Positions 1-54,166 of a DNA stretch of 54,166 nt are shown here, in pieces. Positions within the stretch are counted from its first letter, which is position 1; every line of letters begins with the position of its first letter. The DNA comes from a virus. Its lineage: Duplodnaviria > Heunggongvirae > Uroviricota > Caudoviricetes. Position numbers and translations under genes: made by a program. Below the pieces are notes generated by a model. The model was not told where the DNA came from and ran no database searches. It saw only the letters and a program-made list of their open reading frames with translations. The stretch lies in the IMG/VR virus record IMGVR_UViG_2872198387_000006; one strand, given 5' to 3'.

Positions 1-11249: not shown

Positions 11250-11578
11250 CAGTTCACCACCTGTTCAAAATCGGCCGTTACAGTCACCCATAACGCCCCC
11301 ACGCTTGCCGACCATTTACGACAAACCACCCTGATCAGTTTCCAGTCATAAGGTGGCGTCCACTGAAATGCGCGGACGCCACCGTGCCGTTCCAGAAAGG
11401 CTTTTAAAGATGGGTGTTCACCTTTACGAACACGTATCGTCACGCTGTAAGTCGACAACTGGTTATTCAGTCCCGCCGCACGACGCTGTTCATAACCATC
11501 GCCCAGCTTCACTGTCACCACTTTCGGCTCTGATACCACATTCATATCCGGGCGCACTTTCCAGTGAAACGTCTCCAT
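11249..11578 (-). CDS. M: Minor tail protein M
   Basis: 109 aa, recognised as lambda M; overlaps the L start and H stop. Confidence 0.85.
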   Translation of the reverse strand: METFHWKVRPDMNVVSEPKVVTVKLGDGYEQRRAAGLNNQLSTYSVTIRVRKGEHPSLKAFLERHGGVRAFQWTPPYDWKLIRVVCRKWSASVGALWVTVTADFEQVVN

Positions 11579-14315
11579 TACCGGTATGCTCCACTTAACC
11601 GGCCACCATCACGGGCCTGCTGTTGCATAAAGTCCGCGGCCGCTTTTTTCCCGAGGTCATAAACCACCTTCAGGGCAGCCGGACCTATCTGCCCGTTCGT
11701 GCCGTCGTTATTGATCTCAATGTTGTACTGCGGGGCAAACATCACCATGCCTGAACCACCAGTATCCGCCACAACCCCCAGCTTACCATCAGCACCGCGA
11801 CGCAGTGGCAGAATGGCTTCAGGTCCCGCTTCCCCCATCACACCCGCGCCTTTTGCAAAAGCAAAAAACGTCGGACGGTTAACCACCGTGCCACTGTAGC
11901 GACTCAAATCAGCAGACTGGTAAACACCGCCATCAGCATTAGTCGTGAAGCCGAATAAAGAACCGACGCCCTTTACCGCCTGCATCATGGCCATCTGTGC
12001 CATAATTCTGGCCATATCTGACAACAGGGAAGAGGTGAAGGATTTAAAATTCAGCTTACCGGTGGTACAGAATGTCGCCAGTGCATTACCGGCACTGCTG
12101 AATGCCACTGTAAACATCTGTTCTGCCGTTCCCGCCGCATTATCCGCATCCGCCGTAAAATTCTGAAACGCCCGCATGGCACCGTTTTTCCAGTCGCCCT
12201 GCGCCACTTCCAGTTCCTGCCAGTAGCGTTTGTTTTCATTCAGTTGTCGCTTCAGGCTCCCCTTCAGCACCTCCTCAGCCCTCCGGTAGTCCTCCGTCCC
12301 GTAAGTGCCTTTCTGGCGACTGTCATTCTCAAGCTGTTGCAACTGTTGCCGGTATTCCTGCCGGATGCGCAACTGTGCCTGGTAGCGCTGCCGCTGCTTA
12401 TCCCCCATACCTGCAGTGGCAATATCCAGATTGTGCTGCTCACGCAGTGCACGTTCTTTGTCTGCCAGCTGGCTGGTCAGCTGAACCGTTTTTTTTCTCA
12501 GGTCGTTAAGCGCTGTCTGTTTCTGCAGCTCCTGCTGTTTCACATCCAGCAGCGTCAGCGCCTGAATCAGCTCATTCTTACGGGCCAGCACACTCTTTTC
12601 ATCTGCCGTCAGCTTTTTCCCGTCCAGGTCGCTGATGCGCTGCTGCAGGGCCAGAAGCTGTTTATGCGCTTCAGTCATCCTTTCAGTGGCAATGCCTGCT
12701 GACTGTCTGGCAGCAGCAATCTGCCCTTCCACCTGTGCCTGCTGCTGACTGTACTGCAGCAATAACCGGGTGGCCTCATCATTACGGGTTGCCCGTGTAT
12801 TTTTCTTAATGGCTTTTTCGTAACGTTCATTTTCACGCTGTATCGCCGCATCCCTGACAGCCTGGTCGGCGTACTGCATGGCATTAATACGCGCAATTTC
12901 CCGCTGATGTCGTGCAGCTTCCGTTTCATTCATCCGGTTCAGCGCGGCATTTTCAGCATTCCGGCGTTTCTGTTGCTCCTGGTAATTCCGTTCTGCCTGC
13001 GCTTTTGCATCCTGCAAATCCTTCCGGCGTTTTTTCTCCTGAAGATCGTTAAGACGCTGCTGATCGTACTCCACCTGTGTGGAGGCGTTTGTCCACGGAT
13101 ATTTTTTCGCGCGCTGAATTTTTTCCTGTAACGCATCAATCTGCGCATCCAGCGAGTCTTCACGACCAATATTCATGGCCGCATCCCAGAACTGCTTCCA
13201 CCAGTCAGACAAGGTTTGCAGCGTACTACCCAGCGCATTGAGATTATTATCAATATCAGATGTGCGTTTACCGGTTTCCTCTGCCAGCGCAGACATGGCG
13301 ATCCGGGCCGCATCACTGGACCGCCCCTGCTCCCCAAGGACGCGTATCTGCTCAAGCTGAGTGGCATTCAAAAAATGCAGCGCATTGTCCAGCGCCTTCG
13401 CGGCATTTACAGGATCATCCTTCAGCCGCTTAAACTGATTTATGGTATCGCTGACCGACTGGCCAACCGATCGCTCCATCTGTGCGGCAGCTTTCGCCAC
13501 CATACCAATATCGTTTCCATGAAATGCCCCACTGCCCACCACCTGTGCCAGCGCACCGGCTGCCGCATGTTGCGTGATACCATTCCCGGATATGGCCCGG
13601 CTGAGTTTCCACAACTGCCCGACAGTGACACCGGCATAATGTCCCGTCAGCGCCAGCTGACGGTTAAATTTCTCGCCCTCCTTCCGGCCGTCATGCCAGG
13701 CTTTACCCAGACCCAGGACCGCCGCGACAAGTCCGCCAATAACGCCGCCAGTCATCATGCCTTTCGGCGACATCAGTGCGCCTGTCCATCCGGCACGGTT
13801 AGCCAGCGTTATCCCGGATCCCCTCAGCGCACCAAAATTGCCGCGCGCCATCTGACTGATTAACACCCCCAGCTCCCGCCGGGCTGCCGCACTTTTCAGC
13901 CCCAGCGAATGTGTGGCTTTTCCTGCCCGCTCCATTTTGCGGATATACACTTCTGCAGCACTGCTTACCCCAGCTGAGCCGCCCTGGCCTGCGCCTGTTC
14001 CTCGCGCATTTTCTGATTCAGGGCATCCACGCGCAGACGGGTTTGTTCCACCTCACGGGCCATGCGTTCATGAGCCCGTGCATTCTTCTCCACCGTCTGC
14101 GCATGGGCTGATGCTGCTGTTGCAGCCGAAGAAGCCGCCTGCATTGTCTGCCGGGCCGCCTGAGTCTGACGCTCCATAAAACGCTGCATACGGGCAGAAG
14201 ACCGTTCTGCATCGCTGGCTGCACCATTCAGAAGGTTTTTGATACGGGGAATTTCATTTTTAAACTCTGCCGCATCAATCCCCAAATCAATGACCAGGTT
14301 GGCTATCTGGTCCAT
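11578..14315 (-). pseudogene. H: Tail tape measure protein H, interrupted by a frameshift at about 13950-13965
   Basis: N-terminal 126-aa ORF (13965-14345, start taken at MDQIANLVIDL) plus 790-aa ORF (11578-13950) in a different frame; C-terminus ...NNDGTNGQIGPAALKVVYD... matches remembered lambda H. Confidence 0.8.
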
Positions 14316-14616
14316 AACGCACACCTCCGGAAATACCTTCCCCAAGATGCATCAGTTCTTCGTCCGTTCGCTCCGGTATCCCGTTCTCTTCCGGTAAAAG
14401 GCTGAAATCAGCCACCGCAGCATCGCTGCTGCCGGACACCATTCTCACGATCAATGCCTTCAGCGAGGCAAACTGCGCATCCATCCACACATCACTGAAG
14501 CTCTGCATCCGGAAATAATCGCCCCACTCACCAAGCTCAGTGGCCGACATATCCGACAGCATCCGCCGCCAGTCTGCCCGCCGGAACTCCCGGGCAAGCC
14601 GCATGACAAACTGCAT
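14287..14616 (-). CDS. T: T segment of the G-T tail assembly chaperone, expected to be expressed by -1 frameshifting from G
   Basis: ORF lies in the -1 frame relative to G and overlaps its 3' end, as in lambda. Confidence 0.7.
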   Translation of the reverse strand: MQFVMRLAREFRRADWRRMLSDMSATELGEWGDYFRMQSFSDVWMDAQFASLKALIVRMVSGSSDAAVADFSLLPEENGIPERTDEELMHLGEGISGGVRYGPDSQPGH

Positions 14617-14624
14617 TTCCCGCG

Positions 14625-15029
14625 TCAGGACTTTTCCGGCGTCAGCGCCTCATGATCATCATCCCCGGCATTCTCAATGGTCCCCATACCGCTCAGCGAC
14701 AGAACCCTCTCCGCCCCCGCGCCCAGCGCATCATACGACCATGTTGTCATAATGGATGCGCAAAGCGTCTCAACATCCTGAGACTGCTCAGCATTCCACA
14801 GTGAGCGGGAAACCAGCCAGGCATTGATATCCATTCCCATACGCAGAAAAGCAATCTGTCGTTCAGCCTCCGGCAGTTCTCCCTCCTGTGCATCAAACTT
14901 TGCCGTTCGCTGCTGAACAAACGTCAGATATTCAATTCTCTGCAGCCCGGACAGCTCACTGAGCACCACGGACTGTTTTTCATAATTAAACGTATCCTGT
15001 TTCAGAAACATCATGTTCTCCGGATGCAA
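14625..15029 (-). CDS. G: Tail assembly chaperone G
   Basis: 134 aa with resemblance to lambda G (…VLSELSGLQRIEYL…). Confidence 0.8.
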   Translation of the reverse strand: MHPENMMFLKQDTFNYEKQSVVLSELSGLQRIEYLTFVQQRTAKFDAQEGELPEAERQIAFLRMGMDINAWLVSRSLWNAEQSQDVETLCASIMTTWSYDALGAGAERVLSLSGMGTIENAGDDDHEALTPEKS

Positions 15030-15069
15030 AAAGCCCCGGATAACCGGGGCAATGATGAGTATCGTCCTG

Positions 15070-15810
15070 TTATGGTGCGCTGACGGTCACCGCAGCCACT
15101 GCCACAAACTCTCCGTCAGAGGTCATGCCCACGATGCTGACACTGCCCTGCTTCACGCCTTTCACCGTGGCCACAAGCCCGCTCAGGGTCACCGAAGCAG
15201 TCTGAGGATCTGACGAATGCACACTGATCGCTTTGTCACTGGCCCCGTCAGGTTTTACTGTAAAGGTCAGTGTGGTGGTTGCTCCCGCTTTGACACTGAC
15301 AGATGCCGGTGCCACCGTCAGTCCGGTAACACCCACGGTTTCAGTGCCTTCCTCTGCCAGATACGGACGCCCCACACCGCTGATTTTCACAGTGCGGGTC
15401 ATCACGTCTTTTGAGGCAATGGTTTTACCCAGTGAGCTCAGCCAGCCGCGGAAAACATCAACAGTGCCGTTGGGATATTTGATACGAAACGCGCAGACTT
15501 CACCGGAGTCGAACAACTGAACCAGTTTTTTCTGCCCGCTGTCACCCGGACGCCAGGCCAGCGTCGCCGAAGTATCACCAACGGATTTCTGCCCCTGGGT
15601 TGTCGTTTTCCAGTCTGCATCTTCATCATCGAGATAAGTGTCATCTTCTGCATCAGCGGTCATTTCGCCAGGTTGCAGATCCTTCACCATCGCAAGACGC
15701 AGCCAGTCAGTGTCCGACAAAGGGTTCGCAAACGCATCGCCGTTGCCGGTATACATCCAGAACGTCGTCCCCGCACCTTTCGTCTTTGCCAGTGGATTTG
15801 GTGTGGTCAT
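15070..15810 (-). CDS. V: Major tail tube protein V
   Basis: 246 aa from the internal start MTTPNPLAKTKGAGTT; matches remembered lambda V along its length. Confidence 0.85.
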   Translation of the reverse strand: MTTPNPLAKTKGAGTTFWMYTGNGDAFANPLSDTDWLRLAMVKDLQPGEMTADAEDDTYLDDEDADWKTTTQGQKSVGDTSATLAWRPGDSGQKKLVQLFDSGEVCAFRIKYPNGTVDVFRGWLSSLGKTIASKDVMTRTVKISGVGRPYLAEEGTETVGVTGLTVAPASVSVKAGATTTLTFTVKPDGASDKAISVHSSDPQTASVTLSGLVATVKGVKQGSVSIVGMTSDGEFVAVAAVTVSAP

Positions 15811-15820
15811 TACCACCTCC

Positions 15821-16222
15821 TTAATTCGTGTACGTGATCTGGTACGTGATTTCCGCCATCGCCCAGGTAGCCATCTCATTATCACGTTGATAGTTAAAAC
15901 CGAGTGGGTTCAGGGTGTCGATGAGTCCGGAAAGTGCCGGTACATCATTCAGGGCCGGGAAAATGGTGCTCTCCATCCACATATCCAGCTCTGAATCCGG
16001 TGCCTGTGCCCGGATGAAGACGGCAATATGCAGAACAGCCTGCCAGTCATCTTCATCCGTCATTTTTCCGGTGTACTGAGCATCACTCAGCCACACCGCC
16101 ACGGCAGGCAGTTCCTGCGCATCAATAAATGCCGGAAGCCCGTCAAAAAACGTGGCGCTGTCTCCACACTGTTCCCGAAGGCGTGCCAGCACGCTCTGAC
16201 GGATTTGTGTGTGTCGGTTCAT
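15821..16222 (-). CDS. U: Tail tube terminator protein U
   Basis: 133 aa, recognised as lambda U. Confidence 0.85.
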   Translation of the reverse strand: MNRHTQIRQSVLARLREQCGDSATFFDGLPAFIDAQELPAVAVWLSDAQYTGKMTDEDDWQAVLHIAVFIRAQAPDSELDMWMESTIFPALNDVPALSGLIDTLNPLGFNYQRDNEMATWAMAEITYQITYTN

Positions 16223-16806
16223 TTACTCAGATGTAACCTCAGTTGTTGTTTCAGGGCATACCCCAGCTGTTTCGGCATTTCCGCAGCAATGATGCGGTCG
16301 CGGGCATCTTCAAATGCCTGTGTCAGCGGTCCGGACATCGGGATTTTCACCACATCAATGGGGTAACGATTTTTGCCGTCAATACGCCGCATCACATGCC
16401 AGCGACCATTCGCCAGTTGCTGAATAAACGCATCCCGGAAAAGGTATTTCCCCACTTTCAGTACGCTGCCACGATGACGTGAGTTGCTGCCATGCCGGGA
16501 GCGGGCCAGTCTGACCTGTGCGGTACCCAGCTTAATGGCGGGCAGGTTACCCCGGTTAACACGCATGCGGGCATACATTTTTCCTGAGGGGCTGGCTTTA
16601 AGCAGCCTGACACGCTCCCTGACCGTTTTCAGGGGAATACCTTTCACCTGGTTATCCCCGGCAACGGTATTCTGCGCAACCTGCCGTGTGGCGACAGAAA
16701 CAATCTTTGCCGCCACACGGTTTACCGCCCATGCGCTGGTCTGTGGCACCATGCGGGTATCGAGGCTGTTCAGATTGCGGATGGCATTCTCAAGTCCCTT
16801 CATCAT
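16219..16806 (-). CDS. Z: Tail completion protein Z
   Basis: 195 aa, position and size as lambda Z. Confidence 0.8.
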   Translation of the reverse strand: MMKGLENAIRNLNSLDTRMVPQTSAWAVNRVAAKIVSVATRQVAQNTVAGDNQVKGIPLKTVRERVRLLKASPSGKMYARMRVNRGNLPAIKLGTAQVRLARSRHGSNSRHRGSVLKVGKYLFRDAFIQQLANGRWHVMRRIDGKNRYPIDVVKIPMSGPLTQAFEDARDRIIAAEMPKQLGYALKQQLRLHLSK

Positions 16807-17166
16807 ATCGCCTCATTCTGGCATTATTCTGTGGGGCAGGACTGCCCCGCCTTAACCGGATATAACAGCATCCCCCGTCATCCGGAGTAATACGATCCAC
16901 AAAGAAAGAATCATCCCCGATAGTTAACGTATCCTGACGGCGTAACTGCGATATATCTGCCGTTTTCACAAACAGGCACGGTGAGGAATCCTCAAGCCGG
17001 ATCCCCCGGCAACAAAAGAAATACTTTCGGGATCATCAAAAACCCCTGTCAGGTGTGTCCCCTCAAGTTCTCCGGACGTAATGACGGCGCTGATCCCCAT
17101 ATCACGGAGAATGACTTCATTGACACCGGCAAGCGCAGCATCAAACAGATTATCGAAACCGTCCAC
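16790..17166 (-). pseudogene. FII: Head-tail connector FII, frameshifted near 17010
   Basis: 66-aa ORF MDGFDNLFDAALAG... matches the FII N-terminus; the C-terminal half (…DTLTIGDDSFFVDRITPDDGG…) continues in another frame. Confidence 0.75.
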
Positions 17167-17177
17167 GACATCTCCTG

Positions 17178-17564
17178 TTACTGCCTTTTTGCCAGACCAC
17201 CTGCCGCCATGCTGGCAGCCACCTCAGCAGAAACACGAAACGACGTTCCCGGTGAAACAAATATCACTGAACCATTACATTTTGTATGCAGTGTCGCCAG
17301 TGCCACCACCGTAACCTGCCCCGTTTCGTCTCCGGTAACAATGCCTGGCTGTTCAGGAACTGACTCGCCTTTATGCGCGGTCGGATCATCTTTCGATGGT
17401 GAGTACGTATCCGGCTCTGCGACCTCCCCCGCATCTCCAAGCTCTTCCTCCAGTTCCGCCACTCGCTGCGCAATATCTGCCGCACTACCGGAGACATCCG
17501 GTTCACGCCCCAGCCTCTCAGCCAGCTCACAAAGACGTTTCAGGTTTTCTTCTTTCGTAGCCAT
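17178..17564 (-). CDS. FI: DNA packaging protein FI
   Basis: Start taken at MATKEENLKRL; C-terminus ...VTVVALATLHT... resembles lambda FI. Confidence 0.8.
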   Translation of the reverse strand: MATKEENLKRLCELAERLGREPDVSGSAADIAQRVAELEEELGDAGEVAEPDTYSPSKDDPTAHKGESVPEQPGIVTGDETGQVTVVALATLHTKCNGSVIFVSPGTSFRVSAEVAASMAAGGLAKRQ

Positions 17565-17615
17565 ACCCGCTCCTGATTGAATGAAAAACGGGAGCATTTA
17601 GCTCCCGCTCACGGA

Positions 17616-18644
17616 TTATTTCACCTGCACCACCACAAACTCATCCGGATCCGGCAGCACCATCAGCGGCGCGGACTGCGTCATGGTGAATTCACGCGCC
17701 GGATCACCCACGGTCAGCCAGTGTTTCGGATAACGGGAAGACGCCACCACGCCTTCAGACAATGCCTGCGCATCCTGAATGGCACCGTAGCAACGAATAC
17801 CCTCTGCGGCCGTATTTCCCAGTACCAGTGTGCCGTCCGGCAGATAACGTTTTTCGGTACCGTCCTCTGCCACATAGGACGTTTTTGCCACCACGATTGC
17901 CAGATCACCATAATACCCTTTGAAGGACACCACCGCCCCCAGGTCTTTCACTGCCGTTTCCAGCTGTGAATTTGAGCCACGACGGGTATCCAGTTTTTCG
18001 CGGAACAGCTTAAAGCCATTCAGCAGACGCCAGACCTTACCATCCATAATGGCAATATTGATGGTGCCGGAAGCAAAATCACAGTACGCATCCAGATCAT
18101 GCGTCGGATCAAAGGTATCGCGGTCCTGAGCGCTCCACTCCGTCCCTCCTGCCTGCGTAATGTTATTTCCCACCGACCGGCCAAAATCGACCTCAACAGT
18201 TTCAAACTGCTCTCCTTCCATGGTGTATTTGCCATACAGCACGGCATTCACCGCCTGCATCTCTTCCACCTGGACAATGGCGTGCTCTTCCTGTTTGAGG
18301 TTATCGGTGATGATACGCAGGCGACGGTAAGCCGGGTCGTTCAGCTGGGCCGGATCTTCACCGGGAAGACGCTCCACCGCCTGCTGGTAATTAAATTCGT
18401 GTTTCGGCTTAACGTAGCCCGGGCGCAGTACACGAGTTTCACCGCCACGGTGACGCAACACCTTTCCTTCAACAACCGGGGAGACATAGGCCGCCACCGG
18501 CGTTTTTCCGGTAATTTTGTCCAGCATTACCTCTTCGGTATGGAAATTCACCGTACGGCGGAAAAACAGCTCCAGAAACAGCGCACGAAATTTAACTTTT
18601 TGTTCGGTATAACCGAGTAACTGGCGGGTCGTAAACAATCCCAT
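17616..18644 (-). CDS. E: Major capsid protein E
   Basis: 342 aa, recognised as lambda E. Confidence 0.9.
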   Translation of the reverse strand: MGLFTTRQLLGYTEQKVKFRALFLELFFRRTVNFHTEEVMLDKITGKTPVAAYVSPVVEGKVLRHRGGETRVLRPGYVKPKHEFNYQQAVERLPGEDPAQLNDPAYRRLRIITDNLKQEEHAIVQVEEMQAVNAVLYGKYTMEGEQFETVEVDFGRSVGNNITQAGGTEWSAQDRDTFDPTHDLDAYCDFASGTINIAIMDGKVWRLLNGFKLFREKLDTRRGSNSQLETAVKDLGAVVSFKGYYGDLAIVVAKTSYVAEDGTEKRYLPDGTLVLGNTAAEGIRCYGAIQDAQALSEGVVASSRYPKHWLTVGDPAREFTMTQSAPLMVLPDPDEFVVVQVK

Positions 18645-18701
18645 AAATCAGTTCCTTTCATTCAGAAATCAGTCAGGCTACCGCAGTGACCTGATAAAAT
18701 G

Positions 18702-19049
18702 TTACGGCAGCGCTGCGTGACTCAGGGCACTGCCGGCAAAGGCATTCGCCTTTTTGTGTGTATCCACTCTCTCAGGCCAGTGGATGGCCTCCGTCGCAAA
18801 GGTCCCCGACTTGTAATACGTCAGCACCGTCTCTGTACCTTCAAGCGGCAGTACCAGTATGCCAACCACATGGCCTGCCTTCTGTCCGTCCCAGACCACC
18901 AGTTTCCCGGTATCCTCATCCAGCATCAGGGGCGTCAGAGCCGGTGTTGCCGAGGAAATCCCGCTGCTGCCTGTGGCGGTATGGGCCGGATCATTACCGG
19001 CAAAAATACGTACTTCCGCACGCTGTTCAGTGATGGTTTTCGTTACCAT
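18702..19049 (-). CDS. D: Head decoration protein D
   Basis: 115 aa with the ...GNDPAHTATG...KSGTF... pattern of lambda D. Confidence 0.85.
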   Translation of the reverse strand: MVTKTITEQRAEVRIFAGNDPAHTATGSSGISSATPALTPLMLDEDTGKLVVWDGQKAGHVVGILVLPLEGTETVLTYYKSGTFATEAIHWPERVDTHKKANAFAGSALSHAALP

Positions 19050-19085
19050 ATTGTAAAAACCTCATATTGATGGTCAGCACTGACT

Positions 19086-20591
19086 TCATGGCATGGCCAT
19101 GAGCATTTTCACGTCCGCATCACCGTCTGCTGACGTCTGTGGCACGCCACCCTGTACCGCTGCCGGTGAATGGTTCGCCATGAAATGTTCAAACATGGCG
19201 GTTGTGGATGCAGAAACCGGTTCTGCCCTGCCTGAGGCTGCCGCCAGTACAGCCCGGGCATTCTCCACGGTCATCCCCGGACAGGCCGCCAGTTTTTCAG
19301 CCTGCGCCTCTGCCCCTTTTGCCTCATCCAGGGCCATAATCTGATCACGAAGTGAGGGTCCGGCATTCGCCTGCGGTGAAGCAGCCAGAATCGGACGGGC
19401 TTTTTCCACCGTCATCTCCGGCATCGCCGCCAGCGTTGCCGCCAGTTGTTCACGTCCTTTCGCCTCTTCACATGCCATAATGCGATCGGCTTCACTCTGC
19501 GCAGATACACCAGATTGTTGCGGTGCCGCCACGGCCAGAATCGCCCGGGCCTGCTCAACGCTCATACCCTGTTGCCCTGCCAGCATCGTGGCCAGTTGTT
19601 CACGTCCTTTCGCTTCCTGACACGTCAGGATCCCCATCACTCGCTGGTTCTCCTGCGCGGCAGCCTCCGTTGCAGTTAATTGCGGCATAGTGCCTCCTGT
19701 ATCGTGTGTGTTCAGCGTCGCAGCCATCACGCTGATGGCGTCCGACGCATTGATTAATTCATCCGCCAGTTCGGCCTCAATACCGGACTGACCTTCAAAA
19801 ACGGCGGCCTCTGTTCCCATAACCGCATCCACAGATAAACCGGTATACATCGCCACTTTTTCAGCAAACATCCGGCGCGCCGCATCAATGCGCTGCTGCA
19901 TGTCCTGGCGAACCTTTGCTGGCAGGGATTCAAACTGATTGCCATCCACCTTGTGCGATCCGGCGTAAATCAGCGTGATATCCACACCGGCCTGTGCCAG
20001 ATGACCGGCATAGCTGACATGGCCCATCATCACCCCAATGGAGCCGATACGGGATGTCTGGGTAACCAGCCGTCGGGAGCAGGCCGATGCCAGTAACATG
20101 GCGGCTGAACAGGCCGTGTCATTGCACAGTGCCCAGACAGGCTTCAGCTGCCGGAGACGGTAAATCATGTCAGCGCAGTCAAACGCGCCGGTGGCCTGCC
20201 CGCCAGGACTGTCAATGTCCAGCAGTACGCCCCGTACCTGAGTGTCCGCCATTGCCTGCTGAAGACAGGCGACAATGCCGTCATAGCCAGTCATTCCGGA
20301 AAATGGCCGCATGCCACCCAGCCGGTGTACCAGCGTGCCGGTCACCGGCAGTACAGCAATACCGTTCACCACCCGGTAAACACGGGCAGGTCGTTTGCCT
20401 CCGGCCATGTACTCGTCCGTTTCAGCCAGCATCCCGGGAGCGTCAAGCTGTACCTGCTGTTGCGGTACCGAAAGGCTTGCTGCGCCCATCTCACGCCCGA
20501 GCGCGCAAAAGAAAACCCGCGCATAGGCGGGCTCCAGAAGCAGCGGCTCATTGAATGCCGCAGCGATAATATGTGAAAGATTACGTCTCAC
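19086..20591 (-). CDS. C: Prohead protease/scaffold protein C (S49 peptidase family), with the Nu3 scaffold expected in-frame in its C-terminal part
   Basis: 501 aa; N-terminal two-thirds recognised as lambda C; C-terminal third carries three tandem repeats. Confidence 0.85.
   Translation of the reverse strand: MRRNLSHIIAAAFNEPLLLEPAYARVFFCALGREMGAASLSVPQQQVQLDAPGMLAETDEYMAGGKRPARVYRVVNGIAVLPVTGTLVHRLGGMRPFSGMTGYDGIVACLQQAMADTQVRGVLLDIDSPGGQATGAFDCADMIYRLRQLKPVWALCNDTACSAAMLLASACSRRLVTQTSRIGSIGVMMGHVSYAGHLAQAGVDITLIYAGSHKVDGNQFESLPAKVRQDMQQRIDAARRMFAEKVAMYTGLSVDAVMGTEAAVFEGQSGIEAELADELINASDAISVMAATLNTHDTGGTMPQLTATEAAAQENQRVMGILTCQEAKGREQLATMLAGQQGMSVEQARAILAVAAPQQSGVSAQSEADRIMACEEAKGREQLAATLAAMPEMTVEKARPILAASPQANAGPSLRDQIMALDEAKGAEAQAEKLAACPGMTVENARAVLAAASGRAEPVSASTTAMFEHFMANHSPAAVQGGVPQTSADGDADVKMLMAMP
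19260..19700. repeat. Three tandem copies of a ~141-150-bp unit inside the 3' part of gene C
   Basis: Protein repeats I(L/M)xCxEAKG(R/A)EQLA…MTVExAR(A/P)ILAA; the DNA string gccagttgttcacgtcctttcgc recurs at 19441 and 19591. Confidence 0.7.
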
Positions 20592-22173
20592 GTGATGTTG
20601 TCTCCTCTTCCGGCCTGCGACTCTCCGCTATCTGCTGCTGATACGCCTGGGCTATCCACACCGGACGTGAGAGTCCGGCTTTTTCGCGCTCTGCGGATTC
20701 CCTGACCTGCTGGCGGAAAATGTCCTGATAATCTTCGCCCATCAGTGCCAGTTCTTTCTCATACGTGCTCAGTCCGGCCTCAATGCGCATCACCGATTCC
20801 TGGACCTCCTTGAGCCCGTCAATGGCCATTCTTCCGGAGCCAATCCACTCTGCCCGTGACCAGGCTGAACGCGCCTGGTAAAAATCAAAACGCGCCCGTG
20901 GCGGACGAATAATCCCCGAAGAAGCGCCTCTTCCAGCCAGCAGGAAAACATCTGCGTGGCCAGCCGGGCCGCAATAAATTTTCGCCGCCCCATAAAATAG
21001 CGCCACGACTCATTGGCGGAGGCACGGGCACTTGAGTAACTGACCTTCGAGTAATCACGGGACAACTGTTCGTAGGAAACGCCAAGACCGGCTGCAATAT
21101 ACCGCAGCAGCGCCTGTTCAAGCGCCGAAAATCCATTGTCTGAATCCTGCGCTGTCTGCAGGTTCAGCGCATCGCCAGGAAAAAAGGTGCGGAATTTTAA
21201 CACCGCCCAGCGTCACGTTATTCGTGTCATACCAGCGGGTGAACTTCTCCAGAATATTAATAAGCGGATTATCCTGCTGACCTTGCGGTGCCCCCGCGAT
21301 ATATTCAAATGCCTTTTCGGTATCAAGTTCACTTTCGATTGTGGCTGCATACATCGCCTTCACAATGGCCGACTGAAGCTGCGTGGCCTGCAGGGAGTCC
21401 AGCATCTTCATCCGCTCCATTACGCTGTAAAACTGATTGGCCCCACGGGTCTGCCCGTCCTCCACCGGCTCAAAAATATGCAGCATGGCCGGACGCCCGG
21501 TGGGAAGCTCACGCGGGATCCGCTCCCAGCGTCCGGCACCAGAGAACGGAAAATCATCCTCACAGATATGGTACGCAATCGCCCGCCCATACCGATCGAC
21601 CTCAACCCCGGCCCGCAGAAAGTGGTTCCCCATACCGTGTCCTGGCGTGTCCACCCGTTTCGGACTCACGGCTTTAAAACGCGTACGGAATAACTGCGTG
21701 GTTTCCGTATCCCAGACCGGCTGCACAAAGATTTCGCCGTTAAAGGCATGCACGCCCACCCCTTCACGGATAAATTCCGTAAACGTGCGTTTCCCTTCCA
21801 CGTCGATCTCGCCAAACATTCCTTCTGCGTATTCCGACCAGGCTGCTTCCACCTCCCCGACAAAACTTTTTGCCGTGGTCTCCCGCATCCCCAGCCAACG
21901 CCAGTTCAGACGGTAGCTGATAAGAAACATGTGCCCGACGATATGATCCTTATGCAGGGCCACCGCATTAGCCGCGATACCGTTATTGCGCACCAGATCA
22001 TCTGCCCGGGCATTCCCCAGACGCAATGCAGGCAACAGGGCCGCATCGGCACTCTGCGCCGGTGGTAACCACTCTGCCATTTGCCCGCCAAATCCTGCGC
22101 CGCCTCCGTTGTAGCTGAGACTCTCACGAAGCGGAACGCCGTTCACATCAATCAGGACAGGCGTTCGTTTCAT
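20581..22173 (-). pseudogene. B: Portal protein B, split into three reading frames by two frameshifts
   Basis: ORFs 21118-22173, 20790-21203 and 20581-21006 each align to consecutive parts of remembered lambda B. Confidence 0.8.
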
Positions 22174-22373
22174 AACCTCACTCCCAGCGGTCGGCGGCGT
22201 CGGGTCGTACCCAGAACCGACTCCGCATCGTTGATCGCACGGTTAAGCTCATTCAGGGACGCTGCCGTATATTCGATCCTGCGACCGTCTTTCTGTACCG
22301 ACACAACCCGTTTACCGGTTAATAAATCAAGGCGCGCCTGACGCAGCGCCTGCAGTTCAGCGACTGTAACCAT
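22170..22373 (-). CDS. W: Head-tail joining protein W
   Basis: 67 aa, recognised as lambda W. Confidence 0.8.
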   Translation of the reverse strand: MVTVAELQALRQARLDLLTGKRVVSVQKDGRRIEYTAASLNELNRAINDAESVLGTTRRRRPLGVRL

Positions 22374-24284
22374 TCACTCCTCCGGACAGCTTCGCTGCCA
22401 GTTCTTCAAGGGTCGGTTGTGCAGTTGCATCCTTGCGGGATGCCGCCAGCACAGCCAGATCAAGTTGCCAGCGTTGCACGGACACACGTAATGCCGCATA
22501 GGCATACACCAGGCAGTCCAGCGCTTCGTTACGCCGCTTTTTGTTATCCCACAACAGACGCATCTTTCCTTTTTCCCACTTTTCCACCAGTTCCTCCGCC
22601 ACCAGTTGTTGTGCCTCTGTCTGCGAAAAAATCTCCGGATTATCAGGAAAGCGGATGGCATACGATGTGGCCTCATTCACAGGGGTGGGATCGGCCTTCA
22701 TTCGGGCATAGAGAATTTCTTTTGCGGTATCCGTCCCCACCTCACACAGATACACACCCCGCTGATTGCGGGTTTTCGGCATGGTGATCACCGGCTTGCC
22801 ATAGACAGAGGCACCTTTTACCGGCAGTACCCGGAAAACACCGTGTTTTTTTGACCTCTGATACACGATTTCGCCATCGATCCCCCGATATCCCAGCAGA
22901 CACGGGAAATGGTCATTTCGGTACCGTCTGCATGGCGGTATTTTTTATTGATCGCCGCATCCACACGTAACAGCGTCTCTTCCTCATCAGGACGTCCCAT
23001 GATGATGATTTTATCCACCAGAAAGGCTTCCTCTCCCGGAGCCCACCCCCAGACATACATCTCAAAACGGTTTCGCTGCGAGTCAATGCCCGCCGTCAGA
23101 TAAACCACCCGGACAGGCACCGTTGCCGTGTAAGGCACAACCTTATCCATCAGTACCTGGTGATCGAGTTTTTCGCCCACGGCCTCTTCCCAGGTCTCGC
23201 CCAGCGTGGTGTTCACAAAAGTTTTCACGCCGTTGGGATCTTTCAGTGCATCCAGCCAGTCACAGACTATCTGTACCCAGGTGGTGAACGGACTGTACGC
23301 CGTCCATATATGGAAAGTGATGGAGCGCGGCGGCGGAATTTCATTACCCGAAGCACTGAAAAACGTCAGACCGTCACGCGTCCACATCCCGGTATTGTCA
23401 CAAATCCAGCGCCCCCCGGTCTGATCAAGTTCAGACTGACGGATCACGCAGCCATTATGTTCACACAGGTAATACACCGTTTCCGGTTTACCCTTCTCCC
23501 ATTTCAGGCCAAACGACGTCGCATCATCGCCAAACTTCAGATACTGCTCCTCCCCGCAATGAGGGCAAGGGACATAAAACCGCATGAAATGCGCAGATTC
23601 ATTCGCAGCTTTTTCAATCTGACAGGAGCCTTTAATTTTTGGCGTTGAACCGCGTATGGATTTTGGCCATACCGAACCTTCAATACGTTTATCGCCAAGC
23701 AGTGTTGGCGAACCTTCTTTTTCCACATCCGGTTCAAACGAGGAGAGTTCGTCATAGCAGACCACATCGACAGATTTTTCACGGTAGTTTTTGGCAGCAG
23801 CACCACCCAAACACCAGAACCCCACACCAGAGGAAAAACGCTTCAGTGTGAGCGTATTATCCCGGTGTTTCCGGCCCAGCCAGGGAGAAAGTTTTTTCAG
23901 GCAAGGAACATCACGAATTGTTGCTTCCACGTGAGACTTCATAAAATCTTCAGCAGCTGAGTCCGTCGGCTGAAAAAGAAGAGTGTTGCGGGATTTGTGC
24001 TCAATAAAATACCCGATCACACCAAGCACCATTTTTGTATAACCAACACGGGCAGATTTAATCAGGTTAACTGTACGAATCTCGTCATTGCCCATGCAGT
24101 TCATGATGGCGACCTGAAACGGCAGCGTTTTCCATTCCCCCTCACCGTATGACGATTCTTTAGGCAGGTAATAATTTTGATCGGCCCATTCTACAGCCGT
24201 CACCGGCAATACCCTGACCAGTGGCTGCAGTGCGATAGTGACTGCCACCATCATATTACTCAGTTGTTGTTCTGATATATTCAT
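22357..24284 (-). pseudogene. A: Terminase large subunit A, frameshifted near 22820-22870
   Basis: N-terminal ORF (start MNISEQQL at 24284) and C-terminal 169-aa ORF (22357-22866) align to remembered lambda A on either side of ...ISRVCWDIGG / ...YQRSKKHGVFRV. Confidence 0.8.
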
Positions 24285-24562
24285 CGAGTAAATCCGGTAA
24301 TTTATCCCCCGCACGCGCGCACTGATTCGCTCCCTTAGCAATAAGGATTTTCAGATGATCAATATGACGCGGCGTTAAATCCGGGAACTGTCGTTGCATG
24401 GACAAAGGAATGGAGTCAAGCGTACTGGATAAAGCCATCGCCAGCTTACTAAGGGCAAAAATACAAAATCCGGTATCGATAAGATTTCCTTTTGACACCT
24501 GATTTTTTAACTGCTGTGCGACAGCCTGTTCTGCGGTCAGTTCCCATCTGGCAATGAGTAGT
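24256..24562 (-). pseudogene. nu1: Terminase small subunit Nu1, C-terminal fragment; 5' end and cos region replaced by IS600
   Basis: Only the C-terminal ~100 residues match lambda Nu1; the ORF's first codons lie inside the IS600 terminus. Confidence 0.7.
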
Positions 24563-25647
24563 TTGAGGTGTACTGGCAATAGCGGACACTACCATTTGTT
24601 CTTTTTTTAAGCAGCCATCTGATGATATTTTTCCCTGAAGGCTGCCGGGGAGATATTCCCCAGACGAGAGTGACGACGCTGACGATTGTAGAAAATCTCA
24701 ATGTATTCCCGTATTACTGAGATGGCTTCATCCCGGTTATTAAAACGATAGTGGCTCAGGCTCTCATTTTTCAGCGTTCCCCAGAAGCTTTCCATCGGAG
24801 CGTTGTCGTAACAGTTACCTTTACGCGACATTGATGTTTTCAGACCAGACTGCTCCTGTATGACCCGGTAATCGTATGCGCAGTACTGTGAACCTCGATC
24901 AGAGTGGTGGATTAGCCCGGCAGGTGGGCGCTGGCTCCTGAGCGCCATAAACAGGGCTTTACCTGTCAGCTCTTTTGTCATGCGCTCTCCCATGGCGTAG
25001 CCGACAATTTCACACGTATAAACATCTTTGATGCCAGCGAGGTACAACCATCCCTCCTGTGTGGCAACATACGTCAGGTCCGCCACCCAGACCTGATTTG
25101 GTGCTGTAGGAGCGAACGTCTGGTTCAGCAGATTTGGCGCAACTGGCAGATTGTGGTTCGGGTTCGTAGTCGCTCTGAACTTGCGTTTCTGCTTACAGCG
25201 TAGCCTCAGCTCCTTACGAAGACGTGCCAGTCGGTCACGACCAACGATGATGCCATTCTCTGCCAGCTCCGTCTGGAGCCGCCGGGTTCCATATGTTTCG
25301 CGAGTGCGGATATGTGCCACCTTAATCTCCGGTTTTAGCCGCTCATCACTTTGTTTTCTGTCTGAGGGTTCATGCTGTACCCAGTTGTAATAACCGCTCC
25401 TGGATACACCAAATACCTGACACATCGCTTCAATGGGAAATTGTTGTCGCCATTGTTCGATTAACGCGTATTTTTCAGCGACTCCTGTGCAAAATACGCT
25501 GTTGCTTTTTTTAATATATCTCGCTCAAGGCGAGCTTCATTTAACGCCTTACGCAGTTGCAGAATTTCAGATTCCAGTTCAGCCACCGTGCGGGAACCAG
25601 GAGTACCGAGCCCTTTTCTGGCGGCGGTAACCCATTGTCCTAAAGTG
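24563..25647 (-). mobile_element. IS600 (IS3 family), partial copy 1, truncated within orfA by IS629
   Basis: Terminus TGAGGTGTACTGGCAATAGCGGACACTACC at 24563; orfB intact; orfA end missing. Confidence 0.8.
24607..25425 (-). CDS. IS600 OrfB transposase (DDE integrase domain)
   Basis: 272 aa, near-identical to the other two copies in the window. Confidence 0.85.
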   Translation of the reverse strand: MCQVFGVSRSGYYNWVQHEPSDRKQSDERLKPEIKVAHIRTRETYGTRRLQTELAENGIIVGRDRLARLRKELRLRCKQKRKFRATTNPNHNLPVAPNLLNQTFAPTAPNQVWVADLTYVATQEGWLYLAGIKDVYTCEIVGYAMGERMTKELTGKALFMALRSQRPPAGLIHHSDRGSQYCAYDYRVIQEQSGLKTSMSRKGNCYDNAPMESFWGTLKNESLSHYRFNNRDEAISVIREYIEIFYNRQRRHSRLGNISPAAFREKYHQMAA

Positions 25648-25701
25648 TGAACCGCCCCGGGAATCCTGGAGACTAAACTTCCTGAGAAAGAGGTAAACAG
25701 G

Positions 25702-26024
25702 ATGACTAAAAATACTCGTTTTTCCCCCGAAGTCCGTCAACGGGCAGTCCGTATGGTTCTGGAAAGTCAGGGCGAATATGACTCACAATGGGCGACAATT
25801 TGTTCCATTGCTCCAAAGATTGGCTGTACGCCGGAGACTCTGCGTGTCTGGGGTCGCCAGCATGAGCGGGATACCGGGGGCGGTGATGGAGGGCTCACCA
25901 CCGCTGAACGTCAGCGTCTGAAAGAGCCGGAGCGTGAAAATCGTGAACTGCGCCGCAGTAACGATATCCTTCGCCAGGCTTCCGCTTATTTTGCGAAGGC
26001 GGAGTTCGACCGCCTCTGGAAAAA

Positions 26025-26028
<4 letters not shown>
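25702..26028 (+). CDS. IS629 OrfA
   Basis: 108 aa, [26 protein letters not shown]... Confidence 0.85.
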
Positions 26029-26911
<883 letters not shown>

Positions 26912-26953
26912 GTTCACAGATAAAACACTCTCCAGGAAACCCGGGGCGGTTCA

Positions 26954-28012
26954 GTGCCTTCAGGACAATGGGTTACCGCCGCCAGAAAAGGGCTCGGTAC
27001 TCCTGGTTCCCGCACGGTGGCTGAACTGGAATCTGAAATTCTGCAACTGCGTAAGGCGTTAAATGAAGCTCGCCTTGAGCGCGATATATTAAAAAAATCA
27101 ACAGCGTATTTTGCACAGGAGTCGCTGAAAAATACGCGTTAATCGAACAATGGCGACAACAATTTCCCATTGAAGCGATGTGTCAGGTATTTGGTGTATC
27201 CAGGAGCGGTTATTACAACTGGGTACAGCATGAACCCTCAGACAGAAAACAAAGTGATGAGCGGCTAAAACTGGAGATTAAGGTGGCACATATCCGCACT
27301 CGCGAAACATATGGAACCCGGCGGCTCCAGACGGAGCTGGCAGAGAATGGCATCATCGTTGGTCGTGACCGACTGGCACGTCTTCGTAAGGAGCTGAGGC
27401 TACGCTGTAAGCAGAAACGCAAGTTCAGAGCGACTACGAACCCGAACCACAATCTGCCAGTTGCGCCAAATCTGCTGAACCAGACGTTCGCTCCTACAGC
27501 ACCAAATCAGGTCTGGGTGGCGGACCTGACGTATGTTGCTGGCATCAAAGATGTTTATACGTGCGAAATTGTCGGCTACGCCATGGGAGAGCGCATGACA
27601 AAAGAGCTGACAGGTAAAGCCCTGTTTATGGCGCTCAGGAGCCAGCGCCCACCTGCCGGGCTAATCCACCACTCTGATCGAGGTTCACAGTACTGCGCAT
27701 ACGATTACCGGGTCATACAGGAGCAGTCTGGTCTGAAAACATCAATGTCGCGTAAAGGTAACTGTTACGACAACGCTCCGATGGAAAGCTTCTGGGGAAC
27801 GCTGAAAAATGAGAGCCTGAGCCACTATCGTTTTAATAACCGGGATGAAGCCATCTCAGTAATACGGGAATACATTGAGATTTTCTACAATCGTCAGCGT
27901 CGTCACTCTCGTCTGGGGAATATCTCCCCGGCAGCCTTCAGGGAAAAATATCATCAGATGGCTGCTTAAAAAAAGAACAAATGGTAGTGTCCGCTATTGC
28001 CAGTACACCTCA
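26954..28012 (+). mobile_element. IS600, partial copy 2, inverted relative to copy 1; orfA 5' part absent
   Basis: Begins inside orfA, ends with the IS600 terminus ...GCCAGTACACCTCA at 28012; orfB has a 27-bp in-frame deletion (lacks TQEGWLYLA). Confidence 0.8.
27178..27969 (+). CDS. IS600 OrfB transposase (variant with 9-aa deletion)
   Basis: 263 aa versus 272 aa in copies 1 and 3. Confidence 0.8.
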   Translation: MCQVFGVSRSGYYNWVQHEPSDRKQSDERLKLEIKVAHIRTRETYGTRRLQTELAENGIIVGRDRLARLRKELRLRCKQKRKFRATTNPNHNLPVAPNLLNQTFAPTAPNQVWVADLTYVAGIKDVYTCEIVGYAMGERMTKELTGKALFMALRSQRPPAGLIHHSDRGSQYCAYDYRVIQEQSGLKTSMSRKGNCYDNAPMESFWGTLKNESLSHYRFNNRDEAISVIREYIEIFYNRQRRHSRLGNISPAAFREKYHQMAA

Positions 28013-28192
28013 GACCCTGGGTACTTTCTTCATGAAACTGCGGTGTTCGAGTTTGCGATATTTCTTACAGGGGAACGCAAGCCCCTCCGCCTCCGCTTTG
28101 GATTTCCGATCAGCATTAATGTAATCCACCATCTCAAGACTGCTCATGGTCGGGTATTCGCCAGAAGGAAGAACGGTTAATGATTTGTTCAT
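28010..28192 (-). CDS. Hypothetical phage protein, possibly the N-terminal fragment of a Rha/antirepressor-like regulator cut by IS600
   Basis: 60 aa; the stop codon is supplied by the IS600 terminus; ...TMSSLEMVDYIN... loosely resembles Rha N-termini. Confidence 0.35.
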   Translation of the reverse strand: MNKSLTVLPSGEYPTMSSLEMVDYINADRKSKAEAEGLAFPCKKYRKLEHRSFMKKVPRV

Positions 28193-28394
28193 GTCGGTAT
28201 TTCCTTTAGAAAGTTGAGCCTGTTCGCACAGAAAAGCCGTCCCCGAGAGGTCCTCACCTATACGGCAGTTCTCAGGCTCAGCTTTCTGAAAGACTCGGGA
28301 TTGTTACGCGCTGCGATGCGCGGTTTACTGCGGACATATAAAAGCCCCGCAAGTGCGAGGCTCATTAAATGGACTTTGTGATTTGCAAAAAAAT

Positions 28395-28862
28395 TTATTT
28401 CAGGCACTGAGTCCTGATGTACTCCTGAAGCATTCTCAATGCTGTCTGGTCGCTGATGATTCCGTCCCGGATACCGAGAACGTTTCGTCCAGCAACTGGA
28501 GAGAGTTCGACGGTGGCATCATTGCCCATGCCGGAGGCGCTGGAGGTTTCGGCTGAGGATGGCACAGGGCATTTTCCTTTGACGAGCACCCGACCACCAT
28601 TATCAAGCTTGCGCCGAAGAGCATCATTTTCAGCTTTCGCATCAGCTAACTCCTTCGTGTATTTAGCATCGAGTGCATCAGCATCACGCTGGCGCTGCTG
28701 CATGTCAGTAATGGTTGCGTTCGCCAGCTTCAGTTCTCCGGCGTTTTTGTCGCGCTGCTCTTTGTAGGTAATGGCGTTATCACGGTAATGATTAACAGCC
28801 CATGACAGGCAGACGATGATGCAGATAACCAGAGCGGAGATAATCGCGGTGACTCTGCTCAT
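28395..28862 (-). CDS. Rz: Spanin inner-membrane subunit Rz
   Basis: Start taken at [18 protein letters not shown] (N-terminal transmembrane segment), coiled-coil body, directly downstream of the endolysin. Confidence 0.8.
28436..28642 (-). CDS. Rz1: Spanin outer-membrane lipoprotein Rz1, embedded in the +1 frame of Rz
   Basis: 68 aa with lipobox-like LIMVVGC and proline-rich body, entirely inside Rz. Confidence 0.65.
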
Positions 28863-29392
28863 TGATCTATCCCCCAACAGGCTAATGCGCTTTCCTGGTC
28901 ACGACGAATAACCTGTCCATAGCAGTTATTTGAACGTATGCGGCAATCGCGCCCAACATCTTTTATCCACCAGCGAATCGCCTCGCATGCGCCCTTACGA
29001 TCACCGGCATTCAGCCGCTTATAAAACGTCGACGGGAAACACTTACCGGGGCCAATGTTATAGGGGCAAAATGACGCTATACCCGCTTTCTGGGGTTCGG
29101 TCAGAGGTACTTTAATATTGCGCTCCACCCATGCCAGCGCCTTATCACGTTCAATAGCGTTAACCTGGTCACATTTTTCCTTCGACAGCTTCATTCCCGG
29201 TATGACAGGCTTACCATCCACCATTGTGGCACCACGACAGATGGTCCATATGCCAGAACCATCACGGTATGCCGTTGTGTGATTACCCTCTTTTTCGTTC
29301 AGAAACTGGTCAAGTATCTGGGGAGCAGACGCGCCTGCGGCAATCAGCGCCAGAACAGCAGCCGACAGGCCGTATTTGATTTTTGCGCTCAT
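28859..29392 (-). CDS. R: SAR endolysin (phage-21 R-type lysozyme with N-terminal signal-anchor-release segment)
   Basis: 177 aa; hydrophobic Gly/Ala-rich N-terminus (…[16 protein letters not shown]…) and lysozyme core. Confidence 0.8.
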
Positions 29393-29457
29393 GGATATTT
29401 ATCAGGATTTATCGGCAACAAATAACGAGCCAACTTATATACGCCTTTTAAGATAAG

Positions 29458-30087
29458 TCAGCCCCGGCTGGATCCAGTCATCAGGCTCTTTCTTAAAGGG
29501 GGAGTATTGAAATCACGAAGAAGAGCCTCCCGCACCGCAGCATCCATGTCTGCACCACTGGCAAGTGCTTCAATCTCTGCCGCCACCTGCAAATACCCCA
29601 TGCAACGGCCAATGCGTTTCATAACTCTGGTGTTTTCGTCTTTCAGGCATCTGATAGCGAGATTAATAATTTTCAGGCAGTGATGATGCGATGCCCGGAC
29701 AGGTTTTCCGTTCTCATAAACGACGAACTCACCCTCTTCACAGGAAACCCTGAAAGGCCGATGGGGTTCCTGGTCTTTATCCGGTGCAGACGCAATAAAA
29801 TCACTTTTATGCTCTTCCTCTCCGGCACCGTTAACCGTAATGACGTACTCAGGCCGCAGGTAAGCCGCCTCTTTTTCTGACAATGCGGCCGGTAAAAACT
29901 TTTCCTGCAAAAACTTCATAAAAGTCTCGTGAGCGACTTTGTGGCAGTAATCGTAAATCGCCGCATAATGCTCATCGCGGCGTTTGTTTTCATCTTCAGA
30001 ACTCACCAACGCCGACAATTTTTTATTAAGCTCAGTGATTTCATTTTCCAGGTGATTGAATCGCTGATTCATTTCTTCATGCTTCAT
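29458..30087 (-). CDS. Hypothetical 209-aa cargo protein inserted between holin and endolysin
   Basis: Start overlaps the holin stop (ATGA, translational coupling); predicted coiled-coil N-terminus, Cys/His-rich segment (SHHHCLKIINLAIRCL), no transmembrane segment; not recognised. Confidence 0.6.
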   Translation of the reverse strand: MKHEEMNQRFNHLENEITELNKKLSALVSSEDENKRRDEHYAAIYDYCHKVAHETFMKFLQEKFLPAALSEKEAAYLRPEYVITVNGAGEEEHKSDFIASAPDKDQEPHRPFRVSCEEGEFVVYENGKPVRASHHHCLKIINLAIRCLKDENTRVMKRIGRCMGYLQVAAEIEALASGADMDAAVREALLRDFNTPPLRKSLMTGSSRG

Positions 30088-30090
30088 TAT

Positions 30091-30306
30091 TTACTCTCCC
30101 CGTGCAGCCTTACGCTTGTCTTCTCTTATTTTGAAATACAGATTCGTCAGATAAGTCAGAAGCCCCAGAAGCAGACTTCCCAGCACACCAATCGCAGCCC
30201 ACTGTGATGGCCTGACCTGATCCAACCACTGCAAAAACCAGTAGCCGGCACTGCCGGCGGAGGTGCCGTAGGCAATGCCCGTTGAAATTTTGTCCATGGA
30301 TTTCAT
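30091..30306 (-). CDS. S: S21-type pinholin with dual start (MKSMDKIS...)
   Basis: 71 aa, essentially matching the remembered phage 21 S protein with two transmembrane segments. Confidence 0.85.
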
Positions 30307-30598
30307 AGCCTCACCTCCGCAAATAACGGATGGCGTAGTTTTACACTGAGAAATGAAAGGGATTTGAAAAGAAAAAAACGCAAAAGCGGGCGAAACGATA
30401 TATACAGTAAGGAAAGCACTCTATCCAACAAACCACCCACAGTTAATCGGAATAAAAGCAGAGTGCTTATGAATGATCGCACGCCCGAAGGTTAGTATTT
30501 CTGCACAGCAATTTTGCAAAAAAAGGCGATCATTCATAACTTAAACGTCTTTCAGTCACTCCGGGATTTCCCATCATCGCAGACTGAAAGACTCTGAC

Positions 30599-30673
<75 letters not shown>

Positions 30674-30676
30674 ATA

Positions 30677-30752
<76 letters not shown>

Positions 30753-30754
30753 GC

Positions 30755-30831
30755 TGGCCCACCACCGAGGACTCGAACCTCGCACCGTCAACTTAGAAGG
30801 TTGATGCTCTATCCGGATGAGCTAGTGGTGG
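30755..30831 (-). tRNA. tRNA-Arg (anticodon UCU)
   Basis: 77 nt with anticodon loop CTTCTAA and T-arm GGTTCGAGTCC; acceptor stem CCACCAC/GTGGTGG. Confidence 0.75.
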
Positions 30832-30832
30832 T

Positions 30833-30909
30833 TGGTGGCCCTTGCTGGACTTGAACCAGCGACCTGGCGATTATGAGTCGCTCGCTCTGACCAACTGAGC
30901 TAAAGGGCC
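30833..30909 (-). tRNA. tRNA with CAU anticodon, most likely tRNA-Ile2 (lysidine) by resemblance to E. coli ileX; tRNA-Met not excluded
   Basis: 77 nt GGCCCTTTAGCTCAG...ACTCATAATCG...GGGCCACCA. Confidence 0.7.
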
Positions 30910-31108
30910 GGAGGCAGAATAATAACCATATGTCATCACATCTGCAAACTCATCTGACCACCAGCGTGTTTAACGTCCTGTACCGTTTTTCAGGCATAAA
31001 AAACCCGCCCGGAGGCGGGTTTAAGCTGTGTGGCGAAGCAACCACTCTTAACAGAATATCCCGTTTTTTACGTACGTAAAATATTTTCTAGAAAGTCGCC
31101 CCTTACCA

Positions 31109-31525
31109 TCAGGGATGTTCAATATATTTGTCCATTTCTAACCGGACACCCAACATCATCAACATTCCTTCCACCACCCCCTCGGCTTTTTGTAGCTTCT
31201 TTCCTATATAACCATCTGAGCATCCATGCTTCCGCGCCAGCGTCATGAATGTCATCCCAAACACGTAGTAGTCAACCAGCAAGTCATGTAGATCGTTGTT
31301 GTTCCGGTTAAGGCGGGCCATACACCCACATATAACCATCGCGTCATCGTCACAGCATTGCGGGCGGGATTTTACTTTTGAAGGGATTAATCCCTTAAAA
31401 CCGGCAGCAATGGACGACCAGGTCACATCCTCATGATTATTAGCCACCCACGCGCCCCAGCGCTCAAGAACCTGCTGAATATCACGCATCACTGTCTTTA
31501 CCCCTGTCCCATCCACGATGAACAA
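31109..31525 (-). CDS. Q: Late-gene antiterminator Q
   Basis: 138 aa with a Cys-rich segment (…[20 protein letters not shown]…); sits upstream of the tRNAs and lysis genes. Confidence 0.7.
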
Positions 31526-31685
31526 TCAGAACACCATCAACAATGGCGTGCCCTTTGCCCTCTTTATCTTCAGCATATTTTCTTACCGTGGCGCGATTAC
31601 AGTTCAGCATTCGTGAAACTTCGGTCATATTACCTCGTGTCTGGATAAGCAGTTCCGGTATCGTTTGAATTTTGACGCTCATCAA
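31482..31685 (-). CDS. ninH: NinH-like small DNA-binding protein
   Basis: …[34 protein letters not shown]… resembles lambda NinH; directly upstream of and overlapping Q. Confidence 0.7.
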
Positions 31686-31776
31686 ATACTCTCCGGTTCG
31701 GTGATTTTTATCCCGGGCTTTCCACCAGGGACATAATGATCGCGCACAAGCCAGGGCAAAACAAACTCATGGCGCA

Positions 31777-32034
31777 TCAGCGCAGCGCCTCCTGCACCAG
31801 TTTTTCAAACTTTCCGACTCTGGTTTCCAGCTCTGCCACACAGTCCACCAGCTCATCTACTGCTTTCTGTGCGCGATGCTTCGCCTGCATCAGTTCCCGA
31901 AGCGCGGGTACCATATCTTTACGGATAGCATCTTTTGTTATGCCCGTTTTTTCGAGTTGTTCAGCATGACGCAGCATTTCCTGCGCGTGTTTACGCAATT
32001 GTTCAGGGGTAAAAGTCATTGTCTGGTTGTTCAA
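31777..32034 (-). CDS. Hypothetical phage protein (nin region)
   Basis: 85-aa ORF between the helicase and NinH; not recognised. Confidence 0.4.
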   Translation of the reverse strand: MNNQTMTFTPEQLRKHAQEMLRHAEQLEKTGITKDAIRKDMVPALRELMQAKHRAQKAVDELVDCVAELETRVGKFEKLVQEALR

Positions 32035-33422
32035 AAGAAACGCTCCATCTTACTGCTGTCAGTTCGTTTATTACTGTATCTGCGCGGATTGCCGGGCTTC
32101 ATGGGAGTGGAAAGCACCCGTGCACTTTCCTGGTCCACAGGCAGAAAATGTCCGTTATAAAAACGCCGGTAAATCGTTCCCAGAGAACCGTTACGTTGTT
32201 TCGTGATATTGATTTCTGCGATGCCCCTGGCCTGCGTATCCGGGTTGTACACTTCATCCCTGTAAAGCATCAGAATGATGTCTGCATCCGCCTCTATTTC
32301 TCCGGAATTTTTCAGGTCTGAGTTCATGGGACGTTTATTGGGTCTGGACTCCACACCGCGGGAGAGCTGGCTCAGCGCAATCAACGGAAAACCACCGGAT
32401 TTTGCCAGGCCTTTAAGCCCCTTTGAGATTTCACCCACGGCAAGGTCATGACGCCCCGTGGTTCGGGTTTTTATCAGCCCGAGATAATCAACCACCACCA
32501 GCGCCGTTTCCGGATATTTAATCAGGTGGTGTTTCGTTGTTGCGCATATCTCATCAATGGCCAGGTTCGCCTGGTCCACCATCCAGATATTGCGCCCGGT
32601 CATCCGCCCCACCCCTTGTGAGAAACGCGTCCAGTCTTCATCTTCAAAGTGAGCCACAGATTTCAGGCGTGATACTGGCATCCCTCCAGCCGCAGACACC
32701 ATACGTTCACCAATCTGGATGTTCGCCATCTCCATGGTGAACAGAAGCACACCATGCCCCTGCTCAGTCACCTTGTCGATGATGTCCAGCGCAAGTTCGG
32801 TTTTCCCCATCGAAGGACGGGCGGCAATGAATACCAGGTCTCCGGGCTCCATACCGCCTGTTTTTGCGTCCAGTTCATCAATACCGGTCATCAACGTCCT
32901 GGATTTCTCCAGCCCCTGATTCCGGCATTCAACACGCTCAACCACTTCCGGAAGCACATCATCAATATGTACCGGCTGAATGACGCCCTTTCCTGTCGAC
33001 AGTGTGACCATCATGTTCTGCGCATCCTTCAGGGCATCTTCAGCTGCTTCACAGGTATGCGCATCACGTAATTTCTGCAGCGCCTCATTCAGTGTTTTTT
33101 CTGCATCGCGCAGTGCGGCATTGCGCCGCAACGCTGCAACATAGTGCTCCAGTGAAGACTTCACCCAGGTTTTACGCCCGGTATCAGTAATCACCGGGGC
33201 AAGTTCCGGCATCTCATTACACAACAGCACGGGGTCAATCACTCCTGAAACACGGGCCTGTCTGCAGATGCCTGTATAGATATCCTGATACGCTCGTACA
33301 GAAAAAACGTCCGCTGGCAGTGTGGCCAGAATATCCATCACTTCAGGATCTGCTCCGCGCAGAAAGAACGCGCCGATGACAGCGCCTTCAAGGTCATCGT
33401 TACGCCATACTGGAGTTGTCAT
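32031..33422 (-). CDS. DnaB-like replicative DNA helicase
   Basis: 463 aa with Walker A (ARPSMGKTELAL) and DnaB C-terminal helicase motifs. Confidence 0.8.
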   Translation of the reverse strand: MTTPVWRNDDLEGAVIGAFFLRGADPEVMDILATLPADVFSVRAYQDIYTGICRQARVSGVIDPVLLCNEMPELAPVITDTGRKTWVKSSLEHYVAALRRNAALRDAEKTLNEALQKLRDAHTCEAAEDALKDAQNMMVTLSTGKGVIQPVHIDDVLPEVVERVECRNQGLEKSRTLMTGIDELDAKTGGMEPGDLVFIAARPSMGKTELALDIIDKVTEQGHGVLLFTMEMANIQIGERMVSAAGGMPVSRLKSVAHFEDEDWTRFSQGVGRMTGRNIWMVDQANLAIDEICATTKHHLIKYPETALVVVDYLGLIKTRTTGRHDLAVGEISKGLKGLAKSGGFPLIALSQLSRGVESRPNKRPMNSDLKNSGEIEADADIILMLYRDEVYNPDTQARGIAEINITKQRNGSLGTIYRRFYNGHFLPVDQESARVLSTPMKPGNPRRYSNKRTDSSKMERFF

Positions 33423-34306
33423 GCAGCCACACCTCTGATACGAGAACGGTAACTGGGCCAGTTAAACGACAACCAGTTGCGTCCCCCGTCTGTGATCCTG
33501 TCGGCAATTCGGGGACTGATGAACGCCCACAACTCTTCCGGTGAGAGGTTACTGATAAGAATGGTGGGCAAGATACTTTCGTACCTGGCGTTGATAATTT
33601 CCTGCAAAATAGCCATTTCAGCCGCGCTGCCAAACTGAACGCCAACTTCGTCGATGATCAGCAAATCCATTGACGCATAACGCTCAATAACTTCATCCGC
33701 TGTTTTTTCGCTGTCATTCCGCCAGCAATTTTTCACAGCACGGGTAAGGCGCATCACGTCGGTGATCTCCACACTGGCCAGATAGTTACGGATGATGTGT
33801 TTTGCCATAGCCACAGCCAGATGATTTTTTCCGGTACCACAACTGCCGGTCATAACAAGACTGGTACCGTTCTCCAGCATATCTGGCCAGTTCTCCGCAT
33901 AGCGGCGACAGGCCGCAAGATTTCTGGCTGCGCCAGGATTAACCTCCAGATAATTATCAAACTCGCAGTCCCGAAAACGCAGGGCAATTCCGGCGTTATC
34001 AGTCAGCTCTTCCGCCTTGATGGACGACAGCTCCATGGTCAAATCGTTGGCCTCAGCGATTAAGCAGTCAGGGCAGCATGAAATTTCTTCTCTGTCCTCG
34101 CCATTACGATCGCTCCACACCAGTATATGCGTGTGATATTCGCCATGTTTTTCGCAATATCCGCGACCTTCACGCATCAGGCAGGAACGATAAGGCCATG
34201 GCTTTTCGCCCTTCTGAGCAAATGCAATCTCTGCCCGTAACTCATCCATTCGCGCCTGTAGTCTTTTTTGTTGTTCACGCAGGTTAAACGTCATCATCGC
34301 TGTCAC
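33419..34306 (-). CDS. DnaC/IstB-like AAA+ helicase loader
   Basis: 295 aa with Walker A GSCGTGKNHLAVA and Walker B LLIIDEVG. Confidence 0.75.
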   Translation of the reverse strand: MTAMMTFNLREQQKRLQARMDELRAEIAFAQKGEKPWPYRSCLMREGRGYCEKHGEYHTHILVWSDRNGEDREEISCCPDCLIAEANDLTMELSSIKAEELTDNAGIALRFRDCEFDNYLEVNPGAARNLAACRRYAENWPDMLENGTSLVMTGSCGTGKNHLAVAMAKHIIRNYLASVEITDVMRLTRAVKNCWRNDSEKTADEVIERYASMDLLIIDEVGVQFGSAAEMAILQEIINARYESILPTILISNLSPEELWAFISPRIADRITDGGRNWLSFNWPSYRSRIRGVAA

Positions 34307-34307
34307 C

Positions 34308-35222
34308 TCAGAATGTCAGTTTGTCACTGGATTTACCGAATTTGTCAGACATGGCTCCCAGGCCAGCCAGGACATCGACCTGTCGCTGTCGCCCACCTCT
34401 GGGAGCGGCTGGCTGTTGCCAGAAGTCTTCGAAGTGACGATCGGGTCCAAAGAACGTCGCAGCCTGCTTCACGAACTGTGTGCCGGTATTTCCTGTGGCA
34501 CGTACCCAGGCAGCATAGCGTTTCACGCCATCAAGCATGGCTTCAGGTTTTATTCCCTCCCTGAGCCGGGCTTTCCAGGCTTTGAAGGCTGCGGATTTTG
34601 AGTTACCACCAGCACGTTTTGGATATTCCTGCCAGGCCTGTTCAAATTCCGGTGAATATTCCTGTCGGGAAGAACGCGCTGGTGCAGACGCGTCAGCGGA
34701 TGCGCCAATAGTGTTTTTACTCTCTGTAGTATTCTCTGAAGTAATCTCTGTTGTATTCTCTGTAAGATCGAAATTGGTTTTCCCTTCTCCGCGGCGAGGG
34801 GTTTCCCGTGTCCGCGGTGAAGGCTTTCCCTCCTCCGCGAAATTGGGTTTTACAGTTTCCCGAAAACGGGTTTCCCCATTTCGGGAAAACTGATTGTTTT
34901 CATTGATAATTTCATTAAGGCGCTCACAATCTATACGGTAGAACATTTTGTGCTCAAGACGCTTGTTGGTTTCAACCAAAATGCCTCTGGACACAAGATG
35001 CTTACGCGCTACAGCCTGTTGTTCAAATGTAAGTCCGGTTTCGTGTTGTATCTCTTCACGCGTTTTATGTACGCCTTCCGCTGCATGTGCTTTATCCTGC
35101 CAGTAAAAAATCTGACCAAAGAAAATAACAGCGTGCGGACTTCCCATGTATTTAACGAGCCCAGGGTAATAAGCAACCGGATGTCCAAAATCGAGCAGAA
35201 GATCAGACGGACGCATAGCCAC
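34308..35222 (-). CDS. Replication initiator (lambda O-like replisome organiser) containing the origin iterons
   Basis: 304 aa; position upstream of the loader and helicase; internal DNA iterons; repetitive acidic middle segment. Confidence 0.65.
   Translation of the reverse strand: MAMRPSDLLLDFGHPVAYYPGLVKYMGSPHAVIFFGQIFYWQDKAHAAEGVHKTREEIQHETGLTFEQQAVARKHLVSRGILVETNKRLEHKMFYRIDCERLNEIINENNQFSRNGETRFRETVKPNFAEEGKPSPRTRETPRRGEGKTNFDLTENTTEITSENTTESKNTIGASADASAPARSSRQEYSPEFEQAWQEYPKRAGGNSKSAAFKAWKARLREGIKPEAMLDGVKRYAAWVRATGNTGTQFVKQAATFFGPDRHFEDFWQQPAAPRGGRQRQVDVLAGLGAMSDKFGKSSDKLTF
34720..34930. repeat. Putative phage replication origin: two iteron arrays plus AT-rich tract inside the initiator gene
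   Basis: Four or more copies of TATTCTCTG-type 11-12-bp repeats (34721-34766), five GG(G/T)TTTCCC...TCCGCG-type repeats (34775-34890), then an AT-rich stretch. Confidence 0.6.
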
Positions 35223-35436
35223 CTCCCAGGCGTTTAAACATTTTTCCGGGCTGAAACGCCACCAGCGGATAACTCAGGGTATGAGTACGTCCCTGAACCT
35301 GGCAGACAACCTTCTGGCTTTCGGTACTGACCAGGCAAACCCGCAGAACGTAGCCGTTGCTGGTGGTGAACCACTGCCCCACACGGGGGCAATGGTTGTA
35401 TCGGTGATACAGGAAATTAACGATGTGGCGGATCAT
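35203..35436 (-). CDS. Hypothetical small phage protein
   Basis: 77-aa ORF between Rha and the initiator; not recognised. Confidence 0.3.
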   Translation of the reverse strand: MIRHIVNFLYHRYNHCPRVGQWFTTSNGYVLRVCLVSTESQKVVCQVQGRTHTLSYPLVAFQPGKMFKRLGGGYASV

Positions 35437-35996
35437 GGGCGCACCTCCTTGTCAGAACCATTCAGCCTGGAATCAACAAGTGCAGCACCAAAAACAGCAT
35501 CACCTACACGGTCGTACAGTTTGCCAGCCAGCGGAGATTCAACGGCCTTAAGCATTGGGTAAAGCTGGCTTGTCCAGATTTGATGGATTTCACGCAAATG
35601 CAGGTATACGCCTCTGGCGTTTTGTGCGACAGATGACATGTCAGCCGCACCAGCTCCTGATAAGCTCCTCTCCATCTGGTTAAAGGCATTGATGTATGCC
35701 TCTTTGAACCGGGCGGCACGTTTACCAGTGAAGCCCATAGCAAGGAAGGCGAAGCCGCCGCGGGTAATTTGGTAGCAGGGAAGTTTGCGAGTACCGCCGT
35801 TGGGCTGGCGTACCAAAATTGATGTCTCCGCAAAATTGCGGGCACAAAACTCTGGAGAACAATCCAAAATGCGGATCTTTTTCAGAACATCGTCATGACG
35901 TTTAGAGAAGAAGTTGGCAACAGCCAGGGATGAAGTAACAGCCTAACCATCAACGATGGCAATTTCAGGTTGAGAGAGGGTTGGGAGAGTAGTCAT
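35433..35996 (-). pseudogene. rha: Rha-family phage regulatory protein, frameshifted near 35940
   Basis: N-terminal MTTLPTLSQPEIAIVDG (from 35996) then, in another frame, ...FSKRHDDVLKKIRIL...GFAFLAMGFTGKRAARFKEAYINAFNQME (Rha signature). Confidence 0.65.
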
Positions 35997-36314
35997 GGTG
36001 ACAGCCCCTATGTTGAATTCAAAGAACTCACCACATGGGACGCCAATCACAGAGGTGGTGAGACGTACAGGGTTGGCGTAACCGGTCAACATAGAACCCG
36101 GCGCATCTTGCGATGTCCCTGCACGCCCCACCATAATTTGGGCGTAGCAATGCTCATGACACGAAAAAACCGCATGAGCGCGGTTATGCTCTATATTGAA
36201 TTTCAGGACGCCAATCCCGGCCCCCGCTTTATAAGGTGCAGAGACAGTGTAACGTCCCGAAATTGCAGAATCAATATATTGTGCAGATATAACGATTTTG
36301 TTATGTTTTGCTGT

Positions 36315-36644
36315 ATGAACTACACTATCGAATACTACAGTGAAGAGGTCCGACTGGAGGTCGATCAGCTTCCATTGAGTATGCGTGCCAGATACCAGCA
36401 TCTTGTTGAACGCATGAAGGTATACGGCAGCAATCTCGGAGAACCTCACACCAGCGCCTTTGGTGACGGGCTTTTCGAACTCAGAATTAAAGGCAACGAT
36501 GGGATCGCGCGTGTTTTTTACTGCACTCTGACAGGGAAACGCATCATCATGCTGCATAGTTTTGTAAAGAAAGCGCAGAAAACACCGCCAGCCGAACGCA
36601 AGAAAGCTGAAACCAGAATGAAGGAGGTTAAGCATGACTGGTAA
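36315..36644 (+). CDS. HigB-like toxin (RelE/ParE superfamily)
   Basis: 109 aa from MNYTIEYY..., immediately upstream of and overlapping an HTH antitoxin gene. Confidence 0.65.
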   Translation: MNYTIEYYSEEVRLEVDQLPLSMRARYQHLVERMKVYGSNLGEPHTSAFGDGLFELRIKGNDGIARVFYCTLTGKRIIMLHSFVKKAQKTPPAERKKAETRMKEVKHDW

Positions 36645-36942
36645 ACGCACTCTCCCCACCATGACACACGACGAAATGGCAGCCAAATGGATGGAAGACC
36701 CGGCTTTTAAAGCAGAATACGACGCTATCGCTGACGAATTCGCACTGCTTGATGAAATGCTGGCAGCACGCAAAGAAGCTGGCTTAACTCAGGCTGAAGT
36801 TGCCGAGCGAATGGGAACAAAAGCGACCGCGATCACCAGAATGGAAAGTAATCTCGCATCAGGTATCAGCGGCCCATCATTTGCCACACTAAAAAAATTC
36901 GCCCGCGCTACTGGAAAAAAACTCCAGATCCGCTTCGTTTAA
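36634..36942 (+). CDS. HigA-like antitoxin (XRE-family helix-turn-helix)
   Basis: 102 aa with HTH ...GLTQAEVAERMGTKATAITRME... Confidence 0.7.
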   Translation: MTGKRTLPTMTHDEMAAKWMEDPAFKAEYDAIADEFALLDEMLAARKEAGLTQAEVAERMGTKATAITRMESNLASGISGPSFATLKKFARATGKKLQIRFV

Positions 36943-37156
36943 CCACACCGCGCCGTCATTCTGGCGGCGCACCGGATAAATAGTCATTTCCTCGCACGAT
37001 GTCTTAGCCACCGGATATCCCACAGGTGAGTCGTGTAGTTGAAGGTTTTTACGTCAGATTCTTTTGGGATTGGCTTGCGTTTATTTCTGGAGCGTTTCGT
37101 TGGAAGGTATTTGCAGTTTTCGCAGATGATGTCGGTGAAACTTCGTCGATGTCGCC

Positions 37157-37567
37157 TCATTCATACCTCCTGTCGGTAAATCTGACACCCTGACCAATAG
37201 CCCAGGCTGTTGTGTACTCGATCAGACTTGCCATGCGCTTCACGCTCATCTGCGCGCTGCTTTCGCGAATGTTGACGCATTCTCCTTCAAGGCCGGGCAA
37301 AACATCAGCTTCCTGTTTTGTTGCCACTGCATGACCGCTGATCAACAAAACCTTCCATTGTTCTGGTTTTAACCATTTGCCGCACCATTGAACCTGACGA
37401 GCGATATCCGCCAGCATCGCGTGAAATTTTGCGTTCTGGTCAAGATTTCGCTTGTAGTCAGTAATGCGGATGGTGACTGGCTTGTCTTTATCGAGAGGAG
37501 TTGAGAGGATGGCATTTATTGCGGCTTGCTGTTGTTGCTTAGTTCGGAGGAAGATTGTTTGCTTCAT
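37157..37567 (-). CDS. ninB: NinB recombination protein
   Basis: 136 aa recognised as NinB-like (…[27 protein letters not shown]…). Confidence 0.75.
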
Positions 37568-37857
37568 CGAAAATTCTTCTCTTTAATTCCAGCGGCTCTG
37601 ATAGCTTTCATTACTGCAATTACCGTTTTGTCCTTCCCATCCTCATGCCCCATCGCATAAGCACCTTCTTCACCATCTTTCCAAAAGTCGTCATTCGATT
37701 CGGGCCAGTCGATATCCAGTTCAATAGCTGCTCGCGATGCCTGCCATATCACCCAGGCAAACTCTTTTAATTCATCGTCTCCTGTGAACTGGCTTTTGTC
37801 TTTTGACCACCAGTTTTCAAACTGTCGGTAGCTATCGTTCACTTCCCTCTCCCCCAA
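37564..37857 (-). CDS. Hypothetical nin-region protein
   Basis: 97-aa acidic ORF overlapping the ninB start; not recognised. Confidence 0.4.
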   Translation of the reverse strand: MGEREVNDSYRQFENWWSKDKSQFTGDDELKEFAWVIWQASRAAIELDIDWPESNDDFWKDGEEGAYAMGHEDGKDKTVIAVMKAIRAAGIKEKNFR

Positions 37858-37916
37858 ATAAAAAGGCCTGCGATTACCAGCAGGCCTGCTATTAGCTCAG
37901 TGATGTAGATGGTCAT

Positions 37917-38108
37917 TTAATACTCCGTCACGTTTTCCTGTCGCCACGCCTCGTCATATTCCGATTTCGGCATATTGGCGATGTAGCTATATGGCGATCC
38001 TGATTCAAGTTGCAGGAACTGGTGCGATTGCTCGTCAAGGAACAACGGAACACCACCTTCCCAACCTTCGCCGTTACGTTGTTTTTCAAGCATCAAAACA
38101 GATGCCGG
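37917..38108 (-). CDS. Hypothetical phage protein, 5' end replaced by IS911
   Basis: 68-aa ORF whose first codons lie inside the IS911 terminus. Confidence 0.3.
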   Translation of the reverse strand, partial: PASVLMLEKQRNGEGWEGGVPLFLDEQSHQFLQLESGSPYSYIANMPKSEYDEAWRQENVTEY

Positions 38109-38116
38109 TGAAGTGG

Positions 38117-39285
<1,169 letters not shown>

Positions 39286-40141
39286 TGGAGCACCTGTGTT
39301 GTTCTGAGGTGAGCATATCACCTCTGTTCAGGTGGCCAAATTCAGTGTGCCACTTCAGATGGCAATGGAGAGCGTGACCTCAATGACTTCTACTCTGACA
39401 TCCAAACCGACGCTGAATCCGGCTTTACGTAGTTTCTGGACTATGCGGGCACGTAACAAAGTGCTTTATGGTGGTCGGTCATCGTCAAAATCATGGGATG
39501 CCGCTGGCATTGCCATATTTCTGTCGAATAAATACACCCTGCGTTTTTGTTGTGCCCGTCAGATCCAGAATAAAATCGAAGAGTCGGTGTATACCCTGCT
39601 CAAAATTCAGATAGACAGGTTTGGTCTGCGGCACCGTTTCCGTATTCTGAACAACAAAATCATTAACCGGGTTACTGGCTCGGAATTTGTTTTTTATGGA
39701 TTATGGCGCAACATCGAAGAAATTAAGTCACTGGAGGGGATCGATATGTTGTGGCTGGAAGAAGCCCACGCACTGACGGAATACCAGTGGAAAATTCTGG
39801 AGCCAACGATCCGTAAAGAGGGTTCGGAATGCTGGTTCATATTCAACCCCGGACTTGTTACTGATTTCGTCTGGCGCAACTTCGTTGTTGATCCGCCCGA
39901 AGGCACTCTCATCCGCAAAATTAACTATGACGAAAATCCGTTTCTGTCTGACACCATGCTTAAGGTTATCGACGCGGCGCGACGCCGTGATCCGGATGGT
40001 TTTAAACATGTGTATGAGGGCGTTCCGGAGTCTGATGATGATGCGGCAATTAGACTGGCCCCCTGAATCTCCAGACAACCAGTATCACTTAAATAAGTGA
40101 TAGTCTTAATACTAGTTTTTAGACTAGTCATTGGAGAACAG

Positions 40142-40507
40142 ATGATTGATGTCTTAGGGCCGGAGAAACGCAGACGGCGTACCACACAGGAAAAGATCGC
40201 AATTGTTCAGCAGAGCTTTGAACCGGGGATGACGGTCTCCCTCGTTGCCCGGCAACATGGTGTAGCAGCCAGCCAGTTATTTCTCTGGCGTAAGCAATAC
40301 CAGGAAGGAAGTCTTACTGCTGTGGCCGCCGGAGAACAGGTTGTTCCTGCCTCTGAACTTGCTGCCGCCATGAAGCAGATTAAAGAACTCCAGCGCCTGC
40401 TCGGCAAGAAAACGATGGAAAATGAACTCCTCAAAGAAGCCGTTGAATATGGACGGGCAAAAAAGTGGATAGCGCACGCGCCCTTATTGCCCGGGGATGG
40501 GGAGTAA
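40142..40507 (+). CDS. insC: IS2 InsC (OrfA)
   Basis: Start at [18 protein letters not shown]. Confidence 0.85.
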
Positions 40508-41370
40508 GCTTAGTCAGCCGTTGTCTCCGGGTGTCGCGTGCGCAGTTGCACGTCATTCTCAGACGAACCGATGACTGGATGGATGGCCGCCGCAGTCGTC
40601 ACACTGATGATACGGATGTGCTTCTCCGTATACACCATGTTATCGGAGAGCTGCCCACGTATGGTTATCGTCGGGTATGGGCGCTGCTTCGCAGACAGGC
40701 AGAACTTGATGGTATGCCTGCGATCAATGCCAAACGTGTTTACCGGCTCATGCGCCAGAATGCGCTGTTGCTTGAGCGAAAACCTGCTGTACCGCCATCG
40801 AAACGGGCACATACAGGCAGAGTGGCCGTGAAAGAAAGCAATCAGCGATGGTGCTCTGACGGGTTCGAGTTCTGCTGTGATAACGGAGAGAGACTGCGTG
40901 TCACGTTCGCGCTGGACTGCTGTGATCGTGAGGCACTGCACTGGGCGGTGACTACCGGCGGCTTCAACAGTGAAACAGTACAGGACGTCATGCTGGGAGC
41001 GGTGGAACGCCGCTTCGGCAACGATCTTCCGTCGTCTCCAGTGGAGTGGCTGACGGATAATGGTTCATGCTACCGGGCTAATGAAACACGCCAGTTCGCC
41101 CGGATGTTGGGACTTGAACCGAAGAACACGGCGGTGCGGAGTCCGGAGAGTAACGGAATAGCAGAGAGCTTCGTGAAAACGATAAAGCGTGACTACATCA
41201 GTATCATGCCCAAACCAGACGGGTTAACGGCAGCAAAGAACCTTGCAGAGGCGTTCGAGCATTATAACGAATGGCATCCGCATAGTGCGCTGGGTTATCG
41301 CTCGCCACGGGAATATCTGCGGCAGCGGGCTTGTAATGGGTTAAGTGATAACAGATGTCTGGAAATATAG
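40465..41370 (+). CDS. insD: IS2 InsD (OrfB transposase)
   Basis: 301 aa; produced as an InsCD fusion by frameshifting in IS2. Confidence 0.85.
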
Positions 41371-42114
41371 GGGCAAATCCAGCAATCATCAAACTGTCTT
41401 GGATAGAAGCCGCAGTGGATGCGCACAAAACGTTAAATTTCGAACCCAGTGGAAGAAAGCGTATTGGCTTTGACGTGGCTGACAGTGGTACAGATAAGTG
41501 CGCTAACGTTTACCGTCACGGATCCGTTGTTTTCTGGGCCGACGAATGGAAGGCCAAAGAAGATGAATTACTGAAGAGCTGCCAGCGTACTTATCAGGCG
41601 GCGCTGGAGCGTGAAGCAGATATTGTTTACGACTCTATCGGTGTTGGTGCGTCTGCCGGTGCTAAATTCTCTGAAATTAACGCTGACCGGAAGAGCGAGA
41701 ACGCATACGCGCGACGTGTGAATTACCAGAGGTTTAACGCCGGTGCTGGTGTGCATGAGCCAGATGACGAGTACAACGGCATCCCCAACAAAGACTTTTT
41801 CGCAAATCTTAAGGCTCAGGCATGGTGGCTGACCGTTTCAGAAATACGTTTAACGCCATTAACAACGGAGAACAGTATCCTGTGGATGAGCTGATCAGCA
41901 TAGATTCTCGTTGTCCGTTGCTTGAAAAGCTGAAACTGGAACTGACAACACCTCATCGTGATTTCGACCGTAACGGACGTGTGATGGTCGAAAGTAAAAA
42001 AGACCTCGCAAAACGCGAGATACCGTCACCAAACGTTGCTGATGCATTCATTATGGCCTTCGCGCCAATCGATACATCGCTGGATATCTGGGAACAGCTG
42101 GGGAGACAGGCCTG

Positions 42115-43581
42115 ATGGCACGAAACAAACAAGCCCTGCGGCGAACTGTGCAGGCCACAGCTGATGGTTATGAGAATTTTATTGCCCGAGTAGGGATGCA
42201 GACACCTAACCAGCACTCAGCATCCACCTACCGGGCTAATTTCACCAGTCGTAACCGCATGCTGGTGGAATGGTCCTATCGTTCATCCTGGATCATCGGC
42301 GAAGCAGTCGATGCTATCCCGGATGATATGACCCGCAAAGGCATTCGCATCACTTCGGAAATTGATGCAAAAGATCGTGGCATTCTCGAATCACAACTGG
42401 ATGAGTTGCAAATCTGGGATGCGCTGAATGACGTGCTGAAATGGTCGCGCCTCTACGGCGGCGCGGTGGGTTTCATCATGATTGAGGGGCAGGCACCAAT
42501 GACCCCGCTGCGACCCGAAACCATCGGTAAGGGCAAGTTTAAGGGGATTCTCCCGCTCGACCGCTGGATGGTCGACCCGGCACTGACCCGCCGCATTAAA
42601 GATATGGGGCCGGACCTGGGTAAACCTGAGTTTTACGATGTGGTGACCACAGCAACGGGAATTCCTGCCTGGCGCATTCATCACAGTCGCCTGATTCGCT
42701 TTGATGGCGTCACGTTGCCATTTCAGCAGAAGATGACCGAGAACGAATGGGGAATGTCGGTTGTAGAGCGTATCTGGGATCGTCTTACCGCGTTCGACAG
42801 CGCTACTGTCGGCGCGGCGCAGCTGGTCTACAAGGCGCATTTGCGTACCTACAGCGTGGAGAAGCTACGCGAGCTTATCGCACTTGGTGGTCCTGCGTAT
42901 GAAGCGTTGCTGAAGAATATCGACCTGATTCGACAGTTCCAGAGTAATGAAGGCATGACGCTCATGGACTCGCGGGATAAGTTTGAAACCCATCAGTACA
43001 GCTTCAGTGGTCTGGATGACATCCTTTCGCAGTTTGCAGAACAGATTAGTGGCGCTGTTGGTATCCCACTGGTGCGGTTGTTCGGACAGTCCCCGAAAGG
43101 ATTTTCTACCGGTGATGCAGACCTTGCCAACTATTACGATCGCATCAGTTCGTTGCAGGAGAGGCGTTTACGTCTTCCGGTGCGGCGGATACTGGACATC
43201 ATGCATCGTTCGGAACTTGGCAAGCCGCTGCCGGACGATTTCACGTTTGAGTTTAACCCGCTCTGGCAAATGTCTGATGTCGATCGCTCAACGGTGGCGT
43301 TAAACACCACCAACGCAATCAGTACGGCGCTGGGTGATGGTCTGATGACACTGAAAGCCGCTATGACTGATTTGCGAGAAAATTCTGACGTAACCGGCAT
43401 AGGGGCATCCATTACCAACGAGGACATCGAGAATGCCGAAGATGAAGCGCCGCCCGGCATCGGCGAACCTGATGACGAACCGCAGGAGCCGTCAGGCGGA
43501 AATCCGGTATCGAACCAGCCTACGCAGGATAGCGAGGGCGGTCGGAGACATCGTAAATGGTCGCTACGATGGTTCAAATGA
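42115..43581 (+). CDS. Portal protein (Mu gp29-like family)
   Basis: 488 aa directly after the large terminase and before a MuF-like gene. Confidence 0.7.
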   Translation: MARNKQALRRTVQATADGYENFIARVGMQTPNQHSASTYRANFTSRNRMLVEWSYRSSWIIGEAVDAIPDDMTRKGIRITSEIDAKDRGILESQLDELQIWDALNDVLKWSRLYGGAVGFIMIEGQAPMTPLRPETIGKGKFKGILPLDRWMVDPALTRRIKDMGPDLGKPEFYDVVTTATGIPAWRIHHSRLIRFDGVTLPFQQKMTENEWGMSVVERIWDRLTAFDSATVGAAQLVYKAHLRTYSVEKLRELIALGGPAYEALLKNIDLIRQFQSNEGMTLMDSRDKFETHQYSFSGLDDILSQFAEQISGAVGIPLVRLFGQSPKGFSTGDADLANYYDRISSLQERRLRLPVRRILDIMHRSELGKPLPDDFTFEFNPLWQMSDVDRSTVALNTTNAISTALGDGLMTLKAAMTDLRENSDVTGIGASITNEDIENAEDEAPPGIGEPDDEPQEPSGGNPVSNQPTQDSEGGRRHRKWSLRWFK

Positions 43582-44215
43582 CAGTATCACGGAAATTATT
43601 GCGGCGCTGGAGCGTTACAGTGAAATCATCACCCCCTGGGCGACAAAGGTCGCGGAAAACTTTACTGCGGACCTAACCCGGCAGAACGAGAAAGTTTGGC
43701 GGCAACACAGCAAGAACATCAGTCGCGAGCTCCGCAATCTTGTGGAAAGCGCTCCTGTGGGCCAGGTGATGCAATCCATCATCGCCGAACAGGTCAAGTA
43801 CATCAAATCTCTGCCTCTCGAGGCCGCAGACAGGGTGTACGACATCCAGAACAAAGCGATAGAGGCTGTTGTCACCGGTGGTCGGGCGGAGCAGTTTGCT
43901 AAAGAGATTGCATCTACCGGCGATGTTGCTAAGTCTAGGGCCGATCTGATTGCCCGAACGGAACTGGGAAGAGCAACGGGCGCGCTGGATATGGCCCGAG
44001 CGATAGCTATTGGCTCGGATGGTTATATTTGGCGTACAGCCGATGATGGCGATGTCCGAGATTCCCACGATCACATGAAAGGTAAATTCGTCCGCTGGGA
44101 TTCACCTCCAACTTTGGACGGCATGACCGGCCACGCGGGCGAGCTGCCAAACTGCCGCTGCTATAAAGAGATCGTGTTTGTTCGCGTTCCATTCGCAATG
44201 AAAAGGGCAGCATAA
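43433..44215 (+). CDS. Head morphogenesis protein, Mu F-like; true start probably downstream of 43433
   Basis: C-terminal half has MuF-like character (…ARTELGRATGALDMARAIAIGSDGYIWRTADDGDVRDSHDHMKGKF…). Confidence 0.65.
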   Translation: MPKMKRRPASANLMTNRRSRQAEIRYRTSLRRIARAVGDIVNGRYDGSNDSITEIIAALERYSEIITPWATKVAENFTADLTRQNEKVWRQHSKNISRELRNLVESAPVGQVMQSIIAEQVKYIKSLPLEAADRVYDIQNKAIEAVVTGGRAEQFAKEIASTGDVAKSRADLIARTELGRATGALDMARAIAIGSDGYIWRTADDGDVRDSHDHMKGKFVRWDSPPTLDGMTGHAGELPNCRCYKEIVFVRVPFAMKRAA

Positions 44216-44218
44216 CCC

Positions 44219-54166: not shown

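Follow-up and report, generated by a model that had tools for sequence, protein, structure and literature searches.

A related system with a description is YdfR of Escherichia coli K-12 (P76160, 103 aa, Qin prophage), the sole member of its family with experimental data, which consists of the DUF1327 domain only (PMC13232886). Its residues 1-72 bind RNase E's catalytic domain, RNA co-purifies with it and its overexpression alters few transcripts (PMC13232886). Besides these functional data for ydfR, the literature on DUF1327 holds a mention in comparative genomics. A paper on the lytic cassette of Stx phages does not discuss the genes between S and R (PMC8136144), and no mention of WP_001300760 was found in the literature. 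Two small genes beside a holin in a lysis cluster, those of LydB (phage P1) and RI (phage T4), offer a functional analogy only: no sequence relationship with the protein studied here was found, this protein has no match to a PHROG of the «lysis» category, and a gene of its type is dispensable in a third of the close relatives. LydB is a soluble lysis regulator and is not known to have a membrane segment.

The window, i.e., the whole stretch of 54,166 nucleotides that was analysed, carries an ORF of 209 aa between the holin and the endolysin of a lysis cassette. This ORF is probably a degenerate short-form accessory gene of the YdfR family, likely inactive or crippled and without a part in lysis, in a defective Shigella flexneri prophage that IS elements have disrupted. 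Homology, architecture, slot occupancy, a frameshift and the decay of the prophage are the observations on which this reading is built. The features of the cassette are as follows (positions in the window):

28342 to 28363, minus strand: terminator-like hairpin directly 3' of Rz (consensus scan only).
28395 to 28877, minus strand: i-spanin Rz (PF03245, E 4.9e-30).
28436 to 28642, minus strand: o-spanin lipoprotein Rz1, embedded in Rz, with a lipobox-like LIMVVGC.
28859 to 29392, minus strand: endolysin (phage lysozyme) of 177 aa (PF00959, E 5.4e-24; phrog_7, endolysin).
29435 to 29497, minus strand: out-of-frame tail remnant FKKEPDDWIQPGLTYLKRRI with the native stop at 29437-29435 (three-frame translation).
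29458 to 30087, minus strand: the 209-aa ORF, 630 bp, with ATG at 30087 and stop at 29458-29460; a short-form (C-module-only) member of long YdfR / phrog_1085 with a frameshifted 3' end.
29498 to 29502, minus strand: C5 homopolymer run, where 1 nt has been deleted (intact alleles have C6, ACT CCC CCC TTT; DNA alignment).
30091 to 30306, minus strand: S21-type class II holin (pinholin) of 71 aa with an MKSM dual-start motif (PF04971, E 5.5e-35; phrog_20/9876, «holin»).
30096 to 30099, minus strand: GGAG Shine-Dalgarno sequence of the ORF, 8 nt ahead of its ATG and still inside the holin gene, at the 3' end (direct sequence reading).
30599 to 30909, minus strand: four phage tRNA genes with anticodons CAT, TCT, TGT and TCC, between Q and the holin.
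31109 to 31525, minus strand: late antiterminator Q (PF06530, E 5.8e-54); the cassette would be transcribed under the action of its product.

The gene order is thus Q - tRNAs - S - ORF - R - Rz/Rz1, all on the minus strand, and the ORF lies in the Q-dependent late operon beside a class II holin / lysozyme / Rz cassette. The presence of an ATG-started ORF of 630 bp and 209 aa between an S21-type pinholin and a lysozyme on a common strand, as described by the sequence-only reading, agrees with the PF04971 and PF00959 matches. The endolysin would be of the SAR type, judging from its hydrophobic N-terminus. As to the tRNA genes, the equivalent place in related prophages is taken by a set for Ile/Arg/Thr/Gly or for Ile/Lys/Thr/Gly; the CAT tRNA is called Met by ARAGORN and tRNA-Ile in the annotation of the relatives.

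The junction between the holin gene and the ORF reads GGGGAGAG TAA ATA ATG (GAG TAA ATA ATG), i.e., a 3-nt spacer in place of the ATGA overlap of start and stop that had been reported earlier. Translational coupling of S and the ORF is nevertheless plausible, since the GGAG lies within the holin 3' end, 8 nt upstream. The co-expression with the late lysis genes that had been drawn from this overlap is therefore kept in part: the position allows co-expression with S and R, and the overlap itself is absent. A consensus scan of the cassette (28.3-31.3 kb) gives no promoter-like or terminator-like signals above the shuffle expectation, and no promoter-like site is placed to drive the ORF separately. 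The scan and the hairpin after Rz are consistent with a single Q-dependent late transcript.

The 209-aa protein has no membrane segment (the maximum of a 19-residue Kyte-Doolittle window is 0.76) and the AlphaFold2 model shows helix over its first ~64 residues (helices 3-27 and 30-64). Both results agree with the sequence-only reading, which had proposed a protein with a coiled-coil N-terminus and no membrane segment. A Cys/His-rich central segment was also noted there; the protein contains 10 His, with HHH at 134-136, and 5 Cys, and this content is not a conserved metal-binding motif. Among these residues only His at 134/136 is conserved, plus mostly Cys162, for which some members have Ser or Ala. 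The idea of a metal site formed by conserved Cys/His was rejected, only one or two such residues being conserved.

The gene had been called unrecognised. Databases do know its family, as phrog_1085 and as the C-terminal part of NCBI entries named «YdfR family protein». The protein matches phrog_1085 (unknown function) with E 9.9e-74, residues 1-209 being aligned to positions 117-288 of a profile of 296, and all 49 aligned relatives match phrog_1085 and phrog_26186. Of the searches that had been proposed, those with profiles lead to phrog_1085, and neither these nor the structure searches assign a function. Public databases already list the protein and its family, as entries without characterisation; the present analysis adds (i) the link between the short forms and long YdfR, (ii) the complementary halves, (iii) the frameshift and (iv) the occupancy statistics.

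Other searches are negative within their scope. PF07041 (DUF1327 / YdfR) does not match the window protein even at E <= 1; scans of this protein against Pfam and NCBIfam give at most sub-threshold coiled-coil noise (EzrA, Relaxase_C etc., E >= 0.01), and a scan against PADLOC-DB gives 0 families at E <= 1. Neither the window protein nor its relatives match a «lysis» PHROG or a Pfam lysis family. When the 49 aligned relatives were scanned with Pfam for a consistent weak signal, only DUF1327 was found, in 16 of them. The profile search of PDB returns beta-lactoglobulin alone (E 0.02), a relationship that was rejected. AlphaFold2 models are of low confidence, both for the window protein (mean pLDDT 47.4, alignment of 25 sequences) and for the full-length relative P0004 (mean 50.4 with 49 sequences including Salmonella; 70-90 for the DUF1327 domain and 50-70 for the C-module), and fold searches with these two models gave no confident match.

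A search among 5.8 billion proteins gives 132 homologues; among the matches listed, the source names are all E. coli or Shigella. An exhaustive profile search among 1.84 billion representative proteins gives 43 clusters at 50% identity and a second profile search gives 498 proteins. Long HEAT, LRR and SRCR proteins among the 43 clusters are repeat artefacts according to a Pfam check. The taxonomic range of the family is very narrow (3 of 185,579 species-representative genomes). The idea of a chance ORF was rejected on the basis of protein-level conservation from E. coli to Salmonella.

Homologues fall into two sizes. Short forms (185-222 aa) resemble the window protein and are named «hypothetical protein»; many intact ones are found in large clusters (e.g., P0039, P0054, P0064 and P0067, with 228-338 member sequences each). 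Long forms (260-333 aa) are named «YdfR family protein» or «DUF1327 domain-containing protein» and have an N-terminal PF07041. The order in long forms is: DUF1327 domain, linker, coiled coil, variable middle and strongly conserved C-terminal module (C-module), the latter reading F.V...G....SH.H..I..AI..LK ... MKRIGRCMGYLQVAAEIEALASGAD...REALLRDFNTPPFKKEPDDWIQPGLTYLKxRI. The window protein corresponds to the coiled coil onward. Its best long form, P0004 (333 aa), has 81% identity over 94% of the query, its residues ~117-333 being aligned. The core of the C-module, i.e., F..V...G....H.H..I..AI..L ... GRCMGYLQVAAEIEA ... L..F..PP, is present in the window protein, in which all invariant and near-invariant columns up to P197 are kept.

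The same relation is seen at the DNA level. Compared by blastn with the long-form locus L005 (P0004 encoded at 4001-5002), the window aligns with nt 1-224, which cover the holin and the junction, and with nt 618-1317 (the latter at 94.7% identity), and it has no nt 225-617, i.e., ~390 nt covering DUF1327 and the linker (the first ~130 residues). The locus of a 116-aa «YdfR family protein», L002, matches nt 1-556 and 1242-1317 of L005 and has no nt 557-1241, i.e., coiled coil plus C-module. BLASTP between this 116-aa YdfR and the window protein gives E 0.37, thus no detectable similarity. The many «hypothetical proteins» of 185-222 aa that E. coli, Shigella and Stx phages encode between S and R correspond to the C-terminal half of long YdfR, and the YdfR proteins of 103-116 aa to its N-terminal half. 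YdfR of K-12 is the other half of the ancestral two-domain protein with reference to the window protein, and its RNase E-binding domain is precisely the domain that the window protein lacks. In Qin, ydfR lies between essQ and rrrQ, i.e., in the equivalent slot.

Distant relatives are hypothetical proteins of Salmonella enterica (250-325 aa) with the same C-module. For their N-terminal region Pfam gives no match, and hhalign pairs it with the DUF1327 profile of E. coli at a probability of 92.8% (E 4e-7). Since the two-domain architecture is found in both E. coli and Salmonella, the two-domain form is likely ancestral and the short forms derived. The ancestor would be a cytoplasmic protein made of DUF1327, a linker with the coiled coil and a C-module of ~110 residues ending in PPFK..P..W..PG..YL.

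Compared with the long YdfR proteins of E. coli lambdoid prophages (287-333 aa, e.g., P0004; phrog_1085), the window gene has in common the S21-type holin/lysozyme slot, the coiled coil and the C-terminal module; it differs by the lack of DUF1327 domain and linker, and of the conserved 20-residue tail because of a frameshift. The intact short forms, e.g., P0006 (217 aa) and the 213-aa BCI98956.1 of the Stx2a-converting phage Stx2_12E129_yecE, have the architecture, the 3-nt spacing and the slot of the window gene, and keep the tail PPFKKEPDDWIQPGLTYLKxRI, unlike the window.

The frameshift is located at codon 198, so that 197 of the 217 residues are still in frame. The last 12 residues of the window protein, LRKSLMTGSSRG, do not align with the family and replace the conserved tail; FK..P..W..PG..YL..R is absent from the protein. 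In the alignment of 49 sequences, 30 positions are invariant or near-invariant, and 8 of them (F, K, W, P, G, Y, L and R) belong to the lost tail. Read in the -1 frame, the DNA from 29497 on encodes FKKEPDDWIQPGLTYLKRRI followed by a stop, identical to the tail of P0004. The window copy retains only coiled coil and C-module, and a 1-nt homopolymer deletion has swapped out the tail. Both the N-terminal truncation with reference to the two-domain form and this frameshift had escaped the sequence-only reading.

This allele is not peculiar to the window. An identical protein of 209 aa is catalogued as «MULTISPECIES: hypothetical protein [Shigella]» and found on at least 1000 contigs; the window has 99.7% identity over 4.6 kb with S. 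flexneri SFBU1023, which shares the C5 run, and the cassette is also found in six complete E. coli genomes. All four sequences retrieved, i.e., the window, CFSAN029787 (E. coli, L001), SFBU1023 (L101) and ECMA0423, contain the C5 run. Shigella flexneri is fixed for the C5 allele (at least 1000 contigs). In pairwise comparisons with intact alleles, dN/dS is 0.47-0.94, i.e., a weak constraint that decay, fast adaptive evolution and mosaic recombination fit equally.

It could be asked if the 209-aa product is functional in Shigella, either through an adaptive replacement of the tail or through an occasional slippage on the C run that restores the frame. Fixation of the allele extends over S. flexneri and some E. 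coli (e.g., CFSAN029787) with no further disruptions visible, and the out-of-frame tail is intact at the nucleotide level. Nevertheless, the lineage is young, so that the absence of further mutations says little; the near-invariant W, PG and Y lie in the replaced tail, and the surrounding prophage is decaying. A run of five C is too short for efficient slippage, and a programmed frameshift was rejected for the same reason. A functional 209-aa product is thus very unlikely. Residual function of the window allele may nonetheless be considered, since the frame is intact for 197 of 217 residues and at least 1000 Shigella contigs keep the allele. In the preferred reading, i.e., a degenerate gene, the window copy is most likely inert, because the docking domain and the tail are both missing.

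The sequence-only reading stated that the holin is normally followed directly by the endolysin. To describe this slot, the 80 IMG/VR loci whose holins are most similar were sampled, and holin, lysozyme and family modules were placed by tblastn; both S and R were found in 73 loci, which serve as denominator. S and R are adjacent with a 1-nt overlap in 26 of these 73 loci, and 47 (64%) have a gap of 312-1085 bp with a DUF1327-family gene of 103-243 aa. The statement does not hold for close relatives, since the slot is usually occupied in this group. The C-module is found in none of the 80 loci. It must be noticed that nine of the IMG/VR loci (L033 and 8 others, S-R gap of 692 bp) have a 114-aa DUF1327 gene followed by ~340 bp, and that these ~340 bp match neither the C-module nor the convergent ORF families described below.

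Annotated E. coli genomes agree, the slot between S and R being occupied: intact homologues of 333, 217 and 213 aa occupy the S-R slot of E. coli chromosomes and of the genome of a Stx2a-converting phage, and short forms begin 3 nt past the holin stop, like the window ORF. In Gifsy-like prophages of Salmonella and in the metagenomic P0147, the gene is in the late region upstream of the holin. On the basis of these gene orders, the family is a dispensable late-operon accessory linked to class II holin / lysozyme cassettes and not bound to the S-R junction. The slot is commonly filled by a catalogued family, thus the window gene is ordinary rather than a surprising insertion. The view of an accessory or cargo gene is retained insofar as the gene is soluble, uncharacterised and in a variable slot of the late operon, and has to be corrected insofar as this slot is filled in 47 of 73 loci. 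The sequence-only reading was also prepared to give way to a known lysis accessory protein routinely present between S and R; the family is routine at this place and has no known lysis role.

These contexts bear on the hypothesis of a soluble lysis-timing regulator (antiholin-like or modulator of the SAR endolysin) that translational coupling would keep at a constant ratio to the pinholin and that would delay or sharpen triggering in the manner of P1 LydB. In every context seen, the gene is linked to a class II holin / lysozyme cassette, within the S-R slot or just upstream of S, and the 3-nt spacer with the Shine-Dalgarno sequence within the holin 3' end fits such coupling. However, S and R have nothing between them in 26 of the 73 close relatives, thus the family gene is dispensable; its place relative to S differs between genera; the protein has neither a membrane segment nor a match to a «lysis» PHROG, and the window allele is devoid of the conserved tail. 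Moreover, an S21-type holin encodes its own antiholin by the MKSM dual start, as known from phage 21. A regulator of this kind is unlikely. The preferred reading, i.e., a non-essential accessory gene, places the family in the Q-dependent late operon beside class II holin / lysozyme cassettes and, in E. coli, between S and R with probable translational coupling to S.

Many family genes, in the S-R slot of E. coli as well as in the Q-S region of Salmonella, have a small convergent ORF that adjoins or overlaps their 3' end. Two groups can be distinguished (positions and strand in each locus):

Group A, ~104-107 aa, motif ELSYLDC.WD: L104 3154-3468, L012 4307-4624, L099 436-759 and L100 585-902, minus strand.
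Group B, ~86-98 aa, motif LP[DE]E.K: L105 1943-2203, L003 2479-2760, L014 4381-4641 and L016 4349-4645, minus strand.

The copies of group A in the E. coli Stx2a phage and in Salmonella have 46% identity, and neither group has a significant Pfam match. Some intact short forms precede such an ORF; the window does not have it, no trace of either group being found in 29393-29457. The family gene and the convergent ORF may form a conserved two-gene module, the second gene being directed against the late operon.

The Salmonella enterica proteins of Gifsy-like prophages (e.g., P0125, P0173 and P0176) have the C-module in the form LGRCMGLLQVAAEIEA ... DFDNPPFK..P..WI.PG..YL, a DUF1327-like N-domain and a location in the late operon. 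They differ from the window protein in sequence (~30% identity) and in site, between Q (plus HicAB) and the holin, always with a convergent ORF downstream. In each of the three Salmonella contexts examined (L012-L017, ~2100-3300), a HicA/HicB toxin-antitoxin pair on the opposite strand separates Q from the family gene.

A cargo gene (moron) for defence, anti-defence, superinfection exclusion or toxicity, possibly as a two-gene module with the convergent ORF, would fit the variable, mosaic slot, the fast evolution of the family (dN/dS 0.5-0.9), its very narrow range (43 clusters, 3 of 185,579 genomes) and the two convergent small-ORF families recurring beside the gene in E. coli and Salmonella. 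Against this, the PADLOC scan is empty and no promoter is above chance, so that expression would be limited to late lytic growth, which is atypical for morons protecting a lysogen; in the window the convergent partner is missing and the allele is frameshifted. The cargo hypothesis is thus quite unlikely, and the toxin or defence/anti-defence role suggested from the sequence finds no support in the PADLOC and promoter results.

The C-module is not in Pfam, is found in Escherichia, Shigella and Salmonella prophages only, always lies beside pinholin/lysozyme cassettes and is often accompanied by a convergent ORF. It is conceivable, with a low probability, that it is the effector of a new late-acting phage system, e.g., a modulator of host RNA decay or lysis timing docked on RNase E by DUF1327, or a module with the convergent ORF, the Shigella allele then being a tail-less version. 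In the preferred reading of the family, the full-length protein would act on host RNA metabolism late in infection; DUF1327 would attach to RNase E or RNA, and the C-module would be a partner-binding or effector part. Since intact short forms are found in large clusters, the C-module may also work alone by an unrelated mechanism.

The window locus itself is a decayed copy of little weight, for which the useful outcome is a correction of annotation: the Shigella 209-aa allele should be flagged as frameshifted. The family is of wider interest as a two-domain protein located beside the lysis genes in most such prophages, including a Stx2a-converting phage, with an N-domain that is reported to bind RNase E (PMC13232886).

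The surroundings point to a defective prophage. Three sets of IS3-family transposase ORFs (rve/HTH_21 and HTH_Tnp_1 domains) are located at 24607-27969, separating Rz from the terminase gene; TerL (ORF at 22818-24341) has 507 aa vs. 642 aa in relatives and the portal ORF (21118-22173) is truncated-looking, with 351 aa. It is from this IS cluster and from the short TerL and portal ORFs that the prophage is considered defective. A 272-aa ORF at 47169-47987 may be a further IS copy, on account of its equal length. Downstream of Rz, the window has just an ORF fragment of 60 aa (28010-28192, minus strand) before the IS elements. At the same place, the otherwise near-identical prophage of E. coli CFSAN029787 has a ParD/ParE toxin-antitoxin pair and a KilA-N gene (L001 5347-6831).

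Follow-up and report, generated by a model that had tools for sequence, protein, structure and literature searches.

Where does replication of this prophage begin, and which of the repeats inside its initiator gene would set the specificity of that start? We addressed these questions in a 54,166-nucleotide stretch of viral DNA (referred to here as the window), in which five 23-bp and four 12-bp repeats occupy positions 34716-34890 of the minus strand, within the replication initiator gene. The best explanation for this arrangement is that the segment is probably the replication origin of the prophage, predicted to lie inside its own initiator gene, in the central part that encodes the linker. 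By its architecture, it is a putative lambda/RepA_N-style origin inside an initiator gene.

The gene that carries the repeats is followed by the DnaC-like gene and then by the DnaB-like gene:

34308..35216, minus strand: replication initiator gene (302 amino acids, ATG start at 35216; PHROG 270, "replication initiation protein," E=5e-65)
33419..34306, minus strand: DnaC/IstB-like AAA+ helicase-loader gene (Pfam IstB_IS21, 1.6e-15; PHROG 50; NCBIfam DnaC-like, 1.4e-38, a match below the cut-off)
32031..33422, minus strand: DnaB-like replicative helicase gene (Pfam DnaB_C, 3e-72, plus a DnaB N-terminal domain)

The ATG at 35216 is also the PGAP start in an E. coli O121 record (99.9% identical), and a GTG upstream, at 35222, would give an alternative initiator of 304 amino acids (34308-35222). 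Initiator genes that are 96.5% identical are found in Stx1a, Stx2a, and Stx2d phages. The gene assignments bear out an earlier, sequence-only reading of this DNA, which had placed the repeats inside a replication initiator gene. That reading had also called the gene "O-like," a description that is valid for the architecture only, since the initiator has no detectable membership in the lambda O family. The only matches that point to lambda O are PHROG families labelled "O-like." We found no Pfam family at E<0.01 (neither Phage_rep_O, PF04492, of lambda O nor PF06970 of RepA_N), no NCBIfam family, and no match in a sequence search of the PDB. Comparison with lambda O by hhalign gave a probability of 0.3%, and the lambda O N-domain was not recruited by the iterated family HMM.

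Within the initiator gene, the repeats are arranged as follows:

34879..34890, minus strand: inverted half-site GTTTTCCCGAAA, ahead of iteron 1 (inverted repeat I1/I3)
34856..34878, minus strand: iteron 1, TGGGGAAACCCGTTTTCGGGAAA (23-bp register)
34833..34855, minus strand: iteron 2, CTGTAAAACCCAATTTCGCGGAG (23-bp register)
34810..34832, minus strand: iteron 3, GAGGGAAAGCCTTCACCGCGGAC (23-bp register, repeat search)
34787..34809, minus strand: iteron 4, ACGGGAAACCCCTCGCCGCGGAG (23-bp register, repeat search)
34764..34786, minus strand: iteron 5, AAGGGAAAACCAATTTCGATCTT, abutting the tract and holding the only nearby GATC (34766-34769)
34716..34763, minus strand: four-unit 12-bp tract ACAGAGAWTACW, proposed unwinding/helicase-entry element (repeats, cross-phylum conservation, DNA-level constraint, lambda position, low stability)

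The two arrays are the strongest short-period repeats of the window and go far beyond chance; the elements noticed in the first reading are real and lie at the positions given for them. At lag 23, 62 of 92 positions match, the single best of approximately 3 million combinations of position and lag (6-60) in the window; the 12-bp array (28/36 matches) is also top-ranked. Tandem Repeats Finder (TRF) recovered three strong 23-bp units (period 23, score 80) and the tract (period 12, 3.7 copies, score 67). The five 23-bp units keep a strict register from 34878 to 34764, with the inverted half-site (34890-34879) ahead of them. The two promoter-proximal units diverge more and together form an inverted repeat; the iteron 1 inverted repeat is also what appears as a terminator-like hairpin on the antisense strand. 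The iteron core, GGrAAAyCC-N4-yyCG, is partly dyad-symmetric, and the string GGGAAAMCC occurs 8 times in the window versus 0.9 expected. On the sense (minus) strand, the tract units from 34763 to 34716 read ACAGAGAATACA, ACAGAGATTACT, TCAGAGAATACT, and ACAGAGAGTAAA. Because the gene is on the minus strand, the order along transcription is an AT-rich segment, the 23-bp repeats, and then the 12-bp repeats, the reverse of the order in which these elements had been listed.

The 23-bp units occupy all three reading frames, their period not being a multiple of 3. Among six relatives, amino acid identity in the iteron segment is 0.51, the identities at the three codon positions are flat (0.70/0.71/0.68), and synonymous-site identity is 0.78. 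Array length, spacing, and register are kept in the relatives, and the sequence shifts with the N-domain: iterons are identical at 99% N-domain identity, share the same core at 85% and 55%, and are replaced below ~50%. Together, the use of all frames, the kept register, and the shift with the N-domain point to phage-specific iterons. Of 188 nonredundant loci, 158 have a tandem array immediately before the tract, and in 118 of these its period is 23 bp. From the covariation with the N-domain, we infer that the 23-bp iterons are bound by the initiator and would carry phage-specific recognition. The sequence-only reading had assigned specificity to the repeats as a whole; that role fits the 23-bp iterons and fails for the TATTCTCTG-type 12-mers, since the same tract stands beside unrelated iterons in hundreds of loci across phyla.

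The tract ACAGAGAWTACW comes after unrelated 23-bp iteron arrays in >240 loci of Proteobacteria, Firmicutes, Cyanobacteria, Chloroflexi, and others, most of them found by a DNA pattern search that biases the set toward exact copies (protein-ascertained sets lessen this bias, not fully). The tract-bearing loci are phages, prophages, and plasmids of many bacterial phyla. Four matches (L018, L125, L141, and L164) were set aside as chance, being low-complexity RDY/N-repeat proteins with the pattern in another frame. We define here a "YW" winged-helix superfamily, which combines 23-bp iterons with the tract and whose profile recognizes the N-domain of the window initiator. An iterated HMM seeded by the window protein unites 178 of the 179 N-domains of tract-bearing ORFs and no reversed decoys, and the family profile matches 3,661 cluster representatives at E<=1e-3. 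The window also has the array of this family, a ~23-bp period directly upstream of at least two tract units in the linker-coding region. A tract-bearing superfamily that leaves out HTH_36-type initiators was considered and rejected: the iterated profile also takes in the N-domains of phiP27-type initiators, which have no tract. What the tract marks is thus one subfamily within a broader winged-helix group. The presence of the tract follows the type of N-domain and not the C-domain, host, or loader, an association that could come partly from physical linkage. In the literature, we found no description of the literal motif, its peptide, or such origins, and the cross-phylum tract appears to be undescribed so far; novel here are this tract and the 23-bp period found throughout the family. 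With this distribution, the tract does not determine specificity and would be a generic module that initiators of a very large superfamily have in common.

Such a distribution could also arise if the tract were not read by the initiator at all, being instead a conserved site for a host factor or acting in the transcript (as an R-loop or a primer from the purine-rich mRNA). Conservation at the nucleotide level across phyla, a sense strand that is 64% purine, and the transcriptional activation required at lambda ori (PMC7466680) are in line with this alternative. We consider it unlikely, because initiators with an HTH_36-type N-domain do without the tract despite sharing the host, the C-domain, and the DnaC- and DnaB-like neighbors. 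Known host signals offer no resemblance either: between 34300 and 35300, there was no DnaA box (TTATNCACA) at <=1 mismatch, such as would mark a DnaA-dependent origin, no IHF site within 1 (or 2) mismatches, and no oriC 13-mer (GATCTnTTnTTTT) within 2 mismatches. Also against it is plasmid pBSG3, in which a noncoding copy of iterons and tract at 730-845, matching the initiator gene of phage PM1, lies within no recognizable initiator gene. A scan for promoters and terminators yielded sites no more numerous than in shuffled sequence.

The tract has a GC content of 33-37% (~65% A+T) and ranks with the least stable stretches of its gene (z=+2.2). It is the stability minimum of its gene in 51% of 200 ORFs versus ~4% by chance, a share that is 75% in ORFs with a GC content of >=0.45 and 10% in those with <0.38; in AT-rich hosts, other parts of the gene are less stable than the tract. 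Downstream of the tract, inverted repeats are in excess (182 loci, p=1.5e-24) and GC rises in general; a CGCG cluster at this place was not enriched (0.16 versus 0.10-0.16 in controls). In the window, two further elements flank the arrays:

34887..34925, minus strand: upstream AT-rich segment, the least stable 30-mer of the gene (GC 27.5%; z=+2.5, top 0.4% of window positions)
34677..34698, minus strand: GC-rich inverted repeat, imperfect, CGCTGACGCGTCTGCACCAGCG, close to the downstream end of the tract (I6; belongs to the exchangeable C-module)

The upstream segment is slightly less stable than the tract, and the unwinding site could therefore sit on that side. An AT-rich segment had indeed been reported near this position. 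One may then suppose that both repeat sets, which are tandem and adjacent, are initiator-binding iterons jointly setting specificity and that 34891-34930, where the gene has its lowest 30-mer duplex stability (z=2.5), is the unwinding element. We regard this as improbable. The segment lies upstream of the iterons and encodes the end of the N-domain (LNEIINENNQ, last helix), and the Ile, Asn, and Glu codons of the conserved helix LNEIINENN are AT-rich by nature. The AT-rich region of lambda, in contrast, is on the other side of the iterons, at the position of the tract. In addition, the 12-mer tract is unchanged beside dozens of unrelated iteron types and N-domain clusters and so cannot set specificity. 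As the first reading proposed, the arrangement parallels lambda ori, here in its iterons, low-stability tract, and inverted repeat, but that reading put the AT-rich segment on the wrong flank of the iterons; the 12-bp tract is what corresponds in position to the lambda AT-rich region.

At the protein level, the repeats fall between two predicted domains of the initiator (AF2 model of moderate confidence, mean pLDDT 58.8):

34899..35165, minus strand: N-terminal winged-helix domain (aa 20-108, holding the FFGQIFYW helix), predicted iteron binder (AF2, fold match, HMM)
34404..34664, minus strand: helical C-terminal domain (aa 187-273), predicted recruiter of loader/helicase (AF2 pLDDT 80-90; mosaic sharing)

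The N-domain model has an H-H-strand-H-H-hairpin-H topology (pLDDT 66-78), and its fold matches, which are weak (E=0.03-0.1), are to winged-helix structures, among them 5kbj (a RepA_N NTD-DNA complex) and 2v79 (the DnaD NTD); 4pql, 4pt7, and 5kbj rank with the best matches of the model. Both repeat sets encode a disordered linker (AF2 pLDDT ~30) that joins the winged-helix N-domain to the helical C-domain, making the repeat-encoded segment a putative dispensable linker. The C-domain DNA is 93-95% identical with that of phiP27-type initiators, and the N and C modules have been exchanged at or just after the tract (window versus phiP27, P0036, and L003). This exchange, a reading frame that is constant in ~95-98% of matches, and the TExT-like peptides that are widespread in the initiator family would suit a tract that is a recombination-promoting junction of the modules or a favored flexible peptide linker, with no direct role in initiation. 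The nucleotide data make such a tract very improbable. Synonymous-site identity among the six relatives is 0.92 in the tract versus 0.43-0.48 in the flanking domain-coding DNA. In the tract, conservation is highest at third codon positions and lowest at second positions, and the synonymous change GAG->GAA is rarer than GAG->GAT. The tract keeps its A/T-ending codons against codon bias in contigs with 61-66% GC, is translated in a different frame in initiator L219, occurs as a 13-nt variant that shifts the frame between units, and is found with iterons in noncoding DNA. Selection for evolvability would be too weak to keep 22/22 nt across phyla. The tract is conserved as DNA, independently of translation.

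There is next to no room for the view that the repeats are a by-product of a low-complexity protein segment and the true origin is elsewhere in the prophage: the encoded segment is disordered and the 12-bp period divisible by 3, but the 23-bp period is out of frame, synonymous sites are conserved in iterons (0.78) and tract (0.92), as is the spacing, the repeats are the strongest tandem repeats in the window, and the architecture recurs family-wide. A protein-level repeat with unconserved spacing, which the sequence-only reading had named as grounds for dropping the origin, is accordingly not what the locus contains.

How does this putative origin compare with known ones? Lambda ori has its iterons and an unwinding-prone AT-rich region within O, and in-frame deletions in the ori region kill the origin and spare the O protein (PMC7466680, PMC6022878). 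As in lambda, the tandem repeats, which the initiator is predicted to bind, lie mid-gene within the initiator's own coding sequence, in the early-right operon, and are partly dyad-symmetric iterons ~20-24 bp apart (PMC7466680, PMC6022878). In both systems, a low-stability tract follows the iterons along transcription and precedes an inverted repeat, and the origin DNA encodes a linker that joins a DNA-binding N-domain to a C-domain for recruiting the helicase-loading partner, both domain roles being predictions in the window. Shared as well are the covariation of iterons and N-domain between phages, the exchangeable C-module, and the selection of the repeats as DNA rather than peptide. In two loci with a lambda-O-like C-module (L012 and L013), the tract has the last iteron on one side and the lambda ori palindrome on the other. 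The lambdoid and Stx-phage ori variants have 4-6 iterons. Unlike lambda, the window has an initiator without detectable sequence relationship to O, an array of five iterons with a strict 23-bp period, and, as partners, a DnaC-like loader and the phage's own DnaB-like helicase in place of lambda P. The lambda tract is ~80% A+T, whereas the window has a sequence-defined 12-bp repeat with no match to the lambda AT-rich region. We rejected the idea that the latter is a degenerate tract, as matrix scores inside it are negative; a single 11/12 match (TCAGAGAATTCT, at lambda 39163) is in the palindrome and scores below the 95th percentile of shuffles.

The RepA_N plasmids offer a second parallel. In pSK41, the origin is central in rep and encodes a dispensable linker, the winged-helix NTD of Rep binds four Rep boxes there, the CTD is host- or partner-specific, and the fold is DnaD-like; chimeric initiators arise by swapping of NTD plus ori, as in pPR9 (PMC5703833). 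The same three parts (a wHTH NTD, an ori-encoded linker, and a partner-specific CTD) are indicated here by the AF2 layout and the C-module exchange. The systems differ in that PF06970 is not matched, the fold similarity is weak, and searches with the tract sequence gave no plasmid annotated as RepA_N; RepA_N belongs to Firmicutes theta plasmids, whereas the YW family is mainly phage- or prophage-borne and spans many phyla. The 13-mers of oriC and RK2 oriV resemble the tract in being 2-5 tandem repeats of 12-13 nt beside an initiator-binding array; like it, they have low duplex stability and are defined in both sequence and position. Their specific sequences matter in oriC and RK2, and Rep proteins bind one strand of the DUE. 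The tract is unrelated to them in sequence, lies within coding DNA with its reading frame fixed, and is kept across phyla rather than within one replicon family. The "non-lambdoid" replication regions of Eru-type Stx phages likewise are without lambda O/P and have DnaB-like helicase genes; the papers on them classify by gene content, and searches of these papers by term found no iterons or origins described (Llarena et al. 2021; Fagerlund et al. 2022).

Our preferred reading, an origin at 34716-34890, suggests a sequence of events of which the first three steps come from comparative evidence and the later ones from analogy. First, the N-terminal winged-helix domain would bind the five 23-bp iterons as an ordered oligomer. 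Second, this complex would destabilize the adjoining four-unit tract, which would be recognized sequence-specifically, most likely by a conserved feature of the initiator family. Third, the helical C-domain would bring the phage's DnaC-like loader and DnaB-like helicase, both encoded immediately downstream, onto the opened tract. Fourth, because the origin lies within a transcribed gene, early-right transcription may aid the opening, as in lambda. More broadly, we tentatively suggest that ACAGAGAnTAC(A/T), in 2-5 copies right after iterons with a 23-bp period, could be an unrecognized sequence-specific element for origin opening or helicase entry, common to a very large superfamily of phage, prophage, and phage-plasmid initiators across phyla. 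A conserved feature of the oligomerized winged-helix N-domain might read it, perhaps in single-stranded form, much as DnaA does with DnaA-trios, and iterons plus tract might form a portable cis module that other replicons, such as pBSG3, can capture as a decoy or a hitch-hiking origin.

These results locate the probable origin of the prophage and tell its specificity element (the iterons) apart from its generic element (the tract). This is of interest for the Stx-phage relatives, in which the dosage of toxin genes is driven by replication. One putative origin design, approximately five iterons with a 23-bp period and then a nucleotide-conserved 12-bp tract, recurs among many unannotated phage proteins labelled "DNA-binding" or "replication," and the tract could be used as a simple sequence signature for finding the origins of thousands of phages, prophages, and phage-plasmids. 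The family is a tractable subject for studying DNA opening by an initiator other than DnaA, and the tract shows how strong selection on DNA can override codon usage within genes. The noncoding copy on pBSG3 suggests natural origin capture, which bears on the conflict between phages and plasmids.

The rank of both repeat arrays in an autocorrelation of the whole window confirmed the observation, made in a sequence-only reading, that repeats and an AT-rich segment lie inside the initiator gene. With 62 of 92 matches at lag 23, the 23-bp array gave the top value among approximately 3 million combinations of position and lag, and the 12-bp array was likewise at the top of the ranking; TRF and a repeat finder also detected both. 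Other short-period repeats in the window lie at ~1277-1340 and ~53312-53400 (lag 60 and lag 38). The features of the region are as follows.

Features of the replication region
34308-35222, minus strand: initiator ORF, 304 aa from GTG
34925-34887, minus strand: AT-rich stretch, first in the sense direction
34890-34879, minus strand: inverted half-site GTTTTCCCGAAA
34878-34764, minus strand: five 23-bp units in strict register
34763-34716, minus strand: four 12-bp units (the tract), ACAGAGAATACA, ACAGAGATTACT, TCAGAGAATACT and ACAGAGAGTAAA
34698-34677, minus strand: GC-rich imperfect inverted repeat, last in the sense direction
33419-34306, minus strand: DnaC/IstB-like AAA+ gene, immediately downstream of the initiator
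32031-33422, minus strand: DnaB-like helicase gene, downstream of the DnaC/IstB-like gene

In a 99.9% identical gene of E. coli O121, PGAP places the start at the ATG at 35216 (302 aa), and near-identical initiator genes (96.5%) are carried by Stx1a, Stx2a, and Stx2d phages. A 77-aa ORF (35203-35436, minus strand; PHROG 1153, unknown function, 7e-42) overlaps the initiator start and is conserved there in the O121 record too. The closest complete genome has the gene order repressor/cro-like, Rha/BRO/ash, initiator, loader, helicase, ninH, Q, tRNAs, and lysis, which is that of a lambdoid early-right operon. The interval from the Q region to the lysis genes holds four clustered tRNA genes (30599-30909, minus strand): Gly-TCC, Thr-TGT, Arg-TCT, and one with a CAT anticodon, annotated as Ile by PGAP in a near-identical record. 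Rfam placed a C4 antisense RNA (RF01695, 74.8 bits) beside isrK (RF01394, 58.1 bits) at 36051-36239 (minus strand), just upstream of a Rha/Ant-like ORF (35433-35867); together these look like a P1/P7-type antisense-controlled antirepressor module in a lambdoid prophage. Two overlapping ORFs opposite the early operon (35970-36942, plus strand) were read by eye as a putative RelE/HigB-type toxin C terminus followed by an HTH antitoxin.

Pfam and NCBIfam recognized no family for the initiator protein. It matched PHROG 270, "replication initiation protein" (5e-65), and its N-terminal part is matched by PHROG families labeled "O-like." Profile comparison with lambda O was negative; no sequence test (Pfam, profile comparison) makes the gene, previously called O-like, a homologue of lambda O. 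AlphaFold2 modeling with 27 homologues gave a winged-helix N-domain (aa 20 to 108, pLDDT 66-78), a disordered middle segment (aa 109 to 186, pLDDT ~30), and a confident helical C-domain (aa 187 to 273, pLDDT 80-90); the repeats encode exactly the segment modeled as disordered. Foldseek searches with the model gave only weak winged-helix matches (E=0.03-0.1), including the N-domain of staphylococcal RepA_N, both free and in complex with iteron DNA (4pql, 4pt7, and 5kbj), and the DnaD N-domain 2v79.

Successive 23-bp units are read in frames 2, 1, 0, 2, and 1, the period not being a multiple of three. A peptide repeat therefore cannot explain them. We compared conservation among six relatives (the window, Klebsiella, Serratia, Pantoea, one metagenome, and one IMG/VR contig).

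Conservation of initiator segments among the six relatives
N-domain: amino acid identity 0.82; codon positions 1/2/3, 0.86/0.92/0.42; synonymous sites, 0.43
Iteron segment: amino acid identity 0.51; codon positions 1/2/3, 0.70/0.71/0.68; synonymous sites, 0.78
C-domain: amino acid identity 0.48; codon positions 1/2/3, 0.64/0.65/0.39; synonymous sites, 0.48

Array length was also kept: five of the six have the tract starting at nt 453. The consensus of 25 units was nnGGrAAAyCC-N4-yyCG, with four invariant positions. The possibility that the repeats reflect the protein alone, with no conserved spacing, is contradicted: the units are out of frame and conserved as DNA, and their spacing is kept. 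Iterons were identical at 99% N-domain identity, had core and phasing in common at 85% and at 55%, and were unrelated below ~50%. This is the pattern expected of N-domain binding sites, and the 23-bp units are predicted on these comparisons to be the specific iterons.

The 12-bp tract behaves differently from that role. By megablast, a 40-bp piece of the gene corresponding to the tract is ~97% identical in >1,400 complete E. coli genomes, in otherwise unrelated replication genes (e.g., mEp460). Scans with the pattern ACAGAGAWTACWWCAGAGAWTA gave at least 120 matches in IMG/VR and at least 120 in GTDB (one genome per species; estimated chance expectation, ~1 match). Among the matches listed were Enterobacterales, Acinetobacter, Vibrionaceae, Legionellales, Campylobacter, Bacillaceae, Staphylococcus, Lachnospiraceae, Clostridium, Caldanaerobacter, Nostocales, and a Chloroflexi genome; the tract also occurs in sequenced phages and phage-plasmids. 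In 114 of the 120 genome matches listed and in 121 of 123 loci of the viral-contig set, it is found 140 to 250 aa into an ORF of ~300 aa, read in the same frame and immediately preceded by a tandem array specific to the lineage. The upstream array was significant in 158 of 188 nonredundant loci, with a period of 23 bp in 118, 22 bp in 25, 21 bp in 8, and 24 bp in 5. The C-terminal domains of these ORFs are diverse (DnaB_2/DnaD-like, Phg_2220_C, DUF6017, lambda-O-C-like, and the window's type). The N-domains form one family (178/179, no decoys, by iterative profile search; 3,661 representatives of 50%-identity clusters). With C-domain, host, and DnaC/DnaB-like neighbors identical, initiators whose N-domain has the YW helix carry the tract and HTH_36-type (phiP27-like) initiators do not; the tract therefore belongs with the N-domain/iteron module. 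The 12-mers had been proposed as iterons and specificity determinant; with the same tract following lineage-specific arrays across phyla, they are neither, but a generic cross-phylum DNA element. HTH_36-type initiators sharing the window's C-domain have other short repeats after the iterons, such as AAAACATGATCCGCAAG twice in phiP27 (2420-2500 of its locus) and a 12-bp (EPVN)x3 repeat in the initiator P0091, which suggests a separate post-iteron element for each initiator subfamily.

Several comparisons show that the tract is kept as DNA. In a codon-position tally of tract units outside the ascertained 22-mer, third positions were most conserved (93, 81, 98, and 95%) and second positions most variable. 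All four bases occur at tract position 8, and synonymous change was the rarer (2 GAG to GAA versus 14 GAG to GAT). Synonymous-site identity of the tract was 0.92 in protein-ascertained relatives. Contigs of 66% and 61% GC retain it as ACAGAGACTACA-type units, with GC3 of 0.25 and 0.40 versus 0.79 and 0.73 in the remaining gene. One locus (L219; ORF 2062-3316 in tract orientation) encodes a continuous, apparently intact 418-aa initiator that reads the tract in frame +1 as IDYYRDYYRDY, its N- and C-parts being homologous to proteins reading TEITTEI. Another (L253) has 13-nt variant repeats whose translation shifts frame between units; there (176-1015), ACACTAGATTACA twice encodes TLDYNTRLH, a peptide that numerous family members share, which may point to a second subtype of the tract. 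The small Bacillus rolling-circle plasmid pBSG3 (NC_014104.1, ~730-845) carries three 23-bp iterons and three tract units as noncoding DNA with no surrounding initiator ORF. This copy, shared by five sister 8.4-kb plasmids, matches the origin within the initiator gene of Bacillus phage PM1 at 79% identity and could be either a natural decoy (Per-like) or a hitchhiking origin. In locus L221, a unit regularly repeated in translation (…LVPKQIT*L*N…) ~600 nt upstream of the tract could represent an array of CRISPR-like or other repeats.

In loci L012 and L013, a lambda-O-like C-module begins with lambda's own ori palindrome ATTCGTCnnAGAATTCTGGCGAAT, and the tract lies in the interval between last iteron and palindrome. 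In lambda, this interval holds the 39-bp High-AT-rich, unwinding-prone region (PMC6022878). Across 182 loci, inverted repeats are enriched in the 60 nt after the tract (p=1.5e-24), where GC climbs to 0.52-0.54. In the window's initiator gene, the tract (z=2.2) ranks second among 30-mers for low stability, and the global stability minimum overlaps it in 51% of 200 family ORFs (chance, ~4%), rising to 75% at gene GC of at least 0.45. Position, inverted repeats, and low stability support the tract as probably the functional counterpart of lambda's AT-rich region, a role formerly given to the upstream AT-rich segment and reassigned here on the tract's position in L012 and L013. The initiator-iteron complex would open DNA at the tract, and the helicase would enter there. 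Low stability alone fails to account for the tract in AT-rich hosts; together with strictly conserved C/G positions, this implies sequence-specific recognition. Since the tract is tied to the N-domain family, the initiator itself would be the best candidate reader.

The region is very likely the origin of the prophage, of the predicted origin-inside-initiator kind. Its architecture matches that of lambda ori (PMC7466680, PMC6022878) and of the RepA_N plasmid pSK41, whose Rep boxes occupy the center of rep and encode a dispensable linker and whose CTD is partner specific (PMC5703833). By sequence, the initiator belongs to neither the lambda O nor the RepA_N protein family. Of the lambda arrangement first proposed, the origin within the initiator gene stands; the role of the 12-mers, the identity of the AT-rich element, and homology to O do not. 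We found no description of the tract or of the family-wide 23-bp period in the literature searched, though one may still be published, and the papers that define "Eru" replication regions in Stx phages leave origins aside. Locally, the origin adds a member to a known kind; what is new in the class is the conserved tract and the fixed iteron period, and the class deserves experimental follow-up.

Follow-up and report, generated by a model that had tools for sequence, protein, structure and literature searches.

A probable gp49-family toxin-antitoxin cassette on the opposite strand of a defective Shigella flexneri prophage

Two overlapping genes in the viral DNA analysed here (a stretch of 54,166 nucleotides, referred to as a whole as the window) very probably constitute a type II toxin-antitoxin (TA) cassette of the gp49 (Tad-Ata / HigBA-like) family, and with the same high confidence we regard the cassette as a moron that a defective lambdoid prophage of Shigella flexneri carries on the strand opposite to the flanking genes. 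By analogy with characterized relatives, the best reading of the first gene product is that of a predicted ribosome-dependent mRNA endonuclease, gp49/Tad/HigB-like and belonging to the RelE superfamily. As a gene pair the cassette is of little importance: it adds one more prophage-borne TA pair of the well-known gp49 type, ordinary and already named by automatic annotation. Novelty may lie only in its architecture, a putatively leaderless toxin gene combined with an operator. The cassette comprises the following features:

36279..36284, plus strand: candidate -35 hexamer TTGTGC, its TTG 17 nt upstream of the -10 hexamer
36289..36304, no strand assigned: operator-like palindrome ATAACG-ATTT-TGTTAT with the core TAAC-N6-GTTA, the predicted site of a dimeric helix-turn-helix (HTH) antitoxin
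36302..36307, plus strand: candidate -10 hexamer TATGTT, overlapping the right arm of the palindrome
36315..36644, plus strand: toxin gene, 109 aa, with its ATG at 36315 and its stop codon at 36642-36644
36621..36628, plus strand: Shine-Dalgarno (SD) sequence AAGGAGGT of the antitoxin gene, within the toxin 3' codons M-K-E-V-K and 5 nt before the ATG at 36634
36634..36942, plus strand: antitoxin gene, 102 aa, with its ATG at 36634 and its stop codon at 36940-36942
36950..36970, no strand assigned: GC-rich hairpin between the convergent antitoxin and ninE stop codons

The preliminary description of this DNA had reported a 109-aa gene followed by a 102-aa gene with an 11-bp overlap, and these coordinates are exact: in the ORF list and in the raw sequence both frames lie on the plus strand and share 11 nt (36634-36644). 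The pair is also, as had been said, opposite in strand to the flanking phage genes, the cassette reading on the plus strand and its flanks on the minus strand. The ATG at 36315 is taken as the real toxin start because the modal toxin length among the 120 homologues listed is 109-111 aa, residues 1-20 are conserved among the homologues and the alignment to the Pfam family PF05973 starts at toxin residue 15. A 224-aa frame opening with a TTG at 35970 was dismissed as an artefact of the ORF caller, the 109-aa start being backed by the same homologue lengths, N-terminal conservation and Pfam alignment. Both genes are under strong purifying selection, with dN/dS values of 0.03-0.10 for toxin and antitoxin alike in pairwise comparisons with five relatives. 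Given these values together with the Gp49 (E=3e-25) and HTH_3 (E=3e-11) profile matches, chance ORFs are ruled out.

A profile search, suggested at the outset as a check on the family, places the toxin in PF05973 (gp49), a toxin family of the RelE superfamily, above the curated threshold, with 88.4 bits where the cutoff is 23.9 and with E=3.2e-25 over profile positions 2-90 of 90. PF05973 is the sole Pfam match of the toxin at E<=0.01 and is present in 120/120 of the homologues listed. The canonical HigB families PF05015 and PF09907 gave no toxin match in Pfam at E<=0.01, and canonical HigB membership was rejected on the ground that PF05973 alone was matched; against NCBIfam TIGR02683 (upstrm_HI1419 RelE/ParE toxin) the toxin scored 19.8 bits, below the cutoff of 62.85. 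The earlier label of a HigBA-like pair consequently needs a narrower wording: it fits in the broad sense of gene order and HTH antitoxin, but the toxin itself is of the gp49/Tad type (PF05973) and not of PF05015.

A single-sequence PDB search with the toxin led to HigB of Streptococcus pneumoniae (6af3), and the homologue profile of the toxin also reaches HigB1 of Mycobacterium tuberculosis (7nbu, 7awk). The AF2 model of the toxin, built on 95 homologues (pLDDT 93.4), has strands at residues 46-50, 53-60, 63-72 and 76-85 and a helix at residues 92-108; this predicted fold is RelE-like, with a four-stranded antiparallel sheet and the long C-terminal helix typical of gp49-like toxins, in which it is described as a family trait (PMC9098466). 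The top Foldseek matches of the model are 6af4/6af3 (TM 0.72-0.76) and 7awk/7nbu (TM 0.73-0.75). Toxin residues E55, R57, R66, F83, K85, Q88 and K89 align with residues proven in HigB/HigB1 by mutagenesis; among the 95 homologues E55, R57, R66, F83 and K85 are invariant, K89 is kept in 90% or more, and Q88 varies to a greater extent. In a 2025 survey PF05973 figures among the ribosome-dependent mRNase families whose toxin gene precedes the antitoxin gene (PMC11980606).

The antitoxin matches HTH_3 in Pfam over residues 44-98 (E=3e-11) and ends directly after this HTH domain, at residue 102. By sequence its best PDB match is HigA in 6af3, where it is in complex with the HigB chain that the toxin matches best. 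In its AF2 monomer model (pLDDT 86) helices span residues 12-20, 23-49, 53-60, 64-76 and 83-93, and the HTH part of the model resembles HipB, HigA2 and C-protein folds. As modelled, the antitoxin consists of two N-terminal helices, which are predicted to bind the toxin, and a C-terminal XRE helix-turn-helix. Profile, structure and context evidence are concordant in supporting the original proposal of a RelE-superfamily toxin gene that precedes an XRE-HTH antitoxin gene.

A comparison covered 88 loci whose toxin homologues are 59-97% identical; they come from E. coli, Shigella phages, Edwardsiella, Photorhabdus, many Betaproteobacteria and Nitrospirota. An antitoxin homologue lies directly downstream of the toxin gene in 86 of the 88, the 2 exceptions being situated at contig ends, and the 11-nt overlap is identical in Glaciimonas and in a metagenomic contig. 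The toxin-first overlapping operon by which a type II TA module is recognized is likewise present in the window. The cassette is rare in E. coli, where 31 of 5,426 complete genomes carry it, each time on the chromosome; it is also carried by the Stx phages POCJ13 and 75/02 Stx. PLSDB contained no near-identical copy of the cassette, and a plasmid origin of the window's variant was rejected on that account. The exact toxin is a S. flexneri protein annotated in RefSeq as a type II TA RelE/ParE family toxin, and the 97% copies in E. coli RefSeq are named as a type II TA RelE/ParE-family toxin and an HTH protein; in PHROGs the toxin family stands under 'unknown function' and that of its partner under 'transcriptional regulator'. 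Shorter toxin calls in RefSeq and GenBank (87 aa in POCJ13 and 76 aa in TUM9812) were judged to be start-site artefacts, full 109-codon ATG frames being present. In the literature we found no experimental work on the 109-aa subfamily and no paper on this specific cassette.

The cassette promoter was identified by comparative alignment of homologous loci. A block of ~40 bp ahead of the toxin ATG is common to relatives with otherwise unrelated upstream flanks, and the TTG of the -35 hexamer marks the left edge of this conserved block. The TTG is found at 16-18 nt from the -10 in 61 of the 78 palindrome-bearing loci (at 17 nt in 53/78), and at the -10 position homologues show TATTAT, TACTAT, TATCAT or TATAAT. 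The hexamers in the window are weak, and a generic promoter scan missed them because they match just 7/12 consensus positions; the site that the scan did propose, at 36108-36137, is at chance level and was discarded, and within the toxin gene the scan found no promoter-like site. The core TAAC-N6-GTTA lies <=45 nt from the toxin start in 78 of the 88 loci and occurs elsewhere 6 times in 956 kb of locus sequence; in 70 of the 78 the distance from the end of the palindrome to the start codon is 10-11 nt. Where the exact core is missing, some loci keep its symmetry (TACC..GGTA in L028 and L080; TAGC..GCTA in L052), which is the pattern expected for a site bound by a protein dimer. The exact ATAAC-N6-GTTAT is found once in the 54-kb window, at the cassette's own promoter. 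At the level of sequence, the palindrome over the -10 hexamer is a candidate autoregulatory operator.

The 7 nt (36308-36314) that separate the -10 hexamer from the toxin ATG contain no Shine-Dalgarno sequence. At sigma-70 promoters the transcript usually begins ~7 nt downstream of the -10 hexamer. Since the toxin start codon follows the -10 at 6-7 nt, the transcript is predicted to begin at, or 1 nt before, the toxin AUG, and the toxin cistron is predicted to be leaderless. Of 86 loci, 59 show a strict SD motif ahead of the antitoxin start and 0 of these 59 ahead of the toxin, and the promoter/operator layout is kept across Beta- and Gammaproteobacteria and Nitrospirota (78/88 loci). N15 gp49 has an ordinary AGGAGG, without a TAAC-N6-GTTA palindrome at its start; the layout is therefore a trait of the 109-aa subfamily and not a property of all gp49 toxins. 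The leaderless step is weakened by the poor hexamers (7/12) and by the use of GTG as the start codon in 28 of the 88 toxin homologues, GTG being a poor leaderless start in E. coli-like translation. We tentatively propose, while leaning slightly towards doubt, that in the 109-aa gp49 subfamily a weak leaderless toxin cistron, a strong internal SD for the antitoxin and an operator over the -10 hexamer together solve the dosage problem of the toxin-first order. If true, toxin output would be tied to conditions that favour leaderless translation.

At the other end of the cassette, the hairpin at 36950-36970 has a folding energy of -18.5 kcal/mol (RNA fold; z = -3.15 against shuffles). No U-run follows it on either strand, and for this reason it is not a canonical intrinsic terminator; it is possibly a barrier to transcription or a determinant of transcript stability.

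The window derives from S. flexneri: its exact toxin is a protein of that species, and the window also holds an IpaH-type gene. The surroundings of the cassette contain the following features:

1060-2823: IpaH-type E3 ligase gene
35433-35867, minus strand: Rha part of the Ash/Rha gene, left of the cassette
35943-35945, minus strand: in-frame TAG of the Ash/Rha gene, CAG in an intact relative
35946-36134, minus strand: Ash part of the Ash/Rha gene, left of the cassette
36051-36138, minus strand: C4 antisense RNA match, above the Rfam gathering score
36163-36239, minus strand: IsrK RNA match, above the Rfam gathering score
-35 at 36275-36270 and -10 at 36252-36247, minus strand: candidate isrK promoter, read from the sequence
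36984-37160, minus strand: NinE gene, the immediate right neighbour
37157-37567, minus strand: NinB gene, after NinE
38117-39321: IS911, which interrupts the phage just right of NinB

The preliminary description had located the pair between Rha and ninB in a prophage early region. Both genes do flank the cassette, but on the right it is NinE that adjoins it, with NinB beyond (ninE, on the opposite strand and 42 bp past the antitoxin gene, is the next gene), and on the left the IsrK and C4 RNAs precede Ash/Rha, a pseudogene broken by an in-frame stop codon. The flanks are indeed of phage origin, but the element is defective and riddled with insertion sequences, several further IS3-family copies interrupting the prophage, and is not an intact early region. 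A minus-strand terminator proposed at 36185-36168 was rejected, this being the 3' end of the IsrK RNA match in Rfam. Homology to the CFSAN029787 prophage stops at ~36278, a different gene occupying that slot there, and homology to the 97%-identical RMDEC465 cassette starts at 36287; these alignments place the cassette at a mosaic boundary. Few other units of this heavily decayed prophage, which bears an IpaH effector gene, are still intact, and the intactness of the cassette in such a setting fits, without demonstrating, selfish retention or a benefit to the host. The cassette may help to retain, or may defend, this ipaH-carrying defective S. flexneri prophage.

The proximity of the cassette to the IsrK and C4 RNAs raises the question of whether the pair is a phage regulatory unit instead of a TA module, the HTH protein controlling the IsrK/C4/antirepressor module and the gp49-like protein serving as a non-toxic cofactor. 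The cassette promoter and the candidate isrK promoter stand back-to-back with their -35 elements 3 bp apart, IsrK and C4 adjoin the cassette in four other phages or prophages, and the PHROGs labels of both families would suit a regulatory role. However, the pair and its palindrome also occur in non-phage contexts or without IsrK/C4 (metagenomic and Glaciimonas loci, phage POCJ13), the palindrome is single in the window and belongs to the cassette's own promoter, and in CFSAN029787 another gene fills the cassette slot beside the IsrK-C4-Rha module. Because each occurs without the other, their adjacency looks like a shared insertion hot-spot, and we consider a regulatory unit of this kind very unlikely. 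It is extremely unlikely that the toxin is a ParE-like poison of DNA gyrase instead of an mRNA endonuclease, an idea invited by the generic RefSeq name 'RelE/ParE family toxin' and by the one fold that gyrase-poison and mRNase activities have in common. In the Foldseek ranking HigB and HigB1 (TM 0.72-0.76) are followed by RelE structures (TM 0.54-0.56), whereas ParE structures rank 17th or lower (TM 0.36-0.41, probability 0.25-0.69); the Pfam assignment is to PF05973, without a match to the ParE family PF05016, and membership of the latter was rejected on both grounds. RelE-type basic residues are conserved in the toxin, and the PF05973 members studied to date are ribosome-dependent mRNases (PMC9098466, PMC11980606).

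A different alternative accepts the TA origin of the pair and concerns its present state. The window toxin carries T87A, between the catalytic-type residues K85 and Q88, at a position occupied by T or S in 108 of the 120 homologues listed. This substitution is the sole difference from the commoner S. flexneri toxin allele, which has T87 (A87 in 33 contigs versus T87 in 365), and it could therefore attenuate the toxin of the window. The cassette as a whole might then be decaying or attenuated, with a T87A-weakened toxin and an HTH protein that persists chiefly for transcriptional control or for 'anti-addiction', as an antitoxin that counters related incoming cassettes. Besides the near-invariance of position 87 and the minority status of the allele, this explanation draws on the heavy degradation of the surrounding prophage (the Ash/Rha nonsense codon and several IS insertions) and on relatives in which the toxin gene is altered: phage PhiR5_2 has ATA in place of the toxin start codon and only a 76-aa ORF annotated, next to an intact antitoxin gene, and 12 of the 31 E. 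coli genomes match at the DNA level from toxin codon ~66 onward only. In the window, however, the two ORFs are intact, as are promoter, palindrome and SD, the dN/dS of the toxin is 0.03-0.10 and every residue aligned to a proven catalytic position is present. Moreover, in M. tuberculosis HigB1, an active toxin, it is Q97 that aligns with T87, and a hydroxyl at this position is hence dispensable in HigB1. We consider the decay of the cassette unlikely; the T87A allele and the start-codon variants of relatives are natural material for studying toxin attenuation.

For the pair as a type II TA cassette of the gp49 family, we propose a mechanism that is inferred by homology and anatomy, in which gene anatomy, family, fold, pairing, selection and the palindrome are the observed part. 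A weak sigma-70 promoter (-35 at 36279, -10 at 36302) would give one bicistronic mRNA starting at or next to the toxin AUG. The leaderless toxin cistron would be poorly translated, and the strong AAGGAGGT ribosome-binding site of the antitoxin cistron would ensure an excess of antitoxin. An antitoxin dimer bound to ATAACG-N4-TGTTAT across the -10 hexamer would repress the operon, possibly with the toxin as a co-repressor, and the N-terminal helices of the antitoxin should bind and neutralise the toxin, as in 6AF3. When the supply of antitoxin fails, whether by proteolysis, by loss of the element or by shut-off in phage infection, toxin would be set free, enter the ribosomal A site and cleave mRNA, bringing translation and growth to a stop as in HigB1.

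The role of such a cassette in stabilisation or abortive infection, suggested earlier, is plausible only by analogy. Plasmid stabilisation by gp49-type modules has been described (PMC5906591), and phage defence is known of toxin-antitoxin-chaperone (TAC) systems based on HigBA-type units (bioRxiv 10.1101/2024.02.24.581848; PMC11980606). PADLOC returned only a partial match, in which the toxin core aligned with the C-terminal effector domain of Menshen NsnC; identity with a Menshen system was rejected, what is shared being just this toxin-core/NsnC effector domain, that is, a case of domain reuse in defence. Domains of the gp49-type RNase class do serve antiphage systems, the Menshen NsnC effector being an example.

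The founders of the family are given as N15 gp49/gp48 and Tad-Ata of Paracoccus pAMI2 (Dziewit et al. 2007, as cited in PMC2701414 and PMC5906591). Like N15 gp49/gp48 and Tad-Ata (COG4679 + COG5606/XRE), the window pair has a PF05973 toxin gene first and an overlapping XRE-HTH antitoxin gene, and like the N15 pair it is borne by a temperate enterobacterial phage; its toxin and antitoxin are 45% and 38% identical to those of N15, respectively. Unlike N15, which is a linear plasmid-prophage, the window holds its pair in a lambdoid nin-region slot, and the pair represents a distinct 109-aa subfamily. Stabilising activity has been demonstrated for the N15 module, not for the 109-aa subfamily.

HigBA of S. 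pneumoniae (6AF3/6AF4) is the best solved-structure match of both proteins by sequence and of the toxin by fold (TM 0.75). Its HigB residues R68, R73, F90 and K92, mutation of which lowers activity or toxicity (PMC7984235), correspond to R57, R66, F83 and K85 of the window toxin; both toxins have the long C-terminal helix, and in the S. pneumoniae antitoxin, too, the HTH domain comes after N-terminal binding helices. The two systems nevertheless differ in several respects, the toxins being ~19% identical in the structural alignment, the host phylum being different and the operator sequences being unrelated, and the whole antitoxin monomer model superposes poorly on HigA (TM 0.46, rmsd 6.4 A). 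HigB1 of M. tuberculosis (Rv1955; 7AWK, 7NBU) is itself a gp49-like toxin, with a fold similarity of TM 0.73-0.75, and its residues E66, R68, R77, F93, K95, Q98 and K99, whose mutation lowers activity or toxicity (PMC9098466), correspond to E55, R57, R66, F83, K85, Q88 and K89 of the window toxin. HigB1 binds in the A site and cleaves within codons in a ribosome-dependent manner (PMC9098466), and serves as the mechanistic template for the window toxin, to which its codon preference is not transferable. In contrast to the window pair, HigB1 belongs to a three-gene TAC system: no SecB-like gene follows the window antitoxin gene, the next gene being ninE on the opposite strand, and TAC membership was rejected for want of a downstream chaperone gene and of a C-terminal chaperone-addiction extension in the antitoxin.

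In canonical HigBA systems, too, the toxin gene comes first, the toxin is a ribosome-dependent mRNase, the antitoxin is of the XRE-HTH type and the promoter has palindromic operators (PMC11980606), but their toxins (Rts1 / Proteus vulgaris and E. coli K-12; PF05015 and PF09907) belong to other Pfam families than the window toxin, for which the name 'HigB' holds by analogy only. The HigBA2 system of an Acinetobacter baumannii plasmid has reverse gene order and a gp49-domain toxin with RNase activity (PMC5906591), and HigBA-Ab is ~20% identical to validated Tad-type gp49 toxins (PMC5906591). Both plasmid stabilisation and autorepression by the antitoxin, enhanced by the toxin as co-repressor, are experimental for HigBA2 (PMC5906591). 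HigBA2 differs from the window cassette in being plasmid-borne, and a leaderless arrangement is absent from its description (PMC5906591). The setting of the toxin:antitoxin ratio in reverse-order TA operons is called unresolved in the same report (PMC5906591), and the predicted layout of a leaderless toxin cistron followed by a strong-SD antitoxin cistron, with an operator over the -10 hexamer, offers a testable proposal for the antitoxin excess in such operons.

A mosaic junction lies at 36278-36287, right at the -35 element of the cassette promoter: up to about 36278 the sequence is homologous to one type of prophage (replication genes, Rha and IsrK/C4), and from 36287 onward to another (the cassette, ninE and ninB). 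The cassette slot looks like a moron insertion site or a recombination hot-spot, because in the E. coli prophage CFSAN029787 it is occupied by a different, opposite-strand gene.

Among the compared loci with toxin homologues, phage PhiR5_2 (L008, 2807-3136) has the full-length toxin frame with ATA as its start codon, and its GenBank annotation gives only a 76-aa "HigB". The RefSeq toxin calls are likewise shortened, to 87 aa in POCJ13 (L002) and 76 aa in the cassette-carrying relative TUM9812, and intact 109-codon ATG frames are present. In this set of loci (L008, L006 and L002) the toxin start is also covered by long calls named "Rha/ash family"; both these calls and the shortened toxin calls are probably annotation artefacts.

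Compared with the commoner S. flexneri allele, the toxin of the window carries a single substitution, T87A (codon 87, 36573-36575). The residue lies within the K85-Q88-K89 loop; 108 of the 120 homologues have T or S there, and the change may be attenuating. In a PADLOC search the toxin core (residues 49-99) matched a component of the Menshen antiphage system, NsnC, in its C-terminal effector domain (E=5e-9), which shows that the gp49 RNase domain has been reused as a defence warhead; NsnA and NsnB are absent at the cassette locus. Downstream, the antitoxin gene and ninE converge, and the 42-bp gap between their stop codons contains a GC-rich stable hairpin (36950-36970; -18.5 kcal/mol, z = -3.15), which is followed by no U-run on either strand.

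Elsewhere in the window lie the following features:
1060-2823, + strand: IpaH-type effector gene (587 aa) with LRR_TTSS and NEL E3 ligase domains
25983-26099: ALIL frameshift pseudoknot
30599-30909, - strand: four clustered phage-borne tRNA genes, flanked by the Q antiterminator and the lysis genes
38117-39321, - strand: IS911-like element
39332-40066: terminase fragment from another phage, after IS911
42115-43581: Mu-type portal
44219-45439: DUF2213 protein
48387-50021, - strand: Mu transposase
51633-53120, - strand: DcuC-type C4-dicarboxylate carrier gene, after the Mu-like remnants

The IpaH-type gene marks the window as Shigella/EIEC and adjoins the prophage tail-fibre genes; a virulence gene thus borders the decayed prophage. 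The tRNA cluster comprises Gly-UCC, Thr-UGU, Arg-UCU and a tRNA with a CAU anticodon. This CAU tRNA is called as Met in the window, and the annotation of related E. coli prophages gives it as Ile. IS3-family transposase copies are numerous (24607-27969, 38117-39321, 40097-41370 and 47169-47987); one of them, the IS911-like element, seems to have cut short a replication-protein gene immediately to the right of ninB, where a Pfam search of the 68-aa ORF at 37917-38123 returned zero matches. The region 42115-50021 consists of Mu-like prophage remnants.

The direct left side of the toxin gene (36051-36239, - strand) is formed by two matches to phage regulatory RNAs, with a candidate promoter:
36051-36138, - strand: C4 antisense RNA, 74.8 bits (gathering score 45)
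36163-36239, - strand: isrK Hfq-binding RNA, 58.1 bits (gathering score 50)
36275-36270 (-35) and 36252-36247 (-10), - strand: candidate isrK promoter, back-to-back with the cassette promoter

The IsrK and C4 pair also adjoins the cassette in RMDEC465, TUM9812, A34 and phage PhiR5_2, and is present in CFSAN029787, from which the cassette is absent. Matches to sRNA-Xcc1 (RF02221) were found at L012 2086-2171, L010 4712-4799 and L002 3991-4074; their position near the cassette or immediately 5' of a Rha gene in the Edwardsiella, Glaciimonas and POCJ13 loci hints at a C4-like role in these elements.

The left neighbour (35433-36134, - strand), named Rha in the preliminary description, does carry a Rha domain; it also has an Ash domain, and its frame is not intact. 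The codon at 35943-35945, CAG in E. coli CFSAN029787, is an in-frame TAG here and breaks this Ash/Rha gene, pointing to either a pseudogene or re-initiation at TTG 35867. The gene is preceded by the isrK and C4 matches, a layout that resembles an immI-type antirepressor control region.
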